Source: Pseudidiomarina andamanensis | GTDB lineage: Bacteria; Pseudomonadota; Gammaproteobacteria; Enterobacterales; Alteromonadaceae | Assembly: GCF_009734345.1 (NCBI RefSeq) | Contig: NZ_CP032551.1 | Coordinates: 930,001 to 962,000 of the forward strand | Length of the DNA: 32,000 nt | Reading direction: 5' to 3' | Position numbers and translations under genes: made by a program | The notes under the pieces: model-generated | Databases searched by the model: none | Told to the model about the DNA's origin: nothing | Seen by the model: the letters and a program-made list of their open reading frames with translations, nothing else | Shown: in pieces, positions 1-32,000 of the stretch | How the letters are laid out: every line of letters begins with the position of its first letter | How positions within the stretch are numbered: position 1 is the first letter of the stretch

Positions 1-589
1 GAGACGTTTCTGGCGTGAAACCATCAAGATAATTTTCAGCAATAATTTTCTCTGGTGTCGCAATCAAAATCGCCGTAGTTCGCGCACCTGCGCCATAATG
101 TTTTGAAAATGCTTTTTGAATCACGCCATCAAGTTCTAAATTGCCAGTAACGTGATTAACCGGTTGGCGCTCCTGCCACGGCTCGCCGCTGTCTTTTTCA
201 ACTGCAGAATCTGCAAAAGGACGTGAAACCTTATCGGCGTCCGCAATCGTTGCGCCGACTGGAAGATCAACACACCCTAACCGAGGTCGCCACACCGAAA
301 TACGTTCGCGTTGACCATTATCATAAGCAACGCGAACTAATTTATTCTCGCGATCAACCATCGCCTTCATTGCTGCAACTTTGTCGGCAACCAATGAATA
401 AATACCAGTCAGCTCATGCTCACGAATAGCTGCTTCAGATTTATTAGCATTAAAAGTTGCGCTACACGTGTAGCCAGCAACATAACCTGCCGCATAGGCA
501 TTTATCGTCGTGTCTGACTCTTGCCCCTGAGCCGCAAATGTAGCCACAGCTAATGGCAATACAAACAACGATACGATGCGCTTTTTCAT
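1..589 (-). CDS. Serine hydrolase / beta-lactamase-family protein, N-terminal part (gene runs off the window start)
   Basis: Absent from the ORF track because it is open at the window edge. My minus-strand translation from ATG 589..587 (aagagg SD-like about 8 nt upstream) gives a signal peptide MKKRIVSLFVLPLAVATFAAQG and stays open to position 2, ending ...GARTTAILIATPEKIIAENYLDGFTPETS. That last stretch resembles the segment just before the SxxK motif of class-C-like hydrolases. The family call is recognition only. Confidence 0.55.
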   Translation of the reverse strand, partial: MKKRIVSLFVLPLAVATFAAQGQESDTTINAYAAGYVAGYTCSATFNANKSEAAIREHELTGIYSLVADKVAAMKAMVDRENKLVRVAYDNGQRERISVWRPRLGCVDLPVGATIADADKVSRPFADSAVEKDSGEPWQERQPVNHVTGNLELDGVIQKAFSKHYGAGARTTAILIATPEKIIAENYLDGFTPETS

Positions 590-610
590 AAGCAAACCTC
601 TTTAACCGAG

Positions 611-1504
611 TTACTCTGCGTGAATATGCCCGCGACCAAATTTATAGTCGATGGTTAGAATAAAGTGTTGCAGCACATCATAACCAATTAAGCCATCCAC
701 GCGAACACTTCCGACTCGAGTATTGAGCTCATCTTCAGCCTCACCAAACGTCGCATTAACTCCAGCCTCAGGTACCGTAATACCCACATTTTCTAATAAA
801 AATGGACCAAAACCTAAGGTTGGAATACGGAACATGTCGACGTTGCCAGTTGTATTGACGCCTCTTGAAATACCTTGGGTTACCGGAAATTTTTCTAGCC
901 AACCATGGTCTTCAGCCACTTCACGATTGAGATAAACACCGCTGTTACTGCCGGTATCAAGAATAAGCCATACCTCGGTTTCACCGTTTAAACTGACCTT
1001 CACAATCGGATCGCCAATACCGCGGCGCGGGCGCATAGGTAAGTTTTTGACATTGGCCATATCAATAGAATCATGATCAACAAACCGCATGCGGCTGTTC
1101 GGATAGTCAAACTGCAACACATATTGCTCGAGCACAGGCGCACCAAGAATAATTGCTGTATCTTCACCGCCAAAGTTGAGTTCAACGTAATCTAACTCAA
1201 GGTTTTGGCCGAACATTTCGGTTTTGACATCGCGATAAGCAATGCGCTCCTTAACACCGTGAACGCCCTTCACTTTTATCTTACTGCGGTGTTGCTTAGG
1301 AGTTAGCCCGTGTTTTTCAATAAACGCCTGGTTTATACCATTAATATTCGCCCCCGAATCCATAATGGCCCAACCTTCAACACCTTCTATCGTCACCTTT
1401 ACACGAATATGTCCATTGTCTTGTTCAAATGGCACCCAAGCGGAAACGCCGGCCATTGCAGACGCTGAAAATATGAAGCTGATAATGATTAGTATAGTGC
1501 GCAC
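611..1504 (-). CDS. Secreted two-lobed retropepsin-like (clan AA) aspartic protease
   Basis: 297-aa ORF with signal peptide MRTILIIISFIFSASAMA. It has two aspartic-protease signatures, one per half: IMDSGAN and ILDTGSN. Confidence 0.75.
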   Translation of the reverse strand: MRTILIIISFIFSASAMAGVSAWVPFEQDNGHIRVKVTIEGVEGWAIMDSGANINGINQAFIEKHGLTPKQHRSKIKVKGVHGVKERIAYRDVKTEMFGQNLELDYVELNFGGEDTAIILGAPVLEQYVLQFDYPNSRMRFVDHDSIDMANVKNLPMRPRRGIGDPIVKVSLNGETEVWLILDTGSNSGVYLNREVAEDHGWLEKFPVTQGISRGVNTTGNVDMFRIPTLGFGPFLLENVGITVPEAGVNATFGEAEDELNTRVGSVRVDGLIGYDVLQHFILTIDYKFGRGHIHAE

Positions 1505-1554
1505 GATAAGAATTCCTTTATTGTTGTAATAATTGGATGCTCGTTAAAATTTGG

Positions 1555-2769
1555 TTACAAGTCAAGCAAATAAATGCAAAGACCACCGACTAACCAAACC
1601 ACACTTAACGCGCTCAATACATTCATGATTTGTGCGCCAATACCAGATGAACCACCATGGTCGTGATGATGGTGTTCGCTGTGCTGGCGGTGTTGATTCC
1701 AAAGCATGACTAATAGCCCGCTAATGACTAAAAATAAAATGTTCAGTACAAATCCGTAGTTCAATTGAAAGTGTTCTTGCTCAGCAGGCGATGTCCACTG
1801 TGACACATTAGGCAGTAAATCAAACCAATATAAACCGTAGTGCATGAGCAACGAGGCAGTTACCAAGCAGACGAACAGCATCAGTGCAATATACAACGCC
1901 ATTTTCCAGCCGTAATAACGTGCATTAATGCGTAACACTGGCCAAACAATGAGGTCAGAGAAAATAAACGCCATCACGCCGGCAAAGGCGACACCTTCGC
2001 CGAAAAGAACGGCAGCTAATGGAATGTTACCCATCGAGCCAATAAACGTGAAAAATGCAGCAATTGGTCCCACCACAGCTTGCTGTAGCAGCGCCCAAAA
2101 GTTTAATTCAGCATCGCCACCAACACCCAAAAATAGCCACTCGAAAAAACTGCTCGGTACAAAAGCGGAAATAACTCCCGCCACAGTGAAACCGAGTAAA
2201 ATGTCCTGCCATACCATTTGCCATTCCATGACATATTTGTGGCCGACTTGACGCCATGTATCTCGCTCAAATAAATCCGACCACGTGTTGCCATGTTCAT
2301 GGCCATCGTCATCGTCGTTTTCGCGCGCTTGTTCAATTAATTTGGCTGGCTTTGTCACCGTAATGAATAGCCACACCAGTGCAATTAGTAGCAAGCCCCC
2401 AACATATTCCCCCACCACAAATTGCCAACCAAGAAATATAGAAATGACAAAGCCAAGCTCGATAACTAAATTGGTAGACGCCAACATAAATGCCATCGAG
2501 GCACTAAATGCAGCGCCTTTATTGAACAACGCACGCGTAGTGGAAAGTGCCGCGAAGCTACATGAACTGGAGATAAAACCAAAAAACGTTGCGAGAGATA
2601 CTGATTTTAAATTGTTATCGCCCATGGCTCGGCGCATACGTTGCTTCGTTATTAATACTTGAATCAGGCTACTAATAAAATAACCGAGCACGAATGCCCA
2701 CAGTGCCATCCAGAAAAATCCAAAACTGGTATAAACTGATTGACCCCACGTATGCAAAAAGCTGTCCAT
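1555..2769 (-). CDS. Polytopic inner-membrane permease (predicted-permease/ArsP-like family) with His-rich segments
   Basis: 404-aa ORF that is strongly hydrophobic throughout. It contains SSSCSFAAL-type motifs, an acidic/His loop (ENDDDDGHEHG) and a C-terminal HRQHSEHHHHDHGG tract, which suggests metal handling. Confidence 0.65.
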   Translation of the reverse strand: MDSFLHTWGQSVYTSFGFFWMALWAFVLGYFISSLIQVLITKQRMRRAMGDNNLKSVSLATFFGFISSSCSFAALSTTRALFNKGAAFSASMAFMLASTNLVIELGFVISIFLGWQFVVGEYVGGLLLIALVWLFITVTKPAKLIEQARENDDDDGHEHGNTWSDLFERDTWRQVGHKYVMEWQMVWQDILLGFTVAGVISAFVPSSFFEWLFLGVGGDAELNFWALLQQAVVGPIAAFFTFIGSMGNIPLAAVLFGEGVAFAGVMAFIFSDLIVWPVLRINARYYGWKMALYIALMLFVCLVTASLLMHYGLYWFDLLPNVSQWTSPAEQEHFQLNYGFVLNILFLVISGLLVMLWNQHRQHSEHHHHDHGGSSGIGAQIMNVLSALSVVWLVGGLCIYLLDL

Positions 2770-2878
2770 GTGTGCGCCTTATATTTGAGAAATCGTGTTT
2801 TTACCGTATCAATCGCAGCAGATGGGGTCAAATTTAAGCATTGTTTAGATAGTTTATTCGATGGGGTTTTAGCGAATA

Positions 2879-3013
2879 GTGAAAAAGAAACAGGATTTAC
2901 CAACAAAAATATGCCCCGTATGTCAGCGTCCGTTTACTTGGCGTAAAAAGTGGGAACGTTGTTGGGACGAAGTGAAATATTGTTCAGAGAGATGCCGGCG
3001 TAGCAAACACTAG
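2879..3013 (+). CDS. Small DUF2256-type zinc-ribbon protein
   Basis: 44-codon ORF below the track cut-off, GTG start. My translation is [44 protein letters not shown]. The CPxC...[19 protein letters not shown] pattern is the conserved DUF2256 signature as I remember it. Confidence 0.55.
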
Positions 3014-3032
3014 GCCGGCAGTAATTTATAGT

Positions 3033-3380
3033 TTAATCGTCTTTGCCTGCTTGGCGCTTCACAAATTGCGATTTCAGCATCATGTCGCCAGCACCATCAA
3101 CTTTGCAATCGATATCGTGGTCACCCTCAACAAAACGCTTAATCACCGCTTTTGTACCAACTTTCAATACCAGCGATGAGCCTTTCACTTTTAGGTCTTT
3201 AATCAGGGTTACTTTGTCGCCTTCAGCGAGTGGCGTGCCGTTCGCATCTTTTACCTGAATGGCGTCATCTTCAACAACCTCATTCGGGTTCCATTCATGA
3301 CCACACTCTGGGCAAATTAGTAGCGCTTGGTCTTCATACACATAGCTTGAATCACATTTCGGGCAATTAGGAAGGCTCAT
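3033..3380 (-). CDS. yjdM: Zinc-ribbon protein YjdM (PhnA family)
   Basis: 115 aa. The N-terminal [25 protein letters not shown] zinc ribbon plus the C-terminal KVKGSS..LKVGTKV..IRL-like domain are typical of YjdM/PhnA. Confidence 0.9.
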
Positions 3381-3591
3381 AGTTTCACATCTTATTTAAC
3401 TTGGCGGCTTATAGTGGCGAGATCATAGCGCTTCGCCGCAAGAAATAGAATCATTGGCGTTCAATTTATCTGTCACGCCATGTTGCCAGTCATGCCCCCT
3501 TTGCACATGGAAACTTCATTGAACTCAACTAGACTTACAGACACACAGTATGTGTCTGCTCAAGTTAACTCAACTGAGTTAAGGAGGGGTT

Positions 3592-3819
3592 ATGAGACTC
3601 GACGCTATATTAAGAGATCCATCGGCGGTTTATAAAAGGCCTGACGACATTGTGCAAGACAGTAACCTCAATGATGATGAAAAGCTTGAAGTGTTAGAAC
3701 AATGGGAATTTGACGCTCGCGAATTGCAGGTTGCATCTGATGAAAATATGCCAGGCGAACAAGAGGCGCCATTGGATGAAATTCTTGCCGCGAAGAAAAA
3801 ATTGAGAAGTCGTCGGTAG
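3592..3819 (+). CDS. Small acidic hypothetical protein (75 aa)
   Basis: A strong SD (taaggagggg) lies about 5 nt before the ATG and the frame is clean. No domain recognised. Confidence 0.6.
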   Translation: MRLDAILRDPSAVYKRPDDIVQDSNLNDDEKLEVLEQWEFDARELQVASDENMPGEQEAPLDEILAAKKKLRSRR

Positions 3820-3865
3820 TTTAATCTTCGTTTGCAGAGCAAAGGTTGCAAGCAGCTCATGATAA

Positions 3866-3881
3866 CTGTATAAATGCACAG
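3866..3881 (+). promoter_or_regulatory. LexA (SOS) box upstream of yebG
   Basis: CTGTataaatgcACAG matches the CTGT-N8-ACAG gammaproteobacterial LexA consensus exactly. It sits 29 nt upstream of the yebG start, and yebG is a known SOS gene in E. coli. Confidence 0.7.
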
Positions 3882-3909
3882 TATATTAAAATATCCAAGA
3901 GGATGAATC

Positions 3910-4185
3910 ATGGCTGTAGTAACCCAATACGTTGTTGTGCGAAACGGAGAGGAAAAAATGACGTTTAACAGTAAAGCTGAAGCCGACGCCTACGACAAAA
4001 TGTTGGACATGGTGGACGAGCTACTCCCTCTGCTTGAACGTAGCGAAACCATCACCGATGAAAAAACGATTGAAGATTTGGCATTCTTCCTAGCCCGCGA
4101 ACGCGATCAGGTATTGATTGCCCTTGGCGCGAAGAAACCTGCGAAAAAAGCTGCGCCGAAAGCGGTTGTGAGTAAGGTTGCTTAG
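3910..4185 (+). CDS. yebG: DNA damage-inducible protein YebG
   Basis: MAVVTQYVVVRNGEEKMTFNSKAEADAYDKMLDMVDEL closely parallels E. coli YebG (MAVEVKYVVIREGEEKMSFTSKKEADAYDKMLD...). It is preceded by a LexA box. Confidence 0.85.
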   Translation: MAVVTQYVVVRNGEEKMTFNSKAEADAYDKMLDMVDELLPLLERSETITDEKTIEDLAFFLARERDQVLIALGAKKPAKKAAPKAVVSKVA

Positions 4186-4210
4186 TACTGTTTGCTCGGT
4201 CACATTCCGG

Positions 4211-4280
4211 AAAACAAAAACGCCGCTTCATGAGCGGCGTTTTATTAGGATTTGGTGGAGCTGGCGGGAGTTGAACCCAT
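4211..4280 (-). repeat. Distal att-type direct repeat: duplicated ssrA 3' end (26 nt) plus ssrA terminator
   Basis: aaaacaaaaacgccgcttcatgagcggcgttttattaggatttggtggagctggcgggagttgaaccc(at) is near-identical to 14838-14904, the real tmRNA 3' end, and to 11652-11720. Confidence 0.85.
4216..4243 (+). terminator. Intrinsic terminator (bidirectional shape) after yebG, part of the distal ssrA repeat
   Basis: aaaaaCGCCGCTtcatgAGCGGCGtttt: a 7-bp GC stem flanked by an A-run and a T-run. Confidence 0.7.
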
Positions 4281-4304
4281 CTATTACCTTTATCTTTCAA
4301 GAGG

Positions 4305-5315
4305 CTATTTTTTTCGGCCTAAAATTTCAATGTAATCTTGCTCTAATAAATTAGAGATTGACGATTCAAGTACTTTATACGGCGGAAATATTTTTTTGAG
4401 CTTTTCAAATTTATGATTTTTATAGACTATACCAATTGGGTCATAAATTGCACATTTTGCTATAGCTTGTTTTGAAAAACATTCTTGACTGGCAATTATT
4501 AATTTAGAAGTAACTTTGAATAGGTATTCCGCCGTTTCTGGTGCTTCCTCCAGCACAGTTTCAATTGCTGTAGCAAAGGAGGTATTTGAAGCTACTTGTT
4601 CAAAGTTGTTATTTGGAATCAGAAGATTTCCATCTTCATTCGGCTCAATATTCTGAAGAATCGATTCCTTTCTAATTAGCGCAAGTTGCAATGTCTTATA
4701 AAAATGTACAAAGTCTAAATCGACCCTTGTTAGATCGATGATAATATTGCCTTTATCCCCAGTCTCAGCTTCATAAAATAACGGTTCGTAGTACTTCGAA
4801 AACCTTCCGTGCAAATATCCATATCTTGAAAATTTTATTGAGTTATACGTAATGTCATTTACATCCAATTTTGAAAATATGGCTCGGAATGCTCTAAACG
4901 CATCTGACTCATATCCCCGCAGTAAAGATGATAATGCGGCATCCGTGTCTGTCACTAATATCAATCGGGTATATAAATCCTCAATCAATTCATTTACTAA
5001 AGTTATTTCGTTAACTTCGGATTTGAGTTCGTCTTTGTCATGTACGATTTGGGCGTTATGGGCGCCTGTATATGCAGCAGCTAAAGCGCCTGTTATACCT
5101 AACAACGGTATAGTATATTTCGAACTGATAACCACACTAATAACCAAAAGAATAGCCGTTACTACAACCAAGACTTTGAGAACAAACTTAAGCGCATTCT
5201 TTTGATAGTCGTCCGATACTTTATTCTTTAGCTCACTATACGCCGTGCTTAACTTAGACAAAACACTTTGAGTTCTCCCAATTAGATTAATATTATTAAA
5301 TTTCACCTGAGCCAC
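4305..5315 (-). CDS. Hypothetical membrane protein (2 predicted TM helices plus ~240-aa soluble domain)
   Basis: 336-aa ORF, very AT-rich. The hydrophobic stretches are FVLKVLVVVTAILLVISVVI and IPLLGITGALAAAYTGA. The track start is GTG 5315. GTG 5306 has the better SD (aggtgg, 5-nt spacer) and forms a GTGA overlap with the integrase-remnant stop. No known domain recognised. Confidence 0.6.
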   Translation of the reverse strand: MAQVKFNNINLIGRTQSVLSKLSTAYSELKNKVSDDYQKNALKFVLKVLVVVTAILLVISVVISSKYTIPLLGITGALAAAYTGAHNAQIVHDKDELKSEVNEITLVNELIEDLYTRLILVTDTDAALSSLLRGYESDAFRAFRAIFSKLDVNDITYNSIKFSRYGYLHGRFSKYYEPLFYEAETGDKGNIIIDLTRVDLDFVHFYKTLQLALIRKESILQNIEPNEDGNLLIPNNNFEQVASNTSFATAIETVLEEAPETAEYLFKVTSKLIIASQECFSKQAIAKCAIYDPIGIVYKNHKFEKLKKIFPPYKVLESSISNLLEQDYIEILGRKK

Positions 5316-5925
5316 CTTTCGTAGACTTTCCGTATCATACCCCGGTCTTTATGTCCTAGTTGCCGTGCTACCCGCATCAGGTTTTCACCGTTAGTCAGCA
5401 TCGTCGATGCGCAAGTATGTCGGCATGCATCGGGCTTTAAGTATCTGACTTTAGACTGTTTTAAAGCGGGTTGCCAGTATCGTTCAACGGGCACGCCATC
5501 ATACTTCCAACGTTTGCCAGTTTTGGAGTCAAGAAACACATAGCCGGTGCGGTGAAATAATTGCCACGGAACATTTAATGCATTCTCATTCAGTTCGTGT
5601 GTTCGGTTACTGGCGGTTTTCGTACCAACTTTACGCCCTTTCATAATTGATTCACGAATGAAAATCACACCACGTTCAATATCAACATTATCCCACCGTA
5701 AACCGATTTGCTCACCAGTTCTTAGAAATGTCCCAAATGCGAACACGTAAAAATCACGGACATTGCTCCTTGGGAATACTTCCAACATTCGTTCATATTC
5801 ATCGGCATTGAATGCCTTAGCCTATTCGCGTTCAGTTCGCATTCCTTTAACGCTTTTCATCCGATTGAACTCTATGATGTCGTCATACATCAAATACAGA
5901 CTGCTACAAGGCAGCTCCATTGGTA
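5303..5925 (-). pseudogene. Tyrosine integrase remnant A (5'-truncated, internal nonsense codon)
   Basis: ORF 5303..5788 encodes the catalytic C-terminus: LRTGEQIGLRWDNV, CRHTCAST, LGHKDRGMIRKVYERWLR with the putative catalytic Tyr. Homology to integrase B continues upstream of 5788 (SLYLMYDDIIEFNRMKSVKGMRTERE*AKAFNADEYERML) through an in-frame TAG. It stops abruptly next to the 5933 gene. Confidence 0.8.
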
Positions 5926-5932
5926 GTCACTA

Positions 5933-6673
5933 TTATTCACTTATTCTAAAAACTAGAGGCTCTGGAACGGCGTACAGTAACGATCTTTTGATGCGGCCTT
6001 TAGGGAAACCTGTAACTTCAAATAGTTCGTCTTTGAGTAATGCTGCTTCCTTTGCTGTTAATCGGGGATCGAGCATTAGTTGATCAATTAGTTCACATGG
6101 GCTAACCGGATAGGAATATAGACTGTTTTTTGCTCTTCTGAAGACGTCATGATACAAAAGACGAACCTCTCTTTCGTGGCTAAAGGCACGGCGTTTAATT
6201 AACAGTGACTTGAAAATATTGATATTAGCAATTCCTAAATCACTAAATATCTCGAGTCCAAAGTCAATTAGCTTTTTCTGGGACCAATACTGAACCTTCC
6301 CAATACCACTTGTCATATATCCGAGTGGAGGATGGGCCGCCTCGATGCTTGAGAGTAGTTTCCGAATGGTTGTTCTCACTCTTATTCCCGCAAAGTCAGG
6401 TGAATAAATGCGCCACATAGCGTCTGAGGCTGAATTCAACGTCCAACATTGACCATATGTATTTTCATGGAATGGATATTCAGTCTCAAGCGTGCTTTTT
6501 TCACTTTGGATTTTCGACTTCATAAGAAGGTTTTCGAAGGGGTCGTCCCATTTACTCGGATGAGCCAAAATGTTTTTCTCTTGTTTGAAAAGCTGTAATA
6601 AATGCTCCTTTTTAAAAATCCTGTAGACCTGTTTATCGAGGCATTCGTCATGCATGTATATAAGATTTTTCAT
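5933..6673 (-). CDS. DUF2971-family protein
   Basis: 246 aa. The following motifs fit the DUF2971 pattern as I remember it: VYRIFKKEHLLQLFKQEKNILAHPSKWDDPFEN (N-terminal ...fNDPfE), CWTLNSASDAMWRIYSPDFAGIRV (...CfS..MW..Y..g..Gv), and the late HEREVRL (E.EwR) motif. Confidence 0.65.
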   Translation of the reverse strand: MKNLIYMHDECLDKQVYRIFKKEHLLQLFKQEKNILAHPSKWDDPFENLLMKSKIQSEKSTLETEYPFHENTYGQCWTLNSASDAMWRIYSPDFAGIRVRTTIRKLLSSIEAAHPPLGYMTSGIGKVQYWSQKKLIDFGLEIFSDLGIANINIFKSLLIKRRAFSHEREVRLLYHDVFRRAKNSLYSYPVSPCELIDQLMLDPRLTAKEAALLKDELFEVTGFPKGRIKRSLLYAVPEPLVFRISE

Positions 6674-6827
6674 ATGCCTCCCAAGGCACTCGATAAAAGA
6701 TTTTAAGTGTTCAAATTTCGTTTTCTTATCCTGAGGATTCCTAGTCTAATTAACGTCCTTGAGGATCTTGAAGAATCATCAAATACTTCTAAATTTAGCT
6801 AGCCAGTTAAATTAATGACACGTCCTA

Positions 6828-8231
6828 TTATGCAACTCGCTTTTGCGATGTAGTGTCAACGTCACGATTTGTCACTTTCAATGTCGATAATCTAGGCTTA
6901 ATCAACTCTGCAATCGCCCGGAAAACAGGCACGACTACCGAGTTACCAAATTGTTTATAGGCTTGCGTATCTGACACCGGAATCACGAACTCACTACCGT
7001 TTGGCGTGCTAAAACCCATTAGTCGCGAACACTCTAACGGGGTTAATCGACGGGGTCTGTTTGCTACGTTCTGCGGATCATCAAAGGGCTTGCTCGCGTC
7101 AAAGCCTCGATCGACCAGAATTTCAGAACCATCCTTGTAATAGCGCGCCGAGAGTGTACGCGCTCGATCGTTCGGGCCAACTAAACCAAATCCGAAACCA
7201 TTACCTTTCTCCTGATGCTTTTTCGCATAGTTGAACAGGTACTCCCATAGGTTTGGCGTCAATATGTACTTATTGTCAACCTCAGGCTCAAGAATATCCC
7301 CTAGCTTTGGTGCTGTGGCTTTCGATGGCTTTTTTAAATCTCTTAAGGTAAACCCTTGATGAATATTCAAATCCCGCCGAAAGCCAACCAATACGATTCG
7401 CTCTCGATGCTGAGGCACCCAGTGCGCACCATCAATAATACGAGGATCATTTGGCCCTTCATGGTTGGCATCAGCAACTTCATAGCCAAGTTCATCCAAA
7501 GCTTTCATGATCACTTTAAACGTTTTACCACGGTCGTGGCTCTTCAAGTTCTTAACGTTCTCTAACACAAAAGCCGGTGGACGCTTGGCAGCAATGATGC
7601 GAGCGACATCAAAGAACAACGTACCTTGGGTGTCACATTCAAACCCATGCTTAACACCTAATGCATTTTTCTTCGACACCCCAGCAATTGAGAACGGCTG
7701 GCATGGGAAACCAGCAAGCAATACATCGTGATCAGGAATGACAGAATCAATGTGTTCATAAGCTTTCTCATCTGACACCGACGGATCAGCGCTTAGTGTG
7801 ACATCCCGAATATCCTCATTGAATCGGTGATATTCATTGTCACACGCATAGTTAGCCTTGTAGGTACGTACCGCGAATTTATTCCACTCGCTTGTGAATA
7901 CGCATAACCCACCCTGCTCTTCGAAGCCTTTACGAATACCACCAATCCCGGCAAATAAATCAATAAAGCGGAAATCACAAGTGTCAGGTGTTACTTTCGG
8001 CTCTGGAAAAAGCTTCAGAAGATGCAGATACTCTGAGTGAGTCAAGCTAGGCGCTGCTTTACCTTTTACCCATCGGTTAATTGTCTCTCGCGTCCAACGG
8101 TTATTTGGAAGCTGATTCAAATACTCAGCAAGGAACGTTTGGTCGTATATTTCCAGTAACTTGGTAACGACTTCTAGATCAGCCATTTCGTTTCGTTGTT
8201 GTTCTTCTGTGTTCAAGCTCATCTGGTACAC
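6828..8231 (-). CDS. DNA (cytosine-5)-methyltransferase with ~85-aa N-terminal HTH-like extension (type II R-M M subunit)
   Basis: The canonical m5C motifs are present: [10 protein letters not shown] (I), GFPCQPFS (IV), ENVKNL (VI), [14 protein letters not shown] (IX), [10 protein letters not shown] (X). The N-terminal extension contains an XRE-like stretch, [21 protein letters not shown]. The GTG start at 8231 has a gggag SD 5 nt upstream. An alternative ATG lies at 8222. Confidence 0.93.
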
Positions 8232-8252
8232 TCTCGCTCCCTAGGACATTTA

Positions 8253-8269
8253 TGTGATATAAGATCACA
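8253..8269. promoter_or_regulatory. Candidate operator palindrome in the M/R divergent intergenic region
   Basis: TGTGATataagATCACA (6-bp arms, 5-nt spacer) lies 22 nt upstream of the methyltransferase start. Confidence 0.3.
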
Positions 8270-8434
8270 CAATCGTTCCAATGCGTCAACAATAAACTGA
8301 TCATTTATACAGTGTATATTTAATCATCAGTCTTGCCAGTTTATGAGATATATTTCCGTTAATGCTTACAATAATCTTTGCTATTCACTTAATCTTTACA
8401 TGTTGGTAATGTAGCCAACTGGTATAGAAAAATA

Positions 8435-9760
8435 TTGGATATCATGTTGATGGAATTAACGAATATTGTTGAGCAGATGAAGCTCAATGGAGCCAAACGG
8501 ATTTTAATTAAGGCTCTAGCGAATAACGATAATTCAAAGAATCAAATCTACCTCGGCTCAGATTTCGAGGTCATTCGCGCGATCCCATCCGGTGATGTTT
8601 ATGCGGATGGTGTAAGTAAAAAAGGCCCTATATTCAAAGCACCGTTGGATTTCTATTGGGTCACGGCTAACGGTGAAACGCAAAAAGCGCAATATGCGCA
8701 AATTATCCTCTATCCAAAATATCCTGAAACCCGCATGTCGGGATTTATGCGAGGTTGCGATCGGAATATTGCACCAAGCCATTTGATGCAGCCTCCGACA
8801 CCAGAGCAACGGGCACAGCGCCAAGGCTCAAACCGATACCTCATACTTGGCGTCAACGAAAGTTCTATATGGGCTTTTTGCACAGGCTGGGGCGGCGAGA
8901 TCCAACGAGAGGCCAAAGCGCTCATTGAAAGCGGTCAAACGACGCTTGTCGCCTCAGTTTTTCACGAATATAAAGGTAGTCAGCAATCGAGTGAAGAAAA
9001 GCTGTTACAGCGGCTGCGGGAAATATACGAACTTGGTCCTATTGAATCCTGCCGACTCAACGCAAGTGGTGAATTACTTCCATACAAAGCGCAAAATGGC
9101 GCTGGCTACACGCTTGAAGCCCAATTCGGCATCACCCCCAACGGGTCGCCAGATCCAGACTTTATGGATTGGGAGATTAAATCGCACTCAGGCGGCGCTG
9201 TTACGCTCATGACACCAGAACCTAATGTTGGCACCTACCTTGATGATTTGGAGGTGTTTTTGCGCCAATACGGCACACGTATTCAGCCTGAACGTCTAGA
9301 TTTCGCCAGTCGGCATGATGTCGGTAAGCAAAACGCTAAAACCAATCTGACCATGCACCTTGAGGGATATGACCCCAAATCAGGCAAAGTGACCGATCCT
9401 GAAGGGGGCTTGATGTTGCGCGATCCCGCCGGTGAGTTAGCAGCTGGTTGGAAGTTTGAGAAGATCATTCAGCATTGGAAGAACAAGCACTCGAATACCT
9501 GTTTTGTATCCTACACAGCTGTTAAAGAAGAAAAGGTGTACTACCAGTACGGACCTAAGGTAACGCTCGGTAAAGGAACAAGCTTAGACAAGCTGCTTAG
9601 TGCGCTCTACACCAGCACCATTTACTACGATCCTGGCGTGAATATGAAGTTGGTTGATGGTAGGTGGAAGCCCAAAAAGCGGAATCAATTTAGGGTTGGT
9701 TGGAAGAATCTAGAATATCTTTATATAACGCTTTCGGAGCGACAGCTAAATGAAACATAA
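8435..9760 (+). CDS. Type II restriction endonuclease, MutH/Sau3AI/MvaI-BcnI-like catalytic half with extra N-terminal domain
   Basis: Divergent from the m5C MTase. GAGYTLEAQFGITPNGSPDPDFMDWEIKSH matches the MutH-type signature (G..vE..lG....PDF...GvElKt; D...E-x-K). The N-terminal ~110 aa (KRILIKALANNDNSKNQIYLG...YPETRMSGF) loosely resembles EcoRII-N/B3-like effector domains. The start is uncertain: TTG 8435, ATG 8444 or ATG 8450. Confidence 0.65.
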   Translation: MDIMLMELTNIVEQMKLNGAKRILIKALANNDNSKNQIYLGSDFEVIRAIPSGDVYADGVSKKGPIFKAPLDFYWVTANGETQKAQYAQIILYPKYPETRMSGFMRGCDRNIAPSHLMQPPTPEQRAQRQGSNRYLILGVNESSIWAFCTGWGGEIQREAKALIESGQTTLVASVFHEYKGSQQSSEEKLLQRLREIYELGPIESCRLNASGELLPYKAQNGAGYTLEAQFGITPNGSPDPDFMDWEIKSHSGGAVTLMTPEPNVGTYLDDLEVFLRQYGTRIQPERLDFASRHDVGKQNAKTNLTMHLEGYDPKSGKVTDPEGGLMLRDPAGELAAGWKFEKIIQHWKNKHSNTCFVSYTAVKEEKVYYQYGPKVTLGKGTSLDKLLSALYTSTIYYDPGVNMKLVDGRWKPKKRNQFRVGWKNLEYLYITLSERQLNET

Positions 9761-9796
9761 TTTGGCGAATGCTGTGCGTTGGAAGGACTCTTACCT

Positions 9797-10531
9797 ATGA
9801 AGTTCGGTAATGAAAACGCTGTAATATGGTTGATAGCAACATCAGGAGTTCTCATATCAGGTATTTTCCTAGGCCTGATGATAAATTTAAATTCCGATAA
9901 AGTTGGGATTATATCTAACTTCGTCACCGCTGTTGGTACTTGGGGCATACTTATAACTGCGATATTTAGTTATCAAAATTGGCGTAACCAAAAAGTAACT
10001 GAAGCTCAAAGGGAAGACGCCTCAGCCGCACTTGCTCATTTGCTTTTAATTATTCCTCACAGACACAAATTGGCTATTCCGGAGTCCACTAAAAAAAGAA
10101 TAGACTCATTATTATTCGGATTAAAAACAGCTCCCGATGAGCTTACCCAACCAGAAAAAATTGTTGGTGATGCCATTCACGATGTGAATAAAAGTTTAGA
10201 AGAGGTCATCGAAGACATCTCATCTAAAGTCAACTCTGCAATAAGCTGCTCAGCTGCAATAGAACAACCAATCATTGATAAGCTTGCAAGTATAAGCTGG
10301 CAGATTCATTGCTGTAAGCAATTCGAGCGTGACTCGATAGACGATAATACTTATTTTACCGAACTTGTTAGTGCAGAGGTCAATGCACCATTAAGTAAAC
10401 AGTTTATAACGACAACGAGCACTTTCTATCTTACGAAGTACAGTTCTTTGGATCGCTTATCAGAGGTAATAAATGATATTCAAGATGTCATTGCGACCCT
10501 AAGGAAAATAGCTAGGTACGAAGCAACTTAA
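9797..10531 (+). CDS. Hypothetical membrane protein (2 N-terminal TM helices plus helical soluble domain)
   Basis: The ATG at 9797 (MKFGNENAV...) is preferred over the track's TTG at 9779. TM stretches are VIWLIATSGVLISGIFLGLMI and VTAVGTWGILITAIFSY. It begins 37 nt after the endonuclease stop on the same strand, with no terminator seen. No known domain. Confidence 0.6.
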   Translation: MKFGNENAVIWLIATSGVLISGIFLGLMINLNSDKVGIISNFVTAVGTWGILITAIFSYQNWRNQKVTEAQREDASAALAHLLLIIPHRHKLAIPESTKKRIDSLLFGLKTAPDELTQPEKIVGDAIHDVNKSLEEVIEDISSKVNSAISCSAAIEQPIIDKLASISWQIHCCKQFERDSIDDNTYFTELVSAEVNAPLSKQFITTTSTFYLTKYSSLDRLSEVINDIQDVIATLRKIARYEAT

Positions 10532-10578
10532 TTTGATCTCTTTGGTGTCAATTTAACTGATCCCAGAAGGTAAAAATC

Positions 10579-11166
10579 ATGAAACGGATTGATTTGTCTG
10601 ATTACTTAGTACATTGGACAAAACCGGTAGAGGATATGACTGCCTTAGATGTCCTAATGAAAATTATCAACGAAAGAAAAATTTTAGCCGGTAACGGCAT
10701 GATTAAAGGAGGATTTAACTGCATTTGTTTTACCGAAGCACCAAAGAATATTTTTCATAACGTTGAAAAGAATAATGCTAGATATCATCCATTTGGCATT
10801 TGTGTTCCTAAAATTGAGATCTTCCGCCTCGGAGGGCGGCCTGTCATCTATCAGCAAACTGAAGAATTCGATCTTCTTCACGAGTCTCAACAGTGGCGTC
10901 ATGTTACGTATGATCCATTCACAAATATTGATTTTACTTGGGAACGTGAGTGGCGACTGCATAGGCCTCAATTTAACTTAGAGGGAACCATAGCAGAAAT
11001 CATAGTTCCCAATGAAGACTGCCACTCACAATTACTTAACGAACATCAATATAATGAAGAGTGGCGAATATGGGGCGATATAGTTGGATATGGCGATTTT
11101 GCTGGCTTTCAAGAACCAAATGATTTTCCATTTAGAATCGTTTCGCTCCAAAACATACAAGAATAA
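10579..11166 (+). CDS. AbiGi/DUF2971-like abortive-infection-type protein
   Basis: 195 aa. DYLVHWTKPVEDMTALDVLMKIINERKILAG...NCICFTEAPKNIF...HPFGICVPK...GGRPVIYQ...WEREWRL follows the AbiGi-type pattern (HfT...l..IL..g.l....vCFte.P....yG+.f.k....g..PV.Y....E.EWR). SD is agaaggt. Confidence 0.55.
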   Translation: MKRIDLSDYLVHWTKPVEDMTALDVLMKIINERKILAGNGMIKGGFNCICFTEAPKNIFHNVEKNNARYHPFGICVPKIEIFRLGGRPVIYQQTEEFDLLHESQQWRHVTYDPFTNIDFTWEREWRLHRPQFNLEGTIAEIIVPNEDCHSQLLNEHQYNEEWRIWGDIVGYGDFAGFQEPNDFPFRIVSLQNIQE

Positions 11167-11380
11167 AGGAAAGCCAAATGCTCTGAAACTATGCCTTTTC
11201 TAGGAATAAAGCGAAAAGACTAACATTCACTACGTATTTGAATTCATAATACCAACACCTCTCCCATCAACTTGACTCGACGGTCCAATTAGTCGTCCAA
11301 TTTGTACACCTTTAGTACTCAGTAAGTTAATTGTGACTACCCCGTAAAATAAATTGAATCGCCTCTATAACAACTTAATT

Positions 11381-11409
11381 TTGCAAGTCAGCGTCTAATG
11401 TTCTATATA
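11381..11409 (+). promoter_or_regulatory. Sigma70-like promoter for the 49-aa ORF
   Basis: TTGCAA-N17-TATATA, about 40 nt upstream of the ATG at 11449. Confidence 0.4.
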
Positions 11410-11448
11410 CTCAACTGTACTACTTTAATTCAGTTCAAGGAGCCCAGC

Positions 11449-11598
11449 ATGGCTGTAAAACACACACCTACTGGTGTAGTCCACCAAGGTAAGAAAGGTG
11501 GTAAAACAGGATGCGGTTTTAATACAAACGACAACCCAACGCATTGGGTTGATTCCCACGAGAAAATAAACTGCGACAAAAAAGGTTGTAAGAATTAG
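11449..11598 (+). CDS. Small Cys/His-containing basic protein (49 aa)
   Basis: The true start is likely ATG 11449, which has an aaggag SD 6 nt upstream; the track starts at 11398. Sequence: MAVKHTPTGVVHQGKKGGKTGCGFNTNDNPTHWVDSHEKINCDKKGCKN. The ORF ends ~60 nt before the terminator copy that starts the internal repeat. Confidence 0.5.
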   Translation: MAVKHTPTGVVHQGKKGGKTGCGFNTNDNPTHWVDSHEKINCDKKGCKN

Positions 11599-11651
11599 AT
11601 AGATAAATGTCACCTGCAGACGTTTCCCCAGAGTCTTTAGAGGTAACAAGG

Positions 11652-11720
11652 AAACAAAAACGCCGCTCAACGAGCGGCGTTTTATTAGGATTTGGTGGAG
11701 CAGGCGGGAGTTGAACCCAT
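11652..11720 (-). repeat. Internal att-type direct repeat: second pseudo-copy of ssrA 3' end plus terminator
   Basis: aaacaaaaacgccgctcaacgagcggcgttttattaggatttggtggagcaggcgggagttgaaccc(at). It has one substitution in the acceptor-stem segment (gagcAggc) relative to the real gene, and no tmRNA body follows. Confidence 0.85.
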
Positions 11721-11819
11721 AAAATTTGTATTTTTCATAAATACTTATGTCTTTATCTGGACGCCTAACCATGTAAATATTAGTGATTCTTTTATAACTA
11801 TAATTTAAAGGAGCCAATA

Positions 11820-12695
11820 ATGCCAAGGGAACAACACCAGAATTTCGATATTAGTATTCACTATTCTGGCGATATCGTCACGAATGATCATAAGATTGGC
11901 TTAAGAACATATGCTAATACCTTACATCACCTATCAGCGGCCGTAGATCGGGCATTATTGAGTCATCATCGTGGACGCATTCACAAGAATGCACGAATCA
12001 CGAGGGACGAAAGAGCTGGATTAGATTTTATTGTTTTAGATCCAGAAGATAACGGAATAGTATTAAAGTTTATAGCGAATCAAAATAATCCTATCGCAAG
12101 ATTTGTAACCGAGAAAATAGCCAACTATTTGGAGGATGCTAATCGACAAGAACCCCAAGCGACAATCACCCCGGCACAGATTAGAGAAAGAATTGCGCAA
12201 ATCCAACAAGAAGACGAAATTCGCGTAGAGCAAATGCCAGATCGAGAAGATGATTTTGCGAAAAAGGCAATTTGTAGAGAAATCAATTCCATTCTGGGCG
12301 AAATAAGACACGAGCACGCAGGTCAAAGCCAAATTAGGATCGAGTTAAAAAAAGCAAATGGTGAAACTACTCGATTGGAGTTTAATAGATTCACAGCTGA
12401 AAATTTCAATAGAATCGTAAACGGTCGCTCTATCATAGGGCCATTTCTTTATCAGCTAAGGATAAAGGCTCTCGACTTAATGAATCAAAGCAAAATGCAT
12501 GCGAAATGCATAGATGTCGTGACAGGAAAACAGCGTACACTTTACTTCAAAGATTTAGCAGACCTTCAACGTATGAAAGAATACTTGACAACAGATGACG
12601 AAATATCCGTCAACATATATGGGTTTTCAATTACGGAATTTAATGTTGTCGACAATATAGCTGGTGACATTCACTTTATTGCAATTCAAGAATGA
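11820..12695 (+). CDS. Hypothetical soluble protein (291 aa), first gene of a two-gene cassette
   Basis: Strong SD (aaggag, 6-nt spacer). The N-terminal domain is followed by an acidic/Gln-rich linker (QIQQEDEIRVEQMPDREDD) and a C-terminal domain. No motif recognised. Its stop overlaps the next start (ATGA at 12692-12695). Confidence 0.65.
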   Translation: MPREQHQNFDISIHYSGDIVTNDHKIGLRTYANTLHHLSAAVDRALLSHHRGRIHKNARITRDERAGLDFIVLDPEDNGIVLKFIANQNNPIARFVTEKIANYLEDANRQEPQATITPAQIRERIAQIQQEDEIRVEQMPDREDDFAKKAICREINSILGEIRHEHAGQSQIRIELKKANGETTRLEFNRFTAENFNRIVNGRSIIGPFLYQLRIKALDLMNQSKMHAKCIDVVTGKQRTLYFKDLADLQRMKEYLTTDDEISVNIYGFSITEFNVVDNIAGDIHFIAIQE

Positions 12696-13357
12696 TAGAC
12701 ACTGTAGAGTTCGCGAAATTTAATCGGTATACAAGGACATGCTTAAATGTTGTGTCTACTTTTTTAGTGCTTTCTGCTCTCTCAAACCTTTATCAAATTC
12801 GGTTAACTGAATTCGGAAACGTCGGATTGTTCGACATTCTTTTTGAAATCGATTTTTTAACCTTATTTGATGTCTTTAAAGCATTAGATTTGAGGTTTTC
12901 CTCTGGTCTTTTTGTACTGTTTGTTTTTGTAATTTGTCATTTTATTAATCTTCTATATGTCAAGGCTATATTATGGGAGATTGAAGACTTTCTTCCAGAA
13001 ACGACAGTACATCAGGACAAATTTCAACAGAATAAAAACGAGAACACCTACTATATACGGACTGTATTCTTTAAGGCATTTATTAAGTTTAAATTAACAA
13101 GTTCACTTGTCACACTGATAAGTGGAAATGTGATCATTATGTTTCAACAAAATTTCAGCAGAAGTAGTAACTTTTCAGTTGACTATGTATACCTCACGGT
13201 ATGCCTTTTAGTTGCATTCCTTTGTTTCATCCCGGCAGCGAGAGCAATACAACAATTTTCTAGGGAGCTGCTCCTATTGCATAATGACGAGTTAATTAGG
13301 GCAAACATCAAGATAACCAATAAAGAAGCAATCAAGGAAATTTGTCGGATTTACTAG
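12692..13357 (+). CDS. Hypothetical 4-TM membrane protein (221 aa), second gene of the cassette
   Basis: Translationally coupled to 11820..12695. Hydrophobic segments are CLNVVSTFLVLSALSNLY, GLFVLFVFVICHFINLLYV, LTSSLVTLISGNVIIMF and YVYLTVCLLVAFLCFIPAA. Its stop overlaps the ancestral stop of integrase B on the opposite strand. Confidence 0.6.
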   Translation: MIDTVEFAKFNRYTRTCLNVVSTFLVLSALSNLYQIRLTEFGNVGLFDILFEIDFLTLFDVFKALDLRFSSGLFVLFVFVICHFINLLYVKAILWEIEDFLPETTVHQDKFQQNKNENTYYIRTVFFKAFIKFKLTSSLVTLISGNVIIMFQQNFSRSSNFSVDYVYLTVCLLVAFLCFIPAARAIQQFSRELLLLHNDELIRANIKITNKEAIKEICRIY

Positions 13358-14190
13358 GTTATCCACCGACCATAGACTTACCTTATCATACCCCAATCTT
13401 TATGACCTAGCTGCCGAGCGACCCACATAGGGTTTTCACCGTTCGTAAGCATAGTCGATGCGTATGTGTGACGATACGCATAAGGCTTTAAGTATCTGAC
13501 TTTAGAATGTTTTAATGCAGGTTGCCAGTACCGCTCGCGGGGAATGCCATCGTACTTCCAACGTTTGCCAGTTTGTGGGTCAAGAAATACAGAGCCGGTG
13601 CGGTGAGCTAATCGCTTCAGAACAGCCAATGCGTTCTCATGCAATTCGTGTGTTCGGTTACTGCCAGCGGTTTTCGTACCAGCTTTACGCCCTTTCACGA
13701 TTGATTCACGAATGAAAATCACACCGCGTTCAAGAACAACATTATCCCAACGCAAGCCGATTTGCTCACCCGTTCTTAGACCTGTCCAAAATGCGAACTC
13801 GTAAAAGTCACGAGCATAGCCCTCTGGTAGTGCTGCCAGTATTCGTTCACGTTCGTCGGCATTGAATGGCTGAACTTCTTCACGCTCGGTTTTCATGCGT
13901 TTAACACTTTTCATTGGGTTACGCTCAATGATATCGTCATAAACCAAATAATCGAACGCTTGGCTCAATAGGCTATGCACTTCATTGGCGGTTTTGGGGT
14001 TCAACCTCGTCTTGCGTTGCCATTTGCGAAAATGGGATGGTTTGAAGTCGCACACCCGAAGCTGACCGAAGTTTGGCAAAATGTGGTTATCCATCCGACC
14101 GCTATTTCTTTGAGTGCACAATACGCCCAATCTCTATATCTTTACTTGGACCATTGTTCGCACATTTCGATAACTGTGAGTGATGCCAAA
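13354..14190 (-). pseudogene. Tyrosine integrase remnant B (premature stop before the catalytic Tyr, 5' frameshift and truncation)
   Basis: ORF 13378..14130 carries LRTGEQIGLRWDNV, YRHTYAST and LGHKDWGMIR, then TAA. Reading through that stop gives VYGRWIT*, i.e. the conserved catalytic-Tyr tail (copy A has K-VYERWLR*). Upstream of 14130 another frame reads LTVIEMCEQWSK*, which looks like a shifted N-terminal segment. There is no room for an Arm-binding domain before 14252. Confidence 0.8.
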
Positions 14191-14251
14191 TTATTGTTTA
14201 GATAGTTAATTTACTGACGGGAATTTCTTCGACAAATTTACCCTCTACAAA

Positions 14252-14554
14252 TCAACCATCACAAGCGCAACCTTTTCCTTTATTGCAATTTTTACTTCTT
14301 GAAATGCAACTATCACCGCATGCTTTCCCTTTCCTGCAAACCTTGCAGCATTTTGCATACTCTGATATCTCATCAGGAGACGCTTTTGAGAATGAATCAT
14401 TTAATTCAACCACAACATCGTTACATTCAACGTTCACCGATTGAACCGTTGAATTCACATTATTAGGTATTGTCGAAATGTCTTGGGCTATAACGCTTTG
14501 AGCAAAAAAGATCGTTGAAGCAATACCCAAGTAAATCAAAGATTGACGCATCAT
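14252..14554 (-). CDS. Secreted cysteine-rich small protein (100 aa)
   Basis: Signal peptide MMRQSLIYLGIASTIFFAQSVIAQ, with a strong aaggag SD. The C-terminus CCKVCRKGKACGDSCISRSKNCNKGKGCACDG has 8 Cys in 32 residues. Confidence 0.65.
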   Translation of the reverse strand: MMRQSLIYLGIASTIFFAQSVIAQDISTIPNNVNSTVQSVNVECNDVVVELNDSFSKASPDEISEYAKCCKVCRKGKACGDSCISRSKNCNKGKGCACDG

Positions 14555-14696
14555 CTGACTCCTTAATATTGTTTACTTATCACTATCTATTTAGCTAATG
14601 TTTTGTGATATACCAAATTTAATAATTTGATTTGAATATTTAACAGAGCGGACTAAATTTAATCGGTGAAGAGTTAAACGTTTGGAGGTGATTGAA

Positions 14697-14819
14697 ATGA
14701 CAATTAAGCCCGGTCCAAAGCCGAAAGCGGAATCAACTGGAAAAACTGATAAACGGCGTAGAGTGACAGAAGAAAACAAACCAAAACATCCGTCTTTGAA
14801 AAAACACGAACATAAATAA
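14697..14819 (+). CDS. Possible 40-aa lysine-rich peptide
   Basis: Not in the track (below 60 aa). SD ggaggtg lies 6 nt before ATG 14697. My translation is MTIKPGPKPKAESTGKTDKRRRVTEENKPKHPSLKKHEHK, with the stop at 14817-14819. The terminator follows about 20 nt later. Confidence 0.35.
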   Translation: MTIKPGPKPKAESTGKTDKRRRVTEENKPKHPSLKKHEHK

Positions 14820-14841
14820 TCGATTATTGAATTTTAAAAAC

Positions 14842-14869
14842 AAAAACGCCGCTCAATGAGCGGCGTTTT
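14842..14869 (-). terminator. ssrA intrinsic terminator (bidirectional shape)
   Basis: aaaaaCGCCGCTcaatgAGCGGCGtttt lies about 10 nt downstream of the tmRNA CCA end on the minus strand. Confidence 0.8.
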
Positions 14870-14878
14870 ATTTGGATT

Positions 14879-15238
14879 TGGTGGAGCTGGCGGGAGTTGA
14901 ACCCGCGTCCGTAATACCTACATCCTCGGTCCTACATGCTTAGTCAGTCTTTTAGTTAATCACCAAGTCGCCGACAGACAGGCTACTTAAGGTGACGATC
15001 CCGATTGGTTTTAACGCTTTGGCTACGGGCGAAGCCTCCACGCGAGTCTGCTTTGGGGTGAACCGACTGATCCTAGTCTCACAGACAAAGCGCTAGGGGT
15101 CGGACTCAGCGGGTTATTAAGCCGCTAAAGCGTAGTTGTCGTCGTTTGCAACTATTAAGTTGAGGCTTTTTACGAGGCCAGCCTCACCTCGGCATGCACC
15201 TTGGGTTTCGTTTATTCCGTCGAATCCAAATCAGCCCC
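14879..15238 (-). ncRNA. ssrA: tmRNA (SsrA), one-piece, ~360 nt
   Basis: The minus strand starts GGGGCTGATTTGGATTCGACGG and ends GGGTTCAACTCCCGCCAGCTCCACCA. The tag reading frame is GCA AAC GAC GAC AAC TAC GCT TTA GCG GCT TAA TAA (15149 down to 15114), giving ANDDNYALAA. Confidence 0.95.
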
Positions 15239-15274
15239 TAAGGTTAACGTGTTTAAGTCTACACCTATATGGTG

Positions 15275-15306
15275 GCGCTGTCAGCTATTTCAAGTGCTGA
15301 CAGCGC
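15275..15306 (-). terminator. Perfect 11-bp hairpin downstream of the protease gene (terminator-like, no U-run)
   Basis: GCGCTGTCAGC-tatttcaagt-GCTGACAGCGC lies 13 nt after the protease stop. Confidence 0.4.
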
Positions 15307-15318
15307 AATTAAACACCC

Positions 15319-17244
15319 TTATTGCCATTCAACCAACAAGTCGACACCTGAATAGGCTTGATAACCTTGCAAGCTGATGTACCAGCGACCACTGCCTGGA
15401 TTATCAATCGCACAGGTTTCATTGTTACCTGAACGATATGGGCGACAATCGTAGCTTGATTCAGTTGGCTGAGAACCTTGGCGAACATACAAGTCAGCAT
15501 CACCAGTACCGCCAGACATGGTCACATTCAAGCTCGTCATGCCAGCTGGCAAATCGACATAGTAATGCGTCCACGAGCCTGTTGCGCCTGATAAGTCGGT
15601 CGCTGAAGCTGAACCGCCCTCACCGCCACCAGTGCTTGGCTCAGTGAACGAACCGGTTAGGTTCACACCAGAGAAGCTTGAGTAAGCATTGATCATGACA
15701 TGATAAGTACCAGCTTGTACGTTCGAAATGGTACAAGTTTCGGTATTACCTGACAGATACGGACGGCAATCATAGGTTGATGAGGTAGGTTGTGCACCAA
15801 AGCGAACATAAAGGTCACCATCACCGGTACCACCATTCATGCTAAAGCTTAAGTCGGTTGCACCTGCTGGTACGTCGAGCGTGTAATACAATGATGCACC
15901 CGTACTTGCAGACAGATTCGTTTCGGTAACACCATTGGTTAATACGCCATCTGCCGGTGGCTCACCGCCGCCACCTGAGCCACTGCAGCCGTTGGCGTCG
16001 AGGTAATCAATAGCATCTTTGGTTTGCACTAAACCATAACCAAATTTCACATCGCGGCCTGCCGAGCCCAAATCTTGCGCAGATGCGTTCAGTGCATCAC
16101 GAATTTGTGCAGCACTACAGGTTGGATGATGTGACCAAACAAGTGCGGCAACGCCTGCAACATGTGGCGACGCCATTGAGGTACCGCTCATGTTGCCATA
16201 GTTACCTTGGCTGCCGGTTCCTTCAGGATACGTTGAAAATACATTCACACCCGGTGCGGCAATTTCCACTTGGCTATTCTTTTGTGAGAACGATGCCAGC
16301 GCCTTATTGCTATCAACCGCAGCTACCGACATAACTGCGTTGTATGACGCTGGGTACGAAAGTGCATCGGTTGAGCTATATGCAGAACCGTCGTTACCTG
16401 CAGCGGCAATCAATAAAACGCCTTGATTGAACAAGTTCTGCATGGCGTTCGCTTCGGTTTGGCTAGCACCACCGCCACCTAAGCTCATGTTCACCACATC
16501 AGAGCCGTTGTCCGCGCAGGTTTCAATGGCTGCAACCAATGACGATGAGTAACCCCAACCGCTTGCATTAAATACCTTCACAATGTGCATATTTGGATTA
16601 CTGCCAATCACGCCACGCACACCTAACCCATTGTTTAGCGCGGCAATAGTACCGGCAACATGGGTGCCATGCGGCCCACCTTCGTCATACCAGTTGCCGG
16701 TACCGCTATCGTTGGTACCGTTAATGGTGTCAAAGCGCGTTCCCATATCTTCATGTGGCAAATCTAAACCTGAATCGATCACACAGATTTTTTTACCGCC
16801 TGCGGCAGCTGAAGCGACGCTGTCATCTACGAGGTTTGCTTGCACCATATTGATGCCATATGGCACCGTTTGCGCCATAAAGCGGCGCTTCTGGTCAACT
16901 TCAATGAAATCAACATTCGGATTTTTCTCGAAACGTTTCATGTCTTTTTGGGACATTTCAGCAGCAATAGCAAGGTTATGGCGCATGCTCACTTTGACCT
17001 TACCACCGGCTTTCTCAACCATGCTTTTAGCGCGTGCTAAAGCAAGTTCTGAGCGACCACGGTTACCAGCGCGCTGCACCGCTGCACTGTTCTCTTTAAA
17101 CTTTATAATGAAACGCTGAGTTTCGTTTGTTTCAGTTTGAACACGTTGCAACGGTTGAGCTGAAATCTGTTCAGATGACTGAGCGTAGGCATTGGATACT
17201 GATACGGCGAGAGCCGACAGCGCAAGGAAGGATAACTTTTTCAT
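15319..17244 (-). CDS. Secreted subtilisin-family (S8) serine protease with two C-terminal PPC (pre-peptidase C-terminal) domains
   Basis: The start is reassigned to MKKLSFLALSALAVSVSNAYA, a signal peptide. The catalytic triad motifs are VIDSGLD, HGTHVAGTIAA and GTSMASPHVAG. Two repeated ~100-aa modules follow, each with GDGDLYV/GDADLYV and YDCRPY. Confidence 0.9.
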   Translation of the reverse strand: MKKLSFLALSALAVSVSNAYAQSSEQISAQPLQRVQTETNETQRFIIKFKENSAAVQRAGNRGRSELALARAKSMVEKAGGKVKVSMRHNLAIAAEMSQKDMKRFEKNPNVDFIEVDQKRRFMAQTVPYGINMVQANLVDDSVASAAAGGKKICVIDSGLDLPHEDMGTRFDTINGTNDSGTGNWYDEGGPHGTHVAGTIAALNNGLGVRGVIGSNPNMHIVKVFNASGWGYSSSLVAAIETCADNGSDVVNMSLGGGGASQTEANAMQNLFNQGVLLIAAAGNDGSAYSSTDALSYPASYNAVMSVAAVDSNKALASFSQKNSQVEIAAPGVNVFSTYPEGTGSQGNYGNMSGTSMASPHVAGVAALVWSHHPTCSAAQIRDALNASAQDLGSAGRDVKFGYGLVQTKDAIDYLDANGCSGSGGGGEPPADGVLTNGVTETNLSASTGASLYYTLDVPAGATDLSFSMNGGTGDGDLYVRFGAQPTSSTYDCRPYLSGNTETCTISNVQAGTYHVMINAYSSFSGVNLTGSFTEPSTGGGEGGSASATDLSGATGSWTHYYVDLPAGMTSLNVTMSGGTGDADLYVRQGSQPTESSYDCRPYRSGNNETCAIDNPGSGRWYISLQGYQAYSGVDLLVEWQ

Positions 17245-17518
17245 AGATTTTCTTCTCTTTATTATTATGAGATTGGCGTATAAAAGCCAGTGCTTAACAG
17301 CGGCGGGATACAACATTCGGCTGCAGTTCGGTTACTACACAATTGTTGCTATAGATTTTCGCAACCACACGACCATAACAAGGTTAGTTGTCTAACTAAA
17401 TATTTAAAAAGTAAACCGTATGTAAAATTCAGGTTTTAATTCATGTCAAATTTGTTGATTTGTTAACTAATTATTTCGTATTCTAGCGCTCCCTATAATA
17501 ATAATAACGGATTCTCCC

Positions 17519-18367
17519 ATGCGTAAGATTTTCTTAATTTGTTGCTTTATGTTAGCGGCTGGATGTACCAGCGCTCCTCAGTATCAATCGCCAGCACCGC
17601 TAACAACCAAAGAAAACTCAGAAAGTTATAAATTATTTAAACATGATGGTGTAAATACAGCGAGTCATGTTCAAGTTCATCTAGATGAAGCAAAGGATAT
17701 TGCTTATGTGCAAAGTTTCGGAGGGGGCGGTGTTGCGCTAGGCGTCGCATTTGGTCCACTGGGAGTGCTGGCGAACATCTCGATGATTCAAGCAGAAACG
17801 AAAAGCGACCTCACGCAGTTGTATAATAAAATTCCCATTCCAGTGAGTGCAATGTTTACAGAGGCGGCTTCGGCCAAAAGTATTCATTATGATGACAATG
17901 CAGAAGGTCGTTTTCATCCATTTATGATGGTGGTGCGTGATGAAAATGAGACACTTCGCATGGGTACCGCACTAATTGTTGAATTACCTCAAGCAGACGG
18001 CAAAGTATGGAGTGGTCGATACACCCATCAGACAGCATTGCATGTACCACTCAAAAATGTAGCTGACGGTCTTGACGAAAGCGAGTACAAGACAATCTAT
18101 GATGCCATTCAACAAAGCTTCAATGAATTAACCGATATATATCAACAAGACAGACTTGGTCAGTTGACCGACCATGAGCAAATTCTCGTCAATTCAACTT
18201 TTTTGACACCCCGAATCACTATTGAACTGAATGGCGTTCTATTAAAGCAGGATGAAAATCGCGTACTTGTTCGATCAGGGCTTGGTATTATCTCGCTTCC
18301 TCAAGATGACAGTCTCGAATTAGAAAAAGTTCGTGTCAAAGCAAGTAAAAAACGCGCGAAGAGCTAG
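17519..18367 (+). CDS. Hypothetical lipoprotein
   Basis: 282 aa with lipobox MLAAGC. No domain recognised. Confidence 0.65.
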   Translation: MRKIFLICCFMLAAGCTSAPQYQSPAPLTTKENSESYKLFKHDGVNTASHVQVHLDEAKDIAYVQSFGGGGVALGVAFGPLGVLANISMIQAETKSDLTQLYNKIPIPVSAMFTEAASAKSIHYDDNAEGRFHPFMMVVRDENETLRMGTALIVELPQADGKVWSGRYTHQTALHVPLKNVADGLDESEYKTIYDAIQQSFNELTDIYQQDRLGQLTDHEQILVNSTFLTPRITIELNGVLLKQDENRVLVRSGLGIISLPQDDSLELEKVRVKASKKRAKS

Positions 18368-18379
18368 ATTAGAAATAAC

Positions 18380-19519
18380 TCAATTATTCAACGCGCGACT
18401 GATAACCACAGCCGCGCGCTGTTTACGTCGACCAAAACCAAACGCTCGTTTAAAAGTAGCAAGCGGAATCGGCAAATACTGTCTATCGGCGGCTGATTGC
18501 CACGGAAAACTGTCTTGATCAGGGTCATTGATGTACACGTAATGGTCATCGGCAGCACAGATTAATACCCAGTGCGGCGCTTTGCTTTCGTCAAAAACAT
18601 ACGTACTAATCAGTGCAATCACCAATTTGCCTTTATGAAGGTCATGCAATAGCTGGTTCAGCGTATAATCGCCAACAATAATAGGCACGCCCGCTTGTTT
18701 CAAAGCGGCAATATCGGATTCTTGAATACGCGCCATAATTTGCTTCTTATCAGCACTTCGTACCGAATCAAGTAATAACGGGCCCGATTCACTCACGTGT
18801 AGCTCAACTGACAGGCCACGTTTTAGAGCAGCACGCGCAAGCCCATGAGGGCCACAACCACCATGCCCCGAGGTCATAAATATGGTGGTCGCTTCACGCC
18901 ATATCTCAAGCTCTTCATGATGCGGATCAGGGCACGGAATATCGAAATACGCCATGGCCATCAACAAGCTCGCCGGACCGCAAGTGAACTCGGTGGTTTG
19001 AGTGCGATATGGAACGAGGCGTTGATTGCCGTTATCGAGTGAGTTTGTCTCAAAGCGTGGCAGTAGCTTTTGTAACACCAAGGCATCACTATCATCCTCA
19101 TAATATTCCGGACGAATTTCCATGTCGTAATAACCGGCGTGGTGATACATCTTTAATGCCGCGGTATTATCGGTTTTTACTTCAAGGCGCATGAATAGGC
19201 AAAAGCGTGCATCAGCATCATCTTCGGCGGCATCCAACAATAAACGCCCTACCCCACGTCGACGGAACTCAGGGTCAACAGCTAACGAATATAGACGCGC
19301 TAATTCAGTGGCTTGACGATACAAAACAATATAGTAACCAATCACACGACCATCGAACTTTGCCACTTTGAAGTCGCCAATGTTTTGGTCGATAAAACGA
19401 CGAAAACTACGACGACTAATGCGGTCGGTGACAAAGCTTAAGTTTTCAATTTGTTCTAAAGCGTCGAGATCATCGCGAGTCGCTTGAACAAGTTGAAGTT
19501 GATTAACATTGAATTGCAT
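18380..19519 (-). CDS. GNAT N-acetyltransferase / peptidase C39-like fusion protein
   Basis: The N-terminal half has the RimI-like acetyl-CoA motif (LAVDPEFRRRGVGRLLL). The C-terminal half has papain-like C39 signatures: FTCGPASLLMA (Cys) and APHWVLICAADDHYVYINDP (His). ATG 19519 (MQFNVNQL) is preferred over the track's GTG 19543. Confidence 0.75.
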   Translation of the reverse strand: MQFNVNQLQLVQATRDDLDALEQIENLSFVTDRISRRSFRRFIDQNIGDFKVAKFDGRVIGYYIVLYRQATELARLYSLAVDPEFRRRGVGRLLLDAAEDDADARFCLFMRLEVKTDNTAALKMYHHAGYYDMEIRPEYYEDDSDALVLQKLLPRFETNSLDNGNQRLVPYRTQTTEFTCGPASLLMAMAYFDIPCPDPHHEELEIWREATTIFMTSGHGGCGPHGLARAALKRGLSVELHVSESGPLLLDSVRSADKKQIMARIQESDIAALKQAGVPIIVGDYTLNQLLHDLHKGKLVIALISTYVFDESKAPHWVLICAADDHYVYINDPDQDSFPWQSAADRQYLPIPLATFKRAFGFGRRKQRAAVVISRALNN

Positions 19520-19681
19520 ACAACAGCCTAAGCGTGCGGGCACGCGCTACGATGAGAGCGTTTATTATACGCTGAAAGTTGAACGAAAAAACAACTATCT
19601 GCGCGCAATCGGCTATCGCGCAGACGCTTCGAAAGTGCTAAACTAGCGCGCAAATTTTTTGCCCGAGCTGAGGACCCACCC

Positions 19682-20728
19682 GTGAGCACTGAAAAACCAT
19701 CTTTAAGTTACAAAGACGCTGGCGTTGATATCGATGCAGGTAATGCTTTAGTTGAACGTATTAAAGGCGTCACTAAACGAACCAAACGCCCAGAAGTGAT
19801 GGGGAGCATTGGTGGTTTCGGCGCACTCTGCGAGTTACCTACCAAATACAAGCAACCGGTTTTGGTGTCAGGCACCGACGGTGTGGGCACGAAATTACGC
19901 TTAGCCATTGATTTGAAAAAGCATGACACCGTCGGTATCGATTTGGTGGCCATGTGTGTGAACGATTTGATTGTTCAAGGTGCTGAGCCGCTATTCTTCC
20001 TCGACTATTATGCAACAGGCAAACTTGACGTTGATGTTGCCGCTGACGTGGTCACCGGCATTGGCGAAGGCTGTGTTCAAGCAGGCTGCGCGCTGATTGG
20101 TGGCGAGACCGCTGAAATGCCTGGCATGTACGAGCACGGCGATTACGATATCGCTGGTTTCTGTGTGGGCGTAGTCGAAAAAGAGCAAATTATCGATGGT
20201 AGCAAAGTTGCTCCGGGCGATGCGTTGATTGCTCTGGGTTCTTCAGGTCCGCATTCAAACGGTTACTCGCTGATTCGCAAAATTCTTGAAGTAAGTGAAA
20301 CCAATGCAGCAACTGAGATGCTTGATGGTAAGCCTCTTGCTGAACATCTGTTGGCACCAACGAAAATTTATGTGAAGTCTGTTCTCGCACTGCTTGAAAA
20401 GCATGAGGTACATGCTATTTCGCACATTACCGGTGGCGGCTTCTGGGAAAATATTCCTCGCGTATTACCGGAGTCTGCTAAAGCCGTTATCGACGATAGC
20501 AGCTGGGAGTGGCCAGTGGTATTTAACTGGTTACAACAGAACGGCAACGTGACCACCAAAGAAATGTATCGCACCTTTAACTGTGGTGTTGGTCTGATTA
20601 TGGCTTTACCACAAGCACAAGCAGAGCAAGCCGTTAGCTTGCTTCGTGAGCACGGCGAAGATGCATGGGTGATTGGTCAAGTTGCTGCTCGCACTGCCAA
20701 TGAAGCGCAAGTTGAAATTCATTCATGA
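19682..20728 (+). CDS. purM: Phosphoribosylformylglycinamidine cyclo-ligase (AIR synthetase)
   Basis: 348 aa. [20 protein letters not shown] and DGVGTKL are typical PurM motifs. It is ATGA-coupled to purN. Confidence 0.95.
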
Positions 20729-21363
20729 AGCGCATTGTTGTCTTAATTAGCGGTTCAGGTACAAACATGCAGGCCATTGTTGAGGCCTGCAAAACACACC
20801 GCATTGCTGGCGAAGTTGTTGCTGTGATTAGTAACAAAGCCGGTGTCGGCGGTCTGGGAAAAGCGCAGGCGGTTGGTATCGAAACGGCGGTATTGTCGCA
20901 CAAAAACTTCGCTACCCGCGAAGCTTACGACGCCGAGCTTTTGAAACTGATTGATGGTTATCAACCCGATTTGGTGGTGTTGGCGGGCTTCATGCGTATT
21001 TTAACGCCGGAGTTCACTCGCCATTATCACGGCCGCATGTTGAATATTCACCCGTCGTTATTACCGAAGTATAAAGGCATTAATACCCATCAGCGCGCGC
21101 TTGATGCCGGTGATACCGAACATGGTGTCAGCGTTCATTTCGTAACGGAAGAGCTCGATGGTGGGCCGGTTATTCTGCAAGCGACTGTGCCTATTTTCCC
21201 AGAAGATACGGCAAGTGATCTGCAGCAACGGGTGCATACACAAGAGCATGCTATTTACCCGTTAGTGGTGAACTGGTTCTGCACTGACCGCCTGCGTTTA
21301 ACGGCAGACGGTGCTGAACTTGACGGTGAATTGCTTGGCGCTGCGGGTTATGCTGCAGAATAA
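20725..21363 (+). CDS. purN: Phosphoribosylglycinamide formyltransferase
   Basis: 212 aa. [29 protein letters not shown] and [11 protein letters not shown] are PurN signatures. Confidence 0.95.
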
Positions 21364-21366
21364 TGG

Positions 21367-22065
21367 CTAGTTGAAGGTCTTCAATTGCAAGGTGGCGACC
21401 TCATCGCCATCTTCGCGCTGTTCCATTTTTACCAATACATAATCCAACTTAGGTGCAAACCAGTAATCGGTTTCGCGACGTGAATTTTCTCGAATACGTT
21501 CAACTTTTATGGCTTTAATTTCGCCATAAGGCAATTGCAAAGTCTCTTCGCCGACACGTTTAAACACTAATTCATCGGTTTGGCCTTTCTCATCAACTAC
21601 GGCGTATCGATAATCCGTTTCTTCACCACGCACATCTAGCCGCAACTGCTCAATGCTAGCAGCCTCATCCATATGGTAAACACTCGGATCAACGGCTATC
21701 GGTTGATTGGTTTCTTTATCAATAACAACTTGCTGCTCATGGTCAAACGAACCACTAAAGCCTTTATTGCGACCGGTGCCCGAACGTTTATAAGTAAATT
21801 CGTGCGACGTCACTTTGCCATCGTCAAGACTAAACTCAGACCAATAACGCCGACGGTCAGACAAAAACAACAATGAAATTTCAGTTTCTGTGTACAAATT
21901 GAAATAGCCATCTTCGTACGTCAGCGTGCGCACCGCCTCGCCATATTCGCTCCCACCACGAGTCACCTCATAGCGTGTTTCATAGGGCGTTAACTCGGTC
22001 AAAGCAAAAACCGCAGTTGAAGCTGTCAACGCAACCGTTGCCATTAAACCTTGGACAAATTTCAT
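21367..22065 (-). CDS. Exported DUF3108-like protein
   Basis: Start reassigned to MKFVQGLMATVALTASTAVFA (aggaagg SD). The beta-rich sequence has the YEVTRGGSEYGEA pattern. The family assignment is from memory and uncertain. Confidence 0.5.
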   Translation of the reverse strand: MKFVQGLMATVALTASTAVFALTELTPYETRYEVTRGGSEYGEAVRTLTYEDGYFNLYTETEISLLFLSDRRRYWSEFSLDDGKVTSHEFTYKRSGTGRNKGFSGSFDHEQQVVIDKETNQPIAVDPSVYHMDEAASIEQLRLDVRGEETDYRYAVVDEKGQTDELVFKRVGEETLQLPYGEIKAIKVERIRENSRRETDYWFAPKLDYVLVKMEQREDGDEVATLQLKTFN

Positions 22066-22210
22066 ACACCTTCCTAACTCATTGTTTCGCAATAAAACGT
22101 TTTAACTATAGCTTAAGACATAAACATTGAAAGAAAGTTTAATTATCACCGGCGCTTACGCTTTTATGCTTGAAAAAAGTGATCAAAGAGACTACCCTCA
22201 ACGTACAAAT

Positions 22211-22227
22211 TACTGGTCAGACCTCTA
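22211..22227 (+). promoter_or_regulatory. FadR operator upstream of fadE
   Basis: taCTGGTCaGACcTcTa fits the FadR consensus ANCTGGTCNGACNTNTT. It lies 23 nt upstream of the fadE ATG. Confidence 0.6.
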
Positions 22228-22249
22228 GTAGAACAACGGAGTTAAAAAC

Positions 22250-24709
22250 ATGAGCATTGCCTTATGGGTTATCGCTACCCTGCTTGTATTGGGTGGCTTT
22301 TTGTATTATCGCAGTTCATTGCTCGTTACGAGCATTGGCCTTGTCGGTCTATTTGCCATTGGTAGTTGGTTCGACATCGTCGGCCCCGTGCTATGGATAT
22401 TATTGGCTTTAGTATTAGTACCATTGAATGTGACCCCGTTCCGTCGTGGCGTCCTGACAAAAGGCATTCTTGGTGCATATCGCAAGGTCATGCCAGAAAT
22501 TTCGGAAACTGAAAAAGACGCCATTGATGCAGGTACCACTTGGTGGGAAGGCGAGCTTTTCCGCGGCGCCCCTGCTTGGAAAAAGCTACACAGTATTCAA
22601 AAAGCTGAATTGACTGCTGAAGAACAAGCGTTCTTGGACGGCCCCTGTGAAGAAATCTGCAAAATGATGAACGATTGGGAAGCAACCCACGAGCTTGCAG
22701 ATATGCCCGAACACGTTTGGCAATATCTGAAAGATCATAAGTTCTTCGCAATGATCATTAAGAAAGAATACGGTGGTCTTGAGTTTTCCGCTTACGCACA
22801 ATCACGTGTGCTGCAGAAGCTAGCTGGTGTTAGCACCATTTTGGCATCGACTGTTGGCGTGCCAAACTCGCTTGGTCCAGGCGAATTGTTGCAACATTAT
22901 GGTACGAAAGAGCAAAAAGATTACTACTTGCCTCGCTTGGCAAATGGTCAGGAAATTCCTTGCTTTGCTTTAACTAGCCCAGAAGCTGGCTCAGATGCCG
23001 GCTCGATTCCTGACACTGGCGTGGTTTGCAAAGGCGAGTGGGAAGGCAAAGAAATTGTCGGTATTCGCTTAAACTTCAACAAGCGTTATATCACTCTTGC
23101 GCCAGTTGCAACGGTTCTCGGCTTGGCATTTAAGCTTTCAGACCCAGACAAGTTGTTGGGCGACAAAGAAGAGCTTGGTATTACTGCTGCATTGATTCCG
23201 CATGACACCAAAGGTGTTGAAACGGGTCGTCGTCACTTCCCTCTGAACGTGCCATTCCAAAACGGTCCGGTACGCGGGAAAGATGTGTTCGTCCCACTGG
23301 ATTACATTATCGGTGGCCCAGAAATGGCAGGCAAAGGCTGGCGTATGCTGGTTGAATGTTTGTCGGTGGGTCGTGCAATTACTCTGCCTTCAAACAGCGC
23401 TGGTGGCGTGAAGTCAATTGCACTTGCTACAGGTGCGTACTCATACATTCGTCGCCAGTTCCGTTTGCCAGTCGGTAAAATGGAAGGTGTGCAAGAAGCA
23501 CTGGCACGTATTGGTGGTAACGCTTACTTGATGGATGCAGTGACAACCTTCTCGACCAAAGGGATTGATTTGGGCGAGAAGCCGTCAGTTATTTCGGCTA
23601 TTGCCAAGTACCACATGACCGAGAAGTTACGAGCTTGTATGGATGACGCCATGGATATCCACGGCGGTAAAGGTATCTGCTTAGGCCCGAATAACTATTT
23701 AGGTCGCGGTTACCAAGGTGTACCGGTTGCTATCACGGTTGAGGGTGCCAACATTCTGACCCGTAACTTAATGATTTACGGCCAAGGCGCTATTCGCTGC
23801 CATCCTTATGTACTGGAAGAAATGCTGGCGTCAGCTGAAACCAATGCCGAAGGCTTGAAACGTTTCGATAAAGCTATTTGGGGCCATATTGGCTTCGGTA
23901 TGAGCAACTTCGTTCGCTCGTTGGTGTTAGGTTTAGGCTTCTGGCGATTCACCAGTTCACCATTCAGTGACAGCACTGCAACGTACTACAAGCAAATGAA
24001 TCGCTTTAGTGCCAACTTAGCATTGCTCTCAGACGTTGCAATGGGCGTGTTGGGCGGTTCATTGAAGCGTAAACAGCGTATTTCTGCACGTTTAGGTGAT
24101 ATGTTGAGCTACTTATTCATTGCCTCAGCAACACTAAAACGCTTCGAAGACGAAGGCCGTCAAAAAGACGACTTGCCGCTAATGCATTGGGCGTTACAAG
24201 ACACTTTGTATAAGCTGCAAGAAAGCCAGTTAGCGTTGTTGGATAACTTTGGCTTGGTTGGCAAAACCATGAAAGCCATCATGTATCCATTTGGCCGCAT
24301 TGCGAAGCGCCCTTCAGATAAGTTAGATAGCAAAGTTGCCAAGATCTTGTTGTTGCCCAACGCAAGTCGTGAACGCCTCGGTAAAGGTCAGTTTTTGGCA
24401 CCTGAAGGTCAGTTTGGTTACTTAGAACAAACCTTGCGTGACATCATTGCTGCTGAGCCGCTGTTTGACCGGGTTCGTAAAGCCGCAAATGACCGTCGCA
24501 TGCCGTTTATGTTCTTGGATCAAGTGGCCCAAAAAGGCAAAGAGCTTGGCGTATTAAGCGACGAAGAAGTTGATTTGTTACGCCGTGCTGAACAAGGCCG
24601 TTTGCGTGTCATCAATGTGGATGATTTTGCTCACGAAGACTTGATTGCCGGCAAACATGCCCGCGAAGTCGCGCTAGCCTCGGTAAAGAAGCAAGATAAC
24701 GCGGCATAA
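22250..24709 (+). CDS. fadE: Acyl-CoA dehydrogenase FadE
   Basis: 819 aa, similar in length to E. coli FadE (814 aa). It has the N-terminal membrane segment followed by an ACAD core ([28 protein letters not shown]). Confidence 0.9.
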
Positions 24710-24730
24710 CAACTGCTTATCCTGAATCAA

Positions 24731-24759
24731 AGGCCAATCCTCGCGATTGGCCTTTTTTA
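24731..24759 (+). terminator. Rho-independent terminator of fadE
   Basis: AGGCCAATC-ctcgc-GATTGGCCT followed by tttttt. Confidence 0.8.
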
Positions 24760-24818
24760 TGTGTACAATTCGGCCCTTATTACAATAAAACAACCCGAAA
24801 TACAGGAGCTGGAATTGC

Positions 24819-26378
24819 ATGACGCAAGCCTCACAACCTACTGAAAAGCGCGGCGCATTTACGCGTTTTCTCGACACTGTCGAATGGCTCGGTAACCTTC
24901 TACCTCATCCTATTACCTTATTTGCGTTATTTGCGTTAGGTATCGTCATTCTTAGCGGAATCGCCAGTTACTTTGGCCTGAGTGCGCAAGATCCGCGCCC
25001 AGGTGGGGAAATAATCGAAGTTGTCAGCTTGCTCAATGCTGAAGGCTTGCAACGCATTGTCACCGGCTTGGTTACCAATTTCACCGGTTTTACCCCGCTT
25101 GGCACCGTATTAGTGGCTTTACTTGGTGTTGGTATTGCTGAACGATCAGGCATGCTTTCAGCCGCAATGCGCGGTTTAGTGATGAACGCACACCCGCGTG
25201 CGGTTACCGTTGCCGTTGTATTTGCTGGTGTCGTTTCAAATACGGCTGCGGAACTAGGTTACGTGGTGCTCGTGCCACTTGCCGCCATGATTTTCCATTC
25301 ACTTGGCCGCCACCCACTTGCCGGTCTAGCTGCCGCGTTCTCAGGAGTTTCGGCTGGTTACAGTGCGAACCTACTGATTGGTACCGTCGACCCGCTCCTA
25401 GCTGGTATCACCACCAAAGCAGCGAACATTATTGACCCTGAATATTATGTTGGCCCAGAAGCGAACTGGTATTTCATGTTCATTTCAACGTTCCTAATTG
25501 CCATCATGGGTACCGTTGTTACCGAAAAAATCGTTGAACCAAAACTTGGTAAATATAATCCGAAAGAAGCGTCTATTAATTTAAGCGAACAAAAAATTGA
25601 AGCACTTACTTCAATCGAGAAGAAAGGTTTAATCGGCGCTGGCCTTAGTTTCTTGGTGTTAGGTATTTTGCTAGCTCTGACGATTGTTCCTGAATGGGGC
25701 ATTCTGCGTAACCCTGAAACTGGTGAAGTAGCGGGCTCGCCGTTCCTAAAAGGTATCGTTGCCTTTATCTTTATTACCTTTGCTGTTCCTGGTTACGTCT
25801 ACGGGCGCATTACCAAGGTCATGCGTAGCGACCGCGATGTTATTGATGCAATGTCTGAAAGCATGAGCACCATGGGCATGTATATTGTTCTCGTATTTTT
25901 TGCCGCGCAGTTTGTTGCTTTCTTTGGCTGGACGAACTTTGGTAGCATTCTCGCCATTAAGGGTGCAACCTTCTTGCAAGAAGTTGGTTTAACCGGGCCA
26001 TCAGTATTCGTCTTATTCATTTTGATGTGTGCTTTCGTGAACCTCATGCTAGGTTCAGCATCAGCACAATGGGCTATCACCGCACCAATTTTCGTGCCAA
26101 TGCTCATGCTGATCGGCTACGCCCCAGAGGTCATCCAAGCCGCCTATCGTATTGGTGACTCGGTTACTAATATCATTACCCCAATGATGAGTTACTTTGG
26201 TCTGATACTAGCCGTGGCTGTTCGCTATAAGAAAGATACTGGTATCGGTACGATGATTGCGATGATGCTGCCATACACCATTGTATTCTTGCTGGGTTGG
26301 GCGAGTTTGTTCTTCTTGTGGGTTTTCGCGTTAGATATGCCGGTGGGCGTCAACACCCCAACCTACTACACCCCGTAA
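24819..26378 (+). CDS. AbgT-family transporter (p-aminobenzoyl-glutamate / antimetabolite efflux family)
   Basis: 519 aa, polytopic. The N-terminal FTRFLDTVEWLGNLLPHP is typical of AbgT/MtrF proteins. Confidence 0.85.
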   Translation: MTQASQPTEKRGAFTRFLDTVEWLGNLLPHPITLFALFALGIVILSGIASYFGLSAQDPRPGGEIIEVVSLLNAEGLQRIVTGLVTNFTGFTPLGTVLVALLGVGIAERSGMLSAAMRGLVMNAHPRAVTVAVVFAGVVSNTAAELGYVVLVPLAAMIFHSLGRHPLAGLAAAFSGVSAGYSANLLIGTVDPLLAGITTKAANIIDPEYYVGPEANWYFMFISTFLIAIMGTVVTEKIVEPKLGKYNPKEASINLSEQKIEALTSIEKKGLIGAGLSFLVLGILLALTIVPEWGILRNPETGEVAGSPFLKGIVAFIFITFAVPGYVYGRITKVMRSDRDVIDAMSESMSTMGMYIVLVFFAAQFVAFFGWTNFGSILAIKGATFLQEVGLTGPSVFVLFILMCAFVNLMLGSASAQWAITAPIFVPMLMLIGYAPEVIQAAYRIGDSVTNIITPMMSYFGLILAVAVRYKKDTGIGTMIAMMLPYTIVFLLGWASLFFLWVFALDMPVGVNTPTYYTP

Positions 26379-26381
26379 AGG

Positions 26382-26520
26382 CGTTACTCGTTGTTCGTTA
26401 TTCGTTATTCGTTATTCGTTATTCGAAACAGCTAAATACGAAACAAAAAAACCTCCGGTGTACCAAGTGCACGGAGGTTTTTCTTTTTCACGAACAACCA
26501 ATAACGAGTAACGAATAACG
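26382..26520. repeat. Heptamer-built palindromic intergenic element enclosing a bidirectional terminator
   Basis: The left arm is six tandem heptamers (cgttact cgttgtt cgttatt x4) at 26382-26423. The centre holds the hairpin acctccggtg...cacggaggt with A- and T-runs (about 26444-26486). The right arm cacgaacaaccaataacgagtaacgaataacg (26489-26520) is the inverted heptamer array. Confidence 0.85.
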
Positions 26521-26527
26521 TTGCTCT

Positions 26528-27709
26528 TCAGCGCAGGAGGCGATAGATGATGAGCGCCGTCAAACCACAGCCCCCCATCACAAACACCATCGCCAACTCA
26601 TGCTGATGCCCCAATACATTCACCAACGCCGAAATAATGCCTGCAATCAAAAACTGAAGGCTTCCCGTGACTGCTGAGGCTGAACCGGCTCGCTCTTGCT
26701 GCTCAGCGAGTGCTCCAGCCATCGCATTGGGAAATACCATACCCAAGGTACTGATATACAGGAATAATGGCACTAGCACGCCAACTAACCCGAAGTTATT
26801 CCAACCAGCGACAATCAGAAGCACGGATACGACACCAAGTATCGGCAATGATTTGTTGAGGATTTTGCGCGAATCGCGGCGACGAAGAATCCAAGCGTTT
26901 AATTGCGCCATTCCGATAATGCCAACAGCGTTCGCACCAAATAACCAACTGTAATGCGTCGGCGAGAGGCCAAAATGGTCAATAAAAACCAGTGGTGAGG
27001 CGGTGATGTAGGCAAATAGACCCGATTGCGCGATACCGCCACTTAAGGAATATCGTAAGAAACTCGGATCGCGCAAAACGCTCCAATAAATTGGCAAGCT
27101 TGACCGAATTCTTACGGCTGTATTCGGTGCGCGAGTTTCGGGTAAACGCACATGAACAATCGCGAGACATGCCACAGCAAGGCTTGCCACAATAATGAAT
27201 ATCGATTGCCAGCCCCATGCTGCAGTGACATAGGCACCCGCTAATGGCGCGAGTATTGGCGCAATTCCCATCACCAAAATTAAGAAGCTAAATACTTGCG
27301 CAGAAGCCTGTGGTGTATATAAATCTCGCACCATGGCGCGAGCAATCACAAGCCCCGCACAAGAGCCAATGGCTTGCAAAAAGCGCAACACGATTAAGCT
27401 CTCGAGATTCGGTGCGTAGGCGCAAGCTATTGATGTGGCCACGTATAACACAATGCCGAAATATAATGGCGGCTTGCGGCCAAACCGATCTGACGCAGTA
27501 CCGTAAAGCAGCTGACCTATGAAGAGCCCAAGGAAAAACGAAGTCAGAGATAATTCAACCCGATTTGATTCAGTGGAGAAACTTGCGGCAATATCGCCAA
27601 AAGCTGGCAGATACATATCAATGGATAACGGCCCGAAGGCCGTTAATAAGGCAAGAACGATAACTGTTAAATCAAACCGTGCTTTGTCGGAAACGTTATA
27701 AACTGTCAT
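26528..27709 (-). CDS. Bcr/CflA-family MFS drug efflux transporter
   Basis: 393 aa, 12-TM pattern. GPLSIDMYLPAFGDIAASF and DRFGRKPPL are motifs typical of the Bcr/CflA subfamily. Confidence 0.85.
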   Translation of the reverse strand: MTVYNVSDKARFDLTVIVLALLTAFGPLSIDMYLPAFGDIAASFSTESNRVELSLTSFFLGLFIGQLLYGTASDRFGRKPPLYFGIVLYVATSIACAYAPNLESLIVLRFLQAIGSCAGLVIARAMVRDLYTPQASAQVFSFLILVMGIAPILAPLAGAYVTAAWGWQSIFIIVASLAVACLAIVHVRLPETRAPNTAVRIRSSLPIYWSVLRDPSFLRYSLSGGIAQSGLFAYITASPLVFIDHFGLSPTHYSWLFGANAVGIIGMAQLNAWILRRRDSRKILNKSLPILGVVSVLLIVAGWNNFGLVGVLVPLFLYISTLGMVFPNAMAGALAEQQERAGSASAVTGSLQFLIAGIISALVNVLGHQHELAMVFVMGGCGLTALIIYRLLR

Positions 27710-29430
27710 TGTTCAGCCGCTCGATAGCTTTGTGTGCTATGCGAATTCGGCCGTTTTATTGTTTTTATTTTGCGGGCCCAATCAACAAATGATTGTGCGT
27801 AATTAACATACGTATCTGTGGTACGCCCCTGTTCTGATAAGTCACCTAACAACGCCCAACCATCATTCCCTGAAGCCAAGAAACTATTCGTGATCATAGT
27901 GTACATGTGGTCGGCCTGAATTGGTTGCCAACCATTCTCGGTAACGACTTCGAGTGCGCTAATGCGTTGTCCGTCAGCAGCACTCATATCTACGTTAAAG
28001 CGAATATCAGCGCCGTGCGGATAGGCACCATCGGAACCACCCGCAGAAATAGCATATGCCAACGCTTGCTCAAGTACTTGCTTCACTTCGCGCCCTGTAA
28101 TTTGAACTTCAACTAGCGTGTTGGCAAACGGTAGCAAACTATATGCATCAGCAACGGTAAACTCACCGGCGGTGATTTCACGACGAACCCCACCACCGTT
28201 TTGCAAAGAAAAATCTGCTTGCGGTGCACTCGCCAAGAACGCCTCGGCTACCACGCGGTGAGCATCGGACTGACGCCCTACCCCGCATTCAGCTGATAGC
28301 ATTAGCCCCATACGTTTCAGGCAGAGACGCTGTTCAACATTCGCAATCACTTGTAAGGTGAGTTCATCAAGCTTCGTGCGATATCGGTCTAACAAGGCTT
28401 CCGCCTCTGCATTTGGCGCAACAGCAGCAAATTGAGGAATTTTTTGAATGGCTGCAGGTGCATCTTCGGCAACCAAGAAATGAGCTTGTCCGCCACAATC
28501 ACTGACGTGGTCACCTGCAAAATTGATATCGAGCTCGCCAACCACCTGACTATATTGCCACGCATGGGCAATACATACAGCGTCACCATCGGCATTGGTT
28601 ACTTGCATCGGATAAGGGCCAACACTCGGCAAGCCATAGCGACCAAAATCGCCAAGCAATGTGTGCGAATCACCGCCAATAATAAAATCTACCGCTGGCA
28701 GGCGCTCAGCCAACTCCAGATCGTTGCGATATTGAATGTGCGTCAATAAACCAATCTTTTCGATACCCAAACCGCGAAGTTCATCAATGTAGTATTTTGC
28801 GGTTTCATACTCATCCGCAAATACGGTGGTTTTATCGGGTTGCGATGAGTTCTTCGTTTTAATGGCAATATCCAGACCAATCACGCCAACGCGCTCGCCA
28901 CCCACGTTATAAACCGCATAAGGCTTAAAGCTATCCCAGCGCGTTTTTTCCGTTAGTGGCGATACACCCACTTCAGGTTGCACGTTGGCACCAAGTACGA
29001 CCGTACCGCAGGTACTCATGCCTAAAAAGTCCAAAAATCGTTTGAGCCCTGTATCACCGTTATCAAATTCATGATTCCCTAACGCAAACGCATCAAAGCA
29101 AATCAGGTTCATTAAGGCCGCATCTGCAGCGCCATCAAACAGGGTATAAAACAGCGTACCTGTAATCGCATCGCCGGCATGTAGCGCTAATACGTTGTTT
29201 TGGCTTGCGCGAATATCAGCAATTTTCGTCGCTACACGAGCGAAGCCGCCAGTTTCAACACGATAGGTTTCGCCATCAACGGTCAGCGCAGTGCGCTCCA
29301 TCGGCAATAAATGTGAGTGATGATCGTTCACGTGGGCAATGGTCAGTTCAAATGGCTGCGGCTCAGATAATTGAGCACAGCCCGCCAACATCAAGCTGCT
29401 TACTAAAACAAACACCCAAGCTCTCATCAT
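27706..29430 (-). CDS. Bifunctional metallophosphatase/5'-nucleotidase lipoprotein (UshA-like)
   Basis: 574 aa with lipobox LMLAGC. It carries the calcineurin-like motifs VNDHHSH, GDAITG and GNHEFD, plus a C-terminal 5'-nucleotidase domain. Its stop overlaps the Bcr start (ATGA). Confidence 0.85.
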   Translation of the reverse strand: MMRAWVFVLVSSLMLAGCAQLSEPQPFELTIAHVNDHHSHLLPMERTALTVDGETYRVETGGFARVATKIADIRASQNNVLALHAGDAITGTLFYTLFDGAADAALMNLICFDAFALGNHEFDNGDTGLKRFLDFLGMSTCGTVVLGANVQPEVGVSPLTEKTRWDSFKPYAVYNVGGERVGVIGLDIAIKTKNSSQPDKTTVFADEYETAKYYIDELRGLGIEKIGLLTHIQYRNDLELAERLPAVDFIIGGDSHTLLGDFGRYGLPSVGPYPMQVTNADGDAVCIAHAWQYSQVVGELDINFAGDHVSDCGGQAHFLVAEDAPAAIQKIPQFAAVAPNAEAEALLDRYRTKLDELTLQVIANVEQRLCLKRMGLMLSAECGVGRQSDAHRVVAEAFLASAPQADFSLQNGGGVRREITAGEFTVADAYSLLPFANTLVEVQITGREVKQVLEQALAYAISAGGSDGAYPHGADIRFNVDMSAADGQRISALEVVTENGWQPIQADHMYTMITNSFLASGNDGWALLGDLSEQGRTTDTYVNYAQSFVDWARKIKTIKRPNSHSTQSYRAAEQ

Positions 29431-29451
29431 CCCCCCTCAAAAAACGTGTTT

Positions 29452-29522
29452 CGTTACTCGTTAATCGTTATTCGAAGTTTGTTTCGCTTTCACGAGTAAC
29501 CAATAACGAATAACGAGTAACG
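29452..29522. repeat. Second copy of the heptamer-built palindromic element
   Basis: The left arm is cgttact cgttaat cgttatt (29452-29472). The right arm cacgagtaaccaataacgaataacgagtaacg (29491-29522) is nearly identical to 26489-26520. There is no central terminator hairpin here. Confidence 0.8.
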
Positions 29523-29528
29523 TTGGTT

Positions 29529-30461
29529 TTACTTCACTAAGCCGATTTCGCGGAGACGCTCCATCAAATAATCATGCGAACTGATTGGTTCAAAACGATT
29601 CGGATTCTCTTCCGAAATACAGCTCTCCAACGGCGTGATCATCACGTCTGGGTTGAAGTGCAAGAAGAACGGAATCGAATAACGTGATTTGTGACTGTAT
29701 GGCGCTGGCGGGTTGACCACGCGGTGGGTCGTTGATGGCAACACACCATTGGTTAAACGCTGTAGCATATCGCCAACATTACAGATAATAGCGCCTTCAA
29801 TGATAGTTACCGGAATCCAAGAGCCATCTTTGGCAAGTACTTCTAGGCCTGGCTCACGCGAACCGACTAGTAGTGTCAATACGTTAATGTCTTCGTGAGC
29901 GCCAGCGCGCACTGACGGTGTTCCTTCGTCGATAATTGGTGGGTAGTGAAGTGGGCGTAAAATTGAGTTGCCTAAGTTCACTTTATCGTTAAAGAAATCA
30001 CGTGGCTGTTTTAAGTAAACAGCTAAAGCTTCCAAAACCCGAAGGCCCAAAGCATCTAACGCGTCATATAGCTTCAAAATTTTGGCTTTGAATTCTGGCA
30101 ATTCTTGTGGCCATACATTCGGTGTGAGTTGCGGGAACGGTGGTTCACCATCAATTTCACGCCCCACATGCCAAAACTCTTTTAAATCAACGTGCTTCGC
30201 GTCTTTCGCAATTTCAGTACCAAATGGCGTATAGCCGCGCGCACCGCCACCACCCGGAATGTGATACTGCTTTTTCACGTCTTCAGGAAGCGCAAATAAT
30301 TCGCGGCAGATATCCAACGCATTATCAATCAACTGCTGGTCAATACCATGCTTGGTTAATGCAACAAAACCATTGGTTTCATAGCCTTCACCAACGTGTT
30401 GTGCGAAAGCATCAAAGTTTTGGCCATACAAGCTCATATCAATATGCGGAATGGATTTCAT
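29529..30461 (-). CDS. 2-oxoglutarate/Fe(II)-dependent oxygenase (isopenicillin N synthase-like family)
   Basis: 310 aa. It has the HxD...H facial triad context (GAHEDINVLTLL ... STTHRVVNP) and an N-terminal DIOX_N-like region. Confidence 0.8.
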   Translation of the reverse strand: MKSIPHIDMSLYGQNFDAFAQHVGEGYETNGFVALTKHGIDQQLIDNALDICRELFALPEDVKKQYHIPGGGGARGYTPFGTEIAKDAKHVDLKEFWHVGREIDGEPPFPQLTPNVWPQELPEFKAKILKLYDALDALGLRVLEALAVYLKQPRDFFNDKVNLGNSILRPLHYPPIIDEGTPSVRAGAHEDINVLTLLVGSREPGLEVLAKDGSWIPVTIIEGAIICNVGDMLQRLTNGVLPSTTHRVVNPPAPYSHKSRYSIPFFLHFNPDVMITPLESCISEENPNRFEPISSHDYLMERLREIGLVK

Positions 30462-30622
30462 GAAACGTTTTTCCTAGGGAATGAAGATATCAAAATAGGC
30501 GTATATGCTAAGGATTTTAGCCTGTCTAGACAAGGGTAAATCTTGCGTAAACCGCCTTTTGCTTACAATCTTAAGTTGCTACCGTAATTTGCAGATTCTA
30601 GCAAAAAGTGAGGTAAATCACG

Positions 30623-31198
30623 ATGAAATTGCAACACAGTGTTCTTTCTGTCGCATTATTGACCGCTGGTCTTGCTCTGGCAGGTACCGCAAGTGCACAA
30701 ACGCAACAAAATCAGACCCAACACCAAGGCTATGCAGCCTACAATTATTTCGGTGTCGGTGTTGCTGATCATGACGGCGGCGACAGCATTGTCGTTGAAG
30801 GTTCTTACGAATTCAAATCGCCATATTTCGTGAGCGGTTACTATCGCAATTTTGATAATGATGCGGGCAGTAGCAGTGACGCATTAAGCATTAAACTCGG
30901 TCGCTATTTCTGGCTAAGCAGCGGCTTGACAGCAGATGTTGGCGTACGTGCCGGTCATGTTGATTTCGGCTCTGTCGATAGCAACTTCTGGGGCGTTGAG
31001 GGTAACTTGCGTCAACGCATTGACCAATTTGAATTTTATGGCGGTATTGGTTGGATCGACTACACCGACGCTGGCAGTGATAATCAATACCAATTTGGTG
31101 TGAATTATTACATCGATTCAAACCTATCGGTTGGTGTGGGCTATCAAGATAGTGAATATGGTGATGGTGTTCGCTTCCGCGGTAGTTATCACTTTTAA
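30623..31198 (+). CDS. Small outer-membrane beta-barrel protein
   Basis: Signal peptide MKLQHSVLSVALLTAGLALAGTASA. The sequence shows an alternating amphipathic Gly/Tyr-rich pattern and a C-terminal aromatic residue (SYHF). Confidence 0.75.
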   Translation: MKLQHSVLSVALLTAGLALAGTASAQTQQNQTQHQGYAAYNYFGVGVADHDGGDSIVVEGSYEFKSPYFVSGYYRNFDNDAGSSSDALSIKLGRYFWLSSGLTADVGVRAGHVDFGSVDSNFWGVEGNLRQRIDQFEFYGGIGWIDYTDAGSDNQYQFGVNYYIDSNLSVGVGYQDSEYGDGVRFRGSYHF

Positions 31199-31247
31199 TT
31201 AAATGCGCTATGCTGTGGCACATTGATGATCGTTTTGGAGATTCGTT

Positions 31248-32000
31248 GTGCCGCAGCTTCCTAGCTTTATTCAAATGTATCGCGAACTCGTCGCGATTCC
31301 TTCAGTATCCTGCCTCGACCCAAGTTGGGATACCAGTAACAAGCCCGTTATCGACAAACTGGCAACATGGCTCGAATGTCTCGGCTTTCAAATCGATATT
31401 CATGAACTAGACCACCAGGCTGGTAAATTTAATCTGCTTGCGCATTATATTCCCGAAGGCGCTGAATCTGGCGGCTTAATGTTGGCTGGACACACCGATA
31501 CAGTGCCATGGGATGAAGGCCGCTGGACACAAGACCCATTTAAACTACGTGAAGACAACGGTCGCTTATATGGGCTAGGCACAGCTGATATGAAGGGCTT
31601 TTTTGCATTCGTGATTGAGGCATTGCGCAGCACTGACCTCCGCCAATTGAAAAAGCCATTGTATATTCTTGCCACCGCCGATGAAGAAACCACCATGGCA
31701 GGCGCCCGCGAACTTGACGCTTTTGGTCACTTGAAGCCTGATTTTGCAGTGATTGGCGAACCAACCTCGATGACCCCAGTGGTTACCCACAAAGGTCACA
31801 TGACCGAAGCCGTGCGTATCACGGGTAAGTCAGGGCACAGCTCAAATCCTGCGGCTGGTATCAACGCCATTGAAATCATGCATGATGTCATAACTGAGCT
31901 GCGTGGCATTCAAAAAGAATTCCAACAGCGTTATCACGACGATGCATTCGAAGTACCCTACCCAACACTAAACTTCGGTGCCATTCATGGCGGTGACGCC
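31248..32000 (+). CDS. argE: Acetylornithine deacetylase, N-terminal 251 codons (runs off the window end)
   Basis: Not in the track because the frame is open-ended. GTG 31248 has a ggag SD 7 nt upstream. My translation includes [79 protein letters not shown] and [15 protein letters not shown], which is nearly colinear with E. coli ArgE. Confidence 0.9.

Follow-up and report, generated by a model that had tools for sequence, protein, structure and literature searches.

The reading that we favour, with fair confidence, is that three separable and probably co-transcribed units are stacked in this region: a Type II restriction-modification (R-M) system, a membrane protein linked to it, and a solitary enzyme with an ADP-ribosyltransferase (ART) fold. 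The first unit consists of a Dcm-like C5 methyltransferase and a divergently transcribed MvaI/BcnI-family endonuclease. The second is a protein with two transmembrane helices (2-TM), whose gene is physically linked to the restriction gene at its 3' end and is found behind a Type I hsdR in a distant lineage. The third is a stand-alone member of the AbiGi/DUF2971 superfamily, in which a DarT-like predicted fold is combined with the invariant signature HxT...CFTE...Y...ExE. The whole region appears to be cargo carried by a genomic island, now degraded, that integrated in tandem at the Pseudidiomarina andamanensis tmRNA gene. Positions refer to the window, i.e. the entire stretch of 32,000 nucleotides analysed, in which the relevant features are the following.

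4234-4278, + strand: distal ssrA attachment (att) repeat, outer island boundary (alignment, blastn)
5933-6673, - strand: 246-residue DUF2971 / PADLOC PDC-S31 protein, a separate gene of the same island (PF11185, E 6.7e-6; PDC-S31, E 1.6e-81)
6828-8231, - strand: M, C5 cytosine DNA methyltransferase of the Type II R-M system, divergent from R (PF00145, E 3.5e-76; PF18284; PADLOC MTase_II, E 1.7e-205)
8435-9760, + strand: R, MvaI/BcnI-family restriction endonuclease, 441 residues (PF15515, E 2.8e-40, residues 191-430)
9797-10531, + strand: 2-TM hairpin protein P0121, 244 residues from the ATG used by NCBI (250 residues from a TTG at 9779)
10532-10578, + strand: 47-nt spacer, conserved in the sister island L081 and containing a putative ribosome-binding site; the boundary of the M-R-2TM cassette lies just past it
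10579-11166, + strand: 195-residue protein P0001, AbiGi/DUF2971 superfamily, DarT-like predicted fold (homologues, profile comparison, AF2/Foldseek)
11657-11683, no strand assigned: GC-rich palindrome flanked by A/T runs, 12-bp stem with seven GC pairs; nearest terminator-like hairpin 3' of the three genes
11674-11718, + strand: internal attachment repeat of ~45 nt from the ssrA 3' end, between two tandem islands (alignment, blastn)
14879-15238, - strand: tmRNA gene (ssrA), integration site of the islands (ARAGORN; Rfam RF00023, 243 bits)

Organisation of the locus

The genes for R, the 2-TM protein and the 195-residue protein are arranged head to tail on the + strand, and the ORF list agrees with the coordinates that the initial annotation had assigned to them. 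The 47 nt which it gave for the second spacer are correct; the first spacer measures 36 nt (9761-9796), not 37. Both small genes are preceded by a putative ribosome-binding site (AAGGA, 9 nt before the ATG at 9797, and GAAGGT, 8 nt before the ATG at 10579). The GC content is 0.47 for R and 0.38 for each of the 2-TM and 195-residue genes.

A promoter-like site was found upstream of R (8343-8372), while none was found in the 36-nt or the 47-nt spacer. Likewise, the + strand shows no terminator-like site from 8435 to 11166, as had been reported earlier for the space between the three genes. The first such hairpin is that at 11657-11683, and the right half of this palindrome falls within the internal att repeat. 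The co-transcription proposed in the initial annotation is plausible. Judged solely by the spacing, a single transcript would probably start at the promoter-like site before R and end at the 11657-11683 hairpin.

Comparison with a sister island

Three copies of the ~45-nt repeat (14860-14904, 11674-11718 and 4234-4278) were aligned with the end of L081, a sister ssrA island that shows the same M-R-2TM arrangement followed by different cargo. A Pfam search identified two truncated integrase genes in the island of the window. In blastn comparison, positions 6898-10586 of the window correspond to positions 115-3802 of L081 at 92% DNA identity, whereupon homology ends; base by base, the similarity fades over the initial ~7 codons of the 195-residue ORF. 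The genes that follow the 2-TM gene in L081 encode a PDC-S15-like protein of 131 residues, a protein of 381 residues, a DUF4325 protein and one of 152 residues. The slot 3' of the 2-TM gene behaves as an exchangeable cargo position.

The methyltransferases of the two islands are 95% identical at the amino acid level (dN/dS 0.075), the endonucleases give a dN/dS of 0.10, and the 2-TM proteins, which occupy the same position after R and are 83-84% identical, give a dN/dS of 0.255 with the first 95 residues being identical. Judged by this orthologue and its dN/dS value, the 2-TM ORF is a real gene. The best-conserved part of the cassette is formed by the 3' end of R together with the 5' half of the 2-TM gene, the junction at 9527-9976 being ~100% identical to L081. 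As to R itself, the N-terminal ~190 residues carry no family assignment, and full-length plasmid homologues are annotated as MvaI/BcnI family. No 2-TM gene was found beside the more distant plasmid homologues of R, where Vsr or unrelated genes follow instead.

A rare membrane protein behind restriction genes

A Kyte-Doolittle scan of the 2-TM protein revealed two hydrophobic segments, and its AlphaFold model is all-helical (pLDDT 79.6) with helices at residues 5-30 and 34-83. Since Arg/Lys residues follow the second helix, the hairpin is probably of the N-in/C-in type, which would place the helical C-terminal domain in the cytoplasm. In such a topology the conserved N-terminal anchor would tether this fast-evolving domain to the membrane. 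Comparison of the model with the PDB returned no fold match, and no family was found in Pfam, NCBIfam or PHROG. The protein is thus without a recognisable domain, as initially described; the role of partner to the AbiGi-like protein that was ascribed to it did not hold when the homologue loci were inspected (see below). The PADLOC '2TM effector' profile (PDLC00707) gave a weak match (E 0.005, 14 bits).

The family is rare, with two entries among 5.8e9 proteins and six matches among 1.84e9 representatives, and the L081 orthologue is the only close relative. A giant repeat protein (P0124) that also emerged from the exhaustive search was treated as a low-complexity or coiled-coil artefact. At 90% identity the family forms seven clusters, three of which (P0121, P0122, P0123) are positioned right after a restriction-subunit gene; these represent two independent lineages, one with Type II and one with Type I systems. 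In the latter, the distant homologue P0123 ends an hsdM-hsdS-hsdR operon and overlaps hsdR by 14 nt (L085-L087). The other four clusters (P0125-P0128) adjoin no R-M system; in these relatives the gene stands alone, in two cases in the accessory-gene slot of a prophage and otherwise in other variable regions.

This distribution bears on a narrower interpretation, in which R and the 2-TM protein make up one functional unit, the latter serving as an accessory to restriction (e.g. a tether, a regulator, or a killer when restriction fails), and the AbiGi-like gene is unrelated cargo. The placement behind both Type II (36-nt gap, also in L081) and Type I restriction subunits is what such a unit would predict, as is the outstanding conservation around the R/2-TM junction. 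However, four of the seven clusters are found away from R-M genes, and distant R homologues are accompanied by Vsr without a 2-TM gene. Because the family is tiny, the association with R-M rests on two independent lineages, which also speaks against a fixed unit. We regard this interpretation as possible but rather doubtful. Under the favoured reading of three separable units, the 2-TM protein would be an accessory or a stand-alone defence or exclusion factor.

The 195-residue protein

The 195-residue ORF has 984 homologues whose alignment contains 27 invariant columns, and by this measure it is a real gene. Its AF2 model is of high quality (pLDDT 89.5). When it was submitted to Foldseek for comparison with the PDB, the top four hits were all DarT (7omw: E 2.7e-4, probability 1.0, TM-score 0.44). 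Putative motifs are H12-x-T14, C50-F-T52-E53, Y91 and E122-R-E124. H12, which is invariant, is located on strand 9-13 of the model, and the likewise invariant E122 and E124 lie just before or on strand 124-127. The putative catalytic residues were assigned from conservation and the order of secondary structure elements.

The initial annotation had called the protein AbiGi/DUF2971-like and had proposed profile searches with PF10899 and PF11185. Neither profile matched the 195-residue protein at E<=10, nor did any other Pfam profile at that cut-off or any PADLOC, NCBIfam or PHROG profile, and a PDB sequence-profile search with the family alignment returned nothing at E<=10. The relatives, by comparison, are informative: 20 of 28 aligned sequences match PF10899 at E<=10, and three (27.2-31.8 bits) exceed its gathering score of 22.4 bits. 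Moreover, the family profile aligned with an NCBI-annotated AbiGi-family protein over 142 columns (hhalign Prob 97.5%, E 6.5e-12), and a plasmid protein annotated DUF2971 is 40% identical over 141 aligned positions. In PMC12522546, AbiGi appears among the ART families, with DarT and DUF2971 as its relatives. Through its relatives and its predicted fold, the protein is AbiGi-like at the superfamily level only; to this extent the earlier label stands, whereas the direct profile match which it implied was not obtained.

The direct DUF2971 match in the island belongs to the gene at 5933-6673. Comparison of this protein with the 195-residue family by hhalign gave no match (Prob 0.2), and that comparison consequently provides no direct link between the island's two ART-like genes. 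No match to PF11185 or PDC-S31 was found for the relatives of the 195-residue protein, nor one to PDC-S31 for the protein itself. Membership in the published Lsan_2474 family was also considered and rejected, since the motifs of the latter are Kxx / [CS]Mx / QxE as opposed to HxT / CFT / ExE.

Our working model takes the 195-residue protein to be an NAD+-dependent ADP-ribosyltransferase acting as a single-gene module, as is the case with Aristaios. Its target during infection would most likely be a nucleic acid, a phage protein or a host protein, and it would need neither AbiGii nor the 2-TM protein. For a toxic enzyme of the DarT kind one would expect an accompanying antitoxin, and the lack of an evident one counts against this model.

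Gene neighbourhoods

The loci of the 195-residue homologues were inspected for a conserved partner. A 2-TM homologue was found near none of them, be it in the 80 genomic or in the 41 viral loci. Within four genes on either side, no gene family recurs among the 80 genomic loci, and membrane-protein neighbours are not enriched there. The most frequent Pfam family occurs in at most three of 145 flanking genes; the ten families that occur in at least two are of the HTH, TPR, TIR, AAA and HNH types, and it follows that neither AbiGii nor macro or R-M domains belong to the common neighbours. As regards adjacent R-M systems, whose frequency the initial annotation had wished to see assessed, no R-M domain is among these ten families. 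Plasmid relatives annotated as AbiGi-family or DUF2971 are solo genes too, located in defence-type neighbourhoods without AbiGii. In the window, the 195-residue gene has the 2-TM gene on one side and a gap of 283 nt on the other. Conversely, an AbiGi-like gene is absent beside the 2-TM gene in L081, L085-L092 and L136, that is, in all other contexts found.

The proposal from which this analysis started was that the 2-TM and AbiGi-like proteins form a dedicated two-component abortive-infection (Abi) module, with the membrane protein in place of AbiGii and possibly as a back-up to restriction. Their shared strand, the 47-nt spacing without a terminator or promoter-like site in between, and their identical GC content would suit such a pair. 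In addition, the first seven codons of the 195-residue ORF resemble the start of a remnant ORF in L081 (ATGAAACG...MKRxDxS), and their adjacency may therefore predate both islands. Against this stands the result that not one of the 121 homologue loci places a 2-TM gene next to the AbiGi-like gene, with the genomic loci lacking any conserved neighbour at all. Furthermore, the 2-TM gene is under purifying selection in L081, where the AbiGi-like gene is missing, and is likewise without an AbiGi-like gene in every other context found. As no 2-TM partner is conserved near the homologues, the pair represents an adjacency within a cargo-swapping island and not a conserved two-component module. The original proposal is not supported; we now consider it very unlikely. 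A link between the two genes that is specific to this lineage may nonetheless exist, the sequence comparison at this point covering two genomes.

A toxin-antitoxin arrangement, with the 2-TM protein as a membrane-damaging toxin and the AbiGi-like protein as its antitoxin, would find its sole basis in the Pfam/NCBI naming ('AbiGi, antitoxin') and in the weak PADLOC '2TM effector' match (E 0.005). The 2-TM gene is intact in six other contexts devoid of an AbiGi-like gene, the AbiGi-like family is nearly always solo, and the fold together with the invariant ExE motif indicates an enzyme, not a passive antitoxin. This arrangement is extremely improbable.

Relatives in phages

About 31 of the 41 viral contigs display the gene order terminase, portal, Phage_Mu_F, 195-residue homologue, scaffold-like and capsid-like genes. 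The MuF-like gene adjoins the homologue in 18 viral loci, with observed gaps of ~7-68 nt. The phage copies are 26-43% identical to the window protein and mostly comprise the catalytic core alone. A tblastn search of GenBank phages with the 195-residue protein yielded one weak match, in an unannotated fragment.

The position beside MuF head genes points to an origin in phage offence rather than defence, which weighs against the favoured reading. Accordingly, the 195-residue gene might be an effector taken over from a phage rather than a gene of host defence, the island copy being a remnant or serving competition between elements; its phage relatives may be ADP-ribosyltransferases that travel in the phage head and enter the cell together with the DNA. 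Apart from the head-module location and its 18 MuF-like neighbours, the frequency of ART domains among MuF-associated toxins (PMC5576092) is in keeping with this. The window gene, however, has no phage structural neighbours and is surrounded by R-M and PDC-S31 defence genes. The 80 genomic relatives closest to it lie outside head modules, and the phage copies are both divergent and largely reduced to the core. Capture from a phage thus seems unlikely to us, and the stand-alone enzyme of the three-unit reading is retained.

Discussion

In this island, tight spacing among defence genes is no sign of a system: one sister island and ~120 loci sufficed to separate the genes. What remains are two leads of different kinds. 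A 2-TM protein that closes restriction operons of Type I as well as of Type II is a small, concrete lead to an R-M accessory function. The AbiGi-like family, with ~1000 solo members of ~190 residues in bacterial islands and beside phage MuF genes, combines a confident DarT-like model with invariant putative catalytic residues. These features make it a tractable candidate for identifying the substrates of AbiGi-type ARTs.

A more far-reaching reading would have the 244-residue protein as founder of a very rare membrane-hairpin family, located at the 3' ends of restriction operons of different types or alone in defence and prophage slots, with a conserved 2-TM anchor joined in each member to a rapidly diversifying helical domain in the cytoplasm, and, separately, the 195-residue family as a partner-less DarT-like ADP-ribosyltransferase of nucleic acids in bacteria and phages. 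We put this forward tentatively and do not expect it to hold in full. Should the C-terminal domain sense phage or failing restriction, and the hairpin harm the membrane or block DNA entry, this would amount to a new second-line defence coupled to restriction.

Among known systems, the 2-TM protein recalls CBASS 2TM effectors and, on general grounds, prophage Sie/Imm-type proteins, being likewise small, with an N-terminal hairpin, and residing in a defence-island or prophage slot. No significant sequence or fold match to CBASS 2TM effectors was obtained, and a Pfam search of the island found no cyclase, CD-NTase-like or other signalling partner.

The 195-residue family aligns with AbiGi (PF10899) by hhalign at the HxT, CFxE, GGxP and WEREWR motifs. 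Lactococcal AbiGi is longer, at about 250 residues. Lactococcal AbiG is a two-gene system (PMC13064643) with AbiGii as the partner, whereas the 195-residue gene is without AbiGii and its relatives are without a recurrent neighbour. The viral relatives share with MuF toxins and injected ARTs (EFV toxin, T4 Alt-type) the proximity to Phage_Mu_F in head modules; they differ from MuF-associated toxins in being separate ORFs with no MuF fusion, and phage structural genes are lacking around the window copy.

DarT provides the only solved structures matching the 195-residue model and is alike in size (~200 residues), although sequence identity is 13-14% and the TM-score is modest (0.44). The 195-residue protein had no DarT Pfam match at E<=10, and no DarG-type macrodomain is encoded beside its gene, macro being likewise absent from the families in at least two of the 145 flanking genes. 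A parallel in organisation is Aristaios, a validated single-gene defence protein with a DUF2971/ART fold (PMC11381338). At 316 residues Aristaios is larger than the protein described here, but like Aristaios and the DUF2971/PDC-S31 proteins, the 195-residue gene is solo, has an ART-like predicted fold and is set in a defence island.

Organisation of the ssrA islands and of the three-gene stretch

The tmRNA gene, three direct copies of a repeat of ~45 nt with the tmRNA 3' end (4234-4278, 11674-11718 and 14860-14904) and two truncated integrases identify 4279-14859 as two tandem decayed genomic islands at ssrA. Because both integrases are truncated, the islands are probably immobilised. The relevant features are the following.

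5303-5788: truncated integrase (Pfam)
5933-6673, - strand: DUF2971/PADLOC PDC-S31 protein, 246 aa (PF11185, E 6.7e-6; PDC-S31, E 1.6e-81)
6828-8231: Dcm-like C5 methyltransferase (M), in the distal island
8435-9760, + strand: MvaI/BcnI-family endonuclease (R), 441 aa (ORF listing)
9797-10531, + strand: 2-TM gene, 244 aa (250 aa if started at the upstream TTG at 9779)
10579-11166, + strand: gene of the 195-aa protein (ORF listing)
13378-14130: truncated integrase (Pfam)
14879-15238, - strand: tmRNA gene, ssrA (RNA gene detection)

The distal island carries, in order, a 336-aa ORF, an integrase fragment, the DUF2971/PDC-S31 gene, M, R, the 2-TM gene, the 195-aa gene and a small Cys-rich ORF. From its profile matches, the product of 5933-6673 is a candidate second ART-like (ADP-ribosyltransferase-like) defence protein, encoded across the R-M pair from the 195-aa gene; it could not be connected with the 195-aa family by hhalign.

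The ORFs and a consensus scan confirmed the initial annotation of three + strand genes with short spacers (36 nt between R and the 2-TM gene, 47 nt between the latter and the 195-aa gene) and no terminator between them. No + strand terminator-like site was found in 8435-11166 and no promoter-like site in either spacer; one promoter-like site lies upstream of R (8343-8372). Shine-Dalgarno-like sequences stand 8-9 nt ahead of both small ORFs, and a strong palindromic hairpin (11657-11683), overlapping the internal att copy in part, follows the three genes, which are probably transcribed by read-through from the R promoter. The two small products are verbatim public entries, both hypothetical proteins of Pseudidiomarina andamanensis.

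The islands contain other ORFs as well. A 49-aa ORF rich in Cys, His and Lys (11450-11598, + strand; MAVKHTPTGVVHQGKKGGKTGCGFNTNDNPTHWVDSHEKINCDKKGCKN) is preceded by a good ribosome-binding site (AAGGAG); it is situated downstream of the AbiGi-like gene and ahead of the hairpin, and a PADLOC search gave no match. The proximal island encodes a 291-aa protein (11820-12695, + strand; PHROG 28486, E 1e-37) and, overlapping it by 4 nt, a 221-aa ORF that is strongly hydrophobic by eye (12692-13357, + strand); these look like a coupled pair and could be a further candidate module for defence or exclusion. A 100-aa ORF (14252-14554, - strand), placed between the truncated integrase and the tmRNA gene, begins with a segment resembling a signal peptide and ends in a Cys-rich C-terminus (CCKVCRKGKACGDSCISRSKNCNKGKGCACDG); the PADLOC search was again without a match.

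A sister island delimits the cassette

A 7.7-kb metagenomic contig (L081) carries a sister ssrA island, in which M, R and the 2-TM gene are followed by four unrelated genes and which closes with an intact integrase ahead of the tmRNA end. Positions 6898-10586 align with L081 115-3802 at 92% identity, and there the alignment ends. Past the 2-TM gene the spacer, the ribosome-binding site and ATGAAACG are common to both, and in a base-by-base comparison the resemblance is then lost gradually within about 7 codons; from the L081 ATG that matches the start of the 195-aa gene, the reading frame is just 37 aa long. What follows the 2-TM gene in L081 (3865-6238) is instead a set of genes for 131-aa, 381-aa, DUF4325 and 152-aa proteins, the first with a PADLOC PDC-S15-like C-terminus (E 1e-8), and this cargo may be another candidate defence cassette. 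The data fit a 195-aa gene occupying a position whose cargo varies from one sister island to the other.

Conservation peaks in a stretch that takes in the R 3' end, the spacer and codons 1-95 of the 2-TM gene: 9527-9976 is ~100% identical, with dS 0.03. In the C-terminal half of the gene, identity falls to 77-85%, dS rises to ~0.8 and dN/dS lies at 0.15-0.28. From these ratios and the uneven identity, the 2-TM gene is judged to be under purifying selection, linked to R and mosaic. The pattern suggests either intragenic recombination or a cytoplasmic domain diversifying on a fixed membrane anchor.

The 2-TM protein is a near-orphan

The two N-terminal TM helices initially annotated in the 244-aa protein were borne out by a hydrophobicity count and by the AlphaFold model, which is all-helical (pLDDT 79.6) and had no meaningful match in a PDB structure search. 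The protein is exceedingly rare: two entries represent it among 5.8 billion clustered proteins. Scanning 1.84 billion representatives exhaustively with HMMER gave six matches (one, a giant repeat protein, was taken as spurious), and a profile search added one more member. The only close relative, P0122, is encoded on L081 and is 83-84% identical. P0123, related distantly but over the full length (E 1.8e-33), closes a Type I hsdM-hsdS-hsdR operon (L085:962-8168) as its fourth gene; it overlaps hsdR by 14 nt, and after it come a fragment of an integrase gene and a gene for an OLD-family (AAA_15/TOPRIM) ATPase.

The remaining members (P0125-P0128) mainly have the N-terminal hairpin in common with the 2-TM protein and occur as solitary genes: a prophage accessory-gene slot adjoining DUF4411/Peptidase_M78 houses P0126 and P0128, P0125 lies in a mobile region with AAA ATPase, subtilase and umuDC-like genes, and P0127 (Pseudidiomarina sediminum) stands beside HipA_2/DUF3037. 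After the more distant plasmid homologues of R the 2-TM gene never occurs, its place being taken by Vsr or other genes. The 2-TM protein is an uncharacterised near-orphan whose contexts suggest a link to restriction operons. R and the 2-TM protein may form a functional unit, a more interesting possibility; the association comes from two independent lineages only.

As to R itself, residues 1-190 (8435-9004) lie outside the MvaI/BcnI domain and have no Pfam match; this N-terminal portion of ~190 aa is kept in full-length plasmid homologues (36-49% identity), which Vsr, absent from the window, often accompanies.

The 195-aa family behaves as a solo gene in bacterial genomes

Loci encoding relatives of the 195-aa protein were fetched from genomes (80) and viral contigs (41). 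A 2-TM homologue was found in none of them, whether the search used one sequence or a profile of six, which leaves the initially proposed two-component module of 2-TM and AbiGi-like proteins unsupported (0/80 and 0/41). The immediate neighbours in the genomic loci vary in size, strand and membrane character, and one with at least two TM helices is present in about 5 of the 80. All-against-all clustering of four genes on each side gave no recurrent family in more than three genomic loci, and when 145 flanking genes were scanned against Pfam no family occurred in more than three of them. Ten families occurred in at least two of these genes and are of HTH, TPR, TIR, AAA and HNH types, so that R-M, AbiGii and macrodomain proteins are not common neighbours; neither a conserved 2-TM partner nor an adjacent R-M system, the associations initially suggested for checking, recurs. 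Two plasmid relatives are also solo, one adjoining a Shedu nuclease gene. Given these varied, non-recurrent neighbours and the missing 2-TM gene, the family behaves as a stand-alone gene in bacterial genomes. A toxin-antitoxin pair, with the 2-TM protein as toxin and the AbiGi-like protein as 'antitoxin', is contradicted, as the 2-TM gene persists alone in six other contexts. The region would rather comprise three separable units end to end: the R-M pair, an R-linked membrane protein and a solo AbiGi-superfamily protein of ART fold.

Family and fold of the 195-aa protein

The 195-aa protein had no match in Pfam (up to E≤10), PADLOC, NCBIfam or PHROGs, so the direct profile test proposed earlier (PF10899 and PF11185) fails. 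Its family comprises 984 homologues, mostly of ~190 aa, the nearest 51% identical. The 27 invariant columns include C48, C50, F51, E53, P55, Y69, G73, K78, GGRPV followed by Y-Q (85-92), L100, WRH (106-108), D118, WEREWR (121-126) and P144; H12, in the segment LVHWTK, is shared by 90% or more of the sequences. PF10899 (AbiGi) is matched by 20 of 28 members at E≤10, three exceeding its gathering score of 22.4 bits (31.8, 27.6 and 27.2 bits) with collinear matches, and the PADLOC AbiGi model weakly matches 14 members. The family profile aligns by hhalign with a Rhizobium plasmid protein named 'AbiGi family' by NCBI (97.5%, E 6.5e-12) with all motifs in register, and a Paenibacillus protein annotated DUF2971 is 40% identical over 141 aligned positions.

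The AlphaFold2 model is confident (pLDDT 89.5, pTM 0.83); DarT ADP-ribosyltransferases are its top four solved-structure matches and the only credible ones (best 7omw; E 2.7e-4, probability 1.0, TM-score 0.44). H12 lies on the first strand, C50-F-T52-E53 on strand 48-52, and E122-R-E124 leads into strand 124-127; these are in the order expected of ART motifs I, II and III, to which they are putatively assigned. The DarT-like fold agrees with a report that counts AbiGi among known ART families and describes DUF2971, AbiGi and DarT as mutually similar (PMC12522546). The AbiGi-like label is supported at superfamily and fold level only, through relatives, hhalign and the model, and not as a direct profile match; together these lines set the family on the margin of the AbiGi/DUF2971 group.

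Phage relatives and comparison with known systems

About three quarters of the viral contigs (L093-L133, IMG/VR) have the homologue in the head-morphogenesis module, in the order small and large terminase, portal, Phage_Mu_F (PF04233, E 9.6e-11), homologue, DUF2213 scaffold-/protease-like and DUF6260 capsid-like proteins. A MuF-like gene adjoins it in 18 viral loci, the observed gaps being about 7-68 nt; L109:4961-6621 is an example. MuF proteins are known to bear toxin domains, ARTs among them, and their injection along with the DNA has been proposed (PMC5576092); the gene order suggests that the adjacent homologues could be head-packaged or injected ADP-ribosyltransferases encoded as separate ORFs. 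From this position and the MuF precedent, the family seems to serve phages in addition to being cargo of bacterial islands, which tempers an automatic 'defence' label.

The 195-aa protein is a new, divergent member of the solo AbiGi/DUF2971 ART-like proteins. Lactococcal AbiG needs both AbiGi and AbiGii, by a mechanism that is unknown (PMC13064643), and the 195-aa gene is not to be classed as an AbiG system. Since Aristaios, a DUF2971/ART-fold defence protein validated in Lactococcus, defends as a single gene (PMC11381338), a partner-less mode of action is credible for the 195-aa protein.

Follow-up and report, generated by a model that had tools for sequence, protein, structure and literature searches.

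A two-gene cassette next to ssrA, the tmRNA gene, of Pseudidiomarina andamanensis is a genuine candidate for a Rex-like defence module that combines a sensor with a membrane effector, and as such is still unvalidated. Both genes, termed A and B in the following, are intact, with translation of B coupled to that of A; A is a member of a conserved family, and the pair is repeatedly found in slots dedicated to defence genes. An anti-phage role is probable, since the family occupies slots of P4 satellites and P2 prophages that are known to hold anti-phage genes, and on balance we lean towards the view that the cassette constitutes an anti-phage module, or more broadly an inter-element exclusion module, which follows the logic of lambda RexAB. 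We infer a defence against phages, in which A would do the sensing, B the killing, and a putative OB-fold would bind nucleic acid. The pair is one of hundreds of such candidates. The window referred to below is the whole stretch of DNA analysed (32,000 nucleotides), and the loci of relatives are designated by L numbers. The relevant features of the window are the following:

11651-11718, no strand assigned: distal att copy, a 68-nucleotide duplicate of the ssrA 3' end and terminator hairpin; left limit of the proximal island
11719-11819, plus strand: AT-rich operon leader with the TGTAAATAT block and a Shine-Dalgarno sequence (alignment with the upstream regions of L001 and L007, direct reading)
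11820-12695, plus strand: gene A, 291-aa soluble protein (intact ORF, phrog_28486, AF2 model)
12692-13357, plus strand: gene B, 221-aa membrane protein coupled to A (intact ORF, hydropathy, homologues at the matching position)
13360-14130, minus strand: inactivated tyrosine integrase, convergent with B (Pfam Phage_integrase, E = 1e-16)
14252-14554, minus strand: 100-aa Cys-rich ORF with a hydrophobic N-terminus, possibly secreted (ORF list; weak match to phrog_11965, E = 1e-5)
14837-14904, within a feature block shared with ssrA (14837-15238, minus strand): proximal att copy (repeat family D3)
14879-15238, minus strand: ssrA (tmRNA), the integration site (ARAGORN; Rfam RF00023, 243 bits)

The direct-repeat family D3 comprises three 68-nucleotide copies (4211-4278, 11651-11718 and 14837-14904), which are 93-96% identical and all bear the ssrA 3' end together with its terminator, thus delimiting two tandem islands. 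The proximal island extends from 11719 to 14836 (~3.1 kb). In L001 and L007, too, a repeat of the ssrA end precedes gene A by about 100 nucleotides. A reading made from the sequence only had described ORFs of 291 and 221 aa as the sole substantial cargo of this island beside the integrase, and both ORFs are indeed present and intact. The low G+C content claimed for the cassette (about 35%) agrees with the 36.0% measured (A 38.6%, B 33.9%), whereas the flanking core was found to have 44.6-47.3% instead of the supposed ~50%. The Cys-rich ORF is the island's other small occupant besides the cassette.

The integrase of the island is dead, as the sequence-only reading had proposed. Compared with the intact Idiomarina homologue (L001), only residues 107-364 remain (14106-13360, 65% identity by tblastn), the N-terminal arm-binding domain is missing, and a premature TAG lies two codons ahead of the catalytic Tyr (...GMIR*VYGRWI in translation). 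Its 3' end had been placed at 13354; the remnant stops at ~13360/13378 instead. The closest intact carrier, L001, encodes a Phage_GPA Rep along with Int and DUF1233. The window island lacks the Rep/Xis genes of such an L001-type element. The window cassette is not carried by a P4-like satellite: tblastn with the E. coli genes psu, delta, sid and alpha as queries had no match within the window, and the sole match of the integrase queries was of the Idiomarina type. Instead, the carrier is related to a 5.4-kb Rep(GPA)/Int mini-element and has decayed. We think that the cassette was the cargo of a small integrative element, which inserted at ssrA and later decayed, and that the operon is still functional.

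Within the operon, the stop codon of A and the start codon of B overlap as ATGA at 12692-12695, and a Shine-Dalgarno sequence, AAGGAG, is located at 11808-11813, 6 nucleotides ahead of the ATG of A; both the coupling and the strong ribosome-binding site had been noticed before and are read directly in the sequence. The leader contains a block, TGTAAATAT (11772-11780), which an alignment shows to be conserved in the corresponding stretches of L001 and L007 and which is a possible -10 region. Since a consensus sigma-70 scan upstream of A gave no strong plus strand promoter, we infer rather than read a promoter in the leader.

Gene A belongs to an unnamed family of 133 representatives (clusters at 50% identity). 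An exhaustive HMMER search was needed to find it, because a word-indexed protein search recovered only 4 relatives of A, and no B beyond the window protein itself; with a profile of 90 A sequences, the word-indexed search reached 8 proteins only. The family corresponds to phrog_28486, to which the window protein aligns along its entire length (E = 1e-37), and the window protein is a full-length homologue of protein 1 of plasmid pFR87, discussed below (BLASTP 2e-35, 28% identity). In the alignment of the family (A3, 90 sequences) the most conserved positions are G17, K56, F188, P270, D278, G282 and D283. All of these are kept in the window protein except P270, which is replaced by Ser, the sole change among the seven nearly invariant residues. 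The family is further characterized by an N-terminal helix with the pattern Q-x-A-I-D-R-A and a C-terminal motif, E-Y-G-x-F-D-x3-G-D-[IV]-x-F. In accordance with the earlier failure to recognise a catalytic or family motif, no catalytic, pore or toxin motif was found in A or B. Neither protein gave a significant match in Pfam, NCBIfam or PADLOC, where no family reached E <= 1, and PADLOC models searched against the 90 A-family members yielded only scattered single weak matches. These negative results speak against the defence reading.

The AF2 model of A is confident (pLDDT 94.7, pTM 0.90), and A has no solved relative. The model comprises an N-terminal α/β and helical part (approximately residues 1-200) and a putative C-terminal OB-fold (approximately 203-289), with residues 203-289 predicted to adopt the canonical β1-β3/α/β4-β5 OB topology. 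Foldseek found no significant match to the model in the PDB, and the weak matches were all OB-folds, namely the anticodon-binding domain of LysRS, Teb1/RPA-like proteins and HIN. An acidic linker had been postulated in A: an acidic stretch is present at approximately residues 130-145, yet it is not a disordered linker, because AF2 models it with fairly high confidence. A profile search against the PDB returned nothing for A besides influenza HA2 coiled-coil matches (E ~0.002, profile positions 71-170), which were read as helical or compositional similarity and rejected as homology. In BFVD, a fold search with A gave three significant matches, all of them uncharacterised phage proteins, one annotated as DUF6575. 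DUF6575 is present in one PD system (Vassallo et al. 2022); A-family members did not match DUF6575 or PD-T models by sequence. DUF7946 was matched weakly by 7 of the 90 A-family members.

The second protein had been read as a four-TM protein, and hydropathy supports four main hydrophobic helices in B (~16-34, 72-90, 133-151 and 168-186), which occupy the same positions in the homologues, in addition to a weaker fifth peak (44-62). B homologues are found at the equivalent position in L001 (31% identity) and L007 (22%), and positional equivalents with B topology in nearly all loci. A single-sequence AF2 model of B is all-helical and of low confidence (pLDDT 48). By sequence, the B proteins form two clusters, cluster II with the window protein, L001, L007 and L008, and cluster I with pFR87, L012, L018, L020, L022 and L023; phmmer and hhalign detected no similarity between the two (E ~0.3, probability <1%). 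Very fast divergence or non-orthologous replacement could account for this gap. Clusters I and II lack detectable similarity even at the profile level, and the role of B is read from its topology, which likewise counts against the defence reading. Of the sensor plus membrane-effector layout proposed for the cassette, the succession of a soluble and a small polytopic membrane protein stands, and the roles are deduced from topology only.

Variable slots beside integrases had been put forward as hotspots of defence genes, and the relatives of the cassette bear this out: they occupy the psu-int slot of P4-like satellites and the gpA-Q slot of P2-like prophages, lie in an R-M operon and adjoin BREX. 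At the ssrA gene of E. coli (L026) the order is ssrA, int, B, A and psu-delta-sid...alpha, and the psu-int hotspot of P4-like satellites also houses the pair in IMG/VR loci (L024/25). The order psu-A-B-int recurs in 10 metagenome loci, some of them satellites with a divergent psu. Two different P2-like prophages harbour the pair between gpA and the portal gene Q (A-Q hotspot), and at one P2-like prophage locus SLATT_4 and DUF2971 are its neighbours. In L039 the pair is found inside a Type I R-M operon (hsdR-hsdS-A-B-hsdM), and in L057 it adjoins BrxL (BREX). The pooled neighbours of the family are rich in integrases, R-M and MADS genes. Overall, at least four kinds of carriers can be distinguished: P4-like satellites, P2-like prophages, Prim-Pol integrative elements and tiny Rep/Int elements at ssrA.

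The cassette had been presented as undescribed; the E. coli pair, however, was catalogued as system #30 of the P4 psu-int hotspot, with 51 occurrences, and cloned under the designation “HP + 4TMs” on plasmid pFR87, which encodes a WP_024238668-type protein and a 219-aa 4TM protein (Rousset et al. 2022; PMC9122126). The source of pFR87 is a P4-like satellite of E. marmotae, and the pair was carried on a low-copy plasmid under its native promoter in MG1655, in a study that used 8 coliphages and P2-like phages for challenge (PMC9122126). The plasmid was placed in Table S2B among the “additional tested systems” and not among the seven validated ones, and against P2-like phages TIR-NLR alone was protective among 18 P4 systems (PMC9122126). 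As pFR87 lies outside the validated set, the sole experimental test of a relative has no reported protection; this negative weighs little, because WYL-Kiwa and RexA+4TM stand in the same table. The pair has thus been noticed previously without characterisation, and system #30 itself is unnamed and unvalidated. DefensePredictor assigns the E. coli A homologue, WP_024238668.1, a mean log-odds of 4.90, above the strict cutoff of 4, and classifies it as “Predicted novel defense gene”. The P4 systems Crouga, Bandua, Aernus, Toga, Reve and Hailong (NAR, 2026), compared by description only, do not match the pair.

The window pair and pFR87/system #30 have gene order, coupling, B size and the four B helices in common, and the window pair and the E. 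coli system are both situated next to an integrase at ssrA, whereas window B and E. coli B share no detectable sequence similarity. Lambda RexAB consists of soluble RexA and the four-helix membrane protein RexB, and employs a cytoplasmic sensor that gates a membrane effector. The window pair resembles it in that one operon of a temperate element encodes a soluble protein of ~280-290 aa and then a small membrane protein with four helices, and by analogy a cytoplasmic sensor may gate a membrane effector here as well; B is ~75 residues longer than RexB. Compared with the A-family alignment by hhalign, lambda RexA and a RexA-Pfam protein from a P4 hotspot reached probabilities of 0.7% and 0.2%, respectively; RexB against alignment A2 reached 0.25%, with the four-helix topology alone in common. 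RexA was absent from the Foldseek PDB matches of A, and there was no Pfam RexA match. Membership in RexAB was therefore rejected, neither component being similar by sequence or profile. Kiwa likewise combines a four-helix membrane protein (KwaA) with a soluble protein of ~300 aa (KwaB, DUF4868) and also occupies P4 hotspots, but its membrane-protein gene comes first, the reverse of the A-B order. Kiwa membership was rejected as well: hhalign gave KwaA a probability of 0.3% and KwaB one of 0.4%, so that neither resembles the pair, and there was no Pfam DUF4868 or PADLOC match. Finally, gp30/gp31 of the mycobacteriophage Butters and gp30/gp31 of Sbash are reportedly prophage defence pairs that exclude heterotypic phages. 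Each joins a soluble protein to a membrane protein with four passes, and on the temperate element their genes are close to the integration/immunity region, a layout that is similar to the window pair by description, while the hosts (Actinobacteria) and the elements differ.

Following the RexAB logic, A would be a cytoplasmic sensor or regulator, whose putative C-terminal OB-fold probably recognises a nucleic-acid or nucleoprotein cue of infection. B would be a four-helix inner-membrane effector, co-translated and co-evolving with A, and its release or activation by A would compromise the membrane and abort the infection. A bolder version, which we put forward only tentatively, holds that the pair is a new abortive-infection system. 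A would consist of a novel N-terminal domain and an OB-fold with an invariant acidic D-x3-G-D loop, a combination present in no solved structure, and might sense an ssDNA-protein complex or an intermediate of phage replication and then open the fast-evolving four-helix effector. Such a system might act mainly on phages absent from standard E. coli panels (marine, helper-type), which would explain the negative pFR87 test. If defensive, the pair would be a further sensor/effector family of bacterial immunity, and one whose mechanism is unexplored. It also represents a test case for “dark” hotspot cargo, which is catalogued, predicted to be defensive by machine learning and negative in one phage panel. 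Moreover, the marine Idiomarina-type version has a natural host available and provides an independent system for seeking a phage trigger.

A and B co-occur as a pair. An ORF of 206-230 aa with four helices follows A in every non-metagenome locus examined (L001, L007, L008, L012, L015-17, L018, L020, L021-25 and L026), and a small polytopic membrane protein follows A in ~40 of 46 evaluable metagenome loci. The identity matrices of A and B are correlated (Mantel r = 0.86, a value reached by 0 of 2000 permutations), and B diverges faster than A. With few exceptions, then, A has a small polytopic membrane protein as its partner, and the two are inherited as one unit. Such tight coupling and co-divergence would also suit an addiction (toxin-antitoxin-like) module, in which B is a membrane toxin and A its neutraliser, and which stabilises the element or island by killing losers, without dedicated phage sensing. 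We consider this explanation unlikely, although the pair has stayed intact in an island with a dead integrase, is the sole cargo on small integrative elements, and is without a reported anti-phage phenotype on pFR87. Post-segregational killing is of little benefit to chromosomally integrated elements, and the pair is located specifically in hotspots for the exchange of defence cargo, not in backbone positions, as well as within an R-M operon and beside BREX. Moreover, addiction overlaps with the Rex-like reading, because many TA-like modules in such slots prove to be abortive-infection systems.

The family is rare but widespread; its distribution over Gammaproteobacteria and Cyanobacteria is patchy (1-3 members in each 90% cluster), which favours the defence reading, as do the low G+C content and the intactness of both genes beside a dead integrase. 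Of 5426 complete E. coli genomes, 25 carry the pair, and a scan of genome contigs matched only an Idiomarinaceae MAG. On the other side of the balance, four family members searched by tblastn against 50,697 sequenced GenBank phage records had no match, nor had the E. coli member against 72,556 PLSDB plasmid records, and a scan of viral sequences with the Idiomarina-type alignment found nothing. We consider it quite improbable that the pair is an accessory of the satellite or temperate-phage life cycle, which would serve membrane superinfection exclusion, helper interference or, as a holin/antiholin-like pair, lysis timing. Only a small minority of similar P4-like satellites carry it (the 51 occurrences and 25 E. 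coli genomes mentioned above), sequenced phages yielded 0 matches, in Pseudomonas, Leptolyngbya and a MAG the pair stands alone amid housekeeping genes, and it is kept in a window island that can no longer excise. Nevertheless, P4-like satellites, P2-like prophages and small Rep-carrying elements are among its carriers, A matches a PHROG family, and the BFVD proteins with a related structure are phage proteins, albeit uncharacterised.

In L008, L015-17, L018 and L074, the pair lies between housekeeping genes with no defence neighbour visible, which counts against the defence reading. Housekeeping flanks of this kind, and the many cellular roles of OB-folds, would be compatible with a function outside conflict, such as a regulatory or nucleic-acid-binding role tethered to the membrane, with the pair residing on mobile DNA by chance. 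Given the extremely patchy distribution in tiny clusters, the low G+C content, the fast divergence of B and the repeated settings in defence hotspots and R-M or BREX loci, we regard this as a decidedly remote prospect. It is most improbable of all that A and B are decaying, non-functional remnants: the island is degraded, since its integrase is truncated and interrupted by a nonsense codon and since it lacks the Rep/Xis genes that the intact L001-type element has, but both ORFs are full-length and coupled, the Shine-Dalgarno sequence is intact, and A can be aligned with its homologues over the whole length, keeping nearly all strongly conserved positions apart from the P270 to Ser replacement.

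The A+B pair occupies the proximal of two tandem islands at ssrA, which are recognised as such because a 68-nt segment containing the terminal 26 nt of ssrA together with its terminator is present three times (4211-4278, 11651-11718 and 14837-14904).

Proximal ssrA island and adjoining tmRNA gene
11719-14836: proximal ssrA island (3.1 kb), with A, B, a convergent integrase remnant and a 100-aa Cys-rich ORF
11820-12695: gene A, 291 aa
12692-13357: gene B, 221 aa
14879-15238, minus strand: ssrA

An AAGGAG Shine-Dalgarno sequence is located 6 nt 5' of the ATG of A, and the stop codon of A overlaps the start codon of B in an ATGA. The integrase remnant, convergent with the pair, is reduced to the part matching residues 107-364 of an intact homologue and carries a TAG stop two codons 5' of the catalytic tyrosine; the enzyme is dead. 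The G+C content of the cassette is 36.0%, versus 44.6-47.3% in the flanking core. The sequence-only reading had described this island, its two coupled genes, the dead integrase and the low G+C content, and these observations are confirmed with small numerical corrections only.

Further details of the island concern its non-coding and minor features. A conserved TGTAAATAT block (11772-11780), possibly the operon promoter's -10 region, precedes the ATG of A by about 40-50 nt in all three Idiomarina-type loci. The 100-aa ORF (14252-14554, minus strand) combines a hydrophobic N-terminus with a Cys-rich C-terminal half and matches phrog_11965 weakly; its SepSecS matches were judged spurious. An Rfam "tmRNA_permuted" match of 58 bits (15117-15330, minus strand) overlaps the standard tmRNA gene and most likely arises as a secondary hit on that gene rather than from a second RNA.

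Among intact elements, the one most closely related to the island lies in an Idiomarinaceae MAG (locus L001, 7877-13325); it is 5.4 kb long and flanked by a 26-nt ssrA-end repeat. Its order is att, A and B, integrase, DUF1233, two small ORFs, a Phage_GPA Rep of the P2-gpA rolling-circle type and ssrA, and the A+B pair is its sole cargo. The island in the window is a decayed copy of such an element that has lost the Rep region. In marine Idiomarinaceae the mini-element itself may act as a minimalist satellite or as a mobilisable element. At L007, the third Idiomarina-type locus, the same att copy precedes A by about 100 nt.

Other carriers differ from this element. The pair is found in 25 of 5426 complete E. 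coli genomes, where the carrier is a canonical P4-like satellite at ssrA with the order ssrA, int, B, A, psu, delta, sid ... alpha. The psu-A-B-int order recurs in two IMG/VR contigs and ten metagenome loci, with a strongly divergent psu in some. Two different P2-like prophages carry the pair in the interval from replication gene A to portal gene Q, in one of them next to SLATT_4 and DUF2971 genes. The carrier at L020 is a Prim-Pol integrative element, which encodes an integrase as well as HTH_17 and Prim-Pol proteins. It is also found inside a Type I R-M operon (hsdR-hsdS-A-B-hsdM, L039), and at L057 it abuts a BREX locus, as judged from the adjoining BrxL gene. When the neighbours at 16 long loci are pooled, integrases, satellite genes and components of R-M and MADS systems are abundant; only housekeeping neighbours are present at L008, L015-17, L018 and L074.

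DUF2971 genes turn up close to the pair three times independently: in the adjacent island of the window (5936-6673), at L007 (1830-2837), where the gene is convergent with the pair, and at L022 (8053-8997), where it adjoins the SLATT_4 protein in the P2-like prophage hotspot. In the same prophage (L022, 17245-19607) a DUF4041-T5orf172 protein adjoins a CI-like repressor; DUF4041 is named in one validated defence protein of Vassallo et al. 2022.

A and B travel as a unit. Directly 3' of A, and usually overlapping it, every readable locus has an ORF of 206-230 aa, and nearly all of these partners have four hydrophobic helices near residues 20, 68, 150 and 172.

Sizes of A and B (aa)
Idiomarinaceae MAG: 290 + 219
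Short contig: 290 + 218
685-kb MAG scaffold: 288 + 206
Pseudomonas sp. ZY71: 296 + 206
Leptolyngbya: 287 + 222
Integrative element: 292 + 219

The same arrangement was read in five IMG/VR contigs and E. coli, and a four-helix partner follows A in about 40 of 46 evaluable metagenome loci (54 in all). Among the exceptions, L062 (1387-1803) and L063 (1088-1495) have a three-helix ORF of 135-138 aa directly upstream of A and no four-helix ORF downstream. Across 31 pairs the identity matrices of A and B are correlated (Mantel r = 0.86, reached in 0 of 2000 permutations). The divergence of B is much faster, its identity being about 41% at an A identity of about 70% and about 27% at one of about 50%. 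The B proteins form two clusters, between which no similarity was detected, profile level included; family-wide equivalence of B therefore refers to position, size and topology only. The smaller cluster comprises B of the window, of L001 and of L007, and marginally that of L008. L057 (10875-11714) and L081 (594-1433) encode a longer B of 279 aa, in which the loop joining helices 1 and 2 is extended.

A has no match in Pfam, NCBIfam or PADLOC, and matches phrog_28486 (function not assigned) over its full length (E = 1e-37, PHROGs). Searched exhaustively with HMMER (E <= 0.001), 1.84 billion cluster representatives yielded 133 proteins, 93 of which measure 275-315 aa and align over nearly their full length. 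By these homologies, A is a member of a real, unnamed family, made up of tiny clusters (1-3 members each) scattered over Idiomarinaceae, Pseudomonas, E. coli, Leptolyngbya and many metagenomes. Nearly invariant are G17, K56, F188, P270, D278, G282 and D283, and the C-terminal motif reads E-Y-G-x-F-D-x3-G-D-[IV]-x-F. An AlphaFold2 model built with a 90-sequence alignment (pLDDT 94.7, pTM 0.90) has an α/β-plus-helical N-terminal part, followed at residues 203-289 by β-β-β-α-β-β in OB-fold order, and confidently predicts a new fold combination. Influenza haemagglutinin HA2 was matched repeatedly but marginally (E about 0.002), through its long coiled-coil helix, by positions 71-170 of the family profile; these matches were set aside as helical or compositional similarity.

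The best explanation, which we hold to be somewhat probable, is a role in anti-phage defence or inter-element exclusion, mainly because slots for defence cargo are repeatedly occupied on several unrelated carriers. The placement inside an R-M operon and beside BREX, the patchy distribution, the low G+C content, the fast-evolving partner and the fact that both genes persist although their island is no longer mobile also argue for it. In the simplest mechanism, A would sense an infection cue, which the OB-fold suggests to be a nucleic acid or nucleoprotein, and gate B, which would then damage the membrane. The pair, with a soluble A of about 290 aa and, after it, a co-translated four-helix membrane protein B, has the layout of the lambda RexAB system by analogy, not by membership: neither A nor B resembles RexA/RexB or KwaB/KwaA in sequence or profile, and no RexA-like structure was among the fold-search matches of A. 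The pair is a candidate Rex-like sensor plus membrane-effector module assembled from unrelated proteins.

The P4 psu-int and P2 A-Q loci were defined as hotspots of anti-phage systems by Rousset et al. 2022 (PMC9122126), where the pair is system #30 of Table S1B (51 occurrences, no Pfam domain, "4 TM in protein 2"). A relative, "HP + 4TMs", was cloned from E. marmotae E1118 as pFR87 (PMC9122126); its protein 1 is 28% identical to A of the window over the full length (BLASTP 2e-35). In that study seven P4-hotspot systems gave robust resistance against a panel of eight coliphages, and TIR-NLR was the sole protector against P2-like phages among 18 P4 systems tried; pFR87 appears among the "additional tested systems" of Table S2B and is absent from the validated systems of Table S2A (PMC9122126). 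This negative is weak evidence, since WYL-Kiwa and RexA+4TM share the same table (PMC9122126). DefensePredictor (PMC13092281) lists the E. coli homologue WP_024238668.1 as a "Predicted novel defense gene" with a mean log-odds of 4.90, above the strict cutoff of 4; the accession was not found in other supplementary files of that study and so is probably not among the units cloned there. None of six previously unknown loci validated in a 2026 P4/P2 hotspot study matches the pair, as compared by description. The sequence-only reading, which had proposed a candidate undescribed defence system, is supported in part: it named a credible candidate and argued correctly in detail from the hotspots, but the family was already catalogued, has been tested once without success and is still an unvalidated candidate. 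It is broad and has a new fold combination in A, yet is one of many such candidates.

A toxin-antitoxin-like addiction module, a reading that overlaps with abortive infection, is rather unlikely. A life-cycle accessory of satellites or prophages, in keeping with the carriers, is slightly less likely again: few otherwise similar satellites carry the pair, which is also absent from sequenced phages (tblastn with four family members against 50,697 phage records) and occurs alone in chromosomes. A cellular function unrelated to conflict, as the loci with only housekeeping neighbours might suggest, appears improbable, and a dead remnant is hardly credible for a pair with both genes preserved.

The distal island, the neighbour of the one carrying the pair, has the following contents.

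Distal ssrA island
4279-11650: distal ssrA island, with a Type II R-M pair among its contents
4308-5315, minus strand: 336-aa ORF without Pfam match
5306-5788, minus strand: truncated integrase, DNA about 82% identical to the proximal-island integrase
5936-6673, minus strand: DUF2971 protein
6831-8231, minus strand: C5 DNA methylase of the Type II R-M pair
8435-9757: MvaI/BcnI-family endonuclease of the Type II R-M pair
9779-10531: 250-aa orphan ORF, hydrophobic in its N-terminal region and weakly matching "2TM effector" of PADLOC (E = 0.005)
10579-11166: 195-aa orphan ORF without any match

The two orphan ORFs, situated just before the middle att copy, may constitute a further candidate defence pair.
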